From Bacillota bacterium (GTDB lineage: Bacteria > Bacillota > Clostridia > Christensenellales > SZUA-584), in the NCBI GenBank assembly GCA_023408075.1, contig JAEYKW010000046.1, forward strand, positions 1 through 64,000: a stretch of 64,000 nt of DNA, given 5' to 3'. The position numbers were made by a program, and so were the translations under genes. Every line of letters starts with the position of its first letter. Position 1 is the stretch's first letter. The notes under the pieces were generated by a model. The model saw only the letters and a program-made list of their open reading frames with translations. It was not told the origin of the DNA and did no database searches. Positions 1 through 64,000 of this stretch are shown in pieces.

Positions 1-93
1 ACGAAGGCAGAAATACAAAGAATTGAGCACTGGATGAATAACTATCCGAGAAGGATGTTTGGATATAAATCTGCCAACGATGTGTACCTGGTA
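1..93 (+). mobile_element. IS30-family transposase, C-terminal fragment (ORF runs off the 5' edge of the window)
   Basis: Frame-1 translation ends ...IEHWMNNYPRRMFGYKSANDVYLV*, matching the conserved IS30 transposase C-terminus (I..W.NNRPRK.LGYK.P.EV). Only 31 codons are visible. Confidence 0.4.
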
Positions 94-152
94 TAATATG
101 GTGGGCAATTAAACTTGCATTCTTCAATGGCTTTTCTTTTTTTATTAAGTTA

Positions 153-182
153 TTGACAAAAAACATGTCCGTCATTTATAAT
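153..182 (+). promoter_or_regulatory. sigma-A type promoter for the leu operon (TTGACA-18 nt-TATAAT)
   Basis: TTGACA at 153-158 and TATAAT at 177-182 are separated by an 18-nt spacer and precede the T-box leader. Confidence 0.5.
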
Positions 183-224
183 GACCACAATAAAGGCTGT
201 GATGGAGATCAGTAGTTAAAAACC

Positions 225-447
225 TGCTTTTTAGAGAGCCGTCGGGTGGTGCAAGACGGCAGGCGGTATTTGATGAACTCGCTCCGTAGCCGCTGTACCG
301 AAAGCTTTTCAGTAGGTGCAGACGTCGTGACTCAACGTTACACGAGGACGGGCATCATGTTGTGCCCTGATGAGCTGGCGGCTATTTAACCGCAAGCAGA
401 GTGGTAACGCGAAGTCTTTCGTCTCTGTATGACGAAGGGCTTTTTTT
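225..447 (+). promoter_or_regulatory. T-box riboswitch leader (probably Leu-specific) with terminator/antiterminator
   Basis: AGAGA/GA-motif region near 234, then a T-box-like sequence AGAGTGGTAACGCG (398-411; consensus GGGTGGTACCGCG). Terminator hairpin CTTTCGTC...GACGAAGG plus T-run at 416-447 lies immediately upstream of leuA. A possible CUC specifier sits in GAACTCGC. Confidence 0.5.
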
Positions 448-522
448 ATTCTAAAAATACGCTTACCGGTCGCAAAACAACATGGATAATAAAAAAAGAT
501 GTATGGAAAAGGAGGCCAAGAC

Positions 523-2040
523 ATGACAACGATCAAGATTTTTGACACCACATTAAGAGACGGCGAACAGTCGCCCGGGTGCAGCATGAACCTGCAGGAA
601 AAGATTGAGGTGGCGCGCCAGCTCGAAAAGCTCGGCGTCGATGTGATTGAGGCCGGTTTTGCGATCGCATCTCCGGGGGACTTTCAATCCGTCAAAACTG
701 TTGCGGAAACCGTGAAAAACGCGCGCGTGGCGAGCCTGTCGCGGGCGCTCACAAAGGACATTGACCGCGCTTATGAAGCGGTGAAAGGCGCGGTGAGCCC
801 GAGAATTCACACGTTTATCGCCACATCGCCGATCCACATGGAATACAAGCTCAAAATGAAGCCGGACGACGTGCTGGCTCAGGCGGCGGCTATGGTGAAA
901 TACGCAAAATCGTTATGCGCCGATGTGGAGTTTTCGGCGGAGGATGCGTCGAGGAGCGAGCCGGAATTTCTGTACCGCGTATTCGAAGCGGTCATTGCGG
1001 CAGGCGCAACCTGCATCAACGTGCCCGATACCGTGGGGTATTCAATGCCCGAAGAGTTCGGCGCGTTGATTAAGAGCGTCAAGGAAAACGTCCGGGGCAT
1101 CGAGAAGGTTGATCTGTCGGTGCACTGTCACAACGATTTGGGGCTGGCCGTGGCGAACTCCTTGGCGGCGATACGCGCGGGCGCCACGCAGGCCGAGTGC
1201 ACGATCAACGGCATCGGCGAACGGGCCGGCAACGCGGCGCTCGAAGAGATCGTGATGTCAATTGCGACGAGACAGGATTTCTACGGCTTTACGACGAATA
1301 TCAATACGAAGCAGATTTATAATTCGTCGCGTTTGATCTCGACCATCACAGGCGTACCGGTACAGCCGAACAAAGCCATTGTGGGCAAAAATGCGTTCGC
1401 GCACGAAGCGGGCATCCATCAGCACGGTGTGCTGGCAAACAAGAAGACCTACGAGATCATGACGCCCGAATCCATCGGCTTGCCGGAAAACGCGATCGTG
1501 CTCGGGAAGCACTCGGGCAAGCACGCTTTTTGCGAGCGCCTCAAGGATTTGGGGTATGTGGTGGATGAGCAGCATTTAAGTGAAAGCTTTGAGCGCTTCA
1601 AAGAGCTGGCGGACAGGAAAAAGGAAGTGTCCGATCTCGATTTGAGAGCCTTGGTGGAGCTGGAGCAGTTTGATATTCCGGCGGACTACGAGTTTGACAC
1701 GTTTGTGATCAACAGCGGCAACAAGATGACGGCCACGGCGGTCGTCAAGCTCATGCACGACGGGCAGGCGGTGGAGGAAGCCGCCACGGGCGACGGCCCC
1801 GTGGATGCCGCGTTCAACGCGATTGAGCGGTGCATCGGCGAGAGCTTCACGCTGGAGGACTACATTGTCCGGTCGGTGACGGGCGGCAAGGACGCGCAGG
1901 GCGAAGTGGTTGTGAAGCTGAGCAAGGACGATAAGAACGTGAAGGGCCGCGGGCTCAGCACGGATATCGTGGAAGCCAGCGTCAAAGCATATATCGATGC
2001 GATCAACAGATATTATTATCAAATGAAAGTGGAGGGCTGA
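523..2040 (+). CDS. leuA: 2-isopropylmalate synthase
   Basis: [19 protein letters not shown]... has the HMGL-like N-terminus and LeuA dimerisation C-terminus. RBS AAAGGAGG lies before ATG 523; the listed ORF 499..2040 includes an upstream in-frame ATG. Confidence 0.92.
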
Positions 2041-2045
2041 AAAAA

Positions 2046-3305
2046 TTGGGCATGACAATGACGCAAAAAATACTGGCAGCCAAGGCGGGCCTTAAGGAGG
2101 TGCACGCGGGCCAGTTCATCGAAGCGGCTATCGACCTCGCGCTCGGTAACGATATTACCACGCCTGTTGCGATCAAGGAGTTTAAAAAGACAGGGCGCAG
2201 CAAGGTGTTCGATAAGGACAAAATCGCGATTGTGCCGGACCATTTCACGCCGAATAAGGATATCAAGGCCGCCGAGCAGTGCAAAATGATCCGCGAATTC
2301 GCCTATGAACAAAACCTCACCAACTATTTTGAGGTGGGTGAGATGGGCATTGAGCACTGCCTGATCCCCGAAAAGGGCCTCGCGGTGCCGGGCGACGCGA
2401 TCATCGGCGCGGACTCGCACACCTGCACCTACGGCGCGCTTGGCGCTTTCTCCACGGGCGTGGGGAGCACGGACCTTGCGGCCACAATGGCGCGCGGCAA
2501 GTGCTGGTTCAAGGTGCCTGCGGCAATCAAGTTCAACTTAACGGGCAAGCTGCAAAAATGGGTGTCAGGCAAAGACCTGATACTGCACATCATCGGCATG
2601 ATCGGTGTGGACGGCGCGCTTTATCAGTCGATGGAGTTTGCGGGCGACGGCGTCGCCGCGCTCACAATGGACGACCGCTTCACGATTGCGAATATGGCGA
2701 TTGAGGCGGGTGCGAAGAACGGCATATTCCCGGTGGATGAGCAGACGCTTGCGTATGTCAAAGAGCACGCCATCAAGCCGTATCGGGTGTTCGAAGCGGA
2801 CGACGACGCGGAGTACACGCGCGTGATCGATATCGATCTTGGTGCACTGCGCCCGACGGTGGCGTTCCCGCATCTGCCCGAGAACACAAAGACGATCGAC
2901 GAAGTCGGCGACATCAGAATCGATCAGGTGGTTATCGGCTCGTGCACAAACGGGCGCATGACGGACCTGCGCATCGCGGCGGATATACTGCGCGGGCGCA
3001 AGGTGAAAAAGGGCGTACGCGTGATCGTATTTCCGGGTACACAGGCCATCTATCTGCAGGCGGTTAAGGAAGGGCTTGTCACCGATATCGTGGAAGCGGG
3101 CGCGGCTTTCTCGACGCCGACCTGCGGGCCGTGTCTCGGCGGGCATATGGGTATACTCGCGGCGGGCGAACGGTCGATATCGACGACGAACCGCAACTTT
3201 GTCGGGCGCATGGGGCATGTGGAATCCGAAGTGTATCTTGCGAGCCCGGCTGTCGCGGCCGCATCGGCGTTAACGGGACGTATTGAAGACCCGGCCAATA
3301 TATAG
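2046..3305 (+). CDS. leuC: 3-isopropylmalate dehydratase large subunit (short/archaeal-type)
   Basis: 419-aa aconitase-family protein ([15 protein letters not shown], Cys ligands SCTNGR...TCGPCLG). GGAGGG RBS at 2031-2036; TTG 2046 or ATG 2052 as start. Confidence 0.9.
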
Positions 3306-3321
3306 GAAGGAAGAGTGACCA

Positions 3322-3801
3322 ATGAGCAAGGTTTATAAATACGGCAATAACGTGGATACGGATGTGATCATACCCGCAAGGTATTTGAATACGTCGGACG
3401 AGAAGGAACTCGCATCGCACTGCATGGAGGATATCGATACCGAGTTTGCCAAAACGGTGCAGCCCGGCGATATCATCGTGGCGGAAGCCAATTTTGGCTG
3501 CGGGTCCTCGCGCGAGCATGCGCCCATCGCGATCAAGGAGTCGGGTATTTATTGCGTAATCGCCAAAACGTTCGCGCGCATATTCTTCCGCAACGCGATC
3601 AACATCGGCCTGCCGATACTCGAATGCGAGGAAGCCGTGAACGGCACGCAGAGCGGCGATGAGCTTGAGGTGGATATCAATACGGGTGTGATTAAAAATT
3701 TAACGCGCGGCACAACGTTTCAGGCGGAGCCGTTTCCGCCGTTTATGCGCGGCATCATCGATGCGGGCGGCCTCGTGAAAGCGATATCGAAGCCGGAGTA
3801 A
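3322..3801 (+). CDS. leuD: 3-isopropylmalate dehydratase small subunit
   Basis: 159-aa aconitase C-terminal swivel domain lies directly after leuC, with RBS GGAAGGA. Confidence 0.88.
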
Positions 3802-3818
3802 GAAAAATAGCAATAAGA

Positions 3819-3856
3819 GGGTTCCAGAAGCAAATAGCCGACGGAGCCCTTTTTAT
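3819..3856 (+). terminator. Rho-independent terminator after leuD
   Basis: GGGTTCC...GGAGCCC stem (one G-U pair) is followed by TTTTT. Confidence 0.4.
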
Positions 3857-4136
3857 ATCTTCCGAGCGACAGAGAACATTCATCTTTTCCAAATATCCTC
3901 GGAGGGCGATAAGGGCGTAGACAGCCGCAAAGGCAATCCCTATAGCATATAGGAGAGGCTGTTGCGGTAGACGGAAAGCCCACGCAAAAAGCTTTTGACT
4001 CGGATGCGTTTCGCTTCGTCGTCATGCCACAGTTTTGCGCCGCTTTTCGCAGCCATGACAGGAAGTGGTTTTTCATAAAAAAAGGATTCCGGACATAAAT
4101 CCGAAACCCTTCTATAATCTTGGAATCCTCTTATCC

Positions 4137-4736
4137 TTATTTTCCGGACAGCGACACCGGCATACGCTTGAGTATGGCCATACCGAGCGGAATGGCCACC
4201 GCGAATTTGAGTATATCGAGCAGTATGAAAACGCCGTTGTACGAGATGATGATCGTGTCAAGCGCGACGCCTTTGCCCATATAGGCATTCAATATGATCG
4301 ACATATAAGTCACGCCGATCACATACATAACCGCAACGCAAAGCAGTGAATACCCGATGATTCGAAGAATCTGCGGCGCTGCGGGTTCTCCTGCCTTCCT
4401 GCCGATAAGAACCAGAATGTTGCGCCTCACGAGCAGGCTGATCAGCATGGCCGTCACGCAAAAACCGATGATGAACCCGAATGACGGCTGCAGGACATAG
4501 CCAAGGCCGCCGCCGTTCATAAACACCGGCAGGCCGACCAGCCCGATGGCGGCATACACGGCTTGAGATATGAGTGCGAATTTGGGCTCGAGCAGCAGAC
4601 CGGCCAGAAATATAAAGAAAGTCTGCAGCGTGAAGCTCATCGGCGTGCCGGGTATCGGAATCTTGATAAAAATTCCGGCGGCTGTGAGTGCGGCAAAAAG
4701 CGCGCAGAATACCATTTGTCTTGTTTTCATAAGCAC
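4137..4736 (-). CDS. bioY: Biotin transporter BioY (ECF-type S component)
   Basis: 199-aa polytopic membrane protein. The IPIPGTPMSFTLQTFFIFLAGLLL motif is typical of BioY. GAGGTG RBS. Confidence 0.7.
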   Translation of the reverse strand: MLMKTRQMVFCALFAALTAAGIFIKIPIPGTPMSFTLQTFFIFLAGLLLEPKFALISQAVYAAIGLVGLPVFMNGGGLGYVLQPSFGFIIGFCVTAMLISLLVRRNILVLIGRKAGEPAAPQILRIIGYSLLCVAVMYVIGVTYMSIILNAYMGKGVALDTIIISYNGVFILLDILKFAVAIPLGMAILKRMPVSLSGK

Positions 4737-4743
4737 CTCATAA

Positions 4744-4774
4744 TGTAAACTTGAAATATCAAAGTGAGTTTACA
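4744..4774. promoter_or_regulatory. BirA-type operator (TGTAAAC-N17-GTTTACA) upstream of bioY
   Basis: Perfect 7-bp inverted repeat with a 17-nt spacer lies 8-38 bp upstream of the bioY start, the position expected for bioO in Firmicutes. Confidence 0.45.
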
Positions 4775-4851
4775 ATATGGCCCGTCATTTGTCAATGACA
4801 ATTTTGTCACAAAGAAGATGCGCGAAATGACTTTGCAACGAATTTAAAATC

Positions 4852-5457
4852 ATGTATAATTCGTGTATGATGTCATTGCTGTTAATCATTCAGTCAGCTG
4901 TTCCGACGGACGAGAAGGAATTGAAGCTGATTCAATATGCGCAGAAGGGTGACCAGCAGGCGCTGGAAACGCTGCTTTTGAAATACGAAAAAAAAGTCTA
5001 CAATGTGGCTTACCGCTTCATGGGCAATGAGGCCGATGCTTACGATATGGCGCAGGAGTCCTTAATCAAGATCTATAAAGGTGTCAGAACCTTTCGTTTG
5101 GAAGCGTCTTTTTCGTCCTGGGTGTACAGAGTGACCGTCAACACATGCCTTGATGAGCTGCGCAAGCGCAAAAAAGCACCGCTATCTCTCGATAACACGC
5201 TCGAAAGCGGCGTGGTGATTGAAGACAGAGCGGGGCTCACGCCCGAAATCCACGCGCTTAATATCGAAAGCAGGGAAGACATACAAAAGGCCATCAGTAC
5301 GCTGTCCGCAGATCACCGCATCACGGTCGTGCTGCGCGATATACAGGGGCTGACCTACGAAGAAATCGCCGAAACGCTCAGCATTTCCATCGGGACTGTG
5401 AAATCCCGCTTAAACCGGGGGCGGCAGCGCCTCAAAGAAATCTTGATCGAAAGATGA
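4852..5457 (+). CDS. ECF-family RNA polymerase sigma factor (sigma-70 regions 2 and 4)
   Basis: ALETLLLKYEKKVYNVAYRFMGNEADAYDMAQESLIKIY (region 2) and LTYEEIAETLSISIGTVKSRLNRGRQRL (region 4). The true start is probably downstream of 4852, because a TTGCAA-16-TATAAT promoter (4833-4860) lies inside the listed ORF. Confidence 0.8.
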   Translation: MYNSCMMSLLLIIQSAVPTDEKELKLIQYAQKGDQQALETLLLKYEKKVYNVAYRFMGNEADAYDMAQESLIKIYKGVRTFRLEASFSSWVYRVTVNTCLDELRKRKKAPLSLDNTLESGVVIEDRAGLTPEIHALNIESREDIQKAISTLSADHRITVVLRDIQGLTYEEIAETLSISIGTVKSRLNRGRQRLKEILIER

Positions 5458-5545
5458 TTTATTGGAACATATGCCAAAAAGCCAACGTCTAATCGGTGTG
5501 ATCAGACGTTTTTTGTTTTCATAAAACAAGTGGTGGGAGGGTGTA

Positions 5546-6526
5546 ATGAAAAAGTTACTGGTATTTTTGACAATAGCCGCGCTGATGGTGGCGGCGCTGG
5601 CGGGATGCTCGTCCCGGAGCGAATCCGGGGGAGGCAACTATTACGCGCAGGGTGAGGTGGCCGAAGCGCCGGTGCCGGCCGCTTACGACGACGCCGCAAC
5701 GCAGGAATCGGCTTCGGCGGAAGAAGCTCCGGCTGAATCGGCGGCACCCGCGCCCGATGCGGGGCTCAATTACGACGGTTCCATACTGGCTCCCGACGCC
5801 AAACGGAAGATCGTCTACTATGGCAGCTTCTCGATCCGCACAAAGGACTTCGATGCCGATTACGACAGCCTGCTGGCATCGCTTGAGAGAATGGGCGGGT
5901 ATATCGAATCATCGTCGGTATCCGGCAGCAAGCCCGACGAATGGAATGAACAGGGACGGACTGCGAGCCTGACGCTGCGCGTACCAAGCAGCAGGTTCAG
6001 CGAGTTTACAGGCTTGCTCGGCGATATGGGCGAGACGGTATCGAGCTCGGTGAGCGGGCAGGATATTTCGCTGCAGTATTTTGATACCGAAACAAAGCTC
6101 AAGACGCTACGCGCAAGAGAGACGCGGCTGCTCGAGCTGCTCGGAAAAGCGACGACGATGGAGGATATCGTCGAGCTCGAAAAAGCGCTGGCCGATGTTT
6201 CTTACGAGATACAGATGCTCGAAACCAGCCTGAGGGACTACGACAGCCTGATCGATTATTCTACCGTCACGATTGAGATGCAGGAGGTCAATCAGGTGGC
6301 GGCGGTGACGCCGCCGGATGAAAGCATCGGAACGCGCATTTCGAACGCATTCTATTCGGTGCTCAACGTGCTGGCGGACTTCGGCGAATTCCTGCTTGTG
6401 TTCTTTATCGGCGGAGCGCCCGTTATCGTGCCGCTTGCGGCGGTGATCGTGTTGATTATCATTCTCGTGAAGCGCAGGAAAAAGAAGCAGATACAGGCCC
6501 GGAATATGCCGAACGATATCAAATAA
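5546..6526 (+). CDS. DUF4349-domain lipoprotein with C-terminal TM anchor (putative anti-sigma partner of the ECF sigma)
   Basis: Lipobox LAGC at the N-terminus, a central DUF4349-like region (YYGSFSIRTKDFDADY...LKTLRARETRLLELL) and a C-terminal hydrophobic helix plus KRRKKK. Sits immediately downstream of the ECF sigma gene. Confidence 0.6.
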   Translation: MKKLLVFLTIAALMVAALAGCSSRSESGGGNYYAQGEVAEAPVPAAYDDAATQESASAEEAPAESAAPAPDAGLNYDGSILAPDAKRKIVYYGSFSIRTKDFDADYDSLLASLERMGGYIESSSVSGSKPDEWNEQGRTASLTLRVPSSRFSEFTGLLGDMGETVSSSVSGQDISLQYFDTETKLKTLRARETRLLELLGKATTMEDIVELEKALADVSYEIQMLETSLRDYDSLIDYSTVTIEMQEVNQVAAVTPPDESIGTRISNAFYSVLNVLADFGEFLLVFFIGGAPVIVPLAAVIVLIIILVKRRKKKQIQARNMPNDIK

Positions 6527-6538
6527 GGAGAGAGCGAT

Positions 6539-7288
6539 ATGAAAAGAAAAAGCAGTTTTCTCTTCGTGCCGATTGCGGTTATGCTGGTGCTCACATTGGC
6601 CGGATGTGCGGTACGTGCTGACGGCGACGGAGCCAGCATTTTACCTGTCGGCGAAGACGCAAAAGCCCCCAAAAGCATCTCCGTATCCGCGCAGGGCAAG
6701 GTGACGGCGCAGCCCGATGTGGCGTATGTCACCGTTGGCGTCACCACACAGAATAAAGACATGCAGGAAGCGCAGGATAATAACGCGCAGACCATGAACG
6801 CGATGACGGAAGCGCTCAAGAGCGCGGGACTGACGGAAGACGACATCAAAACCACGCAGTACAACGCGTACCCGATCTACGATTATTCGAGCGGCACGAA
6901 CAAGATTGTGAACTACGAGGTAAATAATCAGGTGGAGCTCACGATCAAAGACATCACGCGCGTCGGCGAATACATCGATATCGCCGTGAATAACGGGGCG
7001 AATATGACGAATGCGATCAGCTTTGGCATACTCGATCAGCAGGCCATTTACAACGACGCACTCAAGCTCGCGGTGGAGGCGGCCAAGGCGAAGGCCGATA
7101 CGCTTGCAGCCGCAGGCGGCGTGAAAATCGTCGGGATATTGCAGATGGCCGAGAATTCAAGCGGCGGGGGAATTGTGAGAGAATATCCCGAGGCCGCGAT
7201 GGACGAAGGCAAATCCGGCTCCACGCCGATTTCCTCGGGAAATCTTGACATTGAGGCCAATGTGACAGTTGTATACGAGATTGAATAA
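6539..7288 (+). CDS. SIMPL-domain (DUF541) lipoprotein
   Basis: Lipobox LAGC. The SIMPL signature is present (SISVSAQGKVTAQPDVAYVTVGV...LDIEANVTVVYEIE). Confidence 0.65.
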   Translation: MKRKSSFLFVPIAVMLVLTLAGCAVRADGDGASILPVGEDAKAPKSISVSAQGKVTAQPDVAYVTVGVTTQNKDMQEAQDNNAQTMNAMTEALKSAGLTEDDIKTTQYNAYPIYDYSSGTNKIVNYEVNNQVELTIKDITRVGEYIDIAVNNGANMTNAISFGILDQQAIYNDALKLAVEAAKAKADTLAAAGGVKIVGILQMAENSSGGGIVREYPEAAMDEGKSGSTPISSGNLDIEANVTVVYEIE

Positions 7289-7305
7289 CCAACCAATCCC
7301 CTTTA

Positions 7306-7334
7306 GGCCGGAGACCATGATCTCCGGTTTTTTT
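7306..7334 (+). terminator. Rho-independent terminator
   Basis: GGCCGGAGA-ccatga-TCTCCGG followed by TTTTTTT. Confidence 0.7.
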
Positions 7335-7672
7335 GTGCTTAGATTGAAAAAGCCTTCTCCTTTGAGGAGAAGGTGGTGCGCAGCACCGGATGAGGTGGCA
7401 AGCCGAAACTGTTCATACAGCCTCCTCATCAGCCGTCTGCGAGGCGCAGCGCCCAATCGACGAAAAAGCCGGCACAAATCGCTTATGTGAGAGAAAGAAA
7501 CTCTCGTGGACATATCAAATATGCGCAGTCAGCCGTATACGCGTCACAGGAATGATATCAGCATCTAGCGCAATATGTTTCGCCGGTTCTGCGCGAGCTG
7601 TTGGATCAGCAGAAAACTTATCATATCGCATCAAACTGACGGACATACTATCTTCTGAAAGGAAGGCATCAG

Positions 7673-8680
7673 ATGAAGACATTTATTCCGTCACGGGTCT
7701 ATGCGGAAAAAGGCTGCGACAGCTACCGGCTCGGCAGAGAGCTCATTAAAAAATACACCGATATGGGTATCGATATTATCAAGATCGATAATCACAACAA
7801 AATCCCCGAGCTTCGGGAACGGCCCAATGCAGATTTCTCGAAGATGAAAAATTATCTCGTGCTCGGTATCAGAAAATCGCTGACGCATCAGAAGAACAAC
7901 AAAACCTCGGATTTTCTTGTGCCGTATACGTCATCGGGCTGTGCCGCGATGTGCCTTTACTGTTACCTCGTCTGCACCTATTACACCAGCGCTTACTTGC
8001 GCGTATTTGTGAACCGCGAGGAGATGATGGAAAAATTAAAGCGCGCGGCCGATAAATATCCGGGCAGCGTATTTGAAATCGGCAGCAATTCAGACCTTGT
8101 TCTCGAGAACACGGTGAGCGGCAATCTCGAATGGACAATCAAACAGTTTTCTGAGGTGGATCACGCGCGCCTCACGCTGCCCACGAAGTTCAGCATGGTG
8201 GACACGCTGCTTGATTTGCCGCATGGACACAACGTCACGATCCGCATGAGTCTCAACCCGCAGGAGATCATATCGCATGTGGAATTCGGCACTTCCAGGC
8301 TGCTGGACCGTATAGATGCGCTCAACAAGCTCTATACCGCCGGTTACGATACGGGCATACTCGTCGCGCCGATCATCATGGCGGAGGGGTACAGGGAGAT
8401 GTACGAAAAGCTTTTTGCTGTGATGGCGGAAAAGCTGCTGCCCGGCATTAAAAGCTCGGTGGCGCTGGAACTGATCTATATGACGTATGGCATGGTCACA
8501 AAATCGATCAACGAAGAAGCGTTCCCGGGCGCGTGGAGCCTTTATAACAAAGAATCGATGGCGTTCTGCGGACGCAGCCGCTATGGCTATAAGCGCGATA
8601 CGAAGGAGGAGGCATCCGCGTTTTTCCGCGACCGCATCGCGCATTATCTGCCCGAGGCGAGCATCGCGTATATCGTATAA
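7673..8680 (+). CDS. splB: Spore photoproduct lyase (radical SAM)
   Basis: Colinear similarity to B. subtilis SplB, including the CxxxCxxC radical-SAM motif (CAAMCLYC), LVLGIRKSL and the SIAYIV C-terminus. A possible forespore-type -10 CATACTA lies at 7644-7650. Confidence 0.9.
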   Translation: MKTFIPSRVYAEKGCDSYRLGRELIKKYTDMGIDIIKIDNHNKIPELRERPNADFSKMKNYLVLGIRKSLTHQKNNKTSDFLVPYTSSGCAAMCLYCYLVCTYYTSAYLRVFVNREEMMEKLKRAADKYPGSVFEIGSNSDLVLENTVSGNLEWTIKQFSEVDHARLTLPTKFSMVDTLLDLPHGHNVTIRMSLNPQEIISHVEFGTSRLLDRIDALNKLYTAGYDTGILVAPIIMAEGYREMYEKLFAVMAEKLLPGIKSSVALELIYMTYGMVTKSINEEAFPGAWSLYNKESMAFCGRSRYGYKRDTKEEASAFFRDRIAHYLPEASIAYIV

Positions 8681-9116
8681 GTAAAAAAGCCGAAGATTAT
8701 GCGGCTTATACTGCTGGAAAAGCAACAAAACGTCATTCCGATGGAGCGTAAGCGGAAGAGGAATCCCATGATTAAGAGCATTAGTATTCGGGATGCTCTC
8801 CGCCTGGCAATCGTGTCACTCCGCTCTTCATTAACGCGGTGGAATGCATGATATAGTATGGTTCTCATAAAGTTGAGTTGCAATTGTATCCACCTTCAAA
8901 CTGAGAAGATTAAGTATTTAACTAAGATGCAAGCTGTCACGGCAGTTGGGCGGCGGGAGGAAAAGCACTGCCACTTCCTCTGCGGAGGCGTGGATTGAAG
9001 AGAGGATAAGTTTCCTCCGGGGGGCGCCGGCTCTTGACAGACGCCCTCATAGGTATGACTTGTGAGAGATGATAAAGCTTGTTGATATTATGCGAGCTTA
9101 AGGCTATATGCGCAGA

Positions 9117-10124
9117 TTATTCAATAGCGTTCAGCATCGCCATATAATCGTCCGGCAGAGCGATATCCAGCGCTCCCATATTCTCAAGGTACTGATCCTT
9201 GCGGCTGAAGCCGATGATCGGGATGATCTGCGGGTCGTGCCGCAGCAGCCACGCGAGCACAAGCTGATTGCCCGTTACGCCGAGCTCCTGCGCGAGCTTA
9301 TCAACGAGCGCGAGCTTTTTGCGGCTCTCTTCGTTGTCGTACAGGTGACGGTTGTAATAGGTTTCGCGCTTGTCTTTGTTGCCGTAGATACCCTTGAGCA
9401 GCGGCGAGTACGCGAGAAACGCCATACCCTGCGAGGCCATGCTGTCAAACATCTGCGCATCGGCATGCTCGACGATGCCGGTGTCAAGGCTTCTGTCCGG
9501 GTGCAGATACGAATATTCCTGCTGCATGGCCACATACGGCGCGAAGCCTTTTTCTCTGCTTACCCTGTTGGCTTCTTCAATTTTCTGTGTGATGATGTTG
9601 CTGCAGCCGATATGGCGCACCTTGCCTTCTTTAATCAGGTTGTTGAACGTTTCTATCGTCTCTTCGAGCGGCGTCACTTCGTCAAACACATGCGCGTAAT
9701 AAAGATCGATGCGATCGGTTTTGAGGCGCTTTAAGCTGCCCTCCACGCCTTTCTTAATCACAGCGGCATTGAGCCCCTCGTATTCCGCACGCACACGGTG
9801 CCATTCGATTTCACCGTTAACGCGTATGCCATGCACATTCTTAAGGCGTCCGCCGACCTTGGTGGCGAGAAAAATCTCATCGCGGCATTGCCTGTCGCTG
9901 AGCCATTCACCGATCACGTTTTCGCTTTCGTCGCCGATGTACTCGCCGTTGCCCATCCACCAGGTATAACAGTTGGCGGTGTCAAGAAAATTACCGCCAT
10001 GCTCTCTGAAGTGATCCAGCACCTCGAATGACGTTTTTTTGTCCATGGCCGTGCCCATCAGCATGCAGCCGAGGCAGTATTGGCTCACTTGATCCGCCGT
10101 ATTAGCAAAATTCACTCGTTTCAT
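9117..10124 (-). CDS. Aldo/keto reductase family oxidoreductase
   Basis: AKR fold motifs are present (LDTANCY, GCSNI, IPIIGFSRKDQYLEN). Start chosen at MKRVNF with a GGAGG RBS. Confidence 0.85.
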   Translation of the reverse strand: MKRVNFANTADQVSQYCLGCMLMGTAMDKKTSFEVLDHFREHGGNFLDTANCYTWWMGNGEYIGDESENVIGEWLSDRQCRDEIFLATKVGGRLKNVHGIRVNGEIEWHRVRAEYEGLNAAVIKKGVEGSLKRLKTDRIDLYYAHVFDEVTPLEETIETFNNLIKEGKVRHIGCSNIITQKIEEANRVSREKGFAPYVAMQQEYSYLHPDRSLDTGIVEHADAQMFDSMASQGMAFLAYSPLLKGIYGNKDKRETYYNRHLYDNEESRKKLALVDKLAQELGVTGNQLVLAWLLRHDPQIIPIIGFSRKDQYLENMGALDIALPDDYMAMLNAIE

Positions 10125-10243
10125 ATCGTTCCTCCATCTGTTTTGGAATATTTTCATTGATACCATTAACAGGATATACTATAATTGGTTTAATAGAAGA
10201 GCCAATAATCGATAAATACATAAGAACCAATCCGGAGGTGGCC

Positions 10244-11641
10244 ATGTTCGGTTTGCTTATAGACAGAGCGCTTTCCGTTCCGATCACAACACAGCTGACG
10301 CAGCAGCTCAGAGAGGCAATTCTCTGCGGCAAAATCGCTGCGGGGCAGAAAATGCCGCCCACGCGCCAGCACGCGAAAGAGCTCGGCATATCGAGAAATT
10401 CCGTGATCCAGGCCTATGAGCAGCTCATTGCGGAGGGCTATTTAAACAGCGCCATGGGATCCGGCACTTATGCGGCCAGTATCGACGCGAGCGAGAGTTA
10501 CCCCAAAAAAAGCGCAAAAGCCGATGACAAACATGCTGGTGATGAGGCGTCTCAGGACGTGATCGTTTTTGACCCCGCCAATCCCGATCTATCTGTGTTC
10601 CCGAAGGCGTTGTGGGCTAAAACGCTCAAGGAAGCATGCTTTGACGCACAGCCGGACGATTTCGGGTATACCAACCCCGGCGGTCATCCCGCGCTGATCA
10701 AAGCCATCGCGGATTATCTTTACCGGGCCAAAGGCATATTCTGCGCGCATGAACGGATTTTTATCGTGCCGGGTACATCCGCGGGCATTGAAATGACATC
10801 GCGGCTGCTCTATAAACCGGGCGCCTGCGCGGTGACGGAAGATCCGTGCCTCAATTTTGCACGCCACGCGATTCAAAAGAGCGGGCTTCGAGTGGTCCCC
10901 GTCGAATCGGACGCGTCCGGCATCTGCACCGGCCTGCTGCCGGACACTGAGAACCTGCAGTTGATTTATGTGGCATCGTCTCACCAGTATCCATTGGGCG
11001 GCGTTCTGCCCGCAAGCCGACGCATTGCGCTGCTGGAATATGCGCAAAGGCAGGACGCATTTGTGATTGAGGACGATTACGACAGCGAGTTCCGTTATCG
11101 CGGTGAACCGATACAGTCGCTATGGCATCTGGACTGCGAACGCGTGATTCATCTTGGGAGCCTCAGCAACGTATTTTCGCCGTCGCTGCGCATCGCGTAT
11201 ATGATATTGCCGTCACTCCTCGCCGGGCGGGCCAAGGAGCACGTCAATTCGCTCAACATATGGACGGGCGCGATTGAGCAGATCGGCATAGCCCGTTTGA
11301 TGGAGACAAAACAGCTCGACCGCCACGTATTTCAAATGAAAAAGAGGTATGATGCCAAGAGAAAGCACTTGATTGCCTGCCTCAATGCCGCTTTCGGCGC
11401 GGATATCGTCATATCGGGCGACAACGCGGGGCTATATCTGATGGTCACGCTGCCGCGCCGCCTCACACACGAAGACTTTGCGGCCTTTGAGAGCATCGGC
11501 ATTGATGCCGATTATGTGGAAGACTATGCACTGATTAAAGGAAAGCATGAAAATCAGCTCGTGCTCGGTTTCGGAAACCTGAGCATGGAGAAGATTGAGG
11601 AAGGGGTCAGGCGGCTCAAGGCATCATTGCCGGTGCTTTAA
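10244..11641 (+). CDS. MocR/GabR-type transcriptional regulator (GntR HTH + PLP aminotransferase-like domain)
   Basis: N-terminal GntR winged helix (PTRQHAKELGISRNSVIQAYEQLIAEGYL) followed by a class-I aminotransferase fold. Divergent from the AKR gene. Confidence 0.8.
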   Translation: MFGLLIDRALSVPITTQLTQQLREAILCGKIAAGQKMPPTRQHAKELGISRNSVIQAYEQLIAEGYLNSAMGSGTYAASIDASESYPKKSAKADDKHAGDEASQDVIVFDPANPDLSVFPKALWAKTLKEACFDAQPDDFGYTNPGGHPALIKAIADYLYRAKGIFCAHERIFIVPGTSAGIEMTSRLLYKPGACAVTEDPCLNFARHAIQKSGLRVVPVESDASGICTGLLPDTENLQLIYVASSHQYPLGGVLPASRRIALLEYAQRQDAFVIEDDYDSEFRYRGEPIQSLWHLDCERVIHLGSLSNVFSPSLRIAYMILPSLLAGRAKEHVNSLNIWTGAIEQIGIARLMETKQLDRHVFQMKKRYDAKRKHLIACLNAAFGADIVISGDNAGLYLMVTLPRRLTHEDFAAFESIGIDADYVEDYALIKGKHENQLVLGFGNLSMEKIEEGVRRLKASLPVL

Positions 11642-11666
11642 GCCTGTCCGGAATTGGCACCATTGT

Positions 11667-11675
11667 GCTATAATA
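11667..11675 (+). promoter_or_regulatory. Extended -10 element (TGCTATAAT) upstream of the methyltransferase gene
   Basis: TGnTATAAT lies 17 nt before the start codon region. Confidence 0.3.
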
Positions 11676-11691
11676 GTCCGGCGGAGGAATT

Positions 11692-13017
11692 ATGCTGAAG
11701 AAAAACGACGAAGTGGAAATCACAATAGACGATTTAACGGTGGAAGGCGCGGGCATTGGCCGGTATGAGGGGCTTGCCGTTTTTGTGGCGCACGCGCTGC
11801 CCGGGGAAAAGATAGAAACCAAAATCATCAAGCTCACTAAGAGCTATGCGGTCGGCAAGCTCATGGAAATCATAGAGCCGTCGCCGGAGCGCACAGTGCC
11901 GTTCTGCGGCGTATTTGAAGCCTGCGGCGGGTGTACGCTGCAGCATCTTCACTATGAGCAGCAGCTGGCCTTCAAAGCGCGGCATATCAAAGAATGCTTT
12001 AAACGCATCGGCGGCATTGAGATTGAGCTGCCGCACGTGGTATCGGCGGACAACATCCGCGACTACCGCAACAAGGCGTCGTTTCCCGTGGCCCCGGTGA
12101 ACGGTAGGGCGCAGGCCGGGTTTTTTGCGCCGCACAGCCACAGGCTGGTTGCGTGCGACTGCCCGATACAAAAGCAGGTGATCAACGATGTGAAAAACAG
12201 GGTTGTCGAGTGGGCCAACGGCAATAAAATTGCGCCATACGATGAGGAAGCGCATGCGGGTCTGCTGCGGCATGTCGTCGTGCGGCAATCCTCCGGCGGT
12301 GAGCTGATGGCGGGGGTGGTGCTGCGCGACTGGACGGATACCAAGACACTCGAAAGAGCGCTTGCGCCTGCGGCGCAAAGCATCGTTATCAACCGAAACG
12401 AGAAGAAACAGAACGCGATACTCGGCAGCCAAAACCGCACCGCTGCGGGTAACGACTATATCACAGAAACCTATGACGGTTTGCGGTTTCGTGCCGGGCT
12501 CACTAGCTTTTTGCAGGTGAATCACGAGCAGTCCGAAAAGCTGTACCGCATTGCGCTTGAGTACGCGCAAATCACGCGGGACGACACCGTGTTTGATTTG
12601 TTCTGCGGCATCGGGACGATCTCACTGCTGGCTGCAAGGCAGGCCAAAACGGTGCTCGGTATTGAGTACGTGCAGGAGGCTGTGAAAAACGCGGAGGAGA
12701 ACGCACAGCTCAATGACATCGGCAACGCCTGTTTCCTTGCGGGCGATGCGGGGCAGATGATTGATGAGGGGATACGACAATACGGCAGGCCGGATATTGT
12801 GATTCTCGACCCGCCGAGAAAGGGCTGCGACGCGCCGCTGATCAAAAAAATTGTGGAGGTTGCGCCCAAGCGCATTGTGTATGTCTCATGCAATCCGTCC
12901 ACGCTGGCGCGGGACGCCGCGCTGTTTGAGGGATATAGCATAGACAAAGTGGTTGGGGTAGATATGTTCCCGCATACGACGCATGTGGAGAGCGTGGTAT
13001 TGATGTCAAAGGGTTAG
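11692..13017 (+). CDS. 23S rRNA (uracil-C5)-methyltransferase, RumA/RlmD family (TRAM + Fe-S + SAM MTase)
   Basis: N-terminal TRAM domain, Cys cluster CGVFEACGGCTLQH...C and a class-I MTase motif (DLFCGIGTISL). Confidence 0.8.
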   Translation: MLKKNDEVEITIDDLTVEGAGIGRYEGLAVFVAHALPGEKIETKIIKLTKSYAVGKLMEIIEPSPERTVPFCGVFEACGGCTLQHLHYEQQLAFKARHIKECFKRIGGIEIELPHVVSADNIRDYRNKASFPVAPVNGRAQAGFFAPHSHRLVACDCPIQKQVINDVKNRVVEWANGNKIAPYDEEAHAGLLRHVVVRQSSGGELMAGVVLRDWTDTKTLERALAPAAQSIVINRNEKKQNAILGSQNRTAAGNDYITETYDGLRFRAGLTSFLQVNHEQSEKLYRIALEYAQITRDDTVFDLFCGIGTISLLAARQAKTVLGIEYVQEAVKNAEENAQLNDIGNACFLAGDAGQMIDEGIRQYGRPDIVILDPPRKGCDAPLIKKIVEVAPKRIVYVSCNPSTLARDAALFEGYSIDKVVGVDMFPHTTHVESVVLMSKG

Positions 13018-13035
13018 TCAAAACACAAGTTGCCT

Positions 13036-13065
13036 TTGACAGCGAACCCTGTGATAACATAATAT
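13036..13065 (+). promoter_or_regulatory. sigma-A type promoter (TTGACA-17/18-TAATAT)
   Basis: Near-consensus hexamers lie upstream of the cyclophilin gene. Confidence 0.4.
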
Positions 13066-13128
13066 ACGGTTAATCAGAAAAGATTGATAAAAAGTAAACG
13101 AAGGCGTATTAATTTGGAGGAAGTCATC

Positions 13129-13776
13129 ATGAAAAAAATAGTCTATGCGATGCTCTGCATATTGCTTGTATTATCGGCTGGCTGCGTAAATTCCAACGGA
13201 TCCATACAGCAAACTGACGAGGCTGCGCCTCAATCCACTGAATCCGTACAGCAATCTGATGAGGCTGCGCCTCAGTCCGTCGGGAAAGTTCACGTCGCCA
13301 TAGATGTGAAAGATTACGGGACGATTACCGTCGAACTTGACGGGGATAACGCACCGATAAGCGTAAATAACTTTGTCAGCTTGGTAAAGGAAGGCTTCTA
13401 CGACGGACTGACCTTTCACAGGATTATGACCGGATTCATGATACAGGGCGGCGATCCTAAAGGAACCGGAAAAGGCGGCTCAGATAAAACGATAAAAGGC
13501 GAATTTTCTTTAAATGGCGTGGAGAATACCCTGTCTCACACGAGGGGGGCCATCTCAATGGCGCGTTCCGATGACTATAACAGCGCAAGCTCTCAGTTTT
13601 TTATTGTTCATGAAGACAGCACGTTTCTGGACGGTCAATACGCGGCCTTTGGTTATGTGACTGACGGAATGGATATTGTCGACAGGATATGCGAGGATAC
13701 GCCGGTGGTGGATAATAACGGGAAGGTAGAGAAGGAAAATCAACCTGTCATTAATTCCATCAAGGTGATTGATTAA
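13129..13776 (+). CDS. Cyclophilin-type peptidyl-prolyl cis-trans isomerase lipoprotein
   Basis: Lipobox LSAGC. Cyclophilin motifs FHRIMTGFMIQGGDP and SQFFIVH. The N-terminal linker has a tandem repeat (QQ[TS]DEAAPQS twice). Confidence 0.85.
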   Translation: MKKIVYAMLCILLVLSAGCVNSNGSIQQTDEAAPQSTESVQQSDEAAPQSVGKVHVAIDVKDYGTITVELDGDNAPISVNNFVSLVKEGFYDGLTFHRIMTGFMIQGGDPKGTGKGGSDKTIKGEFSLNGVENTLSHTRGAISMARSDDYNSASSQFFIVHEDSTFLDGQYAAFGYVTDGMDIVDRICEDTPVVDNNGKVEKENQPVINSIKVID

Positions 13777-13856
13777 CGAGCCATCGTGCAGCCCGGGTGC
13801 TGCCGATAATGGAAAATATTGTTAGTAGATGGATTTGAAAACAACAGGAGACTTTT

Positions 13857-14159
13857 ATGAGTGAAGTTTTGAAATTGGAAGATTTGATAATGGGCTGTTC
13901 AGAAACTGGTTACGAAGAAGAAGTTGTAAAGCTCATGCGAGACAATGGCACAACTGTTGATGACTTTGAACACGTCGGCAAGTGTGATTCGGAATGCCCA
14001 AATTGTGGGGCGGAAGATTTCAGTATTTTGCAAAGGAATATAGGCATCCTAAAAAATGAGGAAAAGGTTACTTTCGATTTAGATAAAGCTGATGACATTT
14101 TCAATTTCGCGATATATTTATGTAATAATTGCGGAAAGTGGACGACCTATATGGAGTAA
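13857..14159 (+). CDS. Hypothetical C4 zinc-ribbon protein
   Basis: CDSECPNCG ... CNNCGKW pairs; AT-rich context. Weak support beyond the ORF and Cys spacing. Confidence 0.35.
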   Translation: MSEVLKLEDLIMGCSETGYEEEVVKLMRDNGTTVDDFEHVGKCDSECPNCGAEDFSILQRNIGILKNEEKVTFDLDKADDIFNFAIYLCNNCGKWTTYME

Positions 14160-14348
14160 TGACGAAATTCGGTATATTGGAGTATCGAGAGATTATTAAA
14201 ACCGAGTGAGCAAAGACAATCGCGGCGCTTCTTTTTTATCCGGGCACTAAAACATTGCAAATATATACAATATAGTTTATATTTGAAACATTCCTTGTAA
14301 ATTCTGTTAACAACGTTTTCTCAAAATGAAATATCGAAGGTAAAACCG

Positions 14349-15338
14349 ATGAAGCGCAGATTATTAATACTCGGCATTGCCGCCATATTTATTTTGGCGC
14401 TGCTGCCAACAGCCGTACTGGCGTACGATTCCGGCGGCGAGACGTACAACGCCCACGATTACAACGCGATGGTAAACTTCTTGAACCAGCCTTCGGCAGT
14501 CAAGGGTCAGACAAACGCTCAGCGGCTTGGCTACGATATATCGCAGCCCGAAACGTGGACCGATGTTGTTTGGAGTGATGATACGGAAAAACGCCTTGTG
14601 CAAATCGGCTCGGAAAGCGGCGCGAGCGCCTGGACCAGTAAAAGACTGGCAGGCTCCATGGACCTCTCAAACTGCACCGCACTTGAAAAAATCAATTGTG
14701 ATTCAAACAGCATGACTGCGCTTGACGTAAGCGGTTGCACGGCGCTTCAAGATCTGAATTGCATGGACAATCAACTGACAGCGCTCGATATAAGCGGATG
14801 TACTGTGCTTGTCAACCTGATATGCAACTTTAACATGTTGACAACGCTCGATATTAGCGCAAATACGGCGCTTGAGGATCTGGCATGCTATGGTAATCAG
14901 CTTGCATTGCTCGATGTGAGCACAAATAAGGAACTTAAAATATTGGTATGCAGTTACAACCGACTGACAGCGCTCGATGTGAGCGCAAACACGGCGCTTC
15001 AAAATCTGTCTTGCAGCCAAAACCAGCTTGCACTGCTCGATGTGAGCACAAACACAGCACTTAAATATCTTGATTGCCGTGAAAACCAGCTGACAACACT
15101 CGATGTGAGTCAATGCACGGCGCTTATAGATATGGATTGTGGTGGAAACCAGCTCACAGCGCTCAATTTAAGCGAGTGCACGGCGCTTCAAAAGCTCAAA
15201 TGTGATGAATCAGTTGCGGTAACGGGATTTACACCGCTCTGGGTGTATTTCGAGTACGGCTTAGGGCTTCTTGTCCTTGGCGCTGTAACGGCATGGATAC
15301 TGATCCGCCGCAGGCGGAAGAAACGCGCTAATCACTAA
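14349..15338 (+). CDS. Cell-surface leucine-rich-repeat protein with signal peptide and C-terminal TM anchor
   Basis: Signal peptide, N-terminal cap domain (YNAHDYNAMVNFLNQ...), about eight 22-residue LRRs (LTALDVSxxTALQxLxCxxNQ) and a C-terminal hydrophobic helix plus RRRRKKR. Confidence 0.75.
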   Translation: MKRRLLILGIAAIFILALLPTAVLAYDSGGETYNAHDYNAMVNFLNQPSAVKGQTNAQRLGYDISQPETWTDVVWSDDTEKRLVQIGSESGASAWTSKRLAGSMDLSNCTALEKINCDSNSMTALDVSGCTALQDLNCMDNQLTALDISGCTVLVNLICNFNMLTTLDISANTALEDLACYGNQLALLDVSTNKELKILVCSYNRLTALDVSANTALQNLSCSQNQLALLDVSTNTALKYLDCRENQLTTLDVSQCTALIDMDCGGNQLTALNLSECTALQKLKCDESVAVTGFTPLWVYFEYGLGLLVLGAVTAWILIRRRRKKRANH

Positions 15339-15405
15339 TATGGAAAAACGTCTATTTCTTATGTGAGCGACGCGGGGCGGATGATTGAGGTTTGCCTTTT
15401 TCGGT

Positions 15406-16350
15406 TTACTCCTTGTATTCACTTCCGTATATGGCAGCTATATCATGTATTCGATGCTTCATTTCTGTGCGGACATGTAACGGCTCCAAACACTCGCATT
15501 TATCCCCAAAACTGAAAAGTATATTGTAGTAGTATTCGTTCTCTATGAAAGGAAAACGAACAATGTAATGCTCATCTCCGTCTGGCGAAAAGTATTCATA
15601 AGTGCAATAATCAAGAACCCTGTCCATGACAGATTTATGAATACGGATTTTGATTTTTGTTTGCATAGCTGCCAATGTATCAGCAAAATCCAACTGCGGT
15701 TTTCGATAATCTCGAGGCGTAAAAAATTCCTCTTGTATTTGCAGGTTTGATGTGCGGGACAGCCTGAATAAGCGAAAATCATTTCTTTTATGGCAATACC
15801 CTTGCCAATACCAATGACTGCTTTTCAATACAAGCTGATACGGCTCGGCTGTCCGTGCGGTTTTATTTCCGTAGCGGTCTGCATATTCAAACGAAAGCAG
15901 CCTGCTTTCCTGTAAAGCTGTCTTGATAATTTCTAAATAGGGTTGTACAGTCCTGTTGCCCATCCACGGGCATAAATCGATATATATTTGATTTGCTTTA
16001 AGTTCAATGTCTTTCGCTCTGTCGGCGGGGATAAAACTCTTCACTTTCGCAAGGGCGTTTACCAGCTCATCACCCCGTATCATGCCCGAAAGACTGGAAA
16101 GCCCCATCAAGATAGCGGAAAGGTCGGCAGTCGAAAAAACCTTTCTGTCAATCTTGTATTCCTGCATGATTTCAAAGCCGCCGCCCACGCCCGGCGCTGA
16201 GCGAACAGGAATACCCGCCATGTTGATCGCGTCTATGTCGCGGTAGATTGTGCGGGGTGAAACTTCAAACATATCCGCTAGCTCCTGGGCGCCTATACGC
16301 TTTTTATCAAGGAGTATCATAATAATGCTAACAAGCCTGTCAACTTTCAT
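15406..16350 (-). CDS. WYL-domain transcriptional regulator (HTH-WYL-WCX, YafY-like)
   Basis: HTH (AQELADMFEVSPRTIYRDIDAINMAGIPV) plus a WYL domain. Start chosen at MKVDRL downstream of a minus-strand promoter. Confidence 0.75.
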   Translation of the reverse strand: MKVDRLVSIIMILLDKKRIGAQELADMFEVSPRTIYRDIDAINMAGIPVRSAPGVGGGFEIMQEYKIDRKVFSTADLSAILMGLSSLSGMIRGDELVNALAKVKSFIPADRAKDIELKANQIYIDLCPWMGNRTVQPYLEIIKTALQESRLLSFEYADRYGNKTARTAEPYQLVLKSSHWYWQGYCHKRNDFRLFRLSRTSNLQIQEEFFTPRDYRKPQLDFADTLAAMQTKIKIRIHKSVMDRVLDYCTYEYFSPDGDEHYIVRFPFIENEYYYNILFSFGDKCECLEPLHVRTEMKHRIHDIAAIYGSEYKE

Positions 16351-16383
16351 CTGATAGCCGGCTTCCCCAATTTTTTTGTTATC

Positions 16384-16412
16384 AGTATAGATTGTGGCCA
16401 TGCTGATGTCAA
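16384..16412 (-). promoter_or_regulatory. sigma-A promoter for the WYL regulator (TTGACA-17-TATACT on the minus strand)
   Basis: The reverse complement reads TTGACAtcagcatggccacaatcTATACT. Confidence 0.4.
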
Positions 16413-16468
16413 CAATTGTGGGTATAATTAAATAGTAAGATTGGAAATGCAATAAATGGAGGTAATTT

Positions 16469-17107
16469 ATGTCTGCGATCTATGTTTATATTCTTGATAC
16501 TTTAGCCGACTGGGAACTTGGGTATGTTATTTCGGAGCTGAATTCCGGCCGGTTTTTCAAAAAAGGCGAGCAACGTGTATCGCTCAAAACGGTTAGTTAT
16601 TCTGGGGAGCCAATCAATACAATGGGCGGGATGACAATAGTGCCCAATTGCTTAATTGATGATATCGTTGTGAGTGAAACAAGTATGCTGCTATTGCCGG
16701 GCGCAGATACATGGAACGACCCAAAGCATAGCGCTATCATCGAAAAAGCAAGCGAATTTCTCTCTCTAGGCGCTACGGTGTGTGCAATCTGTGGGGCTAC
16801 CGCAGCACTTGCCAACTTTGGGCTACTGGATAAGCGTCCGCATACCAGTAATGGACCGGGGTTTCTTGAAATGGTTTCTCCTGCCTATAAAGGGCAGAGC
16901 TTTTATATAGACAAGCCATCTGTAGCAGATAACAACCTTATTACTGCAAGTTCCACCGGAGCTTTGTTATGGGCAAAACAAATTATTGAGCATTTAGGTG
17001 TTTTTCAATCGAACACGCTGGAATTCTGGTATGAGTATTTTAGTACCGGTGAGCCTGAATATTTCTTTGCCCTCATGCAATCTTTGCCGTCCGGCAATGA
17101 AAACTGA
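16469..17107 (+). CDS. DJ-1/PfpI family (class-I glutamine amidotransferase-like) protein
   Basis: Nucleophile elbow CAICGAT, LLLPGADTW, about 210 aa. Divergent from the WYL regulator. Confidence 0.75.
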   Translation: MSAIYVYILDTLADWELGYVISELNSGRFFKKGEQRVSLKTVSYSGEPINTMGGMTIVPNCLIDDIVVSETSMLLLPGADTWNDPKHSAIIEKASEFLSLGATVCAICGATAALANFGLLDKRPHTSNGPGFLEMVSPAYKGQSFYIDKPSVADNNLITASSTGALLWAKQIIEHLGVFQSNTLEFWYEYFSTGEPEYFFALMQSLPSGNEN

Positions 17108-17156
17108 TCGTTGCTCGGTGGGTAGTTCGTTGTGTCCGAATACTGTTCTAACCAAT

Positions 17157-17359
17157 GAGCGGCGGTTTTAAAACCGCCGCTCTGCTTGATAAAAAATCCC
17201 ACCCTGTCATGCTGAGGAGCGTAGCGACGTGAGCATCCCATGGCTAAACGCGTATAACATGGGATTTTTCGATCGCTTACGCTCACTCAAAATGACGTTT
17301 AGTACTTTGTCAGCAGCCTGAACGGCGGTTTTAAAACCGCCGCTCTGCTTATTTTTCAG
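17157..17359. repeat. MITE-like palindromic element, copy 1 (137-bp core flanked by a duplicated 26-bp hairpin)
   Basis: Core 17183-17319 has imperfect terminal inverted repeats (GTCATGCTGAGGAGCGTAGCGACGTG / revcomp GTCATTTTGAGTGAGCGTAAGCGATCG) and is about 90% identical to 53115-53281. Flanked on both sides by (G)AGCGGCGGTTTTAAAACCGCCGCTC. Confidence 0.55.
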
Positions 17360-17403
17360 TCAATACCACGCACTCACGAGGAACGAGGTCATCACTTAAA
17401 AAC

Positions 17404-18378
17404 TTAGACGGTCGGGGTGCCGCAATCCGGGCAGAATTTGCTTGCGACCATCTTACGGCATTTGGGACAGAATTGGTCCCCGGTTGCTGCAGCTTGTGCC
17501 GCCGCTGGTTGGCTCGGCGCCGTACCCATTGCGCCCGCCATCTGCTGCGCCATCTGCGCGCCCATCACCATTTGCGCGCCCATCGACGCAAAGCTGTTGT
17601 CGTTGGCGCCGGGTGTCGTGAAACTGTCCGCCATTTGAACGGTTGCATACTTGCCGACGTTGTTCACGAAGGCTTGGCCAGCCACACGCTCCGCCATTTG
17701 CTGTACTTCCGGCGGGTAGTTGATACTGAGGATATTCACGTCGTCCACACCCAAACCGAATTCTTGCAATTCCTTGTCGAGCTCAGCGCAAATGACTTTC
17801 CCCAATTTGCGGCTGTTTTGCTGCAAGCCGATGAGCGCGTTGACGTTGATGTTCTGCTCTCCGCCCAAAATAGCTTCCGCAACCACAGGATTCAACTCGC
17901 CCATGATGCGTTCTGAAATGTCCGAAAGCGAATAGGTATCCTTGACGCCTGCGACTTTATCGATGAACGTCTGATAATCGCGGAACTGCACAATCAGGTT
18001 GCCGTGGCAGCCAATGGGAATGCCCGAGGGAACCTCGGGAGTGGGAATCATGATACGTTGCCGGGTGCCCCATTGCAGCAAGAGCTGCTTGCTGTTGATG
18101 AAGTAGACCTCCGCACGCATTCCGGTGTCGCCGCGCAGGCTAAACCAGCCTTTGAGCGTGGAGAGGAAGGGAACGATATCGGTTGCAACATCGTAGCTGC
18201 CCGCGTTTTCAAAAACGCCTTCGATCACGCCGTTCGCGAAAAAAATCGCTTTTTGTCCGGCTCGGATAACGAGCTTTGCGCCTTTTTTTATCTCCTTGGC
18301 AGGCCACTTGTAAAACAATATATCATCCCGAAACTCTTCCCATTCGATCGTATCCTTGCCTTGTCCAAACCATGCCAT
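17404..18378 (-). CDS. SPFH/Band-7-like domain protein with C-terminal zinc ribbon (B. subtilis YdjI-like)
   Basis: N-terminus MAWFGQGKDTIEWEEFRDDILFYKWPAKEIKKGAKLVIRAGQKAIFF is typical of the SPFH-like 'Band_7_1' family. A Gln/Ala/Met-rich linker is followed by CPKC...CPDC. Confidence 0.55.
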   Translation of the reverse strand: MAWFGQGKDTIEWEEFRDDILFYKWPAKEIKKGAKLVIRAGQKAIFFANGVIEGVFENAGSYDVATDIVPFLSTLKGWFSLRGDTGMRAEVYFINSKQLLLQWGTRQRIMIPTPEVPSGIPIGCHGNLIVQFRDYQTFIDKVAGVKDTYSLSDISERIMGELNPVVAEAILGGEQNINVNALIGLQQNSRKLGKVICAELDKELQEFGLGVDDVNILSINYPPEVQQMAERVAGQAFVNNVGKYATVQMADSFTTPGANDNSFASMGAQMVMGAQMAQQMAGAMGTAPSQPAAAQAAATGDQFCPKCRKMVASKFCPDCGTPTV

Positions 18379-18401
18379 ATACTTTTCTCTCCCATTATTT
18401 T

Positions 18402-19499
18402 TTATTGGTATTCAAGAAAAAGATAAACAACCCCCACGATAGCCGCAACCGCCAAAACAGTTGCAATCGCAATCTTGGCCGCGCTGTACGGCCGCTGCCC
18501 GTCTACCTTTCCCGTTTCGCCGTTGACGAAGTAACGATAGGTTTTCCCATTGTAAAAGAATGTGGATGCCCAGACCGGCAGCAACATGTGTTTGTACGTC
18601 ACGTCCGTGTATTTCGCCTCAATGGAGGTTACGTCGGCTTCGTCGTACTGCTGCAGAATTTGATTTTTGGCCATCGAGCTAAGGACACTTTCCATGACGC
18701 TTTTTGCCCTTTCAAAAGCAGCATCTGCCTTAACTTTATACAACTCGGCATAATAACCGGACAAATATGCGGCTGAATAAGGCACCGTGTTCTCTACCGT
18801 ATTAAAGGGCAGAATTTTCGCGATATCCTTTTCGCGATCAGAGGCGCAGATTTGAACGTCGTTAAATGTGTTGTCTACCACACCCGATACGTGGTGCCAA
18901 TCAACCGTAGTATGTCTGTTTCCGTCCTTATCAGTCTCGGTTCGGGTGTCACCGCCTCGTCCTTGATAAAACGCGACAGCAGAAGCGTCATACGTCCAAA
19001 AAGGAAGGTACATACCGATGAGTGCGCTGCCCAAGCTAAACTTTTTTTTGAAATCATTGGGGGCGAACCAGATCGATTTTACCCATGCCTTAAATTTTTG
19101 AATGGCGTTATTTTTATCGATCTTGAAGGGGATAATCCCTTCGGGCGGAATCCCTGCCGCTTGCTTCACGGTAGCAATCTGCACAGACCCGCACATCGGG
19201 CAGGTTGTCGCGACCGCCATATCGTCGAATGTGATTTCATAGCCGCAGTTCTGGCATTGCGCCACCGCAAGGCCCTCAAATGCAACGCTTTGCTGCTCAC
19301 GCTGCGCATACTGGCTGAAATCATATTCCTTCACCCCGTTTGAAAGGGTTTCCATCGTGGCCGGCGCTTTACATGCCTCACAGCGGAAACTTTGGCTCTC
19401 GATGTCGTACTTAATTAAACCGCCGCAATTTGGGCAGAGAAATGTTTGCGTGTTCACGTTTACCTTTTTCACATCGGTACTTGTTTCTGCCTGAATCAT
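18402..19499 (-). CDS. Multi-zinc-ribbon protein with C-terminal TM anchor (YdjG-like)
   Basis: Three CxxC...CxxC ribbons (CPNCGG..CEAC, CQNCGY..CPMCG) and a C-terminal hydrophobic helix. Sits immediately upstream of, and co-oriented with, the SPFH gene. Confidence 0.45.
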   Translation of the reverse strand: MIQAETSTDVKKVNVNTQTFLCPNCGGLIKYDIESQSFRCEACKAPATMETLSNGVKEYDFSQYAQREQQSVAFEGLAVAQCQNCGYEITFDDMAVATTCPMCGSVQIATVKQAAGIPPEGIIPFKIDKNNAIQKFKAWVKSIWFAPNDFKKKFSLGSALIGMYLPFWTYDASAVAFYQGRGGDTRTETDKDGNRHTTVDWHHVSGVVDNTFNDVQICASDREKDIAKILPFNTVENTVPYSAAYLSGYYAELYKVKADAAFERAKSVMESVLSSMAKNQILQQYDEADVTSIEAKYTDVTYKHMLLPVWASTFFYNGKTYRYFVNGETGKVDGQRPYSAAKIAIATVLAVAAIVGVVYLFLEYQ

Positions 19500-19552
19500 G
19501 TTCCAGCCTCCCCTTGTTGTAGGTTTATCGTTGCACTGTGATTTGTAAAACT

Positions 19553-19561
19553 ATTATAGCA
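19553..19561 (-). promoter_or_regulatory. Extended -10 (TGCTATAAT, minus strand) upstream of the zinc-ribbon/SPFH operon
   Basis: The reverse complement of 19553-19561 is TGCTATAAT, about 45 nt upstream of the AAGGGGAGG RBS. Confidence 0.3.
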
Positions 19562-19874
19562 TACTATATTCGACATTTATATACAAAGTTTAGCATCAAG
19601 CGCTTCTGGTTTTTGCATGTATCACCATGAACGCATTATATATTGGAAAAAATGCAGAATGGGTTGTGTTATAATATGCATAGAAATATGAGGGCTCTAG
19701 CCAAGTCACAATTCCGACTGTGCGGAATAAATACGAGATCAAACCGCAAAACTCATCATTGAAAAAATGAAAATCTTCGACCGGTTTTACAGAGGAAATA
19801 TTCGACTAACGACGGCGCATGTGGGAGCGTGGTATCGATGTTAAGAGTATAATTTCAATTCAGAGGGGATATAT

Positions 19875-20567
19875 ATGCGATTTCTTAAGACTGTTGTTTT
19901 GATAGCGCTGATCACCATCCTCTTGACAGGCTGTATTTTCGAGACATATTACAGTCGTGAATACGGCCATTTATCAAAATACGTATTGCGGGATGGCCAA
20001 ATCACAATCGATAAAAACACGTATATGTTATGCAATTGGAATTACCCGAAATATCCGTCGTCCAATGCTGGAGATGAAGTTTTCTCTCGGATAGACGATC
20101 AGGATCAGGAGATGAGATATAATGGCATACTATATGAGCTTCATCAATTTTCCGATCGGTCATTTTTAATATATGTATATGAGGCGGATGCAGGTAGCGG
20201 CTGGGGTGGCTGCCGCGTCTTGCGTCGTAGCGATATAGACATGCCAGAGTTAACATACGAAAATGTCGATTCCCTTGAATCAGAAAACTTTGCTTGGAAA
20301 AGTCAGGATGAAGCTTTCATATATGAGTTGTTCGGTGCAATGAGTGATGAAGCGAATAATATAGAAAATGATGATATTATTCGTGAAAGTGAATATTACG
20401 ACACAATCACATACCGCAATGATGACTGGCCTGATTTTTGTTTTCAGATTACCATAAGGTATGTTAAAGATGAGTATTTTGTATGGAGCGTGTTTTTGGG
20501 TGAAGGCAGCGCGTGGATAACCATGCCGCACAATTTGATTGAAAAGATTAAAGTGAAAAGCGAATAA
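19875..20567 (+). CDS. Hypothetical lipoprotein
   Basis: Lipobox LLTGC, low-GC region, no recognisable domain. Confidence 0.45.
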   Translation: MRFLKTVVLIALITILLTGCIFETYYSREYGHLSKYVLRDGQITIDKNTYMLCNWNYPKYPSSNAGDEVFSRIDDQDQEMRYNGILYELHQFSDRSFLIYVYEADAGSGWGGCRVLRRSDIDMPELTYENVDSLESENFAWKSQDEAFIYELFGAMSDEANNIENDDIIRESEYYDTITYRNDDWPDFCFQITIRYVKDEYFVWSVFLGEGSAWITMPHNLIEKIKVKSE

Positions 20568-20651
20568 ATAGAGTTGCTCCGCTTCGTTCCGAAAGTGATA
20601 TATTTATGTAAATAAGTCTAAACTATAACTTTTTTTTTGACGGAGGAAAGC

Positions 20652-20795
20652 ATGAAACAAATACAATTTTCAATTGAAATAAATGCCTCTAAAGAAAAGG
20701 TCTGGGCAACTCTTTGGGACGATAAGTCATTTCGTGACTGGGCTAATATTATTGATGAAGGCACATATATGAAGGGCGTGTTGTGCGTGAAATGA
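20652..20795 (+). pseudogene. Truncated SRPBCC (AHSA1/Bet v1-like) domain gene fragment (47 codons)
   Basis: MKQIQFSIEINASKEKVWATLWDDKSFRDWANII... is the typical N-terminus of about 140-aa SRPBCC proteins but stops after 47 aa. GGAGGAAAG RBS. Confidence 0.3.
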
Positions 20796-20924
20796 TATCT
20801 TGATAATCTGGGTGTCAAGGATGCTGGGACTAATGTTTATCGAATCTTATTGCGAAGAATATTAGATTTCAGTGTCCTTGACACTTTCGGTTTGGCATAC
20901 TGGGTGACTGCATGGTTTATGAAA

Positions 20925-21644
20925 TTATTCCTGTTTATACGTGAGATCATATTTCGCATTGCTTTTTTCTCGCACTAAAAAGCTATCATAAGCCTTCCGG
21001 AGCTTTTTGTACTGGGATATGCACGCGACTACCGATACTATGGCTAATCCGATTATGACAACAGAAGTTATGATAATTGCTACCACATTTGAGTGTGTAA
21101 CTGCAATATACAGAAGAGTGCCCATTACCAATATTGCGACGGCTAAAACAGACACGACCTTCTTTGCATAACTGAAATATTGATTGCCGAAATCACAAGG
21201 ATTTGCAATAAAATCAACGTCTGAAACCACATTTGGTTCAGTCGTAAAGACGGGTGACGACCATTCATTCGTTCTTCTATTATACCTTGAATTAGTAAAG
21301 GTCAGGCACACATCTGTGTCCTGCTGCATATCGACAAGCAATTTCGCTCTTAAACGATACGCCTTAATGTTATTATACCAGTCCGAGTCGGTATTCAATA
21401 AAAATACATTGAATACGCCTTGGATAACAATAGTAACGACATGGATAAATATCCATAAAGGCGTTCTGTTGCTCGTTGTGAGTTCCTGTTCGATTATAAT
21501 TTCGTATTGTTTTTTTTCATCGATGTGACAGGAAGCAACCGGAATGGTATCATCGGCGGCACAGCAAAGCGTCTTTGTTTCATTATTTATCCGTATTGAC
21601 AGACAATCATCCGAAGCGATTTTCCCATATATATTAAGTAGCAT
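20925..21644 (-). CDS. Hypothetical membrane protein (2-3 TM helices)
   Basis: ORF only; AT-rich island; hydrophobic segments. No domain recognised. Confidence 0.4.
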   Translation of the reverse strand: MLLNIYGKIASDDCLSIRINNETKTLCCAADDTIPVASCHIDEKKQYEIIIEQELTTSNRTPLWIFIHVVTIVIQGVFNVFLLNTDSDWYNNIKAYRLRAKLLVDMQQDTDVCLTFTNSRYNRRTNEWSSPVFTTEPNVVSDVDFIANPCDFGNQYFSYAKKVVSVLAVAILVMGTLLYIAVTHSNVVAIIITSVVIIGLAIVSVVACISQYKKLRKAYDSFLVREKSNAKYDLTYKQE

Positions 21645-22318
21645 GAATCACCACTTACCCTATTCATATTTGGGTTAGTATTCGTCAATCTCCACTAATT
21701 CATGTATTGATTATTTGAAGGTTTATGTAAACAAGAGAAATTACTTGATGTGCAATGAAATTCCAAGATATTTTCCAATAATATCGGAATAAACCATCCT
21801 CGGGATTAGAATAGTTTTCCGGAGATTCGGATAACTGAGTGTAAACTGAGGAGGAAATCCAAAAAAGAGGGAGGAGAAGAGAATGATTATCAATCAGCTT
21901 GTTGAATTAGAAAATTAAAAATTGAAGGCATTACCTCAGCCAGAAGCGGCTTGAGTAACCCCCGGTCCTTATACTACAAACACAAAAAATCATATTAAAT
22001 CTTTGAAACAGGCGTCTGAGTGGTGTTCTACCATCTGGACACTTTTCGTTCTAAAGATAAGATAATGGAGCTGTGAGTTGAACCCGCATGAAGCAAAAAT
22101 TTTGTCGCTAAACGGAGGAGGATAAAATCATGAGTAAACGGCATTTCATCCGGTGATCCGCAGGCTGTGGAAAAGGTTAATCAAGACACGATATACTGAT
22201 TCACCAACATTTAAGTTGATAAAAATGGGAACTGCGCTTAAAATAGAATTCGAACAGGTGACACAATTAATAATTCTTAAAAATCTTCTTTGTCCTTTTT
22301 AAAATGGGGTAATTTCTT

Positions 22319-23107
22319 ATGAAACTTATACAATTTGCAGAAAAATACGGTCCGTATGCTCTGATTGCCGGAGGCTCCGACGGATTGGGCTACGCTTTTG
22401 CGGCGGGGCTTGCGCGGCGGGGATTGAATCTGGTGCTGATGGCGCGTCAGGAAGACCGGCTCAAAGCGGCGGCGGCCCGGCTAAAAGACACATATCAAAT
22501 CGATGTGATTTCCATCGCTGCGGATATGGCGGATTACGAAAATGTAAAACAATTGATTAGCGCTCTTGAGGTTTCCATTGGCTTGCTTGTTTACAATGCG
22601 GCTTTCGCGCCCATTGGTTTATTCGAAAATACGAGCGAAGAGCATTTGGCGCTTGCCACGGCGGTCAATGTCAAAGCGCCGCTGCTGCTCACAAAGCTTT
22701 TATCCGCGTCGATGATAGAGCAAAAACGCGGCGGCATTGTGCTGATGTCATCTCTTGCCGGGGGGCAGGGCAGCCCGAACATTGCAGCCTATGCAGCCAC
22801 AAAATCATTTAACGCCATTTTAGCCGAAGGCCTTTGGAAAGAATTAAGGCCGCACGGAATTGATGTGATTGTCTGCTGTGCCGGTGCCATTCTCACGCCC
22901 GGCTATCAGCAAGCTGAAAAAGCCAAACAGGCGCCCGGAACGCTGGCAACCCATGAAGTCGCTGAACAAGCCTTGAATGCTTTGGGGAAAGGCCCGATTA
23001 TCATACCCGGGGCCATCAATAAAGTCGGTCGGTTTGTACTGACCAGGCTTTTAAGCCGAAAAGCCGCTATTGCTACGATGTCGAAAAACACCGGAGGTTT
23101 GTCATGA
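22319..23107 (+). CDS. Short-chain dehydrogenase/reductase, 17beta-HSD12/3-ketoacyl-reductase-like subfamily
   Basis: Cofactor motif IAGGSDGLGYAFA (GxxDGIG type) and catalytic YAATK; 262 aa. Confidence 0.8.
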   Translation: MKLIQFAEKYGPYALIAGGSDGLGYAFAAGLARRGLNLVLMARQEDRLKAAAARLKDTYQIDVISIAADMADYENVKQLISALEVSIGLLVYNAAFAPIGLFENTSEEHLALATAVNVKAPLLLTKLLSASMIEQKRGGIVLMSSLAGGQGSPNIAAYAATKSFNAILAEGLWKELRPHGIDVIVCCAGAILTPGYQQAEKAKQAPGTLATHEVAEQALNALGKGPIIIPGAINKVGRFVLTRLLSRKAAIATMSKNTGGLS

Positions 23108-24180
23108 CGTTGTTTTCAGGTTTGATCACCCCGCTCATCGCATACGCAATGATTACTCTTTTACATATCATCATTCCGGTGAAAAGAATGAAGGGATATG
23201 TCAAAAATGAAATCACAGGCGAAGTCATGAATTACAGAACCAACGGAAAATTTGTTCTTTTGGCGAGTATTCTCATTTGGTTTCTGCTTGGTTTTTTTGA
23301 TATCGTGCCATACTTATGGTTGTATGAAACCCGATGGCTGGGCCTTATCGGCGCGGTTGTGATCGGATTGGTCTATTCTTTTTACATTGTTCTCAAACAC
23401 CCGTCTACGGGCAAATCTTTCTTTGCTGATTTTTGGTATGGCAGGGTTAAAGACGCGCAGATTAAAGACGGCTTCATTGATGCAAAAATGTGGTTTTACT
23501 TAATCGGCGCGGTGATGCTTCAATTGAACGTGCTTTCTTTTGCGGCATATCATATCATGAATGTCCCGCATATTAACTATGGTTTTCTTCTCGGCTGCGC
23601 CATGCTCACATGGTTTTGCTTTGATTATCTGATATTTGAAAAGATCCATCTTTGGACATACGATTTTATCGCGGAGCGCGTCGGATTCAAATTGGGGTTT
23701 GGCTGTCTTGCGTTCTACCCATATTTCTATTCTGTCTCACTCTGGTTTACTGCGCATCTTCCGAATCCCGGTCATCCCGTATGGCTGACAATACTCTTTG
23801 GCGCGCTTTTCCTCTGCGGCTGGGTGCTGACGCGCGGCGCAAATATGCAAAAGTACTTCTTTAAAATTGCGCCCGACAAGAAATTTCTTTGGATAAAGCC
23901 TGAAGTGCTCAGCGACGGTCACTTAAGCCTGCTGGCCAATGGCTACTGGGGCGCAAGCCGCCACATCAACTATCTTGGCGAGATTATTCAGGCGATCGCC
24001 GTGGCTCTGGCCTCCGGCTACGCCGGGATATGGATGGTGTGGCTGTATCCGGCTTACTATATCGGTCTTATGATTTCGCGCCAGGCCGATGACGACAAGG
24101 TTTGCAGGGCGAAATACGGAGAGCTTTGGGATGAATACACCAGAAAAGTGAAATACAAGATTATTCCATTTATATATTGA
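23104..24180 (+). CDS. ERG4/ERG24-family (sterol reductase / DUF1295-like) integral membrane reductase
   Basis: 358 aa with about 8 TM helices. C-terminal signature NGYWGASRHINYLGEII...LMISRQADDDKVCRAKYGELWDEYTRKV matches the sterol-reductase family signature and NADPH-binding tail. Overlaps the SDR stop by 4 nt. Confidence 0.7.
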   Translation: MTLFSGLITPLIAYAMITLLHIIIPVKRMKGYVKNEITGEVMNYRTNGKFVLLASILIWFLLGFFDIVPYLWLYETRWLGLIGAVVIGLVYSFYIVLKHPSTGKSFFADFWYGRVKDAQIKDGFIDAKMWFYLIGAVMLQLNVLSFAAYHIMNVPHINYGFLLGCAMLTWFCFDYLIFEKIHLWTYDFIAERVGFKLGFGCLAFYPYFYSVSLWFTAHLPNPGHPVWLTILFGALFLCGWVLTRGANMQKYFFKIAPDKKFLWIKPEVLSDGHLSLLANGYWGASRHINYLGEIIQAIAVALASGYAGIWMVWLYPAYYIGLMISRQADDDKVCRAKYGELWDEYTRKVKYKIIPFIY

Positions 24181-24267
24181 GTGCGGGTGGGATAATAACT
24201 GCAGTCGGAGCATAATAAATTAAAACGTTACAAGGTCTATTTCGGTAAAACAAGGAGGCAGGATATC

Positions 24268-24510
24268 ATGGACGAAGAAAAGAAAAAAGAAGAGTATAAG
24301 GTGAGCGGCGAAGACCTGATGGCAAAGATCAAAGCCATCATTCGGGAAGGCAACGCGAGAAAGGTGACGATTAAGGATAAGGATGATAAGGAGATACTCA
24401 GCTTTCCGCTGACCGTCGGCGTGGTGGGTATCGCATTAGCTCCTGTTTTTGCAGCCATTGCAACGATCACGGCGTTGGTTACAGAATGTACAATTGTCGT
24501 TGAACGGTAA
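24268..24510 (+). CDS. DUF4342-like small protein
   Basis: 80 aa, strong RBS AAGGAGG. The KVTIKDKDDKEILSFPLTVGVVGI pattern is typical of DUF4342. Confidence 0.5.
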   Translation: MDEEKKKEEYKVSGEDLMAKIKAIIREGNARKVTIKDKDDKEILSFPLTVGVVGIALAPVFAAIATITALVTECTIVVER

Positions 24511-24544
24511 AAATATCTTCGCAAATCTATATTCATCAACTTTT

Positions 24545-24800
24545 GAGGAATAGGTCGGCTAAGGCTTTCAAGGGAAGTATTGGCTGCCAACCCGAAAGGA
24601 ACTGTTTGGCAGCGCCGAGAGTGGAGCTTAAGGAAAAAGGTCAGGAGTGCTGAGCAAACGTACTGGATGGCGTGAAGGAAACCGCTCTGTTTATTCCGCT
24701 GAACCGCCGTATGAGGGACTGTATGAACGGCGGTGTGAGAGGACGGAGTTAGACACCCATCCCCCTCAATTTCGGTCAGGGTGGTTGGGTTCTTGCAAGT
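24545..24800. ncRNA. Candidate structured RNA element (unclassified) in convergent intergenic region
   Basis: No ORF of 60 aa or more on either strand. Several stable hairpins (GGCTGCCAAacccgaaaggaactgTTTGGCAGC; ACCGCCGttcatacagtccctcatacGGCGGT). I could not assign a known family. Confidence 0.2.
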
Positions 24801-24804
24801 AAAA

Positions 24805-25635
24805 TCATTGCCATGAAATTTGCAAGGGTTCTCGGTCTACCAGTCTCTTGAAAGAATAGACTGGATACCCGGCAAGCAGCGCGCCTGTAACGATTTTGTT
24901 TTTGGAGAGCTTTAATAGCTTAAGCAGTGGCTCGTACTCAGTTGCGGCGCAATACTCGAACAAGCCGGACCAGCAAGTGCCAAGCCCCAACGCTGGAGCA
25001 TAGAGCTGGGCATATGCGAGTGCGAAATGTGTGTTGTCCCGGCCGAGAGCGAAACGGTCCTTATCCGCTGTGGCGATGACTAGGCAGGGCGCATCCCTCA
25101 GAATAGTGTCCTTGCCATTTTTGAGGTAACGGCGGATCGTATTGGAGGTGTTTTTTGACCATGGAGATTTCCCTAAAGCTCCGTGCTTTAAATCTTCCTC
25201 TGCCCAATCCGCTATCACCGCTGCAATCTCTTTTAAAGTAGCCGGATCATCAATAACATGGTAAGAGACTCCTTGTGAATTGCAGGCCGTTGGCGCGAAG
25301 CGGGCAATATCGAGGAGTTCACGGATGATCTCGCGCGGCACATGCTTCTTTTTAAAAGAACGGACGGACCGCCGTGATCGAAGAAAACGAGCCGCCGTAT
25401 CGGCATCCGGTACCGATACGTTTTCAAGCAAGACCTGTTTTTCAAGCGGAGCCAGCTTGTGATCTAATGAGCCGTTTGGACAAACGGCTACGCAATGCCC
25501 GCAGACAATGCAGAGATTATTGACAACCTCCGGACCTTGTTCTCCCAGACCAAGAGTACCCCTGCAGACATTTACGCAAAGTCCGCACTTTGTGCATTTA
25601 TCCTGATTCACCTGAATTAAGTTCTCTGATGTCAT
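24805..25635 (-). CDS. Nitroreductase-family protein with N-terminal 2x[4Fe-4S] ferredoxin domain
   Basis: CTKCGLCVNVC and CIVCGHCVAVCP motifs, then a nitroreductase fold (RRSVRSF, FAPTACNSQ). Confidence 0.8.
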   Translation of the reverse strand: MTSENLIQVNQDKCTKCGLCVNVCRGTLGLGEQGPEVVNNLCIVCGHCVAVCPNGSLDHKLAPLEKQVLLENVSVPDADTAARFLRSRRSVRSFKKKHVPREIIRELLDIARFAPTACNSQGVSYHVIDDPATLKEIAAVIADWAEEDLKHGALGKSPWSKNTSNTIRRYLKNGKDTILRDAPCLVIATADKDRFALGRDNTHFALAYAQLYAPALGLGTCWSGLFEYCAATEYEPLLKLLKLSKNKIVTGALLAGYPVYSFKRLVDREPLQISWQ

Positions 25636-25638
25636 TTT

Positions 25639-26346
25639 TCACTCACCGGCCAACACAATATTCAGGGTTTTGATTTTTCCGTTTTTAAGATTAAAAATAA
25701 AATTGAGCGGAATCGGGCTGCCTTCGAAATTACCCGAAAGCGTGGCGGTGACAACGCTATTGCCGTTTTTTTCCACATAGTCGGTGATTTCGGTCATGAC
25801 CTTTGCGTCCCGGTTCGCCTCAAGGATGTGCCGGCTGATGGCCTCCGGGCCATGATATTCGTTTCCTTCGTCATACAATAGGGCATCTTCTGTAAAGCAA
25901 CCAGCAAGCAGTACACCGTCGTAGACATCAGATGCATGGTAATAGGCGGCGATTGGCGCTGGCAGCGGTACAGCCTTGCTGTTGGAGGAAAGAACATTGC
26001 GCAGGCGTGTGACTTTATCCTGCTCTATCGTAAAGTGAAAATCAAGATAAAGAGGGTCGGGTAGATCACTCTTGTCGTAGTCTCCGTCTGATTTTGCAGT
26101 GACGACAATCTCTGTGGCATCCCGAACGGCATTTGTGATTTCCAGCCTCAAATGGACGCCGAAATAGTCGCGGTCGCTCCATTCTTTGATGGCGGTTTTC
26201 CCGTGATATTCTTTCCCCGCGTCTATAACGACGGCGGTATCGGCAAAAATTGAGAGGAAGGTAACGGGATCGTCCGTATTTATTGCCTGAAAATGTGCCT
26301 CAATCGGTTTAAGTAATGGAAATTTAATGTTTATCATTATATTCAT
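25639..26346 (-). CDS. Tandem NTF2-like/SnoaL-like domain protein
   Basis: Two repeats of about 110 aa with the SnoaL-like pattern. Lies in the operon between the nitroreductase and SDR genes. Confidence 0.45.
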   Translation of the reverse strand: MNIMINIKFPLLKPIEAHFQAINTDDPVTFLSIFADTAVVIDAGKEYHGKTAIKEWSDRDYFGVHLRLEITNAVRDATEIVVTAKSDGDYDKSDLPDPLYLDFHFTIEQDKVTRLRNVLSSNSKAVPLPAPIAAYYHASDVYDGVLLAGCFTEDALLYDEGNEYHGPEAISRHILEANRDAKVMTEITDYVEKNGNSVVTATLSGNFEGSPIPLNFIFNLKNGKIKTLNIVLAGE

Positions 26347-26352
26347 TCTCCT

Positions 26353-27159
26353 TTAAATTGTGCGGACAATGCCGCCGTCAATTGTATGCTCGGCTCCGAC
26401 AATGTAAGAAGCGCGATCGGACACCAGAAAAGCGATGAGTTCCGCTATTTCTTCCGGACGTGCGGTGCGGCCAATCGGGATACCGCCCAGAGAATCCATC
26501 AAAGCCTGCCGGGCATCACTATAGCCGCATCCCCGCTCCTGTGACATCCGCTCGATAAGTCTCTCAGCGGCTTTGGTTTCCGTGAATCCGGGCGCAACGC
26601 TGTTCACGCGGATACCCTTGGGTGCGAGCTCCGTTGCCAGCGCTTTGCTGTAATTTGTAAGCGCAGCCTTGGCTGCTGAATATGCCATGGTATTTTCTCC
26701 CGGGAATCGGCGTTGAATCGAGGTAACATGAACAATCACGCCACGGCCTTGCTCGAGCATCGAAGGCAGTAGACCTCGATCCAGACGGACAGCGGCGAAT
26801 AAATTGGTCTCAAATGTCCGCTGCCAGTCGGCGTCGGTTTGTTTCAGTACGCCACCTGTTGGGGTAGAAGAGCCTCCCACGTTGTTGACGAGAATATCTA
26901 CGCCGCCAAAGCGTTTTAGCAGATACTCCACAACTTTTGTAGTGCCCTCAGGTGTGCTGATATCGGCTTGGATAAATAAATCCGAATTGTTTATTTCGCC
27001 CGGCGCGTGCCGTGCTGTCGTGATGACTGTTGCTCCGGAATGTGCAAGCCGCTTGACCGTCGCCTCGCCTATTCCGCCCCCAGTGCCGCCGGTTACAAGC
27101 ACACGCTGACCTTCCAGTTCCTTGGGATTGATCATGATATGGTTGAAATCTTCCATGAA
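26353..27159 (-). CDS. SDR-family oxidoreductase
   Basis: VLVTGGTGGIGEA, NNVG and YSAAK motifs. Start chosen at MEDFNH after an AAGGAGG RBS. Confidence 0.8.
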   Translation of the reverse strand, partial: FMEDFNHIMINPKELEGQRVLVTGGTGGGIGEATVKRLAHSGATVITTARHAPGEINNSDLFIQADISTPEGTTKVVEYLLKRFGGVDILVNNVGGSSTPTGGVLKQTDADWQRTFETNLFAAVRLDRGLLPSMLEQGRGVIVHVTSIQRRFPGENTMAYSAAKAALTNYSKALATELAPKGIRVNSVAPGFTETKAAERLIERMSQERGCGYSDARQALMDSLGGIPIGRTARPEEIAELIAFLVSDRASYIVGAEHTIDGGIVRTI

Positions 27160-27230
27160 TAGAACCTCCTTTTTCGTATTAGGTTGTTTGCATGTTCCAA
27201 TCATATCAATCATAACCTGACAACACCGGG

Positions 27231-28145
27231 TCAAGTTCTATTTTTATATTTGTTTACCATGTCATTTAATTCGTGCCGGAGCGCGTCGCGTATTTTCTGA
27301 GGGGATAACACCTCTGCATCAGCGCCGAACGAGAGGAGATAGCGGATCAGCCATTTGCTGTCTGGCAAAGAGGCAGTGACGGTGAAAGAACCGTCCTGAT
27401 GTTTAAAAATGCTGTTTTCCTCAAATTCATCGTATACTCGGTATGCACCTTCGGCGCGAATCTTCAGGCATAAATCGACCCGGTTCTGCGTTTCTTGTGC
27501 CTGTCCGCTTCCCGGTAATTCTGACGATTCTCTTTCTGAGAAAGACTCCGATGTCATCAGGATATCCGACATTCGTATGATTTTGAAGATTCTAAATGTA
27601 TTTCTGGCCAAACAGAACGCTTTCAGGTACCAGGCGTTTACCTTGAAGACGAGCTTAACTGGTTCAACTCTCCGGATGCTTTTTTCACCGGATGAGCTAA
27701 AATAATTGAACTCAATAATCCGGCGGCTTAAAATGGCGTCTTTTAAAATGGTAAAATGGCCCATCCTGCTTTCGTCGCTGCCCCAGGGGCTGAAATCCAC
27801 CTCAAGCCAACCGGTTTTGTTTTTATTGAACAAACTGCTCAATTTGGCAAGCACTTGATCCATCTGAGGAGCTTTAGTGACCGACAGGCTTTGCAATGCG
27901 TATAGGATTTCGTTTTGTTCTCTTTCCGAAAGGATGGATTTATCAAGCACGTAATCGTCCAGCAGAGAGATGCCTCCGCCCTTACCTTGGGTTGCATAAA
28001 TCGGCACGCCTGCCGAAGACAGGGTTTCGATATCTCGATAAATGGTTCTTTCAGATACTTCAAAACGCGCTGCCAGCTCTTTGGCGGTTGTGGTTTTTTT
28101 ACGAAGCAAGATATAGATTGTTTCAAACAGCCTGTTAATTTGCAT
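27231..28145 (-). CDS. WYL-domain transcriptional regulator (HTH_11 + WYL)
   Basis: AKELAARFEVSERTIYRDIETLSSAGVPI plus a WYL domain. First gene of the minus-strand operon. Confidence 0.8.
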   Translation of the reverse strand: MQINRLFETIYILLRKKTTTAKELAARFEVSERTIYRDIETLSSAGVPIYATQGKGGGISLLDDYVLDKSILSEREQNEILYALQSLSVTKAPQMDQVLAKLSSLFNKNKTGWLEVDFSPWGSDESRMGHFTILKDAILSRRIIEFNYFSSSGEKSIRRVEPVKLVFKVNAWYLKAFCLARNTFRIFKIIRMSDILMTSESFSERESSELPGSGQAQETQNRVDLCLKIRAEGAYRVYDEFEENSIFKHQDGSFTVTASLPDSKWLIRYLLSFGADAEVLSPQKIRDALRHELNDMVNKYKNRT

Positions 28146-28567
28146 ATCATCACCCCAAATTCATTATAAAGCAAATAACCTGATACTAATATGTCAAGTT
28201 ATGCGTCAATGAACCAAATGTGTTATGCCATTTTATGGGTAAATATTTGACGGTGGAGAATGATTGAATTGCCTTGTTGATTTTTGATTTATTCATCAAC
28301 ATCCACCGTCACGCCGGACTTGAACTCCACGGTGAATTTGTCCTCGTATACGGTGACTTTTTCAATTTACCGCAGACAAGCGGCTCGTGTATTCGACCTA
28401 GGCGGTGGGGGACTCACAGTTATATGATCGTAATGGGTCTCTTTTTGGACATTATAATAAACATGACAGTATGCCGTCATATTAGAAATGTTATTATAGA
28501 TTGTCGGAATCAAAAGGTGCGGAGAAAGTCCACCGAGCACTAAAAAGTAACTGGGAGATGAAGTCAT

Positions 28568-28894
28568 TTGAAAGACATGAATTTTAGCAAGATTATTGAA
28601 CGTTCCCTTGCCATAAGAGAAAGTTATCGTAAATTGGAAGAGCAGTATCACGGTGAAAAGTGGTCGGTCGGAGAAGATGCCCTTGCCTTTCTAACAGATG
28701 CCGGTCTGGTTGGCCGTTTAACAATGTCCCAACAAGGGCGTTGGCCCAAAGGAAACGGTACAGAAGCTGAATTGAAGCATAAGCTTAGCGAATGTATTTG
28801 GTGGCTGATTGTTTTGGCCGAGCGTATGGAGATCAATATTGAAGAGGCAGTGGAGGTTTTTTTGTCTAAGCTCGAAAAACAGATGCAAGGCTGA
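28568..28894 (+). CDS. MazG-like nucleotide pyrophosphohydrolase (YpjD-like small form)
   Basis: 108 aa with the EExGExxWxLxxLAxxxxIxxEEA pattern. Confidence 0.55.
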   Translation: MKDMNFSKIIERSLAIRESYRKLEEQYHGEKWSVGEDALAFLTDAGLVGRLTMSQQGRWPKGNGTEAELKHKLSECIWWLIVLAERMEINIEEAVEVFLSKLEKQMQG

Positions 28895-29017
28895 ATCGTT
28901 AGAGATACGAATATTTATAGCTGAATAACAAAATTATGCATTCTGCAATCATAATCCTGTAGAGTGGCTTTTTTTTATTATTCATCCACCGGCAAAAAAT
29001 GATATATTATTATTCTC

Positions 29018-29046
29018 TTGACAAATTCGTACTACGTATGTAGTAT
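29018..29046 (+). promoter_or_regulatory. blaI promoter (TTGACA-17-TAGTAT) overlapped by a BlaI/CopY-type operator palindrome
   Basis: TACTACgtatGTAGTA (29030-29045) lies between and over the -35/-10 elements; it is related to TACAnnTGTA cop/bla boxes. Confidence 0.45.
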
Positions 29047-29081
29047 TCAAATTACAGAGGTAAACAAAGGAGATATTAGCT

Positions 29082-29456
29082 ATGATACCCAAAATTTCCG
29101 ACTCTGAGCTGGAAGTCATGCGGTTGCTTTGGCGCGAAGAGCGCCCCTTGTCGTTTGCCGAGATACGCACGGAGCTTGAAAGCAAAACCAAATGGACTAA
29201 ATCCACGATTCAAACACTTGTGGTTCGCTTGCGCGACAAGGGCGCTGTCAGCACACAAACCAACTATGTAACTTTGTACAGTCCCGCCGTCACCGAGCAG
29301 GAATATGTATTGGCAGAGGGTCAATTGTTTCTGGATAAGCTGTTTAAAGGGAACGCGAAAAAGCTTGTCGCGTCATTGTGTGAAAACGGACAGTTAAACG
29401 AAAGCGACATCGACGAATTAAAGCAGTTTTTCAAAATGGAGGACTGTCAAAAATGA
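29082..29456 (+). CDS. blaI: BlaI/MecI/CopY-family transcriptional repressor
   Basis: Winged helix SDSELEVMRLLW...SFAEI...TKSTIQTLVVRLRDKG and a C-terminal dimerisation helix. Confidence 0.85.
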   Translation: MIPKISDSELEVMRLLWREERPLSFAEIRTELESKTKWTKSTIQTLVVRLRDKGAVSTQTNYVTLYSPAVTEQEYVLAEGQLFLDKLFKGNAKKLVASLCENGQLNESDIDELKQFFKMEDCQK

Positions 29457-31333
29457 TCATATCACAATTGAGCGACATTGTTTGCACGATTATGATTATG
29501 TCACTCTCCGGCAGCGCTCTCATACTGCTGTTGTTTGCATTAAAACCGCTCATACGTCATCAATTGCCCAAGTCGGTGCAATATGTCTTGTGGCTCGTTA
29601 CGCTCGCGGCACTGCTCGTTCCGGTATCAAAGCTGATTGCCATACCCGATGCGCCGTCACATATCATAGTTGCACCGATCCAAAACGCCGTAGAACAAAA
29701 CAATATCGCAGGTAAAGAAGCAGCGGATACACTTTCTCAGACGAATACAGTTTCGCAGACAGATAGAACGACAACGAAAAATCCGGGTGTTAAGCCAGCG
29801 ATGCACCCTGTATTCACAGCGGCAACTGTATTGATGATAATCTACATGTTAATCGTATTGGTCGTGCTGTCTTATTACATCGTCAGCTACGTTCGGTTCA
29901 CAAGAAGAGTGCGCCGCCATCGCACCCGGGCGCGCATGGAAGAGCTTTATGAGCATGTCGGGTTATGCGGCGATACGATTGCGCCCCGTCTTTACCGCAG
30001 CGCGCTGACCACAACGCCGATGCTGATCGGGATATTTAAACCCGAGATCATATTGCCCGACCGTGAATATACGGGCGCACAATTTCAGAGTGTATTAAAG
30101 CATGAGCTAACTCATTTGCGCAGACGGGACATCATAGTCAAGTGGCTGTCCGTGTTGGCCCGAGCTGTGCACTGGTTCAATCCGCTCGTATGGCTTGCGT
30201 TGCGCGAAATCGACCGTATCTGTGAATTGTCCTGTGACGAGGCCGTGATACGAACAATGGATCACGCAGGAAAACGGAGTTATGGGGAAACATTGATTTC
30301 CATCGCAGCTGATAACAATGCATCGCGGGCCGTGCTTTCCACAACGATGTGTGAGGAAAAAGAGGTATTGAAAGAGCGGCTGAACCTCATTATGAAATAC
30401 CAAAAGCGGACATGGGTCACGCTCGTTATCTCGACGATTATTATATTCGCAGCTGTTTTCACAGCCTTTGTTATGGGCGCACGGGCGGCTTCTGCTCCTG
30501 GAGATAATATGGCTGGCGCAGTGGCTCCGGCATCCGTGCAGAGTGCTCTTCCATCGGATTCTGCGGCAGCCCAGCCGCATTCTCCCTCTGAAAAAGTTAT
30601 AGAGTTCAAGGATCCGATTGTGGAGAAGGTCATCAGCGCCAAATTGAAAAAGCCAGAAGGCGCGATCACCGAGCAGGACATGCTGAAGATTGAGGATTTT
30701 GAATTCAATGATGTAAGAATGAATATATACAGCGGGAAAATTAAAACGATAGAGGACCTGCGCTGGTGTGTGAATCTTAAGAGTATATTCTTAGCCAGTA
30801 CGGACATAACAGATATTTCCGCGCTATCCGGCATGCGGAATCTCGAATCCGTCTGTATCATGGAAAAGCTTGACGACTTCACTCCGCTGCTTGGCAACAA
30901 GAACCTTACCGAAATCCAACTCACAGGCGCTGCCGACAACTTTTTCAGGGATCTGATGAAAAATTGCAGAATGCTTTCCTCCGTGGGCCTGACTAAGTCA
31001 GACGTCAGCCCTGAAAGCATCCGAATGTTGGCAATGAACTTTAAGTTAACAACTCTTGTTATGAATTTCTGCTATATAAAGGACGTCACTCCTTTCATCG
31101 ACTTCACGGGGCTGGAATACTTGTCGCTTGAAAACAACTATATAAAAGATATCTCGGTGTTTGCGGCGAACCCGGAATTGAGCAAAGCCATCGATCTGAG
31201 CGGCAACCAAATCACCGACTGGAGCCCGCTGGAAGATATGACGTTGCTTAGCCTCAACGTATATGATAATCCGGTAACGAAAAGTCCAGCACTGGATAAA
31301 CTCGAAAAAAAAGGCTGTGAAATTTATAGGTAA
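29453..31333 (+). CDS. BlaR1/MecR1-family M56 metalloprotease signal transducer with C-terminal leucine-rich-repeat sensor domain
   Basis: 4 TM helices, HELTHLRRRD (HExxH) and the M56 core. After a further TM helix there is an internalin-like LRR domain (...LSLENNYIKDISVFAANPELSKAIDLSGNQITDWSPL) instead of a penicillin-binding domain. Overlaps blaI by 4 nt. Confidence 0.8.
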   Translation: MIISQLSDIVCTIMIMSLSGSALILLLFALKPLIRHQLPKSVQYVLWLVTLAALLVPVSKLIAIPDAPSHIIVAPIQNAVEQNNIAGKEAADTLSQTNTVSQTDRTTTKNPGVKPAMHPVFTAATVLMIIYMLIVLVVLSYYIVSYVRFTRRVRRHRTRARMEELYEHVGLCGDTIAPRLYRSALTTTPMLIGIFKPEIILPDREYTGAQFQSVLKHELTHLRRRDIIVKWLSVLARAVHWFNPLVWLALREIDRICELSCDEAVIRTMDHAGKRSYGETLISIAADNNASRAVLSTTMCEEKEVLKERLNLIMKYQKRTWVTLVISTIIIFAAVFTAFVMGARAASAPGDNMAGAVAPASVQSALPSDSAAAQPHSPSEKVIEFKDPIVEKVISAKLKKPEGAITEQDMLKIEDFEFNDVRMNIYSGKIKTIEDLRWCVNLKSIFLASTDITDISALSGMRNLESVCIMEKLDDFTPLLGNKNLTEIQLTGAADNFFRDLMKNCRMLSSVGLTKSDVSPESIRMLAMNFKLTTLVMNFCYIKDVTPFIDFTGLEYLSLENNYIKDISVFAANPELSKAIDLSGNQITDWSPLEDMTLLSLNVYDNPVTKSPALDKLEKKGCEIYR

Positions 31334-31520
31334 GGAACTTTATAGCCCCGCCGTCACCGAGCAGGAATATGTATTGACCGAGGGTCAATTGTTTCTTGAT
31401 AAACTGTTTAAAGGGAACGCGAAAAAGCTTGTCGCGTCGTTGTGCGAAAACGGACAATTAAGCGAAAGTGACATCGACGAATTAAAACAATTTTTCAAAA
31501 TGGAGGACTGTCAAAAATGA
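31317..31520 (+). pseudogene. Truncated blaI copy (C-terminal dimerisation half only) created by tandem duplication
   Basis: The 67-aa ORF is about 90% identical to residues 66-124 of the full BlaI and lacks the DNA-binding domain. Confidence 0.5.
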
Positions 31521-33421
31521 TCATTTCACAATTAAGCGATATCATTTGCACGATTCTCATTATGTCTCTCTCCGGCAGCGCTCTCATACTGTTATTGTTT
31601 GCATTGAAACCGCTCATACGCCATCGTTTGCCCAAATCGGTGCAATATGTCTTGTGGCTTGTCACGCTTGCGGCACTGCTCGTTCCCGTATCAAAGCTGA
31701 TTACCATACCCCAAGCGCCGTCAGATATCATAGTTGCACCGATTCAAAATGCCGTGGAACAAAATAATGTTCTGGTTCAGGAAGAAACAAATATGGTGCC
31801 GCAGACGGACACAAATACAGTGCCGCAGACGGACACAACGACAGCAAAAAGTCCGGCTGTGAAACCGGCGATGAACCCTGTCATAACAGCCACAACCGTA
31901 CTGATGTTGGTCTATATATTAATTGTATTGGTCGTGCTGGCTTATTACATAGCCACCTACGTTCGTTTCACAAGAAGAGTGCGCCGGCACCGCACCCGGG
32001 CGCGTATGGAAGAGCTTTATGAGCATGTCGGGTTATGCGGCGATACGATTGCGCCTCGCCTTTACCGCAGCGCGCTGGCCACAACGCCGATGCTGATTGG
32101 AATTCTTAAACCTGAGATCATATTGCCTGACCGTGAATATACCGACACACAGATGCAGAGTGTATTGAAACATGAGTTAACTCATTTGCGCAGACGGGAC
32201 ATTATTTTTAAATGGCTGTCTATATTCGCCCGCGCTTTGCATTGGTTCAATCCGCTCGTATGGCTTGCGCTGCGCGAAATCGACCGTATCTGTGAATTGT
32301 CCTGTGACGAGGCTGTGATACGGACTCTCGATCAAACGGGAAAACGGATTTACGGGGAAACGTTGATTTCCATCGCATCGGATACGAATGCATCGCGGGC
32401 CGTGCTTTCCACAACGATGTGTGAAGAAAAAGAGGTGTTGAAAGAGCGGCTGAACGTTATTATGAGATACCAAAAGCGCACATGGATCACTCTCGTTGTT
32501 TCGACGGTCATCGTGGTTGCGGCGGTTTGCGCCGTCTGTGTGTTCGGTGCGGGAGCGGCTCCGTCGGCGGCTCCGGGCAATAATAAGGTGGATGCATTAG
32601 CAGCAGTCGCCATACAGAGCCCGTCAGCAACGCCCGTGGCAACGCCGGAATCAGCCTCCTTGCAGAGCGTTTTGCCGTCGGCGGCGCCTGAAGAAGAGGC
32701 GCAGCCAGTATCTTTAGAGAGCCCATCGACGGCACCTGAGGCAGCAATGCAACCGGCACCCGTTCAAAGCTTTTTCGCATCACCTGCGCAAACACCGGAC
32801 CCGGATTATATAAATGAGCTGCGCAAAGATGCCATAGAAGTAAGCACAGAAGAAGAATTTGCTGATGCGCTGAATACTGCCGACGTCGTTGTATTGAAAA
32901 AAGATTTAACGCTAGATGATGAATTTGTGACATTAGAAGATTTAGAAGCGCTGGTTATTGATGAAGGCGTTACACTGACTGTCACGTGTTTGAATCTTCA
33001 TGCGACCTGTGAAATCGTCAACCTTGGAGAAATCATAGTGGCCGATTCCGGTCGATTGATGTTTTTCAGTGAACCGGATTATTCTACGATCGGTAAAATC
33101 AGTGTTATAGGGAAAGACGCCAAAATCTTATACGGTGCAGGCAAAGTCGGTGCTGAAGCAATTGCTTATTATCTGAGCGATGATTCGCTCTTTAATGAGC
33201 TTAGTTTAACCCCGCCTTACAGGGATGGCGAAATTGTTGAGATACTCGTTGACCAAGACATTGAGATAGCCGCCGGTAAAACTCTTTGGATGAATGCTCA
33301 TAGCGTACTGCATGTGGCAGAGGGAGTGACCCTTACCAATAACGGGGCCATACGCTATTATGTCGAACCCATCATCGACGGGAAAATCGATGGAATAGGA
33401 AAAGTCGTCTATGATGATTAA
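31517..33421 (+). CDS. BlaR1-family M56 signal transducer paralog with novel C-terminal extracellular domain ('domain X')
   Basis: The N-terminal 340 aa are about 90% identical to the first BlaR1. After a Pro/Ala/Ser-rich linker there is a 210-aa domain shared with the LysM protein at 33501 (…VIDEGVTLTVT..NLHATCEIVNLGEIIV.DSGR…). Confidence 0.8.
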   Translation: MIISQLSDIICTILIMSLSGSALILLLFALKPLIRHRLPKSVQYVLWLVTLAALLVPVSKLITIPQAPSDIIVAPIQNAVEQNNVLVQEETNMVPQTDTNTVPQTDTTTAKSPAVKPAMNPVITATTVLMLVYILIVLVVLAYYIATYVRFTRRVRRHRTRARMEELYEHVGLCGDTIAPRLYRSALATTPMLIGILKPEIILPDREYTDTQMQSVLKHELTHLRRRDIIFKWLSIFARALHWFNPLVWLALREIDRICELSCDEAVIRTLDQTGKRIYGETLISIASDTNASRAVLSTTMCEEKEVLKERLNVIMRYQKRTWITLVVSTVIVVAAVCAVCVFGAGAAPSAAPGNNKVDALAAVAIQSPSATPVATPESASLQSVLPSAAPEEEAQPVSLESPSTAPEAAMQPAPVQSFFASPAQTPDPDYINELRKDAIEVSTEEEFADALNTADVVVLKKDLTLDDEFVTLEDLEALVIDEGVTLTVTCLNLHATCEIVNLGEIIVADSGRLMFFSEPDYSTIGKISVIGKDAKILYGAGKVGAEAIAYYLSDDSLFNELSLTPPYRDGEIVEILVDQDIEIAAGKTLWMNAHSVLHVAEGVTLTNNGAIRYYVEPIIDGKIDGIGKVVYDD

Positions 33422-33500
33422 GAACCAAAATTAAGATTTATAGCGGATATATAGTAAAACGAATTGTTTAATAACTTAATGCCGATAATAGGAGGATGCC

Positions 33501-34427
33501 ATGAAAAGATATTTCGCTATCACAATTGTCATTATCTTCATCCTGTCCTTGCTGCCGGGTTATGCCAGCGCTGGCACTGCTGAGCCTTCTATAATAACAG
33601 CCCGTGCGACTGCGCCAGATCTTAAACCCGGCCAGATTTCTCAGATGTATGAGGAGTATACCGTCAAGCGCGGAGACAGCCTTTCTTCGATTGGCAGACA
33701 ATTTGGCGTATCATGGCGGGACATCGCGAAACTGAACGATATACATGGCCCGAAGTATACAATTCGACCCGGTCAAATATTAAAAATCCCACAGTCACTA
33801 ACATCATCCCCGTCTTATGTAAAACAGCTGCGCAAAAATGCAGTAAAAGTGAACACAGAAAAAGAATTTGCTAATGCGCTGAAAACAGCCTATGTCATTG
33901 AACTGAAAAAAGATATAACTTTAAGTGAAAATCTTGTTACATTAGACGATATCAATGCGCTGGTTATTGATGAAGGCGTTACGTTGACTGTCACATCTAT
34001 GAATTTTCATGCTACATGTGCAATCGTTAACCTTGGAGAAATCATAGTGAAGGACTCCGGCCGGATGATTTTTCACAGTGAACCGGATTACTCCTGTATC
34101 GGTAAAATCAGTACCAGAGGGAGATTCGCTCAAATTGCCTTCAATTCGGGAAAAATCGGTGCTGATGAAATGACTTATTTCCTGAGCGAAGATTCGCTGT
34201 ACGATTCGCTCAATATTGTCGCAAGTTCCTCCGATGGAAAACCTGTCGAGATATTGGTTGACCATGACATTGTCATCCCTGCCAGTAAAACCCTTTGGAT
34301 AAATTCTGGAAGCGTTTTGCATGTGTCAAAGGGAGTGAAGCTAACCAATAACGGTACCATAAGCTATTTTAACGAACCTATCATTGACGGGAAAATCGTT
34401 GGAATAGGAGAAGTCATTGATAACTAG
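33501..34427 (+). CDS. Secreted LysM-domain protein carrying 'domain X' (shared with BlaR1 paralog 2)
   Basis: Signal peptide and LysM (YTVKRGDSLSSIGRQFGVSWRDIAKLN...ILKIP). The C-terminal 210 aa are about 55-60% identical to the BlaR1b sensor domain. Confidence 0.7.
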   Translation: MKRYFAITIVIIFILSLLPGYASAGTAEPSIITARATAPDLKPGQISQMYEEYTVKRGDSLSSIGRQFGVSWRDIAKLNDIHGPKYTIRPGQILKIPQSLTSSPSYVKQLRKNAVKVNTEKEFANALKTAYVIELKKDITLSENLVTLDDINALVIDEGVTLTVTSMNFHATCAIVNLGEIIVKDSGRMIFHSEPDYSCIGKISTRGRFAQIAFNSGKIGADEMTYFLSEDSLYDSLNIVASSSDGKPVEILVDHDIVIPASKTLWINSGSVLHVSKGVKLTNNGTISYFNEPIIDGKIVGIGEVIDN

Positions 34428-34791
34428 AAACCGTATTTAAGCTTAAGGCTCATCAACTGAATTCAATTATTAACGGATATGCTAAATTTAAAACAGCGGA
34501 ACGCTTCACTTTAGCGGTTATATTTCTGCTCAAGGTTCCCATACTAGTGCTCACATTTATTAACATTGGATGGGATCTTTTACGGTAGCAATTGGGTGTG
34601 GAACGACGTCGTAAAAAACGTCGTTCCGAGCGGGTTCGGTCGGTTTATGCTTTTCAGTTTATATTGACTCCTATCTCAGTGACCCGTCGATTGCGTTGAA
34701 ACCTTAAAGCACGAAGATAATTACGATAGCAATCGTTTAGCAGCTAATGAAACAATTTTTGAAATTCTGAAAAAAACAGCAGGAGGACGCC

Positions 34792-36246
34792 ATGAAAAGA
34801 TTATACACCTTAACAATCGTCATTCTCCTCATACTGACCCTGCTGCCGGGCTATGCCAACGCGGGTGCAGCCGCATTTCCCGAAGCATCCGCGCAAGCGG
34901 CTGCCTTAACACCTCCGGTGCCGATACTGTCACTCGCGCTCGACCAATACTCTGAGCTTTACCGGGAGTACACGGTTAAGCGCGGTGACAGTCTTATCTC
35001 GATAGGCAGACAGTTCAAGGTGCCGTGGAGAGATCTTGCAATACTGAACGGTATAGGGGGACCAAAGTACACGGTTACCAACGGACAAACCCTCAAAATC
35101 CCGCTGCTGCCGAAGCTGCCGGGGACAACCGGCAATTATCTTATTCTTTGCGAAAACGAAGCGCAAAAGCAATGCCTGGCCGAATTCGCAGCATACAAAA
35201 TATTAAACGGATATTCGGTGACGATAAAAAGCGTGGAAGCGGATGTCAAATTGAAAGCCGATGCCGACACCAGCGAAGAGATACGGCAATATCTTAAGAA
35301 GATGGACAAGGTGTTATCGCTGGAATTCGTGTTACTTGTCGGGAGCGCTTACGATGAAGAATCGGCTTGTATTCAGCACACCGGCGGAGCTATTCCGCTG
35401 AGATATATGTACGACAATCCGGCCAATCGTGACTACAGTTGGTACGATGGCAAGAACCATAAAGTATTCAAAACGCCGACAGATATCTATTATGCGTTGG
35501 ATCTAAACTGGGATTTTGACGAGGATGGTTTCGCAGGCGAAAGGAATGAGATGGCCGAAAGCGTTAAGCAAGCAGAGCCCAAGTTGTTGTTCCGGCTTGG
35601 CAGAATCCCATTTTCGGATAGCAAAGATATCAAGAAGGTACTGGATTCAACGATGCAATATGAAATCAGCCAAAAAGCACATTCTGATGCTCTGATCGGC
35701 AGCTATGGGATATGGGCTTACTATAGCGATGCGCTTGCGAATAATTTCTCCAATATGAAGATTAAGGCTGTCTCGCTTTACGGAAATGACGAAAATGGGC
35801 CGTGTCAGTACAAAAGCACCTACCCGTTAAGTATCGATAATTTCTTTAGTGAAATCAATAAGAAGTATGACTTTGTTTATATAATGGGCGATATAAAAAA
35901 ATATTGCGGCAACACGCCTTTAGGGAAACGCGTGCAGGCCGGAATTTACTTCCTCGACGGTACGGCGACAATGCAAGCGGAGCCCGAACCGAAATATTCT
36001 CGATTTAATGCACAGGATTTCCTTGCCGAAGGGTCGGCCTGTACCGTGATTGCCACCACCGAAGAAGTCGGTTTTAACCCGAAAAATCCGGTCCCGCGCA
36101 TAACCAGCAGGTTATTCTCCAATAAAATGCTCAGCATCTCAGGTGAATTCTATGCCGCGGTACTGTCGTCGATCATGGAGGACGATGTGAGGGAAGCCTA
36201 TGTTTACTGCTATCTCGGTGACCCGTCTATCGCCTTAAAACAATAA
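34792..36246 (+). CDS. Secreted LysM-domain protein with C-terminal peptidase-C25 (gingipain)-like domain
   Basis: Signal peptide and LysM paralogous to the 33501 gene. C-terminal region has the C25-type pattern YALDLNWDFDEDGFAGE...PKLLFRLGRIPFS. The catalytic His/Cys are not clearly identifiable. Confidence 0.55.
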   Translation: MKRLYTLTIVILLILTLLPGYANAGAAAFPEASAQAAALTPPVPILSLALDQYSELYREYTVKRGDSLISIGRQFKVPWRDLAILNGIGGPKYTVTNGQTLKIPLLPKLPGTTGNYLILCENEAQKQCLAEFAAYKILNGYSVTIKSVEADVKLKADADTSEEIRQYLKKMDKVLSLEFVLLVGSAYDEESACIQHTGGAIPLRYMYDNPANRDYSWYDGKNHKVFKTPTDIYYALDLNWDFDEDGFAGERNEMAESVKQAEPKLLFRLGRIPFSDSKDIKKVLDSTMQYEISQKAHSDALIGSYGIWAYYSDALANNFSNMKIKAVSLYGNDENGPCQYKSTYPLSIDNFFSEINKKYDFVYIMGDIKKYCGNTPLGKRVQAGIYFLDGTATMQAEPEPKYSRFNAQDFLAEGSACTVIATTEEVGFNPKNPVPRITSRLFSNKMLSISGEFYAAVLSSIMEDDVREAYVYCYLGDPSIALKQ

Positions 36247-36478
36247 TGGGGGTGCTGGGGCTCATTGAATGAGCCAGGAAAGGGGACATGGGAATAAAGG
36301 CCTTCTATAGCAGGATTAACGCCATATGAGGCCTTAATTCCATAAAAAGCGAAGAGAGAAAGTCAGCCGCAGAGCCAGTATTAGCGGAAAAGAGCTGCCT
36401 TCACCAAGCCGGATAGTCGGAGGGATTTGAGCCACAGCTGTTTTTGTGATATATTCGGTATAAAATTTTTATTAAGAT

Positions 36479-37000
36479 TTGGAGTCAAAAATGGATAAGG
36501 CTAAACGAAACAACACGATAACTTTTTCATTATTCATCATTTATATATTGGTATTGATATGGATAGTCCTTTTTAAACTGCACTTTTCTTTTGCAGAAAT
36601 GGACAGGATAAGAACTATCAATCCGATTCCATTTCAGGGCTCCGGCATTGGTGCTAATGAAGTTTATAACATACTTTTTTTCATTCCTTATGGTATTTAT
36701 ATATGTATGTTAAAACGCCAATGGTCTTTTATAAAAAAGGTTATTATCATTCTATGTTTCAGTTTGTCTTTTGAAATCCTTCAATATATTTTTGCAGTCG
36801 GAAGAACGGACATAACGGACTTGCTATGCAATATGCTGGGCGGAATCATTGGTGTTGGTATTTACGGATTGTTATTCAGAATAATAAAATATAAAACCAA
36901 TAACGTCTTGAATATTGTACTTTTGTTATTAACAGTATGTATATTATTGTTTTTCGCTTTGTTAGTTACACACTCGCTGCCGTTTGTTTTTAATCTATAA
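36479..37000 (+). CDS. VanZ-like family membrane protein
   Basis: 4 TM helices. LSFEILQYIFAVGRTDITDLLCNMLGGIIG matches the VanZ pattern. Confidence 0.6.
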   Translation: MESKMDKAKRNNTITFSLFIIYILVLIWIVLFKLHFSFAEMDRIRTINPIPFQGSGIGANEVYNILFFIPYGIYICMLKRQWSFIKKVIIILCFSLSFEILQYIFAVGRTDITDLLCNMLGGIIGVGIYGLLFRIIKYKTNNVLNIVLLLLTVCILLFFALLVTHSLPFVFNL

Positions 37001-37173
37001 ATCTATAGATTGATAACTGTGCTGTTTGGTCGCTCGGTTTGCGAGTTTTAACATTTGCAAAAAGGTATATTATACGACATTTTCCATGGAATTAACTTGT
37101 ACTAACATAACGAATAAACTATAATATCCATATATAACTAAGATAAAAATAGAAAAAAAGGAGTATTGGACCA

Positions 37174-39849
37174 ATGAAAAAGCTTAGTCTCTTTCTCGTG
37201 TTGTTGTTACTCATTTCTATGTTCCCATTACAGGCATTGGCTGCCGATGAAAACAACGACAGCTATAACGATCACGATGTGGCGCAGATAAGCGCATTTT
37301 TGAATCAAACGTCTTCCGGCTTAACCAACGCGGAAATACTCGGTTATGCCGACCCAAATGATCCGGCGATATGGAGCGATGTCTCTTGGGTTTCAGTGGA
37401 TGGTGAACAACGCGTTCAGAGCATCAACTGGGGCTTTAAGGATACCGCAGGAGTGCTGGACCTTTCGGGATGCACGGCCTTGACCGAACTGTATTGTCTC
37501 TCGATCGGGCTGACCTCTCTGGATGTGAGTGGATGCACCGCTTTAAGCACGCTATCATGCGAATTTAATTCGCTGACCAGCCTCGATGTCAGCACCTGCA
37601 GCTCGCTCAGTCAGCTTTCTTGTTATGTTAATGCTATTGAAACATTAAATGTGAGTGGCTGCAGCAATTTGACATGGCTGAATTGTTCTGAAAATAAACT
37701 CACACAGCTCGATGTGAACAGCTGTGCCAATCTTGGCGATCTTGATTGCAGTCATAACAATTTGTCGTCGTTGGATGTGAGCGGCTGCCCTCTGGGATAC
37801 TTATCATGTACTGAAAACCCGCTGAAACAGATTCACGCTGTTATAGAGGGAGAGGATGTCAAACTGAACGCATCAGCAGGATATCTTAAGTTATCTTATT
37901 TGGCTTACGACATCGAAGGTGAGATGTACGTCGATAGATATTCCGCGTCGGCTGTCCCTGACAGCATGCCGTGCTCCGGGTGGACGGGAATGCAGGACGG
38001 GGTGTTATTCTCGTCAGACGATTCCAATATCGATCTTGAAATCGGCTGTTCATACGACATTACCGCGAATTTTGCGAGCGGAACCGTATACAACGACCAT
38101 GACGTCACAAAGATGCAGGTATTCCTCAATAAAGAGCCTTTAGAGGGACCAAATTACATGCAGCTGGGTTATGACGTTGACGACCCGTCCACCTGGAACG
38201 ATGTGACTTGGGTGGCTTCGCCCGAAGGCCTGCGCATATCGGCGGTTGAATGGAACGAAAGACAAGCCGTCGGCGGTACGCTCGATCTTTCCGGCTGCGC
38301 CTATCTTGAGTCTGTCGATTTTTACGGTAACGAGCTTCATGGGCTTAATTTGAACGGCTGTGCCGCGCTTAAGAATGTTTCCTGCAACGATAATTATCTT
38401 GATACGCTGAGTCTAAGCGGATGCGACGAGTTAACAAGCTTAAAGCTCAACAACAACAACGGGCTTCTCATTGCGCTTGAGCTGCAGGGGTATACAAAGC
38501 TTGAGCACCTTGAGTGCGTACAAAGTCTTCTCGATACACTTGATGTTGGCGGCTGCACGGCACTCACATATCTTGATTGCAGCAACACTTATGAGTACAA
38601 TCGCAATTTTATCAACACTCTTGACCTGAGCGACAGCACGGGGCTGACAACGCTGAAATGTGCAGGCAATCCTCTGGCTCGTATAAGCGCGATTATGAAC
38701 GATACTGTGATAGATCTTACCGCCGGAGGGTGGGGATATGTCGCATTATCTGAGGGCGGAGAGACAGCTTATACGGTGCAAGTGCCCGATACTCAACCGT
38801 TTTCAAGCTGGATAGGCACACAGGACGGCTCCCCGTTCTTTTCAGCCGAATCGACAATAAATTTAACGCCCGGCTCCGAATATGTCCTGATGGCGAATTT
38901 CGGTTACGGCGTTTTTTACGACGGCAACGGAGCGACGGGCGGCACAGTACCCGATGGCGGCAGACACAACGCGGGGGATTCCATTGGGGTGCGCAGCAAC
39001 TCGGGCAGCCTTGAGCGAGCGGGTTTTGAATTTGCAGGCTGGAACACGGCGGCTGACGGCAGCGGCACATCATACAGCGAGGACTCATCGATGATGATGC
39101 CCGCAGAGAACATCACGCTGTACGCGGTTTGGGAGCCCATCGCCTATACCATCACCTATGACCTCGACGGAGGTGAGGCACAGAATCCCGCGACTTACAA
39201 TGCTCTGACCCCGGCATTCACGCTGAATAATCCTACGAAACTGGGATATGTGTTTGCGGGCTGGACGGGAACGGACCTTGCGAATGCGGCGATGAGCGTC
39301 AGCTTCCCGGCGGGGTCCATAGGCGACAGGGCTTACACAGCAAACTGGGCGCAGAACACAGTATACACCGTCACATTCGATGCGAAGAACGGGAGCGCGG
39401 TGGACAGCATTGAGGTGAATGCGGGAGGGACAATTGAAACCGCCCCTGTCACGAGCCGGTTCGGTTATAACTTTACCGGCTGGTATACGAAGAAGGGAGT
39501 GCTCATAACGTTCCCATATCATGTAACGGGCAGCGTGACGCTTTATGCGGGGTGGGAGAAGCAGCCAAAGACAGCATACCTTTCGGATGTTGAACTCTCG
39601 TCTGGCACTCTCGATTCAAACTTTTCGAATTCGAAATACCTCTATTTAATAAGGCTGCCCGAGAGTGAGACGAGCTTTACGCTGACCCCGGTTAAAGAGT
39701 ATGATGGCGCTTCGATGTCGATAAACGGGGAATCCACATCGAGTTACACGGTTAACCTTGAAAACCATAGGAATGCGCTGATATGCGTGATCGTGCAAAA
39801 CGGCAAAAGCATAAGGCTGTATACTTTCATCGTGCACAGAGGAAGATGA
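37174..39849 (+). CDS. Large secreted LRR protein with Listeria-Bacteroides repeats and C-terminal cadherin-like beta-sandwich domain
   Basis: Signal peptide and two copies of the cap+LRR module seen in the 14349 gene. Also 3-4 Listeria-Bacteroides (Flg_new) repeats (GY.FAGW..). C-terminal LS.GTLDSNFSNSKYLY...FTLTPV is cadherin-like. Confidence 0.75.
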   Translation: MKKLSLFLVLLLLISMFPLQALAADENNDSYNDHDVAQISAFLNQTSSGLTNAEILGYADPNDPAIWSDVSWVSVDGEQRVQSINWGFKDTAGVLDLSGCTALTELYCLSIGLTSLDVSGCTALSTLSCEFNSLTSLDVSTCSSLSQLSCYVNAIETLNVSGCSNLTWLNCSENKLTQLDVNSCANLGDLDCSHNNLSSLDVSGCPLGYLSCTENPLKQIHAVIEGEDVKLNASAGYLKLSYLAYDIEGEMYVDRYSASAVPDSMPCSGWTGMQDGVLFSSDDSNIDLEIGCSYDITANFASGTVYNDHDVTKMQVFLNKEPLEGPNYMQLGYDVDDPSTWNDVTWVASPEGLRISAVEWNERQAVGGTLDLSGCAYLESVDFYGNELHGLNLNGCAALKNVSCNDNYLDTLSLSGCDELTSLKLNNNNGLLIALELQGYTKLEHLECVQSLLDTLDVGGCTALTYLDCSNTYEYNRNFINTLDLSDSTGLTTLKCAGNPLARISAIMNDTVIDLTAGGWGYVALSEGGETAYTVQVPDTQPFSSWIGTQDGSPFFSAESTINLTPGSEYVLMANFGYGVFYDGNGATGGTVPDGGRHNAGDSIGVRSNSGSLERAGFEFAGWNTAADGSGTSYSEDSSMMMPAENITLYAVWEPIAYTITYDLDGGEAQNPATYNALTPAFTLNNPTKLGYVFAGWTGTDLANAAMSVSFPAGSIGDRAYTANWAQNTVYTVTFDAKNGSAVDSIEVNAGGTIETAPVTSRFGYNFTGWYTKKGVLITFPYHVTGSVTLYAGWEKQPKTAYLSDVELSSGTLDSNFSNSKYLYLIRLPESETSFTLTPVKEYDGASMSINGESTSSYTVNLENHRNALICVIVQNGKSIRLYTFIVHRGR

Positions 39850-40193
39850 AAAGGATGATAGCCGATAGAGCCATAAATCGGAGATAACGTATATTGAAGC
39901 CTGTAAAATGGTTTTTAGAAAGCGGTTCGCAACGCTGTCAAGAAAAACGAACAGGAAAAAAGTTGACTGGCTCTCGCACTCTACGGGAGTCAGTTTTTAT
40001 TCTCCGATTGTTTCTCGATATTATTTTTAAGGAATTGAATTCCCCGTCACTTTGTTCGTAAACAGTAATTTTCTCTGTCATTGCGGGAAGCCTTTTCTAT
40101 GTCAAAATGATTTTGGCGCAGTGACGTTCGGTAAAGATACAACCAAAGATCAACAAACCGGTTTAGTATAGAATAAGAGTATAAAAAGCCCTC

Positions 40194-41153
40194 TTAATCG
40201 AGTATCTTTATATCAATGACCGCATCCTGATTAATGACTCTTCCGGCCTCGTCAATATATTTATCGCGGTTTTCCCATGTTATGCTGATCTTTTGATATC
40301 TTGACAGCGTTTCCGGGGCAACCTCGGTCTGTGTCATCCAGAACCAAAGGTCATCGCCTTCGATCGTACGGACGGCCATATGTTTATAATCGCCCCATTG
40401 CAGCCCTGCAAAATAAAAGTCCAGTTCTTTTGTATCATGGACGGTGCCATCGACAAGGTTGTCATCTTCCTCCGCTATATCTTCGGTCGGTTCTTCCTGA
40501 TTCTCCGGCACAGTATCCCCAAAGGACTCGGCAGTACCGGGGTACCCTTGATAGTCCTGTGCGACCTTCCATTTGCCGTCTTGGGGCACAAGCACAAACA
40601 CGCGGTAGTTAAGCCCCTCCCGGTAATCCCAAAATTCCTTATCGAGCGTATAATCCGTTTTAGCGACAAGCAGGCGGACGTCTCCGTATATTTCCGGCAC
40701 GTCAGACCGAAAGCCTGATGCGATCTCGTAAGGAATATTGTCGGTTTCATAATCAGAGAGCTTCGATTTTGCATCTTCGATTTCCCGTATATCAGCCAAT
40801 TTGGCGCTCTCAATAGAGAAATAGCCGTTTTTGTTTTTCTCATTGTCGGAGTATGCAAAGAAATCCTTAAAATATTGCTGCTCCTCGTTGGTCCAGAGGT
40901 TTAAGAAAGCGTCCCAGTCGTGAGCGTTCTGGGCGGCAATAAAGTCTGTGATGACGGCTTCGATTTCCGGATCAAGCGTGGAAGACGGTGAGGCAGCTGC
41001 GGCTTCCGTTTTGGCGGGGACAGGCGAAGCAGCCGGGGCAGCGGTAGCGCCGGGAGTTGGGGTGATGGATGATATATTGCCGGGATTACCGCATGCCGCA
41101 AGGACAAACAGCAGCATCAAAAGCACAATCAGCAAAACAAACACAGAACGCAT
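40194..41153 (-). CDS. Hypothetical lipoprotein
   Basis: Lipobox LAACG, Ala/Pro/Thr-rich linker, AGGAGGTG RBS before MRSVF. Confidence 0.45.
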   Translation of the reverse strand: MRSVFVLLIVLLMLLFVLAACGNPGNISSITPTPGATAAPAASPVPAKTEAAAASPSSTLDPEIEAVITDFIAAQNAHDWDAFLNLWTNEEQQYFKDFFAYSDNEKNKNGYFSIESAKLADIREIEDAKSKLSDYETDNIPYEIASGFRSDVPEIYGDVRLLVAKTDYTLDKEFWDYREGLNYRVFVLVPQDGKWKVAQDYQGYPGTAESFGDTVPENQEEPTEDIAEEDDNLVDGTVHDTKELDFYFAGLQWGDYKHMAVRTIEGDDLWFWMTQTEVAPETLSRYQKISITWENRDKYIDEAGRVINQDAVIDIKILD

Positions 41154-41560
41154 AAGAGCACCTCCTGATCTCATCATACAATCTTAAGTAAAAAATGCAA
41201 TATTATTGTATGTCGGGAACAAGGAAAAGGATACTCCTTTCCGATTTTCAGCCTTAAATCATGATAACACAGTATATGACTGAATAAGCACGCTGAAGGA
41301 TATCGTGCGGAGAATGGCTCACTGGCTGGGATTTATATCATGTCTTTGGCCTTTGGCGCTGGAGCCTTGAATACTGTTGAAGGAACAGCGCTCCTTGTCG
41401 CGGATAAATTTGCATTATAGTCGCATTTGCAATATACTTTTCAAATAACCAACTTTTAGCTCGCCAGATTCCCTTTACACAGTGAAGAACTCTATACTGC
41501 ATCAGGTTTAAAGCATAAAAATATCAAGCATTAAAACAAGAAGCTAAGAAAGGGTTTTGT

Positions 41561-44500
41561 ATGGACAAACCGGTACTTTCCAATGAGAACGCCAAAAGGC
41601 TGCAACAAAGCGAGGAAAGGCTTCTTGCACTGTTAAAGGCATCTTCAGATGTCATCTACCATATGAGCCCCGACTGGAAAACGATGACCGAGCTATACGG
41701 ACGCGGGTTTATGGCCGATACGGATGAAGCTGACTCGAGCTGGCTCGAAAAATATATACACCCTGATGATCAGCCGCATGTGACAGAATTGATAGAAAGC
41801 TGTATCAAGGATAAAAGGCTATTTGAGCTGGAGCATCGTATACTGCGGCCGGATGGGAGTATCGGCTGGACACATTCCCGGGCTATTCCCATGATGAACG
41901 AAGAAGGGAATATTAAAGAATGGTTTGGCGCTGCCAGCGATATAACGAAAGTTAAGCAAGTCGAAGAGAGCGCGAAAAAAGCTAATGAGGAGGCAGAGAG
42001 ACGGGCGCAAGATGTTCAAAACGAGCGTAAACGATTTTTTGACGTACTGGAAACCCTGCCGGTCATGATCTGTCTGATTACCCCGGAATACCGCATTCCA
42101 TTTGCCAACAAAGCGTTTCGCGAGAGGTTCGGAGAAGCAAACGACCGGTATTTTTATGAGTATTGCTGCGGATATACAGAGCCTTGCCCTTTCTGCGAAT
42201 CGTTGGTGCCGCTCAAAACCGGTCGGGCGCATCACTGGGAGTTTACTTCTCCGGATGGCAATACCATTATTGATGCCTACGACTTTCCATTCAGCGATAC
42301 TAACGGTTCTCCTCTGATCCTCGAAATGGATATTGACATCACCGAGCACAGAAAAGCAGAAGAGGCGCTGCATAAAGTATATCTGCGGGAAGAGGTTCTC
42401 GGCGAACTTACAAGCTGGCTTCTTGAGAGCGAAGATCCGCAGGCTATCATGGAGGAAATCTGCAGGAAGTCAATCGGTTACGTCGAATGCGATGTTTTTA
42501 TAAATTGTGTTGCAGAGGGTGATCATCTGTTGTTAAATTCCTATTCCGGGATATCTGCCGAAGAGGTTGAAAATTTAAAACGGCTTGAGTATGACGAGAC
42601 AGTCTTCGGCTGCATCGCCGCAAAAGGTGAGCGCATCGTCGTACCTGATGTGCAGAATTCAGCAGACCAGAGAGTACAGATTGTTAGGTCCTTCGGCGTG
42701 CAGTCTTTTGCGGGCTTTCCCCTTAAATCTGACGATCACGTCATCGGCACGCTCTCTTTCGGAAGCAGAAAACGGAAGACATTTACTGAGGATGAACTGT
42801 TATTTATGAATATCGTTTCCGGGCACATAGCAATAGCGATTAACCGCCTTATTATATTGAAAGCGTTGCGAGACAACCGAGAGAGCCTCGAAGAAGAATT
42901 GAAAGGCGCAAAGCTCCTTAAAGGAATAAGCACCGAGCTTCTTTACCAGGAAGATACCCGGGAATTTTATGAGAAAATAATAGATGCTGCGTCAGGCATT
43001 ATGCATTCTCAATTTGCGAGCATACAGATGTTAAGCCCAAACGGGGATGATAAAGGAAAGCTTAAACTGCTTGCATACCGCGGATTTAATCAGAAGGCAA
43101 CGGTGTTCTGGAAGTACGTAGACATATCGTCGGGCTCATCCTGCGGAGAGGCACTGCGCACAGGAGAACGCATAATAGTGCCTGATTTGGAGAAATGCGA
43201 CTTTATGCAGGGAACGGAGGATCAGATAATCTACCTTCAAACCGGAATCCACGCCACTCAGACAACGCCGCTTTACTCACGCAGCGGCAGGCCAGTGGGC
43301 ATGATCTCCACTCATTGGAGCGAACCATATGTTCCATCGGAAGGTGAGCTTCGGCAGCTTGATGTTCTGGCAAGGCAGGCTGCCGATGTTATCGATCGGA
43401 GACAATTCGAGGAGGCGCTGCGGGAGAGTGAGGAAAAGGCTATCGCGTTGGTGGGAGAGCTTGAAGAAACGGATAGGAATAAGAACCAATTTATCAGCGC
43501 TTTATCCCATGAACTCCGTAACCCTCTGGCGGTTATCTCAGCAGGGCTGGAAATACTGAGCCTTTCTCAAAATAAAGAACAGATACAAAAGGCAAAAGAT
43601 ATCATGTATCGCCAGATGAACCAGCTTTGCTCTCTGGTTGATGACCTGCTGGACTTGACCCGGATTTCGAACAATAAGATAGAGCTTAAAAAAGAGAAAA
43701 TTGAGCTTAATAAACTCATATCACTGATTACAGATGACCAACAGGCTTTGTTTGACGAAAAAGGCATGACTCTGTATACAAAAATCAGCAGCCATTCAAT
43801 TTTTATTCATGCCGATTCTGTGCGTTTAAAACAAATTATAGGCAATCTGCTTCACAACGCACAAAAATATACCCGGCCCGGAGGAGAAACGGTGTTAAGT
43901 GTTAATGAAGATAATCACGAAGCAGTGATTCGTGTGAAAGATAACGGGATTGGCTTAAGCCTCGAATTAATACCACGTTTGTTTCAGCCTTTTGTTCAGG
44001 CCGATTCATCGCTCGACAGGAGCAGCGGAGGGCTCGGGCTCGGGCTTTCAATAACAAAGGGAATCGTTGAATTGCATGGGGGTAGCGTAAAAGCTTTTAG
44101 TGAGGGGCTGGGGAAAGGCTCCGAGTTTACGATAAGGCTGCCGATACTCGATGAAGAAGGTGCCGACGATGTGACCAAAGCAAAACCGGTATGCAGTGCG
44201 GCGCGATCTCTTCGCATACTGATTATTGAGGATAACAAGGATTTTGCCGATCTGTTGAGCACGATGCTTATAGAGATTGATTATCAGGTTGAGGTAGCTT
44301 ATGACGGATATAGGGGTTTGGAGATATTAAAGCATTTCCAGCCGGATATTATTCTCTGCGATATCGGGCTGCCGGGAATGGACGGATTTGAGGTGGCGAA
44401 GAACATAAAAGAGAATGAGGCTCTCAAAGATACATTTTTGGTCGCGCTCACAGGGTATGCGGAGGAAGACGATTTAAAACGCGCAAAGGAAAGCGGGTTC

Positions 44501-44566
44501 AACCGGCTTATGGCAAAGCCGGTCAGCCTTGATGCAATACAGGCATTGCTTTGTGAAATAAAATGA
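41561..44566 (+). CDS. Cytoplasmic hybrid sensor histidine kinase (PAS-GAF-GAF-HisKA-HATPase-REC)
   Basis: H-box ISALSHELRNPL, G-boxes (DNGIGLS, GGLGLGL) and a C-terminal receiver (ILIIEDN...DIGLPGMDG...K). No TM segments. Confidence 0.85.
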   Translation: MDKPVLSNENAKRLQQSEERLLALLKASSDVIYHMSPDWKTMTELYGRGFMADTDEADSSWLEKYIHPDDQPHVTELIESCIKDKRLFELEHRILRPDGSIGWTHSRAIPMMNEEGNIKEWFGAASDITKVKQVEESAKKANEEAERRAQDVQNERKRFFDVLETLPVMICLITPEYRIPFANKAFRERFGEANDRYFYEYCCGYTEPCPFCESLVPLKTGRAHHWEFTSPDGNTIIDAYDFPFSDTNGSPLILEMDIDITEHRKAEEALHKVYLREEVLGELTSWLLESEDPQAIMEEICRKSIGYVECDVFINCVAEGDHLLLNSYSGISAEEVENLKRLEYDETVFGCIAAKGERIVVPDVQNSADQRVQIVRSFGVQSFAGFPLKSDDHVIGTLSFGSRKRKTFTEDELLFMNIVSGHIAIAINRLIILKALRDNRESLEEELKGAKLLKGISTELLYQEDTREFYEKIIDAASGIMHSQFASIQMLSPNGDDKGKLKLLAYRGFNQKATVFWKYVDISSGSSCGEALRTGERIIVPDLEKCDFMQGTEDQIIYLQTGIHATQTTPLYSRSGRPVGMISTHWSEPYVPSEGELRQLDVLARQAADVIDRRQFEEALRESEEKAIALVGELEETDRNKNQFISALSHELRNPLAVISAGLEILSLSQNKEQIQKAKDIMYRQMNQLCSLVDDLLDLTRISNNKIELKKEKIELNKLISLITDDQQALFDEKGMTLYTKISSHSIFIHADSVRLKQIIGNLLHNAQKYTRPGGETVLSVNEDNHEAVIRVKDNGIGLSLELIPRLFQPFVQADSSLDRSSGGLGLGLSITKGIVELHGGSVKAFSEGLGKGSEFTIRLPILDEEGADDVTKAKPVCSAARSLRILIIEDNKDFADLLSTMLIEIDYQVEVAYDGYRGLEILKHFQPDIILCDIGLPGMDGFEVAKNIKENEALKDTFLVALTGYAEEDDLKRAKESGFNRLMAKPVSLDAIQALLCEIK

Positions 44567-44852
44567 TAACACATCCCGACGCCCCGTTTGCGTGGGAACA
44601 TACGAAAAAGATAAATATCCGTGAAGCACGGTTGGAATGCAGTCAATATCGCTTTGCAAAGGCGGAATGCCAATCATTTATGACTGCACGCTTGTCGCAG
44701 CAAAAATATGAAGAGGGTCATGAACCGCACATGGATACACGACTAAGCCCCAAAAAAGGCCATGTGCGATTCATAAAAAAGTATTTTCATCTGGAAGAGG
44801 AATGTAATATCATGAGATGATACTCTTGCCGATGCAGATATGGAGGATGAAT

Positions 44853-45380
44853 ATGCCAAAGGCCCGAAAGATGCTGAGTGATTGGGAGGCGCCGTATATC
44901 CAATCGCTTATGAAATTGATTGAAACGCAAAGCAAAGCGACGCTCGCAAATTGGGCCGTTAATTATGCCGAGAGGGTGCTGCTGCCGCTGTGGAGCGAAA
45001 GCTTTCCGGATGACCCGCGCCCGCGAAATGCACTCAGCGCCGCGCGTGAGTGGCTGTCGGGAGCCATCAAGCTGCCGCAGGCGAAAACGGTCATACTCGA
45101 GTGCCACGCCGCTGCGCGCGAAGCCGAGGGTAGCCCCGTTGCGCAACCCGCCGCAAGGGCCATCGGGCAATCCGCATCCACGATCCATTCGGCGAGGCAC
45201 TGCATCGGGCTCGCGCTGTACGGAGCGCTGGCGGTCGCGTATTCCACGATGGGATCGGACGCATCGTGGAAACAGGTGGAGCGGTGCGCCGCCGATGAGT
45301 GCGCGCGCATGCTGGACGCGCTCCGGCTCGTTGCCGTGGAAAACGAACAAAACCCGGCGAAAATTGACTGGAAATGCTGA
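44853..45380 (+). CDS. Hypothetical helical protein
   Basis: ORF with TGGAGG RBS; no domain recognised. Confidence 0.35.
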   Translation: MPKARKMLSDWEAPYIQSLMKLIETQSKATLANWAVNYAERVLLPLWSESFPDDPRPRNALSAAREWLSGAIKLPQAKTVILECHAAAREAEGSPVAQPAARAIGQSASTIHSARHCIGLALYGALAVAYSTMGSDASWKQVERCAADECARMLDALRLVAVENEQNPAKIDWKC

Positions 45381-45525
45381 TCGCGCAAGCTGCAAAACAG
45401 GCATAAGAGAATCCATAGTCAATAAGCATAAGCCTCATGGATTCATTCGGCAAGCTTGAATGTACTTTCGGCTTTATGATATTGTATAGTCAATCTTATA
45501 TTTTAAAACGGAATGGAAGGGCATC

Positions 45526-46128
45526 GTGGGCAATACGGATAAGTTCGATATGATCGCCGCGCAATATGATACGCCCGAAAGGGTTCGCATCGCTGAGGCA
45601 GCGGCGAATGCCATACGTGAGCTTTTGGTTGGCACCAAAAGCAAGACGGCGATCGATTTTGGCTGCGGAACAGGCCTTGTGGGATTAAGCTTATTAAGCG
45701 ATTTTCAGTCAGTGCTGTTTCTGGATACATCCCAAAGCATGATCGATCAGGTAAAACAGAAAATTTCAGAGGCGGATATACGCAGCGCGGATGCGTTATG
45801 CTTTGATTTTGAAAAGGGCAGCCTGCCGGATTTGCATGCCGATTATATTTTTATGGCGCAGGTTCTGCTGCATATTAAAGATTATAAGCCGGTATTGGCA
45901 AAGCTGTTTGACGTTTTGAACCCGGAAGGGCATATTATTATCGTTGATTTTGACAAGAATGAGAACATCGTTTCCGATCTGGTGCATAGCGGGTTTGATC
46001 AACAGGCCCTGACGGCTGACATGGCGAATATCGGATATAAAAGCATTCAATCGAAAACTTTCTATCAAGGAAGCAAGATCTTCATGGGGCAGGATGCGTC
46101 AATATTTATACTCGACGCACAGAAATAG
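45526..46128 (+). CDS. Class-I SAM-dependent methyltransferase
   Basis: Motif I IDFGCGTGLVG and post-I acidic residue; 200 aa. Confidence 0.75.
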   Translation: MGNTDKFDMIAAQYDTPERVRIAEAAANAIRELLVGTKSKTAIDFGCGTGLVGLSLLSDFQSVLFLDTSQSMIDQVKQKISEADIRSADALCFDFEKGSLPDLHADYIFMAQVLLHIKDYKPVLAKLFDVLNPEGHIIIVDFDKNENIVSDLVHSGFDQQALTADMANIGYKSIQSKTFYQGSKIFMGQDASIFILDAQK

Positions 46129-46304
46129 AGACGGGTTTGCAGTCTTCAAGATTCATTTTGTAATTCGAGCACTCAACTTTTATACAAACAGCTTCCCCAC
46201 AACTTTATTATAACATATCCGGATATCGATTATCAGTCTTATTTTTATGAATTGAAACGTGTATCCTAAAGCTAATTCGAAAAATCAGAGCGAATACCGG
46301 AGGT

Positions 46305-48554
46305 ATGTTTGTGATAGAGAATAAAGACATATGGGCTTATGAAAAGGCGTACCTTGAAAAAGTGATCAGAGAGATAAAAAAGCAGCTGGATATCGGTATC
46401 AACGCTGTCGACAATTATAAAAGCGATGCCATACAACTGCAAAAAAGTATGTGGGAAGACATACGGTGTGCCCCTTCCGGCTTGTTCGATCTGGAGGATG
46501 CCGCACAAATCAACCAGATCCAAATGGACTTAAAAAACAAAGCCAGCTTATACAGATTTTCTTTTGAAAAAGTCAACCACCTGAAAATAATGCTCAAAAG
46601 CCCGTATTTCGGTCGAATTGACTTTCTGGAGCACGGAGAAGCCAAAGCCGAGTCAATCTACGTAGGGGTATACAGCTTAAGTACGAACGATACAATGGAT
46701 CTCCTCGTTTACGATTGGAGAGCACCGATCAGCAGCATGTTTTATGATTTTGAGATCGGTCCTTCAAGTTATTCATGCCCGGCAGGCTTAATTGAAGGCG
46801 ACATGCTGCTCAAAAGGCAGTACAAGATCGAAAATTCGGATATCGTTTATATGTTTGACAGCAGCCTGAATATCAACGACGCCATGCTTCAGGAACTGCT
46901 CGGCAAAAGCACAGACAACAGAATGAAAACGATTGTGGCAAGCATACAAAAGGAGCAGAATTCCGTCATCAGAAACAGTCAGGATAAAATACTCATCGTT
47001 GAGGGCCCAGCCGGGAGCGGCAAAACGTCAATCGCGCTCCACAGAGCCGCATACGTTTTATACAGGTTCCGGGACACCGTCAAATCGGAAAATATACTGA
47101 TTTTTTCTCCGAACCATGTGTTTGAGGACTATATTTCTCATGTGCTGCCCGAGCTGGGGGAAGAGAATATACGCAGAAGCACATTTGCGGATTTTTTCTC
47201 AAATGCTTTTTTCACGGACCTGCAAATAGAAACAATGAATCAGCAGATGGAATATATACTGACTTTGGATCGAGCCTATGATGTCAGGCTTGAATGTATC
47301 AAATTCAAATCATCGCTGCTGTATCTGGATATCTTAAAAAAGTATATCCGGTATCTTGAAAGCGGAGCGGTGCTGAAATTTAAAGACGTTGTTTATGATA
47401 ACGCCATTCTGATCTCTGCAGACGAAATATACCAGCTTTATAAAAGTCAGTCGAGCCGCTTGCCCTATGCCAACCGGCTGGGGAAGATACGTGAGCGTCT
47501 TTTCAGGCTTTTGGAAGAGTATGAAGAAAGAAGAGTCAGTGATGCTTTAAAGAAGGATGCCAATGCGGATAAAATGGGCAGCCGGGACATAAAGGAAGCG
47601 TATGAGCTTGCTAAAGAGGATATTATTCGGATGACGGCTTTTGAAATCTGCCCGTTGTATTTGAATTTGTTTGAGAATTTCGGAGCTTTGCTGCAAGCGT
47701 TTGATATAAGCAGCCGTGAAGACTATAACATGTTGACCGGATATACAATTCGTGCGTTTAGCGAAGGGATCATCAACTATGAGGACCTGGCACCCTTGAT
47801 ATATCTGAAAACGGCGCTTGGAGGGGAGGATACTGCGGCCTCAGTGAAGCATGTCATCATCGATGAGGCACAGGACTATACGCCCGTGCAATATGAAATT
47901 TTCAAGACGGTGTTTAAAAACAGCAATATGACGATTCTCGGCGACGTCAACCAAACCGTTAACGGGTATATGAATATCGGGAGTTTTGATACCATCTCAG
48001 ACGCTTACGCGGGTTCGAAAAAGATAGCGCTGACAAAGAGTTATCGTTCGAGCAAAGAGCTCGCGGACTACTGTAAAGAGCTGCTGGCTTCCCCGGGGCA
48101 ATCGGAGCAGTTGAACAGGCACGGGGCAAAGCCAAGGGTTGTTAAGGCTGATATCAGCGGCGTTTATAAGAGAATGGCGGATGATATCCTTGATTTAAAG
48201 AACAAAGGATATCAGCTCATTGCGGTGATCTGCAAAACGGCCTCCAAATGCAAGACTGTCTATCAAGACCTGAAGCCGCTTTTGGATATCTGTTTGATTT
48301 CCAATCAGAACGAAGTCTATCACGGCGATATCGTCGTGATTCCGTCGTATCTTGCCAAAGGACTTGAATTTGACGCCGTATTGGTCGAGTCGGCTGATGA
48401 TACGGATTATCATCAGCCCGAGGACAGAAGGCTGCTGTATACGGTATGCACGAGAGCTTTGCATGAGCTGTACTTATATTACGTTGATACGCTGTCCCGT
48501 TTTGTATCGGCCATCGATGAGCCGCTGTATATTCATGATGATGCGACACGGTAA
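46305..48554 (+). CDS. helD: HelD-type (UvrD/Rep superfamily 1) DNA helicase, RNAP-associated
   Basis: Walker A IVEGPAGSGKTSIALHRAAYVLYRF. The overall length and the N-terminal coiled domain are typical of Firmicute HelD. Confidence 0.8.
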   Translation: MFVIENKDIWAYEKAYLEKVIREIKKQLDIGINAVDNYKSDAIQLQKSMWEDIRCAPSGLFDLEDAAQINQIQMDLKNKASLYRFSFEKVNHLKIMLKSPYFGRIDFLEHGEAKAESIYVGVYSLSTNDTMDLLVYDWRAPISSMFYDFEIGPSSYSCPAGLIEGDMLLKRQYKIENSDIVYMFDSSLNINDAMLQELLGKSTDNRMKTIVASIQKEQNSVIRNSQDKILIVEGPAGSGKTSIALHRAAYVLYRFRDTVKSENILIFSPNHVFEDYISHVLPELGEENIRRSTFADFFSNAFFTDLQIETMNQQMEYILTLDRAYDVRLECIKFKSSLLYLDILKKYIRYLESGAVLKFKDVVYDNAILISADEIYQLYKSQSSRLPYANRLGKIRERLFRLLEEYEERRVSDALKKDANADKMGSRDIKEAYELAKEDIIRMTAFEICPLYLNLFENFGALLQAFDISSREDYNMLTGYTIRAFSEGIINYEDLAPLIYLKTALGGEDTAASVKHVIIDEAQDYTPVQYEIFKTVFKNSNMTILGDVNQTVNGYMNIGSFDTISDAYAGSKKIALTKSYRSSKELADYCKELLASPGQSEQLNRHGAKPRVVKADISGVYKRMADDILDLKNKGYQLIAVICKTASKCKTVYQDLKPLLDICLISNQNEVYHGDIVVIPSYLAKGLEFDAVLVESADDTDYHQPEDRRLLYTVCTRALHELYLYYVDTLSRFVSAIDEPLYIHDDATR

Positions 48555-48822
48555 CGCCGACTGCGCGTCATTTATTGCCTGCGGGGAACCCTGTTTTTGT
48601 GATAAAAATCAGTGAATATGCCGCCGTTGTCAGCGGACTGACATGACCCGGTAGCCATGATTGCGCGTGAATACGGTTGTCGGCAGTGACAGCTGAACCG
48701 GTGATATTCGCAAAGCCACGGGAGACAGCCAAGCAGAGCTTGACTAAAACAGGGTTATCCTATCAAAAGCATGCATCGACGGCGCAAGCTATGGTATACT
48801 GATAAAAAAAGCGGAGCAGTCA

Positions 48823-51096
48823 ATGAAATATGAGCTACTCGCACCCGCCGGAGACATGCAGTCCGTGGTTCAGGCGGTGCAAAACGGCGCTGATGCGGTT
48901 TACCTTGGCGGAAAGAGCTTCGGTGCCCGCGCTTTTGCCGGCAACTTTTCCAATCAGGAACTCGGTGATGCGATCGCCTATGCGCACACATACGGCGTTA
49001 AGGTTTATGTGACGGTCAATACACTGGTCTACGAAAGTGAGACCGAGGCTTTTCTTAAGCATGCGGAAACCGTATTGTCAGCCGGTGCGGATGCGCTCAT
49101 CATGCAGGACGTCGGCATGATTGCGGCGGTTCACCGGCGTTTTCCCGATGCGGTGCTGCACGCGAGCACGCAGATGCACAACCACAGCGACGCGGCGCTT
49201 CGGTTCGCGCAGAGCCTTGGGATGAAACGCGCGGTGCTCGCGCGTGAAATGAACATCGACCAGATCAAAAGCTTGCAATGCCCCATAGAAAAAGAAGTGT
49301 TTGTGCACGGCGCGCTGTGTATCTGCTATTCGGGCCAGTGCCTGTTCAGCGCTTTGACAAACGGACGCAGCGGCAATCGCGGCACCTGCGCGCAAAGCTG
49401 CCGCATGCGCTACAAGCTGCTGGATGAAGCGGAAAAACAGTACGAGACTCACGGCGAATACCTGCTGAGCCCCAAGGATATCGGCCTTTTCGACGATGTT
49501 TCGGCACTGCTGGAAGCCGGAGTCGGCTGCTTCAAAATTGAAGGACGCATGAAATCGCCCGAGTACGTCGGCCTTGTGACGAAGATATATGCCAAGCTGC
49601 TGCGCGACTGCGCGGCAGGCCGTCAGGCGCAGCCCGATCAGCAGGACATGTCCGCCCTCTTAAGCCTTTTTAACCGAGGCTATTCAAAAGCCCATCTGTT
49701 TGGCGTGAAGGGAGAGGCGCTGCTGAGCAAAGACCGGCCGAATCACCGCGGCACGCCGCTCGGAGACGTTTTGGCGGTCAAGAATGACAGAATCAAGCTG
49801 CGGTTGTCGGCGGCGCTCAGTCAGGGCGACGGCATCAAGTTTGAGCGCAGCGACGACGGCTTTATTTGCAATAAAATATATAAGAACGGTTTGCTCACAG
49901 CCTTGGCACAGGCCGGTGATATCATTGAGCTGGACGCAAAAGCAAAAACGGCGGCAGGGGATACCGTGGTCAAAACAAGCGATGCCGTCCTTTTAAAATT
50001 GCTGCAGGCGAAGGATACGAGGCGTGTGCCGGTCACCGGCACTCTGTCCGCAAAGGCGGGAGACCCCCTTGGTCTCGCTTTGAGAGACGGGGACGGCCGC
50101 GAAGCCGTTTCGCTGGGCCAGCCGGTTGAGCTCAGCCGCACAGCGCCGACGCCCCATAATGATATTTTCGGCAGCATATCAAAGCTCGGCGACACGCCTT
50201 ATGAGCTGAAAGACTTGACTATCGACGCGGATCAAAACATATTTACCGCCAAGAGCGCGCTCAACGCGCTGCGCCGCGACGCTGCGGAAACGCTGACGAA
50301 AATGCGCACGGCTGTGCCGCCGGTTCGTATCAGCAGCGAGCCGCTCCCGAATGTTCAATACGATATTGACGGGTCTGGCCCCAGGCTTCATGTGCTGGTG
50401 CGCCGCGCCGCGCAGTTCGACGCGGTCAAGGATATCGTCACGGGTGATATCTATACGGATAACGAAACGCTTTATTATGAGAACAAAGCCGCATATCCGC
50501 AGCTGCGGCTCAGGACGGACAGGCTCGCTCCAATGCCGGAGCCTTATCACGGCGAGCGTCTGCTCGTAGCCGACCATGGCGGCTTGCACCTCTATCCGCA
50601 GGATAACGATGTGATACTCGACCATTCTGTTTATGCTCTTAATTCTGCGGCTTTGTCCGTATTTGTTTCATACGGCGCGCAGCGCGCGGCGCTGCCGCCC
50701 GAGCTCGATATGACGCAGACAGCCCGGATGGCGGCGGCGTACCAAGAGCATAACGGCCAGCCTGCGCCTGTGGAAGCTCTCCTGTATGTGCGGCATGAGC
50801 TCATGGCCATGCGGCACTGCGCGCTCTCGGGAGCGCTCGGAAAAAGCTCGTGCGGCCTGTGCAAGCAAAAACGCTTCAGCCTTGAAGATTTGCAGGGAAA
50901 TAAGTATCCTTTGGTCATGGATAGCGGCTGCCGGACGCATGTGTTTCACAGCCGCGTCACCGAGGCAAACGCGGCGGAATATCTGGCGCTGGGCGTGCGG
51001 CACTTTCGTATTGAGCTTTTCGATGAGGACGAGCAAATGAGCAGGGACATTGTGAAGCGCTGCCTTGCGAAGCTCGCGCAGCAGGCAAAGCCATGA
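48823..51096 (+). CDS. U32-family peptidase (PrtC-like, long form with C-terminal DUF3656)
   Basis: MKYELLAPAGD...ADAVYLGG...YVTVNTL signature. Confidence 0.85.
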   Translation: MKYELLAPAGDMQSVVQAVQNGADAVYLGGKSFGARAFAGNFSNQELGDAIAYAHTYGVKVYVTVNTLVYESETEAFLKHAETVLSAGADALIMQDVGMIAAVHRRFPDAVLHASTQMHNHSDAALRFAQSLGMKRAVLAREMNIDQIKSLQCPIEKEVFVHGALCICYSGQCLFSALTNGRSGNRGTCAQSCRMRYKLLDEAEKQYETHGEYLLSPKDIGLFDDVSALLEAGVGCFKIEGRMKSPEYVGLVTKIYAKLLRDCAAGRQAQPDQQDMSALLSLFNRGYSKAHLFGVKGEALLSKDRPNHRGTPLGDVLAVKNDRIKLRLSAALSQGDGIKFERSDDGFICNKIYKNGLLTALAQAGDIIELDAKAKTAAGDTVVKTSDAVLLKLLQAKDTRRVPVTGTLSAKAGDPLGLALRDGDGREAVSLGQPVELSRTAPTPHNDIFGSISKLGDTPYELKDLTIDADQNIFTAKSALNALRRDAAETLTKMRTAVPPVRISSEPLPNVQYDIDGSGPRLHVLVRRAAQFDAVKDIVTGDIYTDNETLYYENKAAYPQLRLRTDRLAPMPEPYHGERLLVADHGGLHLYPQDNDVILDHSVYALNSAALSVFVSYGAQRAALPPELDMTQTARMAAAYQEHNGQPAPVEALLYVRHELMAMRHCALSGALGKSSCGLCKQKRFSLEDLQGNKYPLVMDSGCRTHVFHSRVTEANAAEYLALGVRHFRIELFDEDEQMSRDIVKRCLAKLAQQAKP

Positions 51097-51605
51097 ATAC
51101 GATTCACTCATTCGGCCCCGTTGCGGGCGAGGGCTGCTGTATATTGATACTCGGCTCGATACCCGGCAAGGAATCGCTGCGAAAGCAGCAGTATTACGGC
51201 CATGCGCAAAACGCTTTCTGGCGGCTGATGAGCGCGCTGCTCAATGAACCGGAACAGGAAGACTATCAGCACCGGCTTGCGATGCTGCTGCGCCATCGTA
51301 TTGCCCTGTGGGATGTGATTGAAAGCTGCGAAAGGCAATCCAGCCTCGACGCCCACATCAAGAACGCGGTTGTCAATGATTTTGCGTCTTTCTTTGCGGC
51401 CTATCCGCAAATCACGCACGTATTTTTCAACGGACAAAAGGCGTACACGACTTTTGCGCGGTTTGTCGGTTTTGAGTTTGCCGGAATCGCATTTGAGAGG
51501 CTCGGATCGACCAGCCCTGCCCACGCCATCACCTTTGAGCAGCGTCTTAAAGACTGGCGGCGCATATTACCATACATAAGGAGTACAGACGATGACCAAC
51601 TTTGA
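51093..51605 (+). CDS. DNA-deoxyinosine (hypoxanthine-DNA) glycosylase, UDG-superfamily
   Basis: ILILGSIPGKESL...YYGHAQNAFW motif; 170 aa. Start overlaps the U32 stop (ATGA). Confidence 0.6.
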   Translation: MNTIHSFGPVAGEGCCILILGSIPGKESLRKQQYYGHAQNAFWRLMSALLNEPEQEDYQHRLAMLLRHRIALWDVIESCERQSSLDAHIKNAVVNDFASFFAAYPQITHVFFNGQKAYTTFARFVGFEFAGIAFERLGSTSPAHAITFEQRLKDWRRILPYIRSTDDDQL

Positions 51606-52827
51606 TGAACTCTATTTTAAGGCCGTCACGGCCGCCATTAAGAACGACATGGATTCGATGACAAACAGCAGCTGTGATATGCACTCACTGGATTGCCTGC
51701 TCAACCCAAAGAAATATCCGCCCGTGGTGCGGCTTGGCGAATGCGGCTGCGGCGATGAGAAATGCACAAACGTGTGCTTTTATAATGCGCTGTCAAGGGA
51801 TGATGACGGCAATGTCGTGATTGCGGATAGCTGTGTGGGCTGCGGAGAGTGTATTATCGCCTGCGATGCGCACAACCTGATTGAAATCAAAGAGGTTGTC
51901 CCCATTTTTGATCTGATCAACAATAATACGCCCGTTTACGCGCTGATTGCGCCCGCTTTTTTAAGCCAGTTCGGCGCGGATATGACGCCGGGGCGGCTGC
52001 GTACCGCATTCAAGATGCTCGGTTTTTCAGGGCTGATTGAGGTGGCGTTGTTTGCGGATATACTGACGCTCAAGGAAGCGCTCGAATTCGATGCGGCGAT
52101 AAAGAAGGAAGAGGACTTTGTGCTCACCAGCTGCTGCTGCCCGCTCTGGGTGGGCATGATCGAAAAGGTGTACGGTGAGCTAATTCCGCATATGCCGCCG
52201 TCCGTATCGCCGATGGTGGCCAGCGGCCGGGCCGTGAAGCATCTGCATCCCGACGCAAAAACGGTGTTCATAGGCCCGTGCATCGCGAAAAAGGCCGAGG
52301 CGCGGCAGGCCGATATTGCGGACGCGGTGGATTACGTGCTCACCTTCCGCGAGATGGCCGATATATTCGATGCGGCCGGTATTGAACCCAAAACTCTCGA
52401 AGAAGACTTAAGAGACCATTCCTCCGCATCAGGGCGGCTTTATGCGCGCACGGGCGGCGTCAGCGAAGCTGTCGCCGAAACGGTGAAGCGCGTTGCGCCG
52501 GGACGGCAGCTGCAGGTGAAAGCGCGGCAGGCCAACGGCGTGCCCGAATGCAAGGTGATGCTCAAAGATGTGATGGAGGGCAGGCTGGACGCCAACTTTT
52601 TGGAAGGCATGGGCTGCGTCGGCGGCTGCGTCGGCGGTCCGCGCATCATCATTGATAAAGAGCAGGGCACGCGCAATGTCAATGAGTATGCGGCGCGCAC
52701 GGAAGAGAAAACGCCGGTGGATAACCCGTTTGTTTTTGAGATGCTCAAACGCCTTGGGTTTGACAGCACCGACAGCCTCATGAAAAAGAAAAACATGTTC
52801 ATGCGGGATTTTGATAAGAAGCATTGA
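51592..52827 (+). CDS. [FeFe]-hydrogenase catalytic (H-cluster) domain protein with N-terminal 2x[4Fe-4S], monomeric short form
   Basis: H-cluster motifs L1 TSCCCPLW, L2 GPCIAKKAE and L3 EGMGCVGGCVGGP. Ferredoxin-like CxxCxxC clusters at the N-terminus. Confidence 0.75.
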   Translation: MTNFDELYFKAVTAAIKNDMDSMTNSSCDMHSLDCLLNPKKYPPVVRLGECGCGDEKCTNVCFYNALSRDDDGNVVIADSCVGCGECIIACDAHNLIEIKEVVPIFDLINNNTPVYALIAPAFLSQFGADMTPGRLRTAFKMLGFSGLIEVALFADILTLKEALEFDAAIKKEEDFVLTSCCCPLWVGMIEKVYGELIPHMPPSVSPMVASGRAVKHLHPDAKTVFIGPCIAKKAEARQADIADAVDYVLTFREMADIFDAAGIEPKTLEEDLRDHSSASGRLYARTGGVSEAVAETVKRVAPGRQLQVKARQANGVPECKVMLKDVMEGRLDANFLEGMGCVGGCVGGPRIIIDKEQGTRNVNEYAARTEEKTPVDNPFVFEMLKRLGFDSTDSLMKKKNMFMRDFDKKH

Positions 52828-52949
52828 CGGGTTGCGATAAACATTTGGCTTGTTGATCTTGTATCGATTTTAGCCTATAACGAGTGCGGGGGAGAGCATT
52901 GGCCGTCCGCGATGTACATCTGCAATCCTCCGTCGCGCTGCGCGCGCCA

Positions 52950-52980
52950 CCTCCTTTCAAAAAGGAGGCTTTTTTCTATG
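52950..52980 (+). terminator. Rho-independent terminator (CCTCCTTtcaaAAAGGAGG + T-run)
   Basis: Perfect 7-bp stem followed by CTTTTTTCT; lies downstream of the hydrogenase gene. Confidence 0.5.
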
Positions 52981-53095
52981 CATTTCAAACTGCCGCGTTT
53001 TTAAGGCTCCTCGTAGGAGTCGGCAGTGAAGCTGACTGAGGATTGATCTGGAAATTACTTTAACAATGACAATCCTCTGTCGCGCTGCGTACGCA

Positions 53096-53301
53096 CCTCC
53101 TTTTAAAAAGGAGGCCAGCTTGATGAAAAAACCCACCCTGTCATGCTGAGGAGCGTAGCGACGTGACTACGAAGTGGAAAGCATCCCATGGCTAATCGCG
53201 TTTAACATGGGATTTTAGTCCACTGCGTAGTCGATCGCTTACACTCACTCAAAATGACTTTTAGTACTTTGTCAGCAGCCTAACCTCTTTCAAAAAGGAG
53301 G
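53096..53301. repeat. MITE-like palindromic element, copy 2 (167-bp core flanked by a duplicated CCTCCTTT-AAAAAGGAGG hairpin)
   Basis: Core 53115-53281 matches 17183-17319 and carries two complementary 15-nt insertions (GACTACGAAGTGGAAA / AGTCCACTGCGTAGTC) that extend the central stem. Confidence 0.55.
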
Positions 53302-53465
53302 CTTTTTTCTATGTATTCCATGCTGCTGCGTTTTTGAGATTCCGATTTGTGGCGCGGCGATCAAAATTGAAATTTATCAATCGTCTAAGCCATGTTAAAC
53401 ATTTTTTTACATGGTTTTTTTATTTTGCGGCAGAATAAGGATACGCATTAAACCGGGAGAAGAAC

Positions 53466-54965
53466 ATGAAAAGAGAGTCTTTTTGGATAAACACGTCACA
53501 TAAACCACAGTTTCCTCAAATGCCGCTGCAAAAGGCCTACGACGTCGTCGTCATCGGCGGGGGCCTTACGGGCATCACCACGGCGCTGCTGCTGGCACGC
53601 GCGGGCGTGAGCACGGCTGTGATTGAAGCGAATGAGGTGGGCAGCGGCACCAGCGGGCATACGACGGCTAAAATCACGGTACAGCACGACATCCGGCTTT
53701 CCAAGCTGTCCGACAGCAAAGCGCTCGCGTATTATACGGCGAACAACAAAGGGTTCGAGCTGATCAAATCGTTTGTGGATGAACTCAATATCGATTGTGA
53801 CTATGAAACGCAAAACGCGTATATTTACGCGCTGACGGCCTCGGAAGAGCACGACGTGATCGACGAAATGGCGGCTTATGAGCGGCTGGGCATTGAGGGA
53901 CAGATTGTCGGCAAGACGCAGCTTCCTTACGATATCCGATGTGCGCTCGAACTGAAAAATCAGGCGCAGTTTCACCCGCTCAAATATTTATACGCTCTCG
54001 CAGACAGCTTGAGCAGCATGGGCGTCCCCATATTCGAAAAGACAAAAGCGATAGGCCTCGACCGTGATGAGCACAGCATCACCGTGCATACGGAAAACGC
54101 AGCGGTTCATGCGGGTGCGGTGGTGCTCGCAACGGGGTATCCGATGTTCGAATTTCCGGGCACCTTCTTTGTCCGGCTCCATCAGCGGCGCTCATACTTA
54201 ATTGCCGCACGGCAGCAGGGGCCGTCCGGCATGTACATCAATGCGGGAGACCCGGTGCGCTCCGTGCGTTCGGCGTCTCTTGACGGTGAACCGTGGCTGC
54301 TGGTGGGCGGCTTCGGACACAGAACGGCCAAGGAAGATCAGCAGGATACGGGCCTTGAGCCTTTGCATGCATTCCTGCAAAGCTCATTCCCGGGTGCCGA
54401 AGCCGTTTACGGCTGGTCCGCGCAGGACGGGCGAACGCTCGATCATATTCCGTATGTGGGCAGTGTGTACGAGCACGGACCGCAGATTTATGTCGCGGCA
54501 GGCTACGATAAGTGGGGCATGACGAACAGCGCAGCCGCCTCAATGATGATCGCCGATGAAATCACCGACGTAAACACAATTGATACCGATATCAGGGCCG
54601 TATTCAGCCCCAAACGCTTTTCGCCCATCGCATCTGCCGGCGGGTTTGTGAAGCAGGCGGGCGAAGCGGTTTATGAATTCACGGCAGGCAACGCGTCCAT
54701 TCCGGTCGGCAATTTAGACGATGTGAAGCCCGGCGAAGGCGCTGTGCTGCGGATAGACGGGCGCGCGCTGGCCGTCTACAAGGATGAGGACGGACACATC
54801 GTTGCTTTTAAAGCCCACTGCACGCATCTCGGGTGCCCGCTCGAGTACAATGCGGAGGAGCGTTCGTTTGACTGCCCGTGCCACGGGTCGCGCTTCTCCA
54901 TGACCGGGGACGTGATGGAAAACCCCGCGATTGAGCCGCTCAAGCGCGCCGATGAGGAGCTTTAG
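53466..54965 (+). CDS. FAD-dependent oxidoreductase fused to C-terminal Rieske [2Fe-2S] domain (B. subtilis YhfW-like)
   Basis: GxGxxG VVIGGGLTGITTA at the N-terminus. Rieske CTHLGCP...CPCHGSRF at the C-terminus. Confidence 0.8.
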   Translation: MKRESFWINTSHKPQFPQMPLQKAYDVVVIGGGLTGITTALLLARAGVSTAVIEANEVGSGTSGHTTAKITVQHDIRLSKLSDSKALAYYTANNKGFELIKSFVDELNIDCDYETQNAYIYALTASEEHDVIDEMAAYERLGIEGQIVGKTQLPYDIRCALELKNQAQFHPLKYLYALADSLSSMGVPIFEKTKAIGLDRDEHSITVHTENAAVHAGAVVLATGYPMFEFPGTFFVRLHQRRSYLIAARQQGPSGMYINAGDPVRSVRSASLDGEPWLLVGGFGHRTAKEDQQDTGLEPLHAFLQSSFPGAEAVYGWSAQDGRTLDHIPYVGSVYEHGPQIYVAAGYDKWGMTNSAAASMMIADEITDVNTIDTDIRAVFSPKRFSPIASAGGFVKQAGEAVYEFTAGNASIPVGNLDDVKPGEGAVLRIDGRALAVYKDEDGHIVAFKAHCTHLGCPLEYNAEERSFDCPCHGSRFSMTGDVMENPAIEPLKRADEEL

Positions 54966-54968
54966 CCG

Positions 54969-55925
54969 ATGAGCCATCGGTTGCTGCCCTTTTCCCCTGC
55001 ACGATATCACGGCAAGCCTTCCAGCCGTCCTTATTTTGAAGGGTGGTATTTCAAGCAATCGTGCGACAATGGCGTGTTTGTGGCCATACCGGGCATTTTT
55101 CGGGGCGCCGAGAGCGGCGAAGACATTGCGTTTATACAGCTTATTTTCGGCGCCGGGCACCAGAGCTATTTTTTATCGTACCCGGCCAGCGAGTTTGCTT
55201 GTCATCCGCGGCGTTTTGAGCTGTGCATAGGAGGCAACTGTTTTTCGAATCAGGAATTGAATTTGAGCATACCCGAAATCGGCCTCACGGCGAATCTTCG
55301 GTACACCGGCCATGTTCCTTTGCATACGAATCTCCTGTCCCCGTCCGTCATGGGGCCGTTTTCTTACCTTCCGAAAATGCAGTGCAACCACGGTATACTG
55401 AGCCTTTGGCACAGCGTATCCGGCGACGTGTGCTTTGAGGGAGGCAGGCTTTCGTTTGACGATGCGGACGGTTATATTGAGAAGGATTGGGGAGAGGAAT
55501 TCCCCGAAAGTTGGATATGGATGCAGTGCGGCAGCGGCAAAGATGCGCTGGTCTGCGCGATTGCACGCATTCCCATAAAAAAGATACGGTTTACGGGGCT
55601 TATTGCCGTGCTGCATGCACAGGGCAGGCAGCTGCGCTTTGCAACCTATAACGGTGCCAAGGTGCTCGGCATCAACAGGGGAGACGGCGGCCTCACCGTA
55701 GAACTCAAAAAAGGAAAGCTGAGGCTCTGTATCATTGCGCGCAGCACATCGTTCGGCAGCCTCATGGCGCCATCCAAACAAGGCATGAACCGCGAAATAC
55801 AGGAGAGCGTCAACTGCATATACGATGTGTCAGTCTGCTGCGGGACGCAAACGGTTTATTCGGCCCATTTTGAGAATGGCGGGCTTGAGATGCTGAATCC
55901 GCAGATGCTGACTGACGGAAACTAA
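54969..55925 (+). CDS. Tocopherol-cyclase-family protein (PF14249-like)
   Basis: PYFEGWYFK near the N-terminus and YIEKDWGEEFPESWIWMQC match plant/cyanobacterial VTE1 (FFEGWYFR; SEKNWGGGFPRKWFWVQC). Starts 4 nt after the FAD/Rieske gene. Confidence 0.65.
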   Translation: MSHRLLPFSPARYHGKPSSRPYFEGWYFKQSCDNGVFVAIPGIFRGAESGEDIAFIQLIFGAGHQSYFLSYPASEFACHPRRFELCIGGNCFSNQELNLSIPEIGLTANLRYTGHVPLHTNLLSPSVMGPFSYLPKMQCNHGILSLWHSVSGDVCFEGGRLSFDDADGYIEKDWGEEFPESWIWMQCGSGKDALVCAIARIPIKKIRFTGLIAVLHAQGRQLRFATYNGAKVLGINRGDGGLTVELKKGKLRLCIIARSTSFGSLMAPSKQGMNREIQESVNCIYDVSVCCGTQTVYSAHFENGGLEMLNPQMLTDGN

Positions 55926-56317
55926 GGGGCCTGTCTTTGCGCCATAAAGTCGCGGACAATGTCCAAAAGCTCCTCTTCGGGGTAAGCGCTGAAACCGCCC
56001 GCGATTTCATCTACAACGTCGGATATATTGCTGCGAATATAGACCCAGTACTCACCGGCATCGCCATGCATTTGCTTGCGTTCGTACAGCGGCACGAGCT
56101 CCCACTCATCGGCGATGAGCAAATCTTCATCGGTCACATCAAGAATTTTACCGGCCACACGTGAGCCGGCCTTTTCTTTTACCGTATAAAAGCCGTCGTC
56201 ACATCGGCACAACGTATATCCTTCAAGTACATAACTGCGGCTTTTTAGTGTTCTGCCGAACATAAGGATTTGTACGTTTTGATTGCAGAGCGTTCCGTAA
56301 GCAAACAACGAAGGCAT
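55922..56317 (-). CDS. Gamma-glutamylcyclotransferase (AIG2/GGCT-like) family protein
   Basis: MPSLFAYGTL...E motif; 131 aa. Confidence 0.7.
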   Translation of the reverse strand: MPSLFAYGTLCNQNVQILMFGRTLKSRSYVLEGYTLCRCDDGFYTVKEKAGSRVAGKILDVTDEDLLIADEWELVPLYERKQMHGDAGEYWVYIRSNISDVVDEIAGGFSAYPEEELLDIVRDFMAQRQAP

Positions 56318-56406
56318 AAAGACCTCCTCGGTTCATAATTAAGCCGATTATAACAGCGCCGGTGACCGATAAGCAATATATCTCTTTTATGGCCGCTTTA
56401 AAAAAC

Positions 56407-56458
56407 TTGCCAGCCGCCGCGATCTGAATTATAATCGCATTATTAGATATCTATCTAA
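56407..56458 (+). promoter_or_regulatory. Promoter (TTGCCA-17-TATAAT) plus palindromic operator TATTAGATA-tc-TATCTAATA for the ArsR-family gene
   Basis: -35 at 56407-12, -10 at 56430-35, inverted repeat at 56441-56460 overlapping the predicted +1. Confidence 0.45.
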
Positions 56459-56485
56459 TATGCTTGGCTTAAGAGGTGAAGAATT

Positions 56486-57505
56486 TTGCCGAATACGTAT
56501 TTTGATCATCTCGACCCGCTTTTTGAAACCGTTGGGCTGATATCGGCGAGCCGCAATGCGGACAATATAAAAAGCGAGACGGTTCAGGCCCTCGGTGAAA
56601 TGGGGATAAACGGCGACGAGTTTTATTCGAGGCACATGGCCGTATTTGACGATTATGTTCAGGAGTTCAGCAGACATTATCAGCCGGGCACCGGCGATGC
56701 TCTTTTCTTCGACGGCATCGAAACGGGGCTGCTCCTGGTGGTATTAAGTTTGCTTGTGGAAGACAGAGACCGCATACATGAGATTGACAGGTTTGAAGAC
56801 GGTGAAATCAATGCGGAAATTATTGAACTGATATGCGAGCTGTATCAGCTCAAGCCGGATAGCGGCATAAGCTCTCGTGAAGGCCAATTATCGTTTCTGG
56901 AAAGATGCCCGTTTTCCGACAGCGAGAAGTGGAAGCTGCTGCAAATGTTCAACAGCCCGAAGGCCCGCTTCGGGCAGCTTGTTGACAGCATCACCGCCAA
57001 CTATGCCGCTTTTGAAGCGGCGCAGAGCAAAGTCAGCGCGCCCTTAAAGAAGCTGATCGGCCAATACACAGCCGTGGTGAGAGATGAAAAAACGGAACTG
57101 TTCGGCAAGATGAAAAAATCGCTGTCTAAAACGGCGGATGTTTATCCTTCGCTCGCTTTCCCGGTTTCCCAAATGATTTTTTCCAATACCTGTTACTATG
57201 GGCTTTTAAGCTCGATGCTTGTCAGTCAGGATGCGTCAGATCAGGGCATGATGCTGCGGTGCTTAAAAGCGTTGGGGGACGCAAGTCGTCTCGAGATACT
57301 TCGGCTGATAAAGAAAAGGCCCATGTACAATCTTGAAATCGCCGAGCAGTTGGGGCTTACCGCCGCCACGATGTCGCACCACATGAGCGTGTTGCTGACC
57401 TGCGGTTTCGTCGGTGTCACCAAGCAGGAAGCAAAGGTGTATTACCGCCTCGAAAATGAAGCCGTCCGCCGGTTTATCAAATCGATGGAAAAGTCTCTCG
57501 TTTAA
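56486..57505 (+). CDS. ArsR-family HTH regulator with long (~240 aa) N-terminal domain of unknown function
   Basis: C-terminal ArsR HTH LKALGDASRLEILRLI...MYNLEIAEQLGLTAATMSHHMSVL. TTG start with AAGAGGTGA RBS. Confidence 0.7.
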   Translation: MPNTYFDHLDPLFETVGLISASRNADNIKSETVQALGEMGINGDEFYSRHMAVFDDYVQEFSRHYQPGTGDALFFDGIETGLLLVVLSLLVEDRDRIHEIDRFEDGEINAEIIELICELYQLKPDSGISSREGQLSFLERCPFSDSEKWKLLQMFNSPKARFGQLVDSITANYAAFEAAQSKVSAPLKKLIGQYTAVVRDEKTELFGKMKKSLSKTADVYPSLAFPVSQMIFSNTCYYGLLSSMLVSQDASDQGMMLRCLKALGDASRLEILRLIKKRPMYNLEIAEQLGLTAATMSHHMSVLLTCGFVGVTKQEAKVYYRLENEAVRRFIKSMEKSLV

Positions 57506-57848
57506 TCCGAATCTCATCTGCCGTCCATAACAAAATAAGAAGTTTCATGGCTATGGAAAGTCACTCAATCGGTCATCCAGTCCACTATGTTTTATTCGCA
57601 ATATTCATTCACTGCGCCAGTGGATAGTATGACCGATCATGCGGCTTTCCGCTTACTGTGTGCGTTAGCGCATGATCGTTCTGAGTGAACGACAGAGCAT
57701 CGACAACGCAGTGGACTGAAATCCCATGTTTATGGCGATTTATCATGGGATGCGTTCACTTACGTGGTGGATGGAATGACAGTTGGTTTGTTTCATCAAT
57801 CTTACCGTCCATTGGCAATGGGTGGTTTTCTATTTTTGTCTAATTATA

Positions 57849-57896
57849 TTGACGCGCATCTAATATTGATATAATATTAGATTAACGTCTAATATA
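57849..57896 (+). promoter_or_regulatory. Promoter (TTGACG...TGaTATAAT) overlapped by ATCTAATAT-N7-ATATTAGAT operator and a third half-site
   Basis: The 8-mer TATTAGAT/ATCTAATA is the same as in the ArsR-gene operator. Lies 16-60 nt upstream of the ABC transporter start. Confidence 0.45.
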
Positions 57897-57911
57897 TTTG
57901 GAGGAGACTTT

Positions 57912-59618
57912 ATGATTCGTTTGATCAGGGTCAATAAGTTATTGTTTATTGTCACCTTTGCACTGAGCGCAGCGGTATCGGCGGCATACGTTTTCATTGC
58001 TATGATTCTGCAGCAGGTGACGGATACGGCCGTCAGCGGGGATACAGCCGGTTTTCAGCGCATCATCATCATTTCCGTGGCGTATCTGCTGGGACTCGGC
58101 GTTTTGAGCTTTGTGTCTTCCATGCTCGACAAGCTACTGATCAGCAGAATCATACGGCAGCTCAGAAGCCGTGTTTTCAGCGGCATACTGCGCCGCAACA
58201 TGCAGGACTTTTCGAGCGTCAACACAGCCGATTATTTATCCGCCGTCACCAACGATATCAAGCTCATTGAAGACAATGGTATTCAGCCGCTGCTTGTCAT
58301 CGTCCAAAACGCGGTCATGTTTTTAACCGCGGTGGTCGTTCTTTTTACAATCAATGTGATTATCGGGCTATGCCTGATTGGCTGCCTTGTGCTGATGTTC
58401 GCCGTGCCGATGTTTTTCGGCAAAGCGCTTCAGCGCAGGCAGAATGCCGTCTCGAAAAAAATCTCCGACTTCACGGCAAAGGTGAAAGATATTTTGTCGG
58501 GCTATGAAGTGGTCAAGGCTTACGGTATGGATCAGCAGGTTAAGTCCGAATACGAATTGCAAAACAACGACAGCGCTTTGGCGAAATACCGTGCCGACAG
58601 GCTGACCGTGCTGAATCAAAGTGTGTCCGAGGTGCTGGCTTATATCACGGTCTTTTCCGGCTTTTTCATCGGCGCTTATCTTATATTAACGGGCGACATA
58701 TCGGCGGGTGTGCTGCTTGCGCTGATTCAGCTCAGCAGTTCATTTGTGAATCCGCTGATGCTTGTGATGGACGGCATGCCCAAGGTGCAGGGGATCAAAC
58801 CGGTGCTGAACCGGCTTGATGCGCTGACGGACTACGAAGACGCGGCGTTCACGGGTACGCAGGCCCCCGCATTTGAAAAAGATATCCGGCTTGAGAATGT
58901 GGCGTTTTCATATGATGAGATGACGCCTGTGCTCAAAGGGGTATCACTGGAGCTGTGCAAAAACAGAAAATATGCGATAGTGGGACACAGCGGCTCCGGC
59001 AAGACCACGCTGACCAAGCTGCTGACCGGCACCTATGCGGATTATCGCGGAGACATCCGTTTTGACGGGGACGATATCCGCGCGCTGGATATCGGGAAGC
59101 TGCGCAGCATGGTTTCGGTGATTCATCAGCACGTTTATATGTTCAGCGGCAGCATTAAGGACAATATCGCGCTGCACAGGCCGTTTTCGGATGAAGAGAT
59201 GAAAAATGCGTTGGAGCAAAGCGGCGTCAACCTGTTTGTTGAGGATATGACGGGCGGCCTTGATACCTTCGCCGGTGAAAACGGCAGCAATCTCTCGGGC
59301 GGCCAGCGCCAGCGCGTCGCCGTGGCGCGCGCTTTGCTGCAAAAAACGCCGGTACTGATTCTCGACGAGGGAACCGCCGCCATCGACAAGCAGACGGCTT
59401 ATATGATTGAAAGCGGTTTGCTGGGGCTTAACGATCTGACACTGCTCACCATCACGCACAACTTAAGGCCCGAGCTTTTGAGCCGATACGACCAGATCAT
59501 ATTCATGCAGGACGGACGGATTGCCGATATCGGGCCGTTTGAAGACTTGCTGAGCCGCAGCGGCGATTTTCGAGACTTTTATTACTTGCCGGACCAGCAA
59601 GAAGAGATGACCGCCTAG
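57912..59618 (+). CDS. ABC exporter, fused permease/ATP-binding protein (type I exporter fold)
   Basis: 6 TM helices, Walker A GHSGSGKTT, signature LSGGQRQRVAVARAL and Walker B ILILDEGT. Confidence 0.9.
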   Translation: MIRLIRVNKLLFIVTFALSAAVSAAYVFIAMILQQVTDTAVSGDTAGFQRIIIISVAYLLGLGVLSFVSSMLDKLLISRIIRQLRSRVFSGILRRNMQDFSSVNTADYLSAVTNDIKLIEDNGIQPLLVIVQNAVMFLTAVVVLFTINVIIGLCLIGCLVLMFAVPMFFGKALQRRQNAVSKKISDFTAKVKDILSGYEVVKAYGMDQQVKSEYELQNNDSALAKYRADRLTVLNQSVSEVLAYITVFSGFFIGAYLILTGDISAGVLLALIQLSSSFVNPLMLVMDGMPKVQGIKPVLNRLDALTDYEDAAFTGTQAPAFEKDIRLENVAFSYDEMTPVLKGVSLELCKNRKYAIVGHSGSGKTTLTKLLTGTYADYRGDIRFDGDDIRALDIGKLRSMVSVIHQHVYMFSGSIKDNIALHRPFSDEEMKNALEQSGVNLFVEDMTGGLDTFAGENGSNLSGGQRQRVAVARALLQKTPVLILDEGTAAIDKQTAYMIESGLLGLNDLTLLTITHNLRPELLSRYDQIIFMQDGRIADIGPFEDLLSRSGDFRDFYYLPDQQEEMTA

Positions 59619-60005
59619 ATATCGGTGATAGACGTCAAAAGTTCTTATACAACAAAAAACGTTCCCAACAATGAAATGTCACAGAGTATCAAACACTCTT
59701 ATGTGGCCCCTCTGACGACGACACGAATAAGGAGGGCTGTGACTGGGGGGAAAAGGCTTATGACCGGTCATTTCCCGGGTATTTCATGACACTTCCCGAT
59801 TTATCTCTTTGGGATAGAGCATCTGACTGTCTCGAAGGGGTGGAATGGGAAGCTGCTTGGGCTTATTGACAGCCTGACGTTCCCAATAAGGAGACGTCAG
59901 GCTGCTAAAAAGTGACGTGTGTCATATCGATGGAACGTAAGCAATCGACGACAAAGGCTCCATTCAATAACGCGCTTTACATGCAAATCGGCTTCGCGGC
60001 GTCGC

Positions 60006-61877
60006 TTACGAGGCCGATTTTTTGTTCTGCACCATCATCTCTTCCATTGTGCGCCGGACGGCGGTTCTCATTTCGAGCACGCGCGAACGCTCTGTGCCAA
60101 GATCGCCCGGATAGGCGGGCTCGCCGATTTTCAGCGTGATCAGCGGTTTCTTGCGCAGCTTTCCTCTCAGCGCGCCCGGCTTTCTGTAGGTAAACACCAT
60201 CGGAATTATGGGCACGTTCGACTGGACGGCAAGCTGAAACGCGCCGTTGCGAAAGGGGCGCAGCTCGTCGTGCCAGGGCCAGAGCGACGCCTCGGGATAA
60301 AAATGGACGATATGCCCCTGCTCCAGCTCTTTTCGCATCGATTCCATAAACGCATGCAGCGCCTTTGGCGATTCGGGGATGGGAACGCCGCCGAGCAGCC
60401 GCACAAGATGCCGGATGACGGGGATTTCAAAATTGCTTTTGAGCGCGGCGAAAAACGGCTTTCTCGGGAACAGGCAGCACGCCACCATGGGGGAGTCGAG
60501 CATGTGAATATGGTTGGTCACCGTGACCGCCCCGCCTTTCATATACCGCATGTTTCTCTTGCCTTCAATCCGGAGCCCGAAGAACAGCTTCGAGGCGATA
60601 TCGAGCAGCGGCAGCGCAATCAGGTAAAAAAGCAAGGTCGAACCGATGCGGAAAAAGATATTGCGGTTGACAAACCGGTAATGCGTATCCACACGGTAAA
60701 CAAACGGCGTGGGCATATGCATCACATGGCGGTTCAAATCGCCGGCGTCTTCTTCGGTGGCTTTCTGCTCGGCAATCACGCGGCGGTAAACCGCTTCTAT
60801 TTTATCGATTGAGTTTTGTATCGCGTACTCCTGCGCCTCGCGCAGGTACTTTTCGCGCATCCGCGCGCGTTCTTCGGGGTGCTCAATCCAGTAATCGATT
60901 TTCGCTGCAAGGTCGCCCGCGTCTTTGTTGCGGAACAGGCTGCGTCCGTCAAGCGCAAACTGCGGCGCCGCGCTCCTCGGCGAATCGGCAATCACCGGGA
61001 CAAGGCCGCTCGCAATGGCCTCAAGGCAGACGATGGCTTCAATCTCGGCTTCGGCCGCATGAACATACAAATCGCTCTGGTTGTATATCCTCACGATATC
61101 CTGCTGGCTCACATATTGAAAAACGGGCCGGTTGGGGAGGCACTTGCCGAGCCTTTCGTATTTTTTCTGCCGGGGCCCTTTGCCGAGAAAAACGAGCTGT
61201 ATCCTGTCCGCGTATGTCGATTTCTTAACGGCTTTGATGATGAGATCCTGACGCTTTTCGGCGGAGAGGCGGCCCACCATTAAAATCACGAATTTATCCT
61301 TCCATTCATGCGGCTTTTCGATGGGCAAAGGCTGAAATGCCTCATCCACGCCGTTAGAAATCACATGCAGCTTTGCGCCGTAGCCGTGCTTTCTAAGCTG
61401 CTGCGCGATGAACTTTGACGGGCAGTGGATATCGCGGATATACCGATAGAATTTCAGGCGAAACGAGTGATACAGGAAAAACGGCAGCAGCCGGTGTTTC
61501 AGGCCGATGTTGTATGATATGTTCTCGGGCTGGCAGTGAAACGCGGCCATATGCGGCACGCCCATCTTCTTTGCGATTCTGCGCGTCTGGCGGCAAAGCT
61601 TAAAGGGCAGGTAGAGATGCGCAATATCCACACCGTCGAGCGCCCGTTCAATCGTCTTTTTATCCGCGCGGCCAAAAGCCATGCCATGTGCGCGGAATAT
61701 CGGATTGAAAAGGCTCTTTTTTGTGCGTACGACAAATTTATCCGGCGCTTCATGCCCGGTGGAAACGATACGCACCTCATGACCTCGCGCGCGCAAATGC
61801 GCAGCAAAACGAGCAGCCGACACCGACGTCCCGTTGTTCAGGTTGTCGAACTGATCCATAACCAATGCGATTTTCAT
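60006..61877 (-). CDS. Bifunctional GT4-family glycosyltransferase fused to a C-terminal PlsC-like acyltransferase (LPLAT)
   Basis: N-terminal MKIALVMDQFDNLNNGTSVSAARFA... (GT-B, GT4 EX7E region). The C-terminal half has the acyltransferase motif NHIHMLD (HX4D) and a PEA/FPEG-like block (FYPEASL). Confidence 0.75.
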   Translation of the reverse strand: MKIALVMDQFDNLNNGTSVSAARFAAHLRARGHEVRIVSTGHEAPDKFVVRTKKSLFNPIFRAHGMAFGRADKKTIERALDGVDIAHLYLPFKLCRQTRRIAKKMGVPHMAAFHCQPENISYNIGLKHRLLPFFLYHSFRLKFYRYIRDIHCPSKFIAQQLRKHGYGAKLHVISNGVDEAFQPLPIEKPHEWKDKFVILMVGRLSAEKRQDLIIKAVKKSTYADRIQLVFLGKGPRQKKYERLGKCLPNRPVFQYVSQQDIVRIYNQSDLYVHAAEAEIEAIVCLEAIASGLVPVIADSPRSAAPQFALDGRSLFRNKDAGDLAAKIDYWIEHPEERARMREKYLREAQEYAIQNSIDKIEAVYRRVIAEQKATEEDAGDLNRHVMHMPTPFVYRVDTHYRFVNRNIFFRIGSTLLFYLIALPLLDIASKLFFGLRIEGKRNMRYMKGGAVTVTNHIHMLDSPMVACCLFPRKPFFAALKSNFEIPVIRHLVRLLGGVPIPESPKALHAFMESMRKELEQGHIVHFYPEASLWPWHDELRPFRNGAFQLAVQSNVPIIPMVFTYRKPGALRGKLRKKPLITLKIGEPAYPGDLGTERSRVLEMRTAVRRTMEEMMVQNKKSAS

Positions 61878-62109
61878 TTTCAGCAATAATAAAGGATGGT
61901 ACTTAAGAATAACCAATATAATAGCGGGGGAATCCTTTATTATGAACCTCCTTTTCCTTATTAATATGAATCAGAGTATAGGGACATGATATTATTGTTA
62001 TCATACAGCAGAATATTCCTTTTTGCAAATGGAAGACATAAGAGAAAACTTGCCTTATTATGCCGATATGTATTATAATCGTGCAAGAAAAAGCGATAGT
62101 GAGGGATAC

Positions 62110-62841
62110 ATGCTTAGTTTAAGTGACATCACTCTGTCTGTCGGCGATACGAAGATACTCAAAGGTGTCAGCCTGTCGATGGAGCAGAAAAAGATATATG
62201 TGATCACCGGGCCGAACGGCAGCGGCAAATCATCGCTCGCGCGCGTGATCATGGGGATACAGATGCCAGACGCGGGGGCCATCGCGCTGGACGGCGAGGA
62301 TATCACGTCCTTGAGCATTTCGGAGAGAGCCAGGCTCGGTATCGGCTACGCGTTCCAGCATCCGCCGCGTTTTAAAGGCATAAAAGTGAAAGAACTGATC
62401 GAGCTTGCGGGCGCACATCCCAAAAGCATCTGCGATTTGCTTTATGGCGTCGGCCTTTGCTCAAGGGATTATCTTGAGCGCGACGTGGACGGCACGCTGT
62501 CGGGCGGCGAAATCAAGCGCATAGAGATTGCCTCGGTGCTGGCCCGCAAGCTTAAAGTCGCCGTGTTTGACGAGCCCGAAGCGGGTATTGACCTGTGGAG
62601 CTTTCAAAAGCTGGCCGAGACGTTTAAAACTATGCACGAACAGCTCGATACCACGATTGTGATTATCTCGCATCAGGAGCGGATTCTCGAGCTCGCCGAT
62701 GAAATCTTACTGATGTCCGCAGGGTCGCTGCGCCGCCGTGTCTCTCGAGACGAGATCATGGGACGGGGCATTGTGGACGGATGCGAATGCAGCGCGAACT
62801 GCGGAAAGGTGGAGGTTGGCGATGTTGAATGCATTGGATGA
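62110..62841 (+). CDS. sufC: Fe-S cluster assembly ATPase SufC
   Basis: Walker A GPNGSGKSS, signature LSGGEIKRIEIASVL and H-loop ISHQERIL. Start chosen at MLSLSD after a GTGAGGGA RBS. Confidence 0.8.
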   Translation: MLSLSDITLSVGDTKILKGVSLSMEQKKIYVITGPNGSGKSSLARVIMGIQMPDAGAIALDGEDITSLSISERARLGIGYAFQHPPRFKGIKVKELIELAGAHPKSICDLLYGVGLCSRDYLERDVDGTLSGGEIKRIEIASVLARKLKVAVFDEPEAGIDLWSFQKLAETFKTMHEQLDTTIVIISHQERILELADEILLMSAGSLRRRVSRDEIMGRGIVDGCECSANCGKVEVGDVECIG

Positions 62842-63742
62842 GCTGCTGCTCGAACAGATTGCCGACCTGCACGGCGTTCCTCAGGGCGCTTATAACATCC
62901 GGAAAAACGGAGAAAAGGCGGGCCGCGCCACCACGGTCAACATTGACATCACAAACAAGCTCGACCGCCCGGGCATCGACATCACGGTGAAGCCGCACAC
63001 CAAGAACGAAAGCGTGCATATTCCCGTCATCGTGACAAACTCGGGGCTGAGCGATCTCGTTTACAATACGTTTGAAATCGGAGAAGGGGCCGATGTGATG
63101 ATCGTCGCCGGATGCGGCATTCACAACGCGGGTAAAGACAAATCTCAGCACGACGGTATCCATGAGTTTTTTGTGCGCCGCGGCGCGCGTATCCGCTACG
63201 TGGAAAAACATTACGGCTCGGGCGACGGCGCAGGCGATAAGGTGCTAAACCCCAAAACGATACTGCATGTGGAAGAGGACGCGACGGTGGAGCTGGAGCT
63301 GATACAAATACGCGGCGTGGACAGCACGCGGCGCGATACGCAGGTGCACCTTTCCGACCGCGCAAAGCTGGTGGTGACCGAAAGGCTGCTGACCGACGGA
63401 AAAGAAGAGGCGTATTCGAGCATCAGCATCGACATGCCGGGCGCCGGTTCTTCCGCACAGATTATTTCGCGCTCCGTCGCAAGAGGGCATTCCAAACAGG
63501 ACTTTTCGTTTGACCTAATCGGCAGGAACGCGTGCCGCGGGCACATACAGTGCGACGCCATCATCATGGATGAGGCCACGGTGATTTCGACGCCGCGTAT
63601 TTCCGCGCACAATGAATATGCGCAGCTCATCCACGAAGCGGCAATCGGCCGTCTCGAATCGCAGCAGCTGTTAAAGCTTGAGTCTCTCGGCCTTTCCGAG
63701 CAGGAAGCCGAGGATACGATACTCAAAGGGTTTTTAAGATAA
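62822..63742 (+). CDS. sufD: SufB/SufD-family Fe-S cluster assembly protein (short form)
   Basis: The C-terminal beta-helix region is typical of SufB/D (…RGHIQCDAIIMDEATVISTPRISAHNEYAQLIHEAAIGRLESQQLLKLESLGLSEQEA). Start MLNALDELL overlaps the sufC end. Confidence 0.7.
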   Translation: MLNALDELLLEQIADLHGVPQGAYNIRKNGEKAGRATTVNIDITNKLDRPGIDITVKPHTKNESVHIPVIVTNSGLSDLVYNTFEIGEGADVMIVAGCGIHNAGKDKSQHDGIHEFFVRRGARIRYVEKHYGSGDGAGDKVLNPKTILHVEEDATVELELIQIRGVDSTRRDTQVHLSDRAKLVVTERLLTDGKEEAYSSISIDMPGAGSSAQIISRSVARGHSKQDFSFDLIGRNACRGHIQCDAIIMDEATVISTPRISAHNEYAQLIHEAAIGRLESQQLLKLESLGLSEQEAEDTILKGFLR

Positions 63743-63860
63743 CGCTCGCTTATCTTGTTTGTGTTTGATGTTTCGGCGGCCTGCTCAGTTGCAGGCCCTT
63801 TGTCTGTGCAATCAATATAAAGCGGACGGATGGACAAAATAACGGTTAAAGGGGACAGCG

Positions 63861-64000
63861 GGGAGCTTGTATGAAACTCAACAGAGAAGAACTCGATACG
63901 AGGCTGGAGCGGTTTTGCTTCGCGATGAACAATGAGTACCCGGAATGGGACACGGCTCTCATTTTAAGCAGGGTCAACCAATATTACTTCACCGGTACCA
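63861..64000 (+). CDS. M24-family aminopeptidase (Xaa-Pro aminopeptidase-like), N-terminal fragment (runs off the window)
   Basis: MKLNREELDTRLERFCFAMNNEYPEWDTALILSRVNQYYFTGT resembles the creatinase/prolidase N-terminal domain. Confidence 0.4.

Follow-up and report, generated by a model that had tools for sequence, protein, structure and literature searches.

An intergenic palindrome of 167 nt in the window (the whole 64,000-nucleotide stretch of Bacillota DNA analyzed here) is likely to be the long form of a palindromic, MITE-like transposon that is non-autonomous, targets terminator hairpins, and carries an optional module that its two arms have lost independently of each other. This element, which we call copy 2, has a shorter intact relative in the same window (copy 1), also intergenic and on the + strand, and the features of both are listed in Table 1.

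Table 1. Positions of the element copies, their modules, and their target hairpins in the window
Feature	Coordinates	Strand	Basis
Sixth copy, very degenerate, directly after a terminator hairpin	3944..4086	-	weak nhmmer match
Degenerate copy with a different insert of ~18 nt, ACGATTGCCAGGCGGAGA, at the same 5'-arm site, without the 3' module	8685..8851	-	nhmmer, E = 1e-16
Copy 1 left target hairpin, AGCGGCGGTTTTAAAACCGCCGCT	17158..17181	+	family comparison, inverted-repeat pair
Copy 1, short form, 139 nt	17182..17320	+	alignment, family comparison, folds
Copy 1 right target hairpin, AACGGCGGTTTTAAAACCGCCGCT, then CTGCTTATTTTT	17321..17344	+	family comparison
Repeat B1, uninterrupted paralogue of the copy 2 target with the same hairpin once (empty site for copy 2)	52925..53010	+	alignment; terminator-like
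Copy 2 left target hairpin, ACCTCCTTTTAAAAAGGAGGC, severed from the T-run	53095..53115	+	alignment; not scored as a terminator
Copy 2, long form, 167 nt, CAGCTTGATGAAAAAACCC ... GTCAGCAGCCTA	53116..53282	+	family comparison, alignments, folds
Conserved 5'-arm module, GTCATGCTGAGGAGCGTAGCGACGTGA	53140..53166	+	exact 22-mer in other genomes
5'-arm 14-nt module, CTACGAAGTGGAAA, not in copy 1	53167..53180	+	alignments; partnerless in L006 and L008
Central hairpin, ATCCCATG (53183-53190) / CATGGGAT (53207-53214), 16-nt loop	53183..53214	+	folds
3'-arm 14-nt module, AGTCCACTGCGTAG, complementary to the 5' module in inverted orientation apart from one A·G mismatch	53217..53230	+	partnerless in L001, L004, and L017
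Copy 2 right target hairpin, ACCTCTTTCAAAAAGGAGGC (53283-53302), then TTTTTT	53283..53308	+	alignment; terminator-like
Degenerate copy with both 14-nt modules (diverged), without the 22-mer module	57675..57800	-	profile match, alignment
3'-half remnant, abutting a hairpin with another element end on its far side	59890..59979	-	profile match, inverted-repeat scan

Copies 1 and 2 align easily apart from two gaps, and with the module columns removed their backbones diverge by 5%. Each gap corresponds to a segment present in copy 2 only: on the 5' arm CTACGAAGTGGAAA is flanked by ...GACGTGA and GCATCCC, and on the 3' arm AGTCCACTGCGTAG is flanked by GGGATTTT and TCGATCGC. Taken with the flanking GA/TC that both copies share, the segments (GACTACGAAGTGGA and TCCACTGCGTAGTC) form Watson-Crick pairs at 13 of 14 positions, the exception being an A·G mismatch, and by our own arithmetic complementarity of at least 13 of 14 is expected by chance with a probability of ~1.6e-7. 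A motif scan places the sequence at 53165-53178 on the + strand with 0 mismatches and at 53219-53232 on the - strand with 1 mismatch. The initial annotation put the element at 53115-53281, within one base of the limits given here, and described its two inserts as mutually complementary and 15 nt long; the complementarity stands, but the inserts are 14 + 14 nt, since the 16-mers compared there took in two neighboring bases that are also found in copy 1. They are inverted with respect to each other and are thus neither non-complementary nor a simple internal duplication, the two outcomes that would have spoken against that description. A tandem duplication was also considered as the source of the 5' module and rejected, the module having only a weak gapped likeness to the 12 nt that precede it.

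Both copies are predicted to fold as a single long hairpin around the ATCCCATG/CATGGGAT stem, which is invariant or nearly so among 14 family copies, and the inserts of copy 2 lie at mirror-image positions within one unbroken extension of that stem. The proposal that they lengthen the stem with pairing preserved is therefore borne out by the folds. The predicted free energies are -62.4 kcal/mol for copy 2 versus -47.4 kcal/mol for copy 1 as RNA, and -32.2 versus -26.1 kcal/mol as DNA; the z-scores range from -4.7 to -7.2 on both strands, and no shuffled sequence is as stable.

The flanks of the element point to transposition into hairpins. Nine of the eleven intact copies (copies 1 and 2 of the window, L001, L002, L004, L006, L008, L012, and L017) have a stem-loop directly repeated on their two sides, which spans 20-26 nt from stem foot to stem foot, give or take 1 nt. 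The repeated sequence is unrelated between loci; all of the targets are hairpins, and several have T-runs. At copy 1, for example, the hairpin A[G/A]CGGCGGTTTTAAAACCGCCGCT occurs at both flanks. Because the duplication tracks the feet of the stem whatever its sequence or length, the strand transfers appear to be positioned by DNA structure. Site-specific integration with an att core was considered and set aside, as the flanking repeats differ at each locus.

The site occupied by copy 2 can be compared with an uninterrupted version close by. Copy 2 lies inside the second unit of a local repeat, and the intact first unit, B1, corresponds to the left flank of copy 2 joined to its right flank with an overlap of exactly the hairpin. 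The homologous B1 hairpin is also uninterrupted in the relatives L130, L131, and L133. In a terminator consensus scan both the intact B1 hairpin and the distal hairpin of copy 2 are terminator-like, and the proximal hairpin, whose T-run is lost, is unscored. Among the family copies the T-run is found on either side of the element, and its orientation relative to the terminator is thus not fixed.

Comparison with related genomes also indicates mobility. Related genomes encode homologues, 86-89% identical, of the hydrogenase-like protein encoded beside the element, and no element copies are present in the syntenic loci of these relatives (17 loci, 260 kb), whereas the corresponding 21 kb of the window contains three. 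In the relatives a plain terminator lies between the genes for an ArsR-type regulator and an ABC transporter (TGCCGTCCATACGGACGGC-TTTT in L128 and TGCCGCCCATTTTTTAATGAGCGGC-TTTT in L126); at this site the window has an insertion of ~275 nt that includes the decayed copy at 57675-57800, with hairpin sequence on both sides. The orthologous terminator is intact in L126, L128, and L131, which provide empty sites for that copy. The element is therefore polymorphic for presence and absence between species. Short-read contigs of the organism from which the window derives break in or beside these repeats, and the presence of the element would explain such assembly breaks downstream of genes.

Further copies were recovered by searching one-genome-per-species bacterial assemblies with the exact 22-mer of the 5' arm, which occurs at 20 loci in four phyla. 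Ten of these loci belong to the same family and contribute eleven copies from five uncultured Bacillota metagenome-assembled genomes (MAGs), and the family is spread within a group of uncultured, spore-forming Bacillota. When a profile built from the family copies was searched against the window with nhmmer, six copies were found in the 64 kb, two of them intact and four decayed. All copies are intergenic and lie near housekeeping genes, including those for DJ-1/PfpI, SPFH, and DAO-Rieske proteins, a spore photoproduct lyase, and the hydrogenase-like protein.

The element has several attributes of a MITE. It is 139-167 nt long, well below 500 bp, and contains no ORF; it has terminal inverted repeats and a locus-specific target duplication, of unusual length in that it comprises an entire stem-loop, and its copies are dispersed and variably present. 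Its ends are 5'-CAG...CTG-3'. The terminal inverted repeats are imperfect, with CAGCTTGATGAAAAA pairing with the reverse complement CAGGCTGCTGACAAAG, and they co-vary between subfamilies, CAGAGTGTCGATAAAC occurring with CAGGCTGTCAAAAAAG. Scans of JGI metagenomes with the central hairpin and with a 27-mer of the 5' arm gave 0 matches, as did a search for the family in IMG/VR viral contigs; blastn against plasmids and phages gave no family match, a protein-word search with the spurious ORF that crosses copy 1 gave no candidates, and the conserved 15-mers of the element left no trace in the searchable literature.

The states of the 14-nt module bear directly on how its complementarity arose. We scored 13 copies from the window and the uncultured Bacillota MAGs, a small sample of mutually related sequences, and all four possible states occur. 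The module is present on both arms in four copies (copy 2, L002, L011a, and the 57675 copy), on neither arm in four (copy 1, L011b, L012, and L015), on the 5' arm only in two (L006 and L008), and on the 3' arm only in three (L001, L004, and L017). Presence on one arm is not associated with presence on the other (Fisher p = 0.59 for these 13 related copies). Copies with a single module are still predicted to fold as this hairpin, the orphan module forming a bulge (-53.7 and -51.5 kcal/mol). In the module helix of the both-arm copies 88.6% of cells are paired, no pair has changed on both sides, and none of the 12 module pairs has a compensatory change; each of the three both-arm copies in the alignment has the A·G position unpaired. 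A consensus fold of the whole element has a double change in only two of 27 pairs and an unfavorable covariation term of +0.59. All copies from outside the window were retrieved through the exact 22-mer, so that the 5' arm is invariant by ascertainment and these covariation tests are weakened.

The initial annotation took the paired inserts as coordinated indels that argue for selection on the hairpin, and the four unassociated states and the missing compensatory changes do not support that conclusion. A version of it in which the element is a selected RNA structure (a 3'-UTR stabilizer, a processing site, or a small RNA) and the inserts are a compensatory extension seems to us highly unlikely. 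Such a role would fit the folds, which are very stable on both strands, and the covarying stems that the 5'-arm stem-loop module has across phyla among the matches listed; moreover, the copies follow genes and stand between two terminator hairpins, one disabled and the other intact, and would thus be transcribed as part of a 3' UTR. Yet one-arm variants persist in several genomes, copies decay freely and occur in both orientations relative to the T-run, and the element is missing from orthologous sites in close relatives, none of which is favorable to a conserved RNA; nor is the covariation (two of 27 pairs, and none of 12 in the module helix, the 5' arm of the element being fixed by the search). 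Rfam is also silent: the sole match in the window at the gathering threshold is a T-box at 190-429, the element being unmatched, and searches with copies 1 and 2 returned nothing credible at E values up to 10. A hammerhead or other small ribozyme in CUGAGGAGCGUAGCGACG was considered separately and rejected on the misfit of its core and the empty Rfam result at E up to 10.

We favor instead the reading in which the two complementary segments look to be one optional module, mirror-placed on both arms and an old part of the element. Their complementarity follows from the architecture of the element, whose arms are inverted copies of one another, and not from compensatory evolution. In a neighbor-joining tree of the backbone, from which the module columns were removed, the three deepest lineages (L011a, w57670, and L002) are all both-arm, and the one-arm and no-arm states are confined to young subfamilies of near-identical copies. 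Since the three most divergent copies have both modules, it seems that the long form is old and that the short forms descend from it. We infer that within the Bacillota family the both-arm state is the older one and that the arms have lost the module independently and repeatedly, copy 2 having retained both modules and copy 1 having lost both. Beyond that family the direction is less secure, as relatives of the 5'-arm module in other phyla are short and lack the insert. The deletion boundaries mirror each other between the arms (14 + 14 nt), and repeated loss with identical boundaries needs a mechanism; direct repeats flanking the module that could explain a first loss were sought and none was found.

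A rival account of the symmetric states is templated (quasipalindrome) mutation, in which a 14-nt gain or loss is copied from one arm to the other by intra-strand template switching in the hairpin-folded element at replication or repair, with no selection involved. The work of Ripley and of Lovett is said to have established quasipalindrome correction and template switching in imperfect palindromes. Templated change is compatible with a MITE and differs from our reading only on how copies 1 and 2 came to diverge. It would account for the exact mirror-image boundaries, and copies 1 and 2, with no module and both modules respectively, differ by only 5% elsewhere, so that the two changes must have occurred within a short time. 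The one-arm intermediates, in which the orphan is bulged from an otherwise intact stem, are the substrate that the process requires, and the unrelated 18-nt insert in the decayed copy at 8685-8851, which occupies the same 5'-arm site, marks this junction as an indel hot spot. However, symmetric states are not enriched (eight symmetric copies, where 6.5 are expected, and five asymmetric ones; p = 0.59). In addition, the two modules never complement each other perfectly: three lineages have the same A·G mismatch, whereas templating predicts perfect pairing when the event takes place. We therefore regard templated mutation as a rather unlikely account of the difference between copies 1 and 2.

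Returning to the terminator-targeting transposon, its proposed mode of movement can be set out as follows. The element would insert at the stem-loops of intrinsic terminators, with strand transfer occurring at both feet of the stem and gap repair then duplicating the whole stem-loop of 20-26 nt. It would come to lie between two copies of the hairpin, of which only the copy bearing the T-run remains terminator-like. The structure recognized would probably be an extruded hairpin or cruciform, and the element would be mobilized by a DDE transposase that reads structure, acts in trans, and most resembles those of IS1182/IS1272; each arm would, by a presumed route, also lose its module. The suggestion in the initial annotation that a transposase recognizes the hairpin thus survives in spirit as far as the transposon is concerned, but not for the inner stem of the element, since the hairpin that is read is most plausibly the target terminator stem-loop.

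Searches of the window, the 20 genome loci, and the 17 syntenic loci revealed neither an autonomous element nor a transposase with matching ends, and the enzyme family is therefore an analogy. End-motif searches of the window and the loci returned element copies only, together with a solo 5'-end remnant in L017 near a GNAT gene; a long-range inverted-repeat scan detected no IS in the window, Pfam searches of 20 large window ORFs detected no transposase, and plasmid pRUM has no IS1182 copy. The analogy with an IS1182/IS1272-like DDE transposase that may act in trans is drawn from the behavior of the target. IS1272 and TnSha1, members of the IS1182 family in staphylococci, insert into hairpins, mostly terminators, that are recognized by structure rather than sequence (PMC5678879, PMC4923244). 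The model for this family, in which Wan et al. distinguish three outcomes, includes a branch that duplicates the stem-loop on both sides of the element (PMC5678879, PMC4923244). The element described here similarly has a stem-loop or terminator target chosen by structure, implied cuts at the base of the stem, and a Bacillota host; the likeness is one of target behavior, no IS1182-type transposase or matching inverted repeat having been found. IS1272 is nevertheless a 1.9-kb autonomous IS encoding a 548-aa transposase, and its documented cases delete the stem-loop without duplication (PMC5678879, PMC4923244), whereas our element is non-coding, 139-167 nt long, and flanked by a duplicated stem-loop in nine of 11 intact copies.

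Other systems share one or another of these properties. The IS1202 group, from a family with some members in Bacillota, makes target duplications of 16-28 bp and has Tn7-like ends, 5'-TGT...ACA-3', and no structural target is reported for this long-duplication group (PMC10132070). The 20-26-nt duplication of our element is similarly long, but its outermost bases are CAG...CTG, with TGT/ACA lying 5 nt inside the ends and in one subfamily only, and no partner transposase was found. Cas1-type integrases, as represented by CRISPR spacer acquisition and casposons (PMC5137440), duplicate a target of 14-37 bp, often palindromic, by staggered attack at its two borders. Duplication of the entire target is the point of likeness, as a mechanistic analogy only; our element differs in its ends, in the lack of a fixed target sequence, and in having neither Cas1 nor a casposase in its vicinity.

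The element can also be compared with palindromic MITEs such as ERIC, Correia, RUP, and BOX, which it resembles in being small, non-coding, intergenic, and highly paired, in having terminal inverted repeats and size variants, in its expected co-transcription within UTRs, and in its clustering and nesting with other repeats. These known elements make short duplications (e.g. TA) or none. They are the subject of several reviews of palindromic bacterial MITEs, in which terminator stem-loop targeting with duplication of the whole hairpin is not reported (PMC10969869, PMC3184786, PMC3049150).

We also considered whether the element might be related to REPINs and their RAYTs or be derived from an IS200/IS605 element, that is, an inverted REP-like doublet moved in single-stranded form by an HUH tyrosine transposase. 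REPINs (PMC3337134, PMC2817692) are reported to leave their target unduplicated and to rely on a RAYT gene present as a single copy; they also share with our element an extragenic location, many copies, and two inverted units that form one long hairpin. The whole element is indeed a hairpin, each arm has its own small stem-loop (ATGCT-loop-AGCAT), the conserved loop includes a GTAG tetranucleotide, and related hairpins in other phyla lack an obvious target duplication. Nonetheless, the long, locus-specific target repeat at nine of 11 intact Bacillota copies is not an HUH product, the flanks are duplicated and have no fixed short motif in common, whereas IS200/IS605-derived elements insert 3' of a fixed tetra- or pentanucleotide and do not duplicate it, GTAG is not conserved in the wider motif (GAAG is commoner among the matches listed), and no RAYT or TnpA gene is seen near any copy. 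An origin of this kind is most improbable.

A part of the 5' arm has a distribution much wider than that of the element. It belongs to a 32-nt unit consisting of GTC, a 5-bp stem, the loop GAGGAGCG(A/T)AGCGACG(A/T)(A/G), the complementary stem, and then C; in the short form of the element GTCATGCTGAGGAGCGTAGCGACGTGA continues as GCATC, which completes this unit common to other phyla. The unit occurs in MAGs of Bacillota, Chloroflexota, Bacteroidota, and Alphaproteobacteria, being identical in those of Alistipes and an alphaproteobacterium and near-identical in Chloroflexota, and among the matches listed its 18-nt loop is present in more than 100 IMG/VR viral contigs. Three internally complementary stems close the loop among the matches listed (ATTGC/GCAAT, ATGCT/AGCAT, and ATTCC/GGAAT), and the unit usually forms the 5' arm of a 70-150-nt hairpin ending in ...GCTCGCAATGAC. 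The unit belongs to no Rfam family, with no overlapping match to the related hairpins at 14 loci, and the searchable literature shows no trace of it. No recurrent neighboring gene was found, the only common neighbors being portal genes of related phages. An association with GIY-YIG nucleases was considered and dropped for want of such a recurrent neighbor.

In copy 2 the 5' module interrupts this unit exactly where loop and stem meet. It is conceivable, though distinctly unlikely, that the 32-nt unit is an undescribed structured motif, acting as RNA or single-stranded DNA and read by a widespread factor, and that the Bacillota element is its terminator-hopping carrier. Were this so, a 14-nt module at the loop/stem junction would alter the geometry of the motif.

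We have described here what is probably a palindromic MITE with the footprint of a duplicated terminator stem-loop. The main value of the family lies in its structure-guided target duplication and its cross-phylum module, and less in the paired inserts that first drew attention to it. Indels that complement each other within a palindromic repeat cannot by themselves be read as evidence of structural selection, and the family needs to be examined before such selection is proposed. The element offers many natural examples of a transposition outcome that has so far only been modeled, and it suggests a transposase guided by the structure of the DNA and not by its sequence. For the host, duplication of the stem-loop from foot to foot means that a working terminator is kept after each insertion. 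The upstream gene retains a distal hairpin and T-run terminator, and its 3' UTR acquires a very stable hairpin, which could alter the stability of the mRNA.

The stem-loop module in the 5′ arm of the element follows the pattern GTC-[5-bp stem]-GAGGAGCG(A/T)AGCGACG(A/T)(A/G)-[stem′]-C, in which an invariant loop is closed by three covarying stems, and it is common to MAGs of the Bacillota, Chloroflexota, Bacteroidota and Alphaproteobacteria. It is present in the window and in retrieved loci L003, L005, L009, L010, L013, L014, L016, L018-L020 and L025-L193, and the matches listed include more than 100 viral contigs. No Rfam family corresponds to the module, a literature search gave no match, and no recurrent adjoining gene was found in its neighbourhoods. 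The viral contig L028 also contains a DUF3800-VIII RNA, unrelated to the stem-loop motif at 4655-4677 of that contig. In the window, the T-box leader precedes two genes, one leuA-like (HMGL-like/LeuA_dimer) and the other of the aconitase family.

Features in the window and in retrieved loci (L-numbers)
Feature	Location	Rfam match
Stem-loop module of the element's 5′ arm	window 53140-53166 and 17206-17237	
One hairpin, ACGTTCCCAATAAGGAGACGT, with an element end on either side	window 59862-59912	
Unrelated, partly palindromic sequence (~150 nt)	window 57516-57675	
Spacer with nested repeats, hydrogenase-like/DAO-Rieske genes	window 52880-53360; L126 11236-11528; intergenic spacers of L130, L131, L133	
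Tandem pair of element copies	L011 4057-4376	
Solo 33-nt remnant of the element 5′ end, CAGCTTGATGATAAACCTCTTACCTTCATGGCT	L017 4698-4730	
T-box leader	window 190-429	RF00230, 128.7 bits
DUF3800-VIII RNA	L028 7078-7143	RF03075, 47.2 bits
Periodic repeats (period 63 nt) within leucine-rich-repeat surface-protein genes	window 14721-15140 and 37582-38580	
Tandem paralogous BlaR1-M56/LRR genes	window 29277-34099	

Among protein genes, the BlaR1-M56/LRR paralogues share 86-91% identity across 300-nt stretches.

The spacer that separates the hydrogenase-like gene from the DAO-Rieske gene varies in length across relatives, from 292 to 1023 nt, owing to other nested hairpin repeats. These include a CAATCCTCCGTC...GCTGACTGAGGATTG hairpin with inserts splitting it and repeatedly occurring TTTCCTCCCTCAGCCGCCTGCGGCGACAGCTCCCTCCAGAGGGA units, and the window 'B' repeat, whose intact first unit (52925-53010) serves as the empty site for copy 2 and whose second unit (53069-53343) is interrupted, belongs to the same set.

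The L011 pair, on the minus strand, lacks the hairpin between its copies, the 3′ and 5′ ends overlapping at the junction GTCAGCAAGCTGAAAAACCC, and its upstream copy is a divergent form with modules in both arms. In L017 the remainder of the element is absent after the 33-nt remnant, and the next gene encodes a GNAT acetyltransferase.

The partly palindromic sequence adjoining the decayed copy at 57675 is likewise missing at the orthologous site in relatives, and may be a second inserted element. At 59862-59912 the order is ...TTATTGACAGCCTG, hairpin, CAGGCTGCTAAAAAG..., suggesting that one terminator was hit by two insertions that have a hairpin copy in common; relatives have a plain terminator at the matching site.
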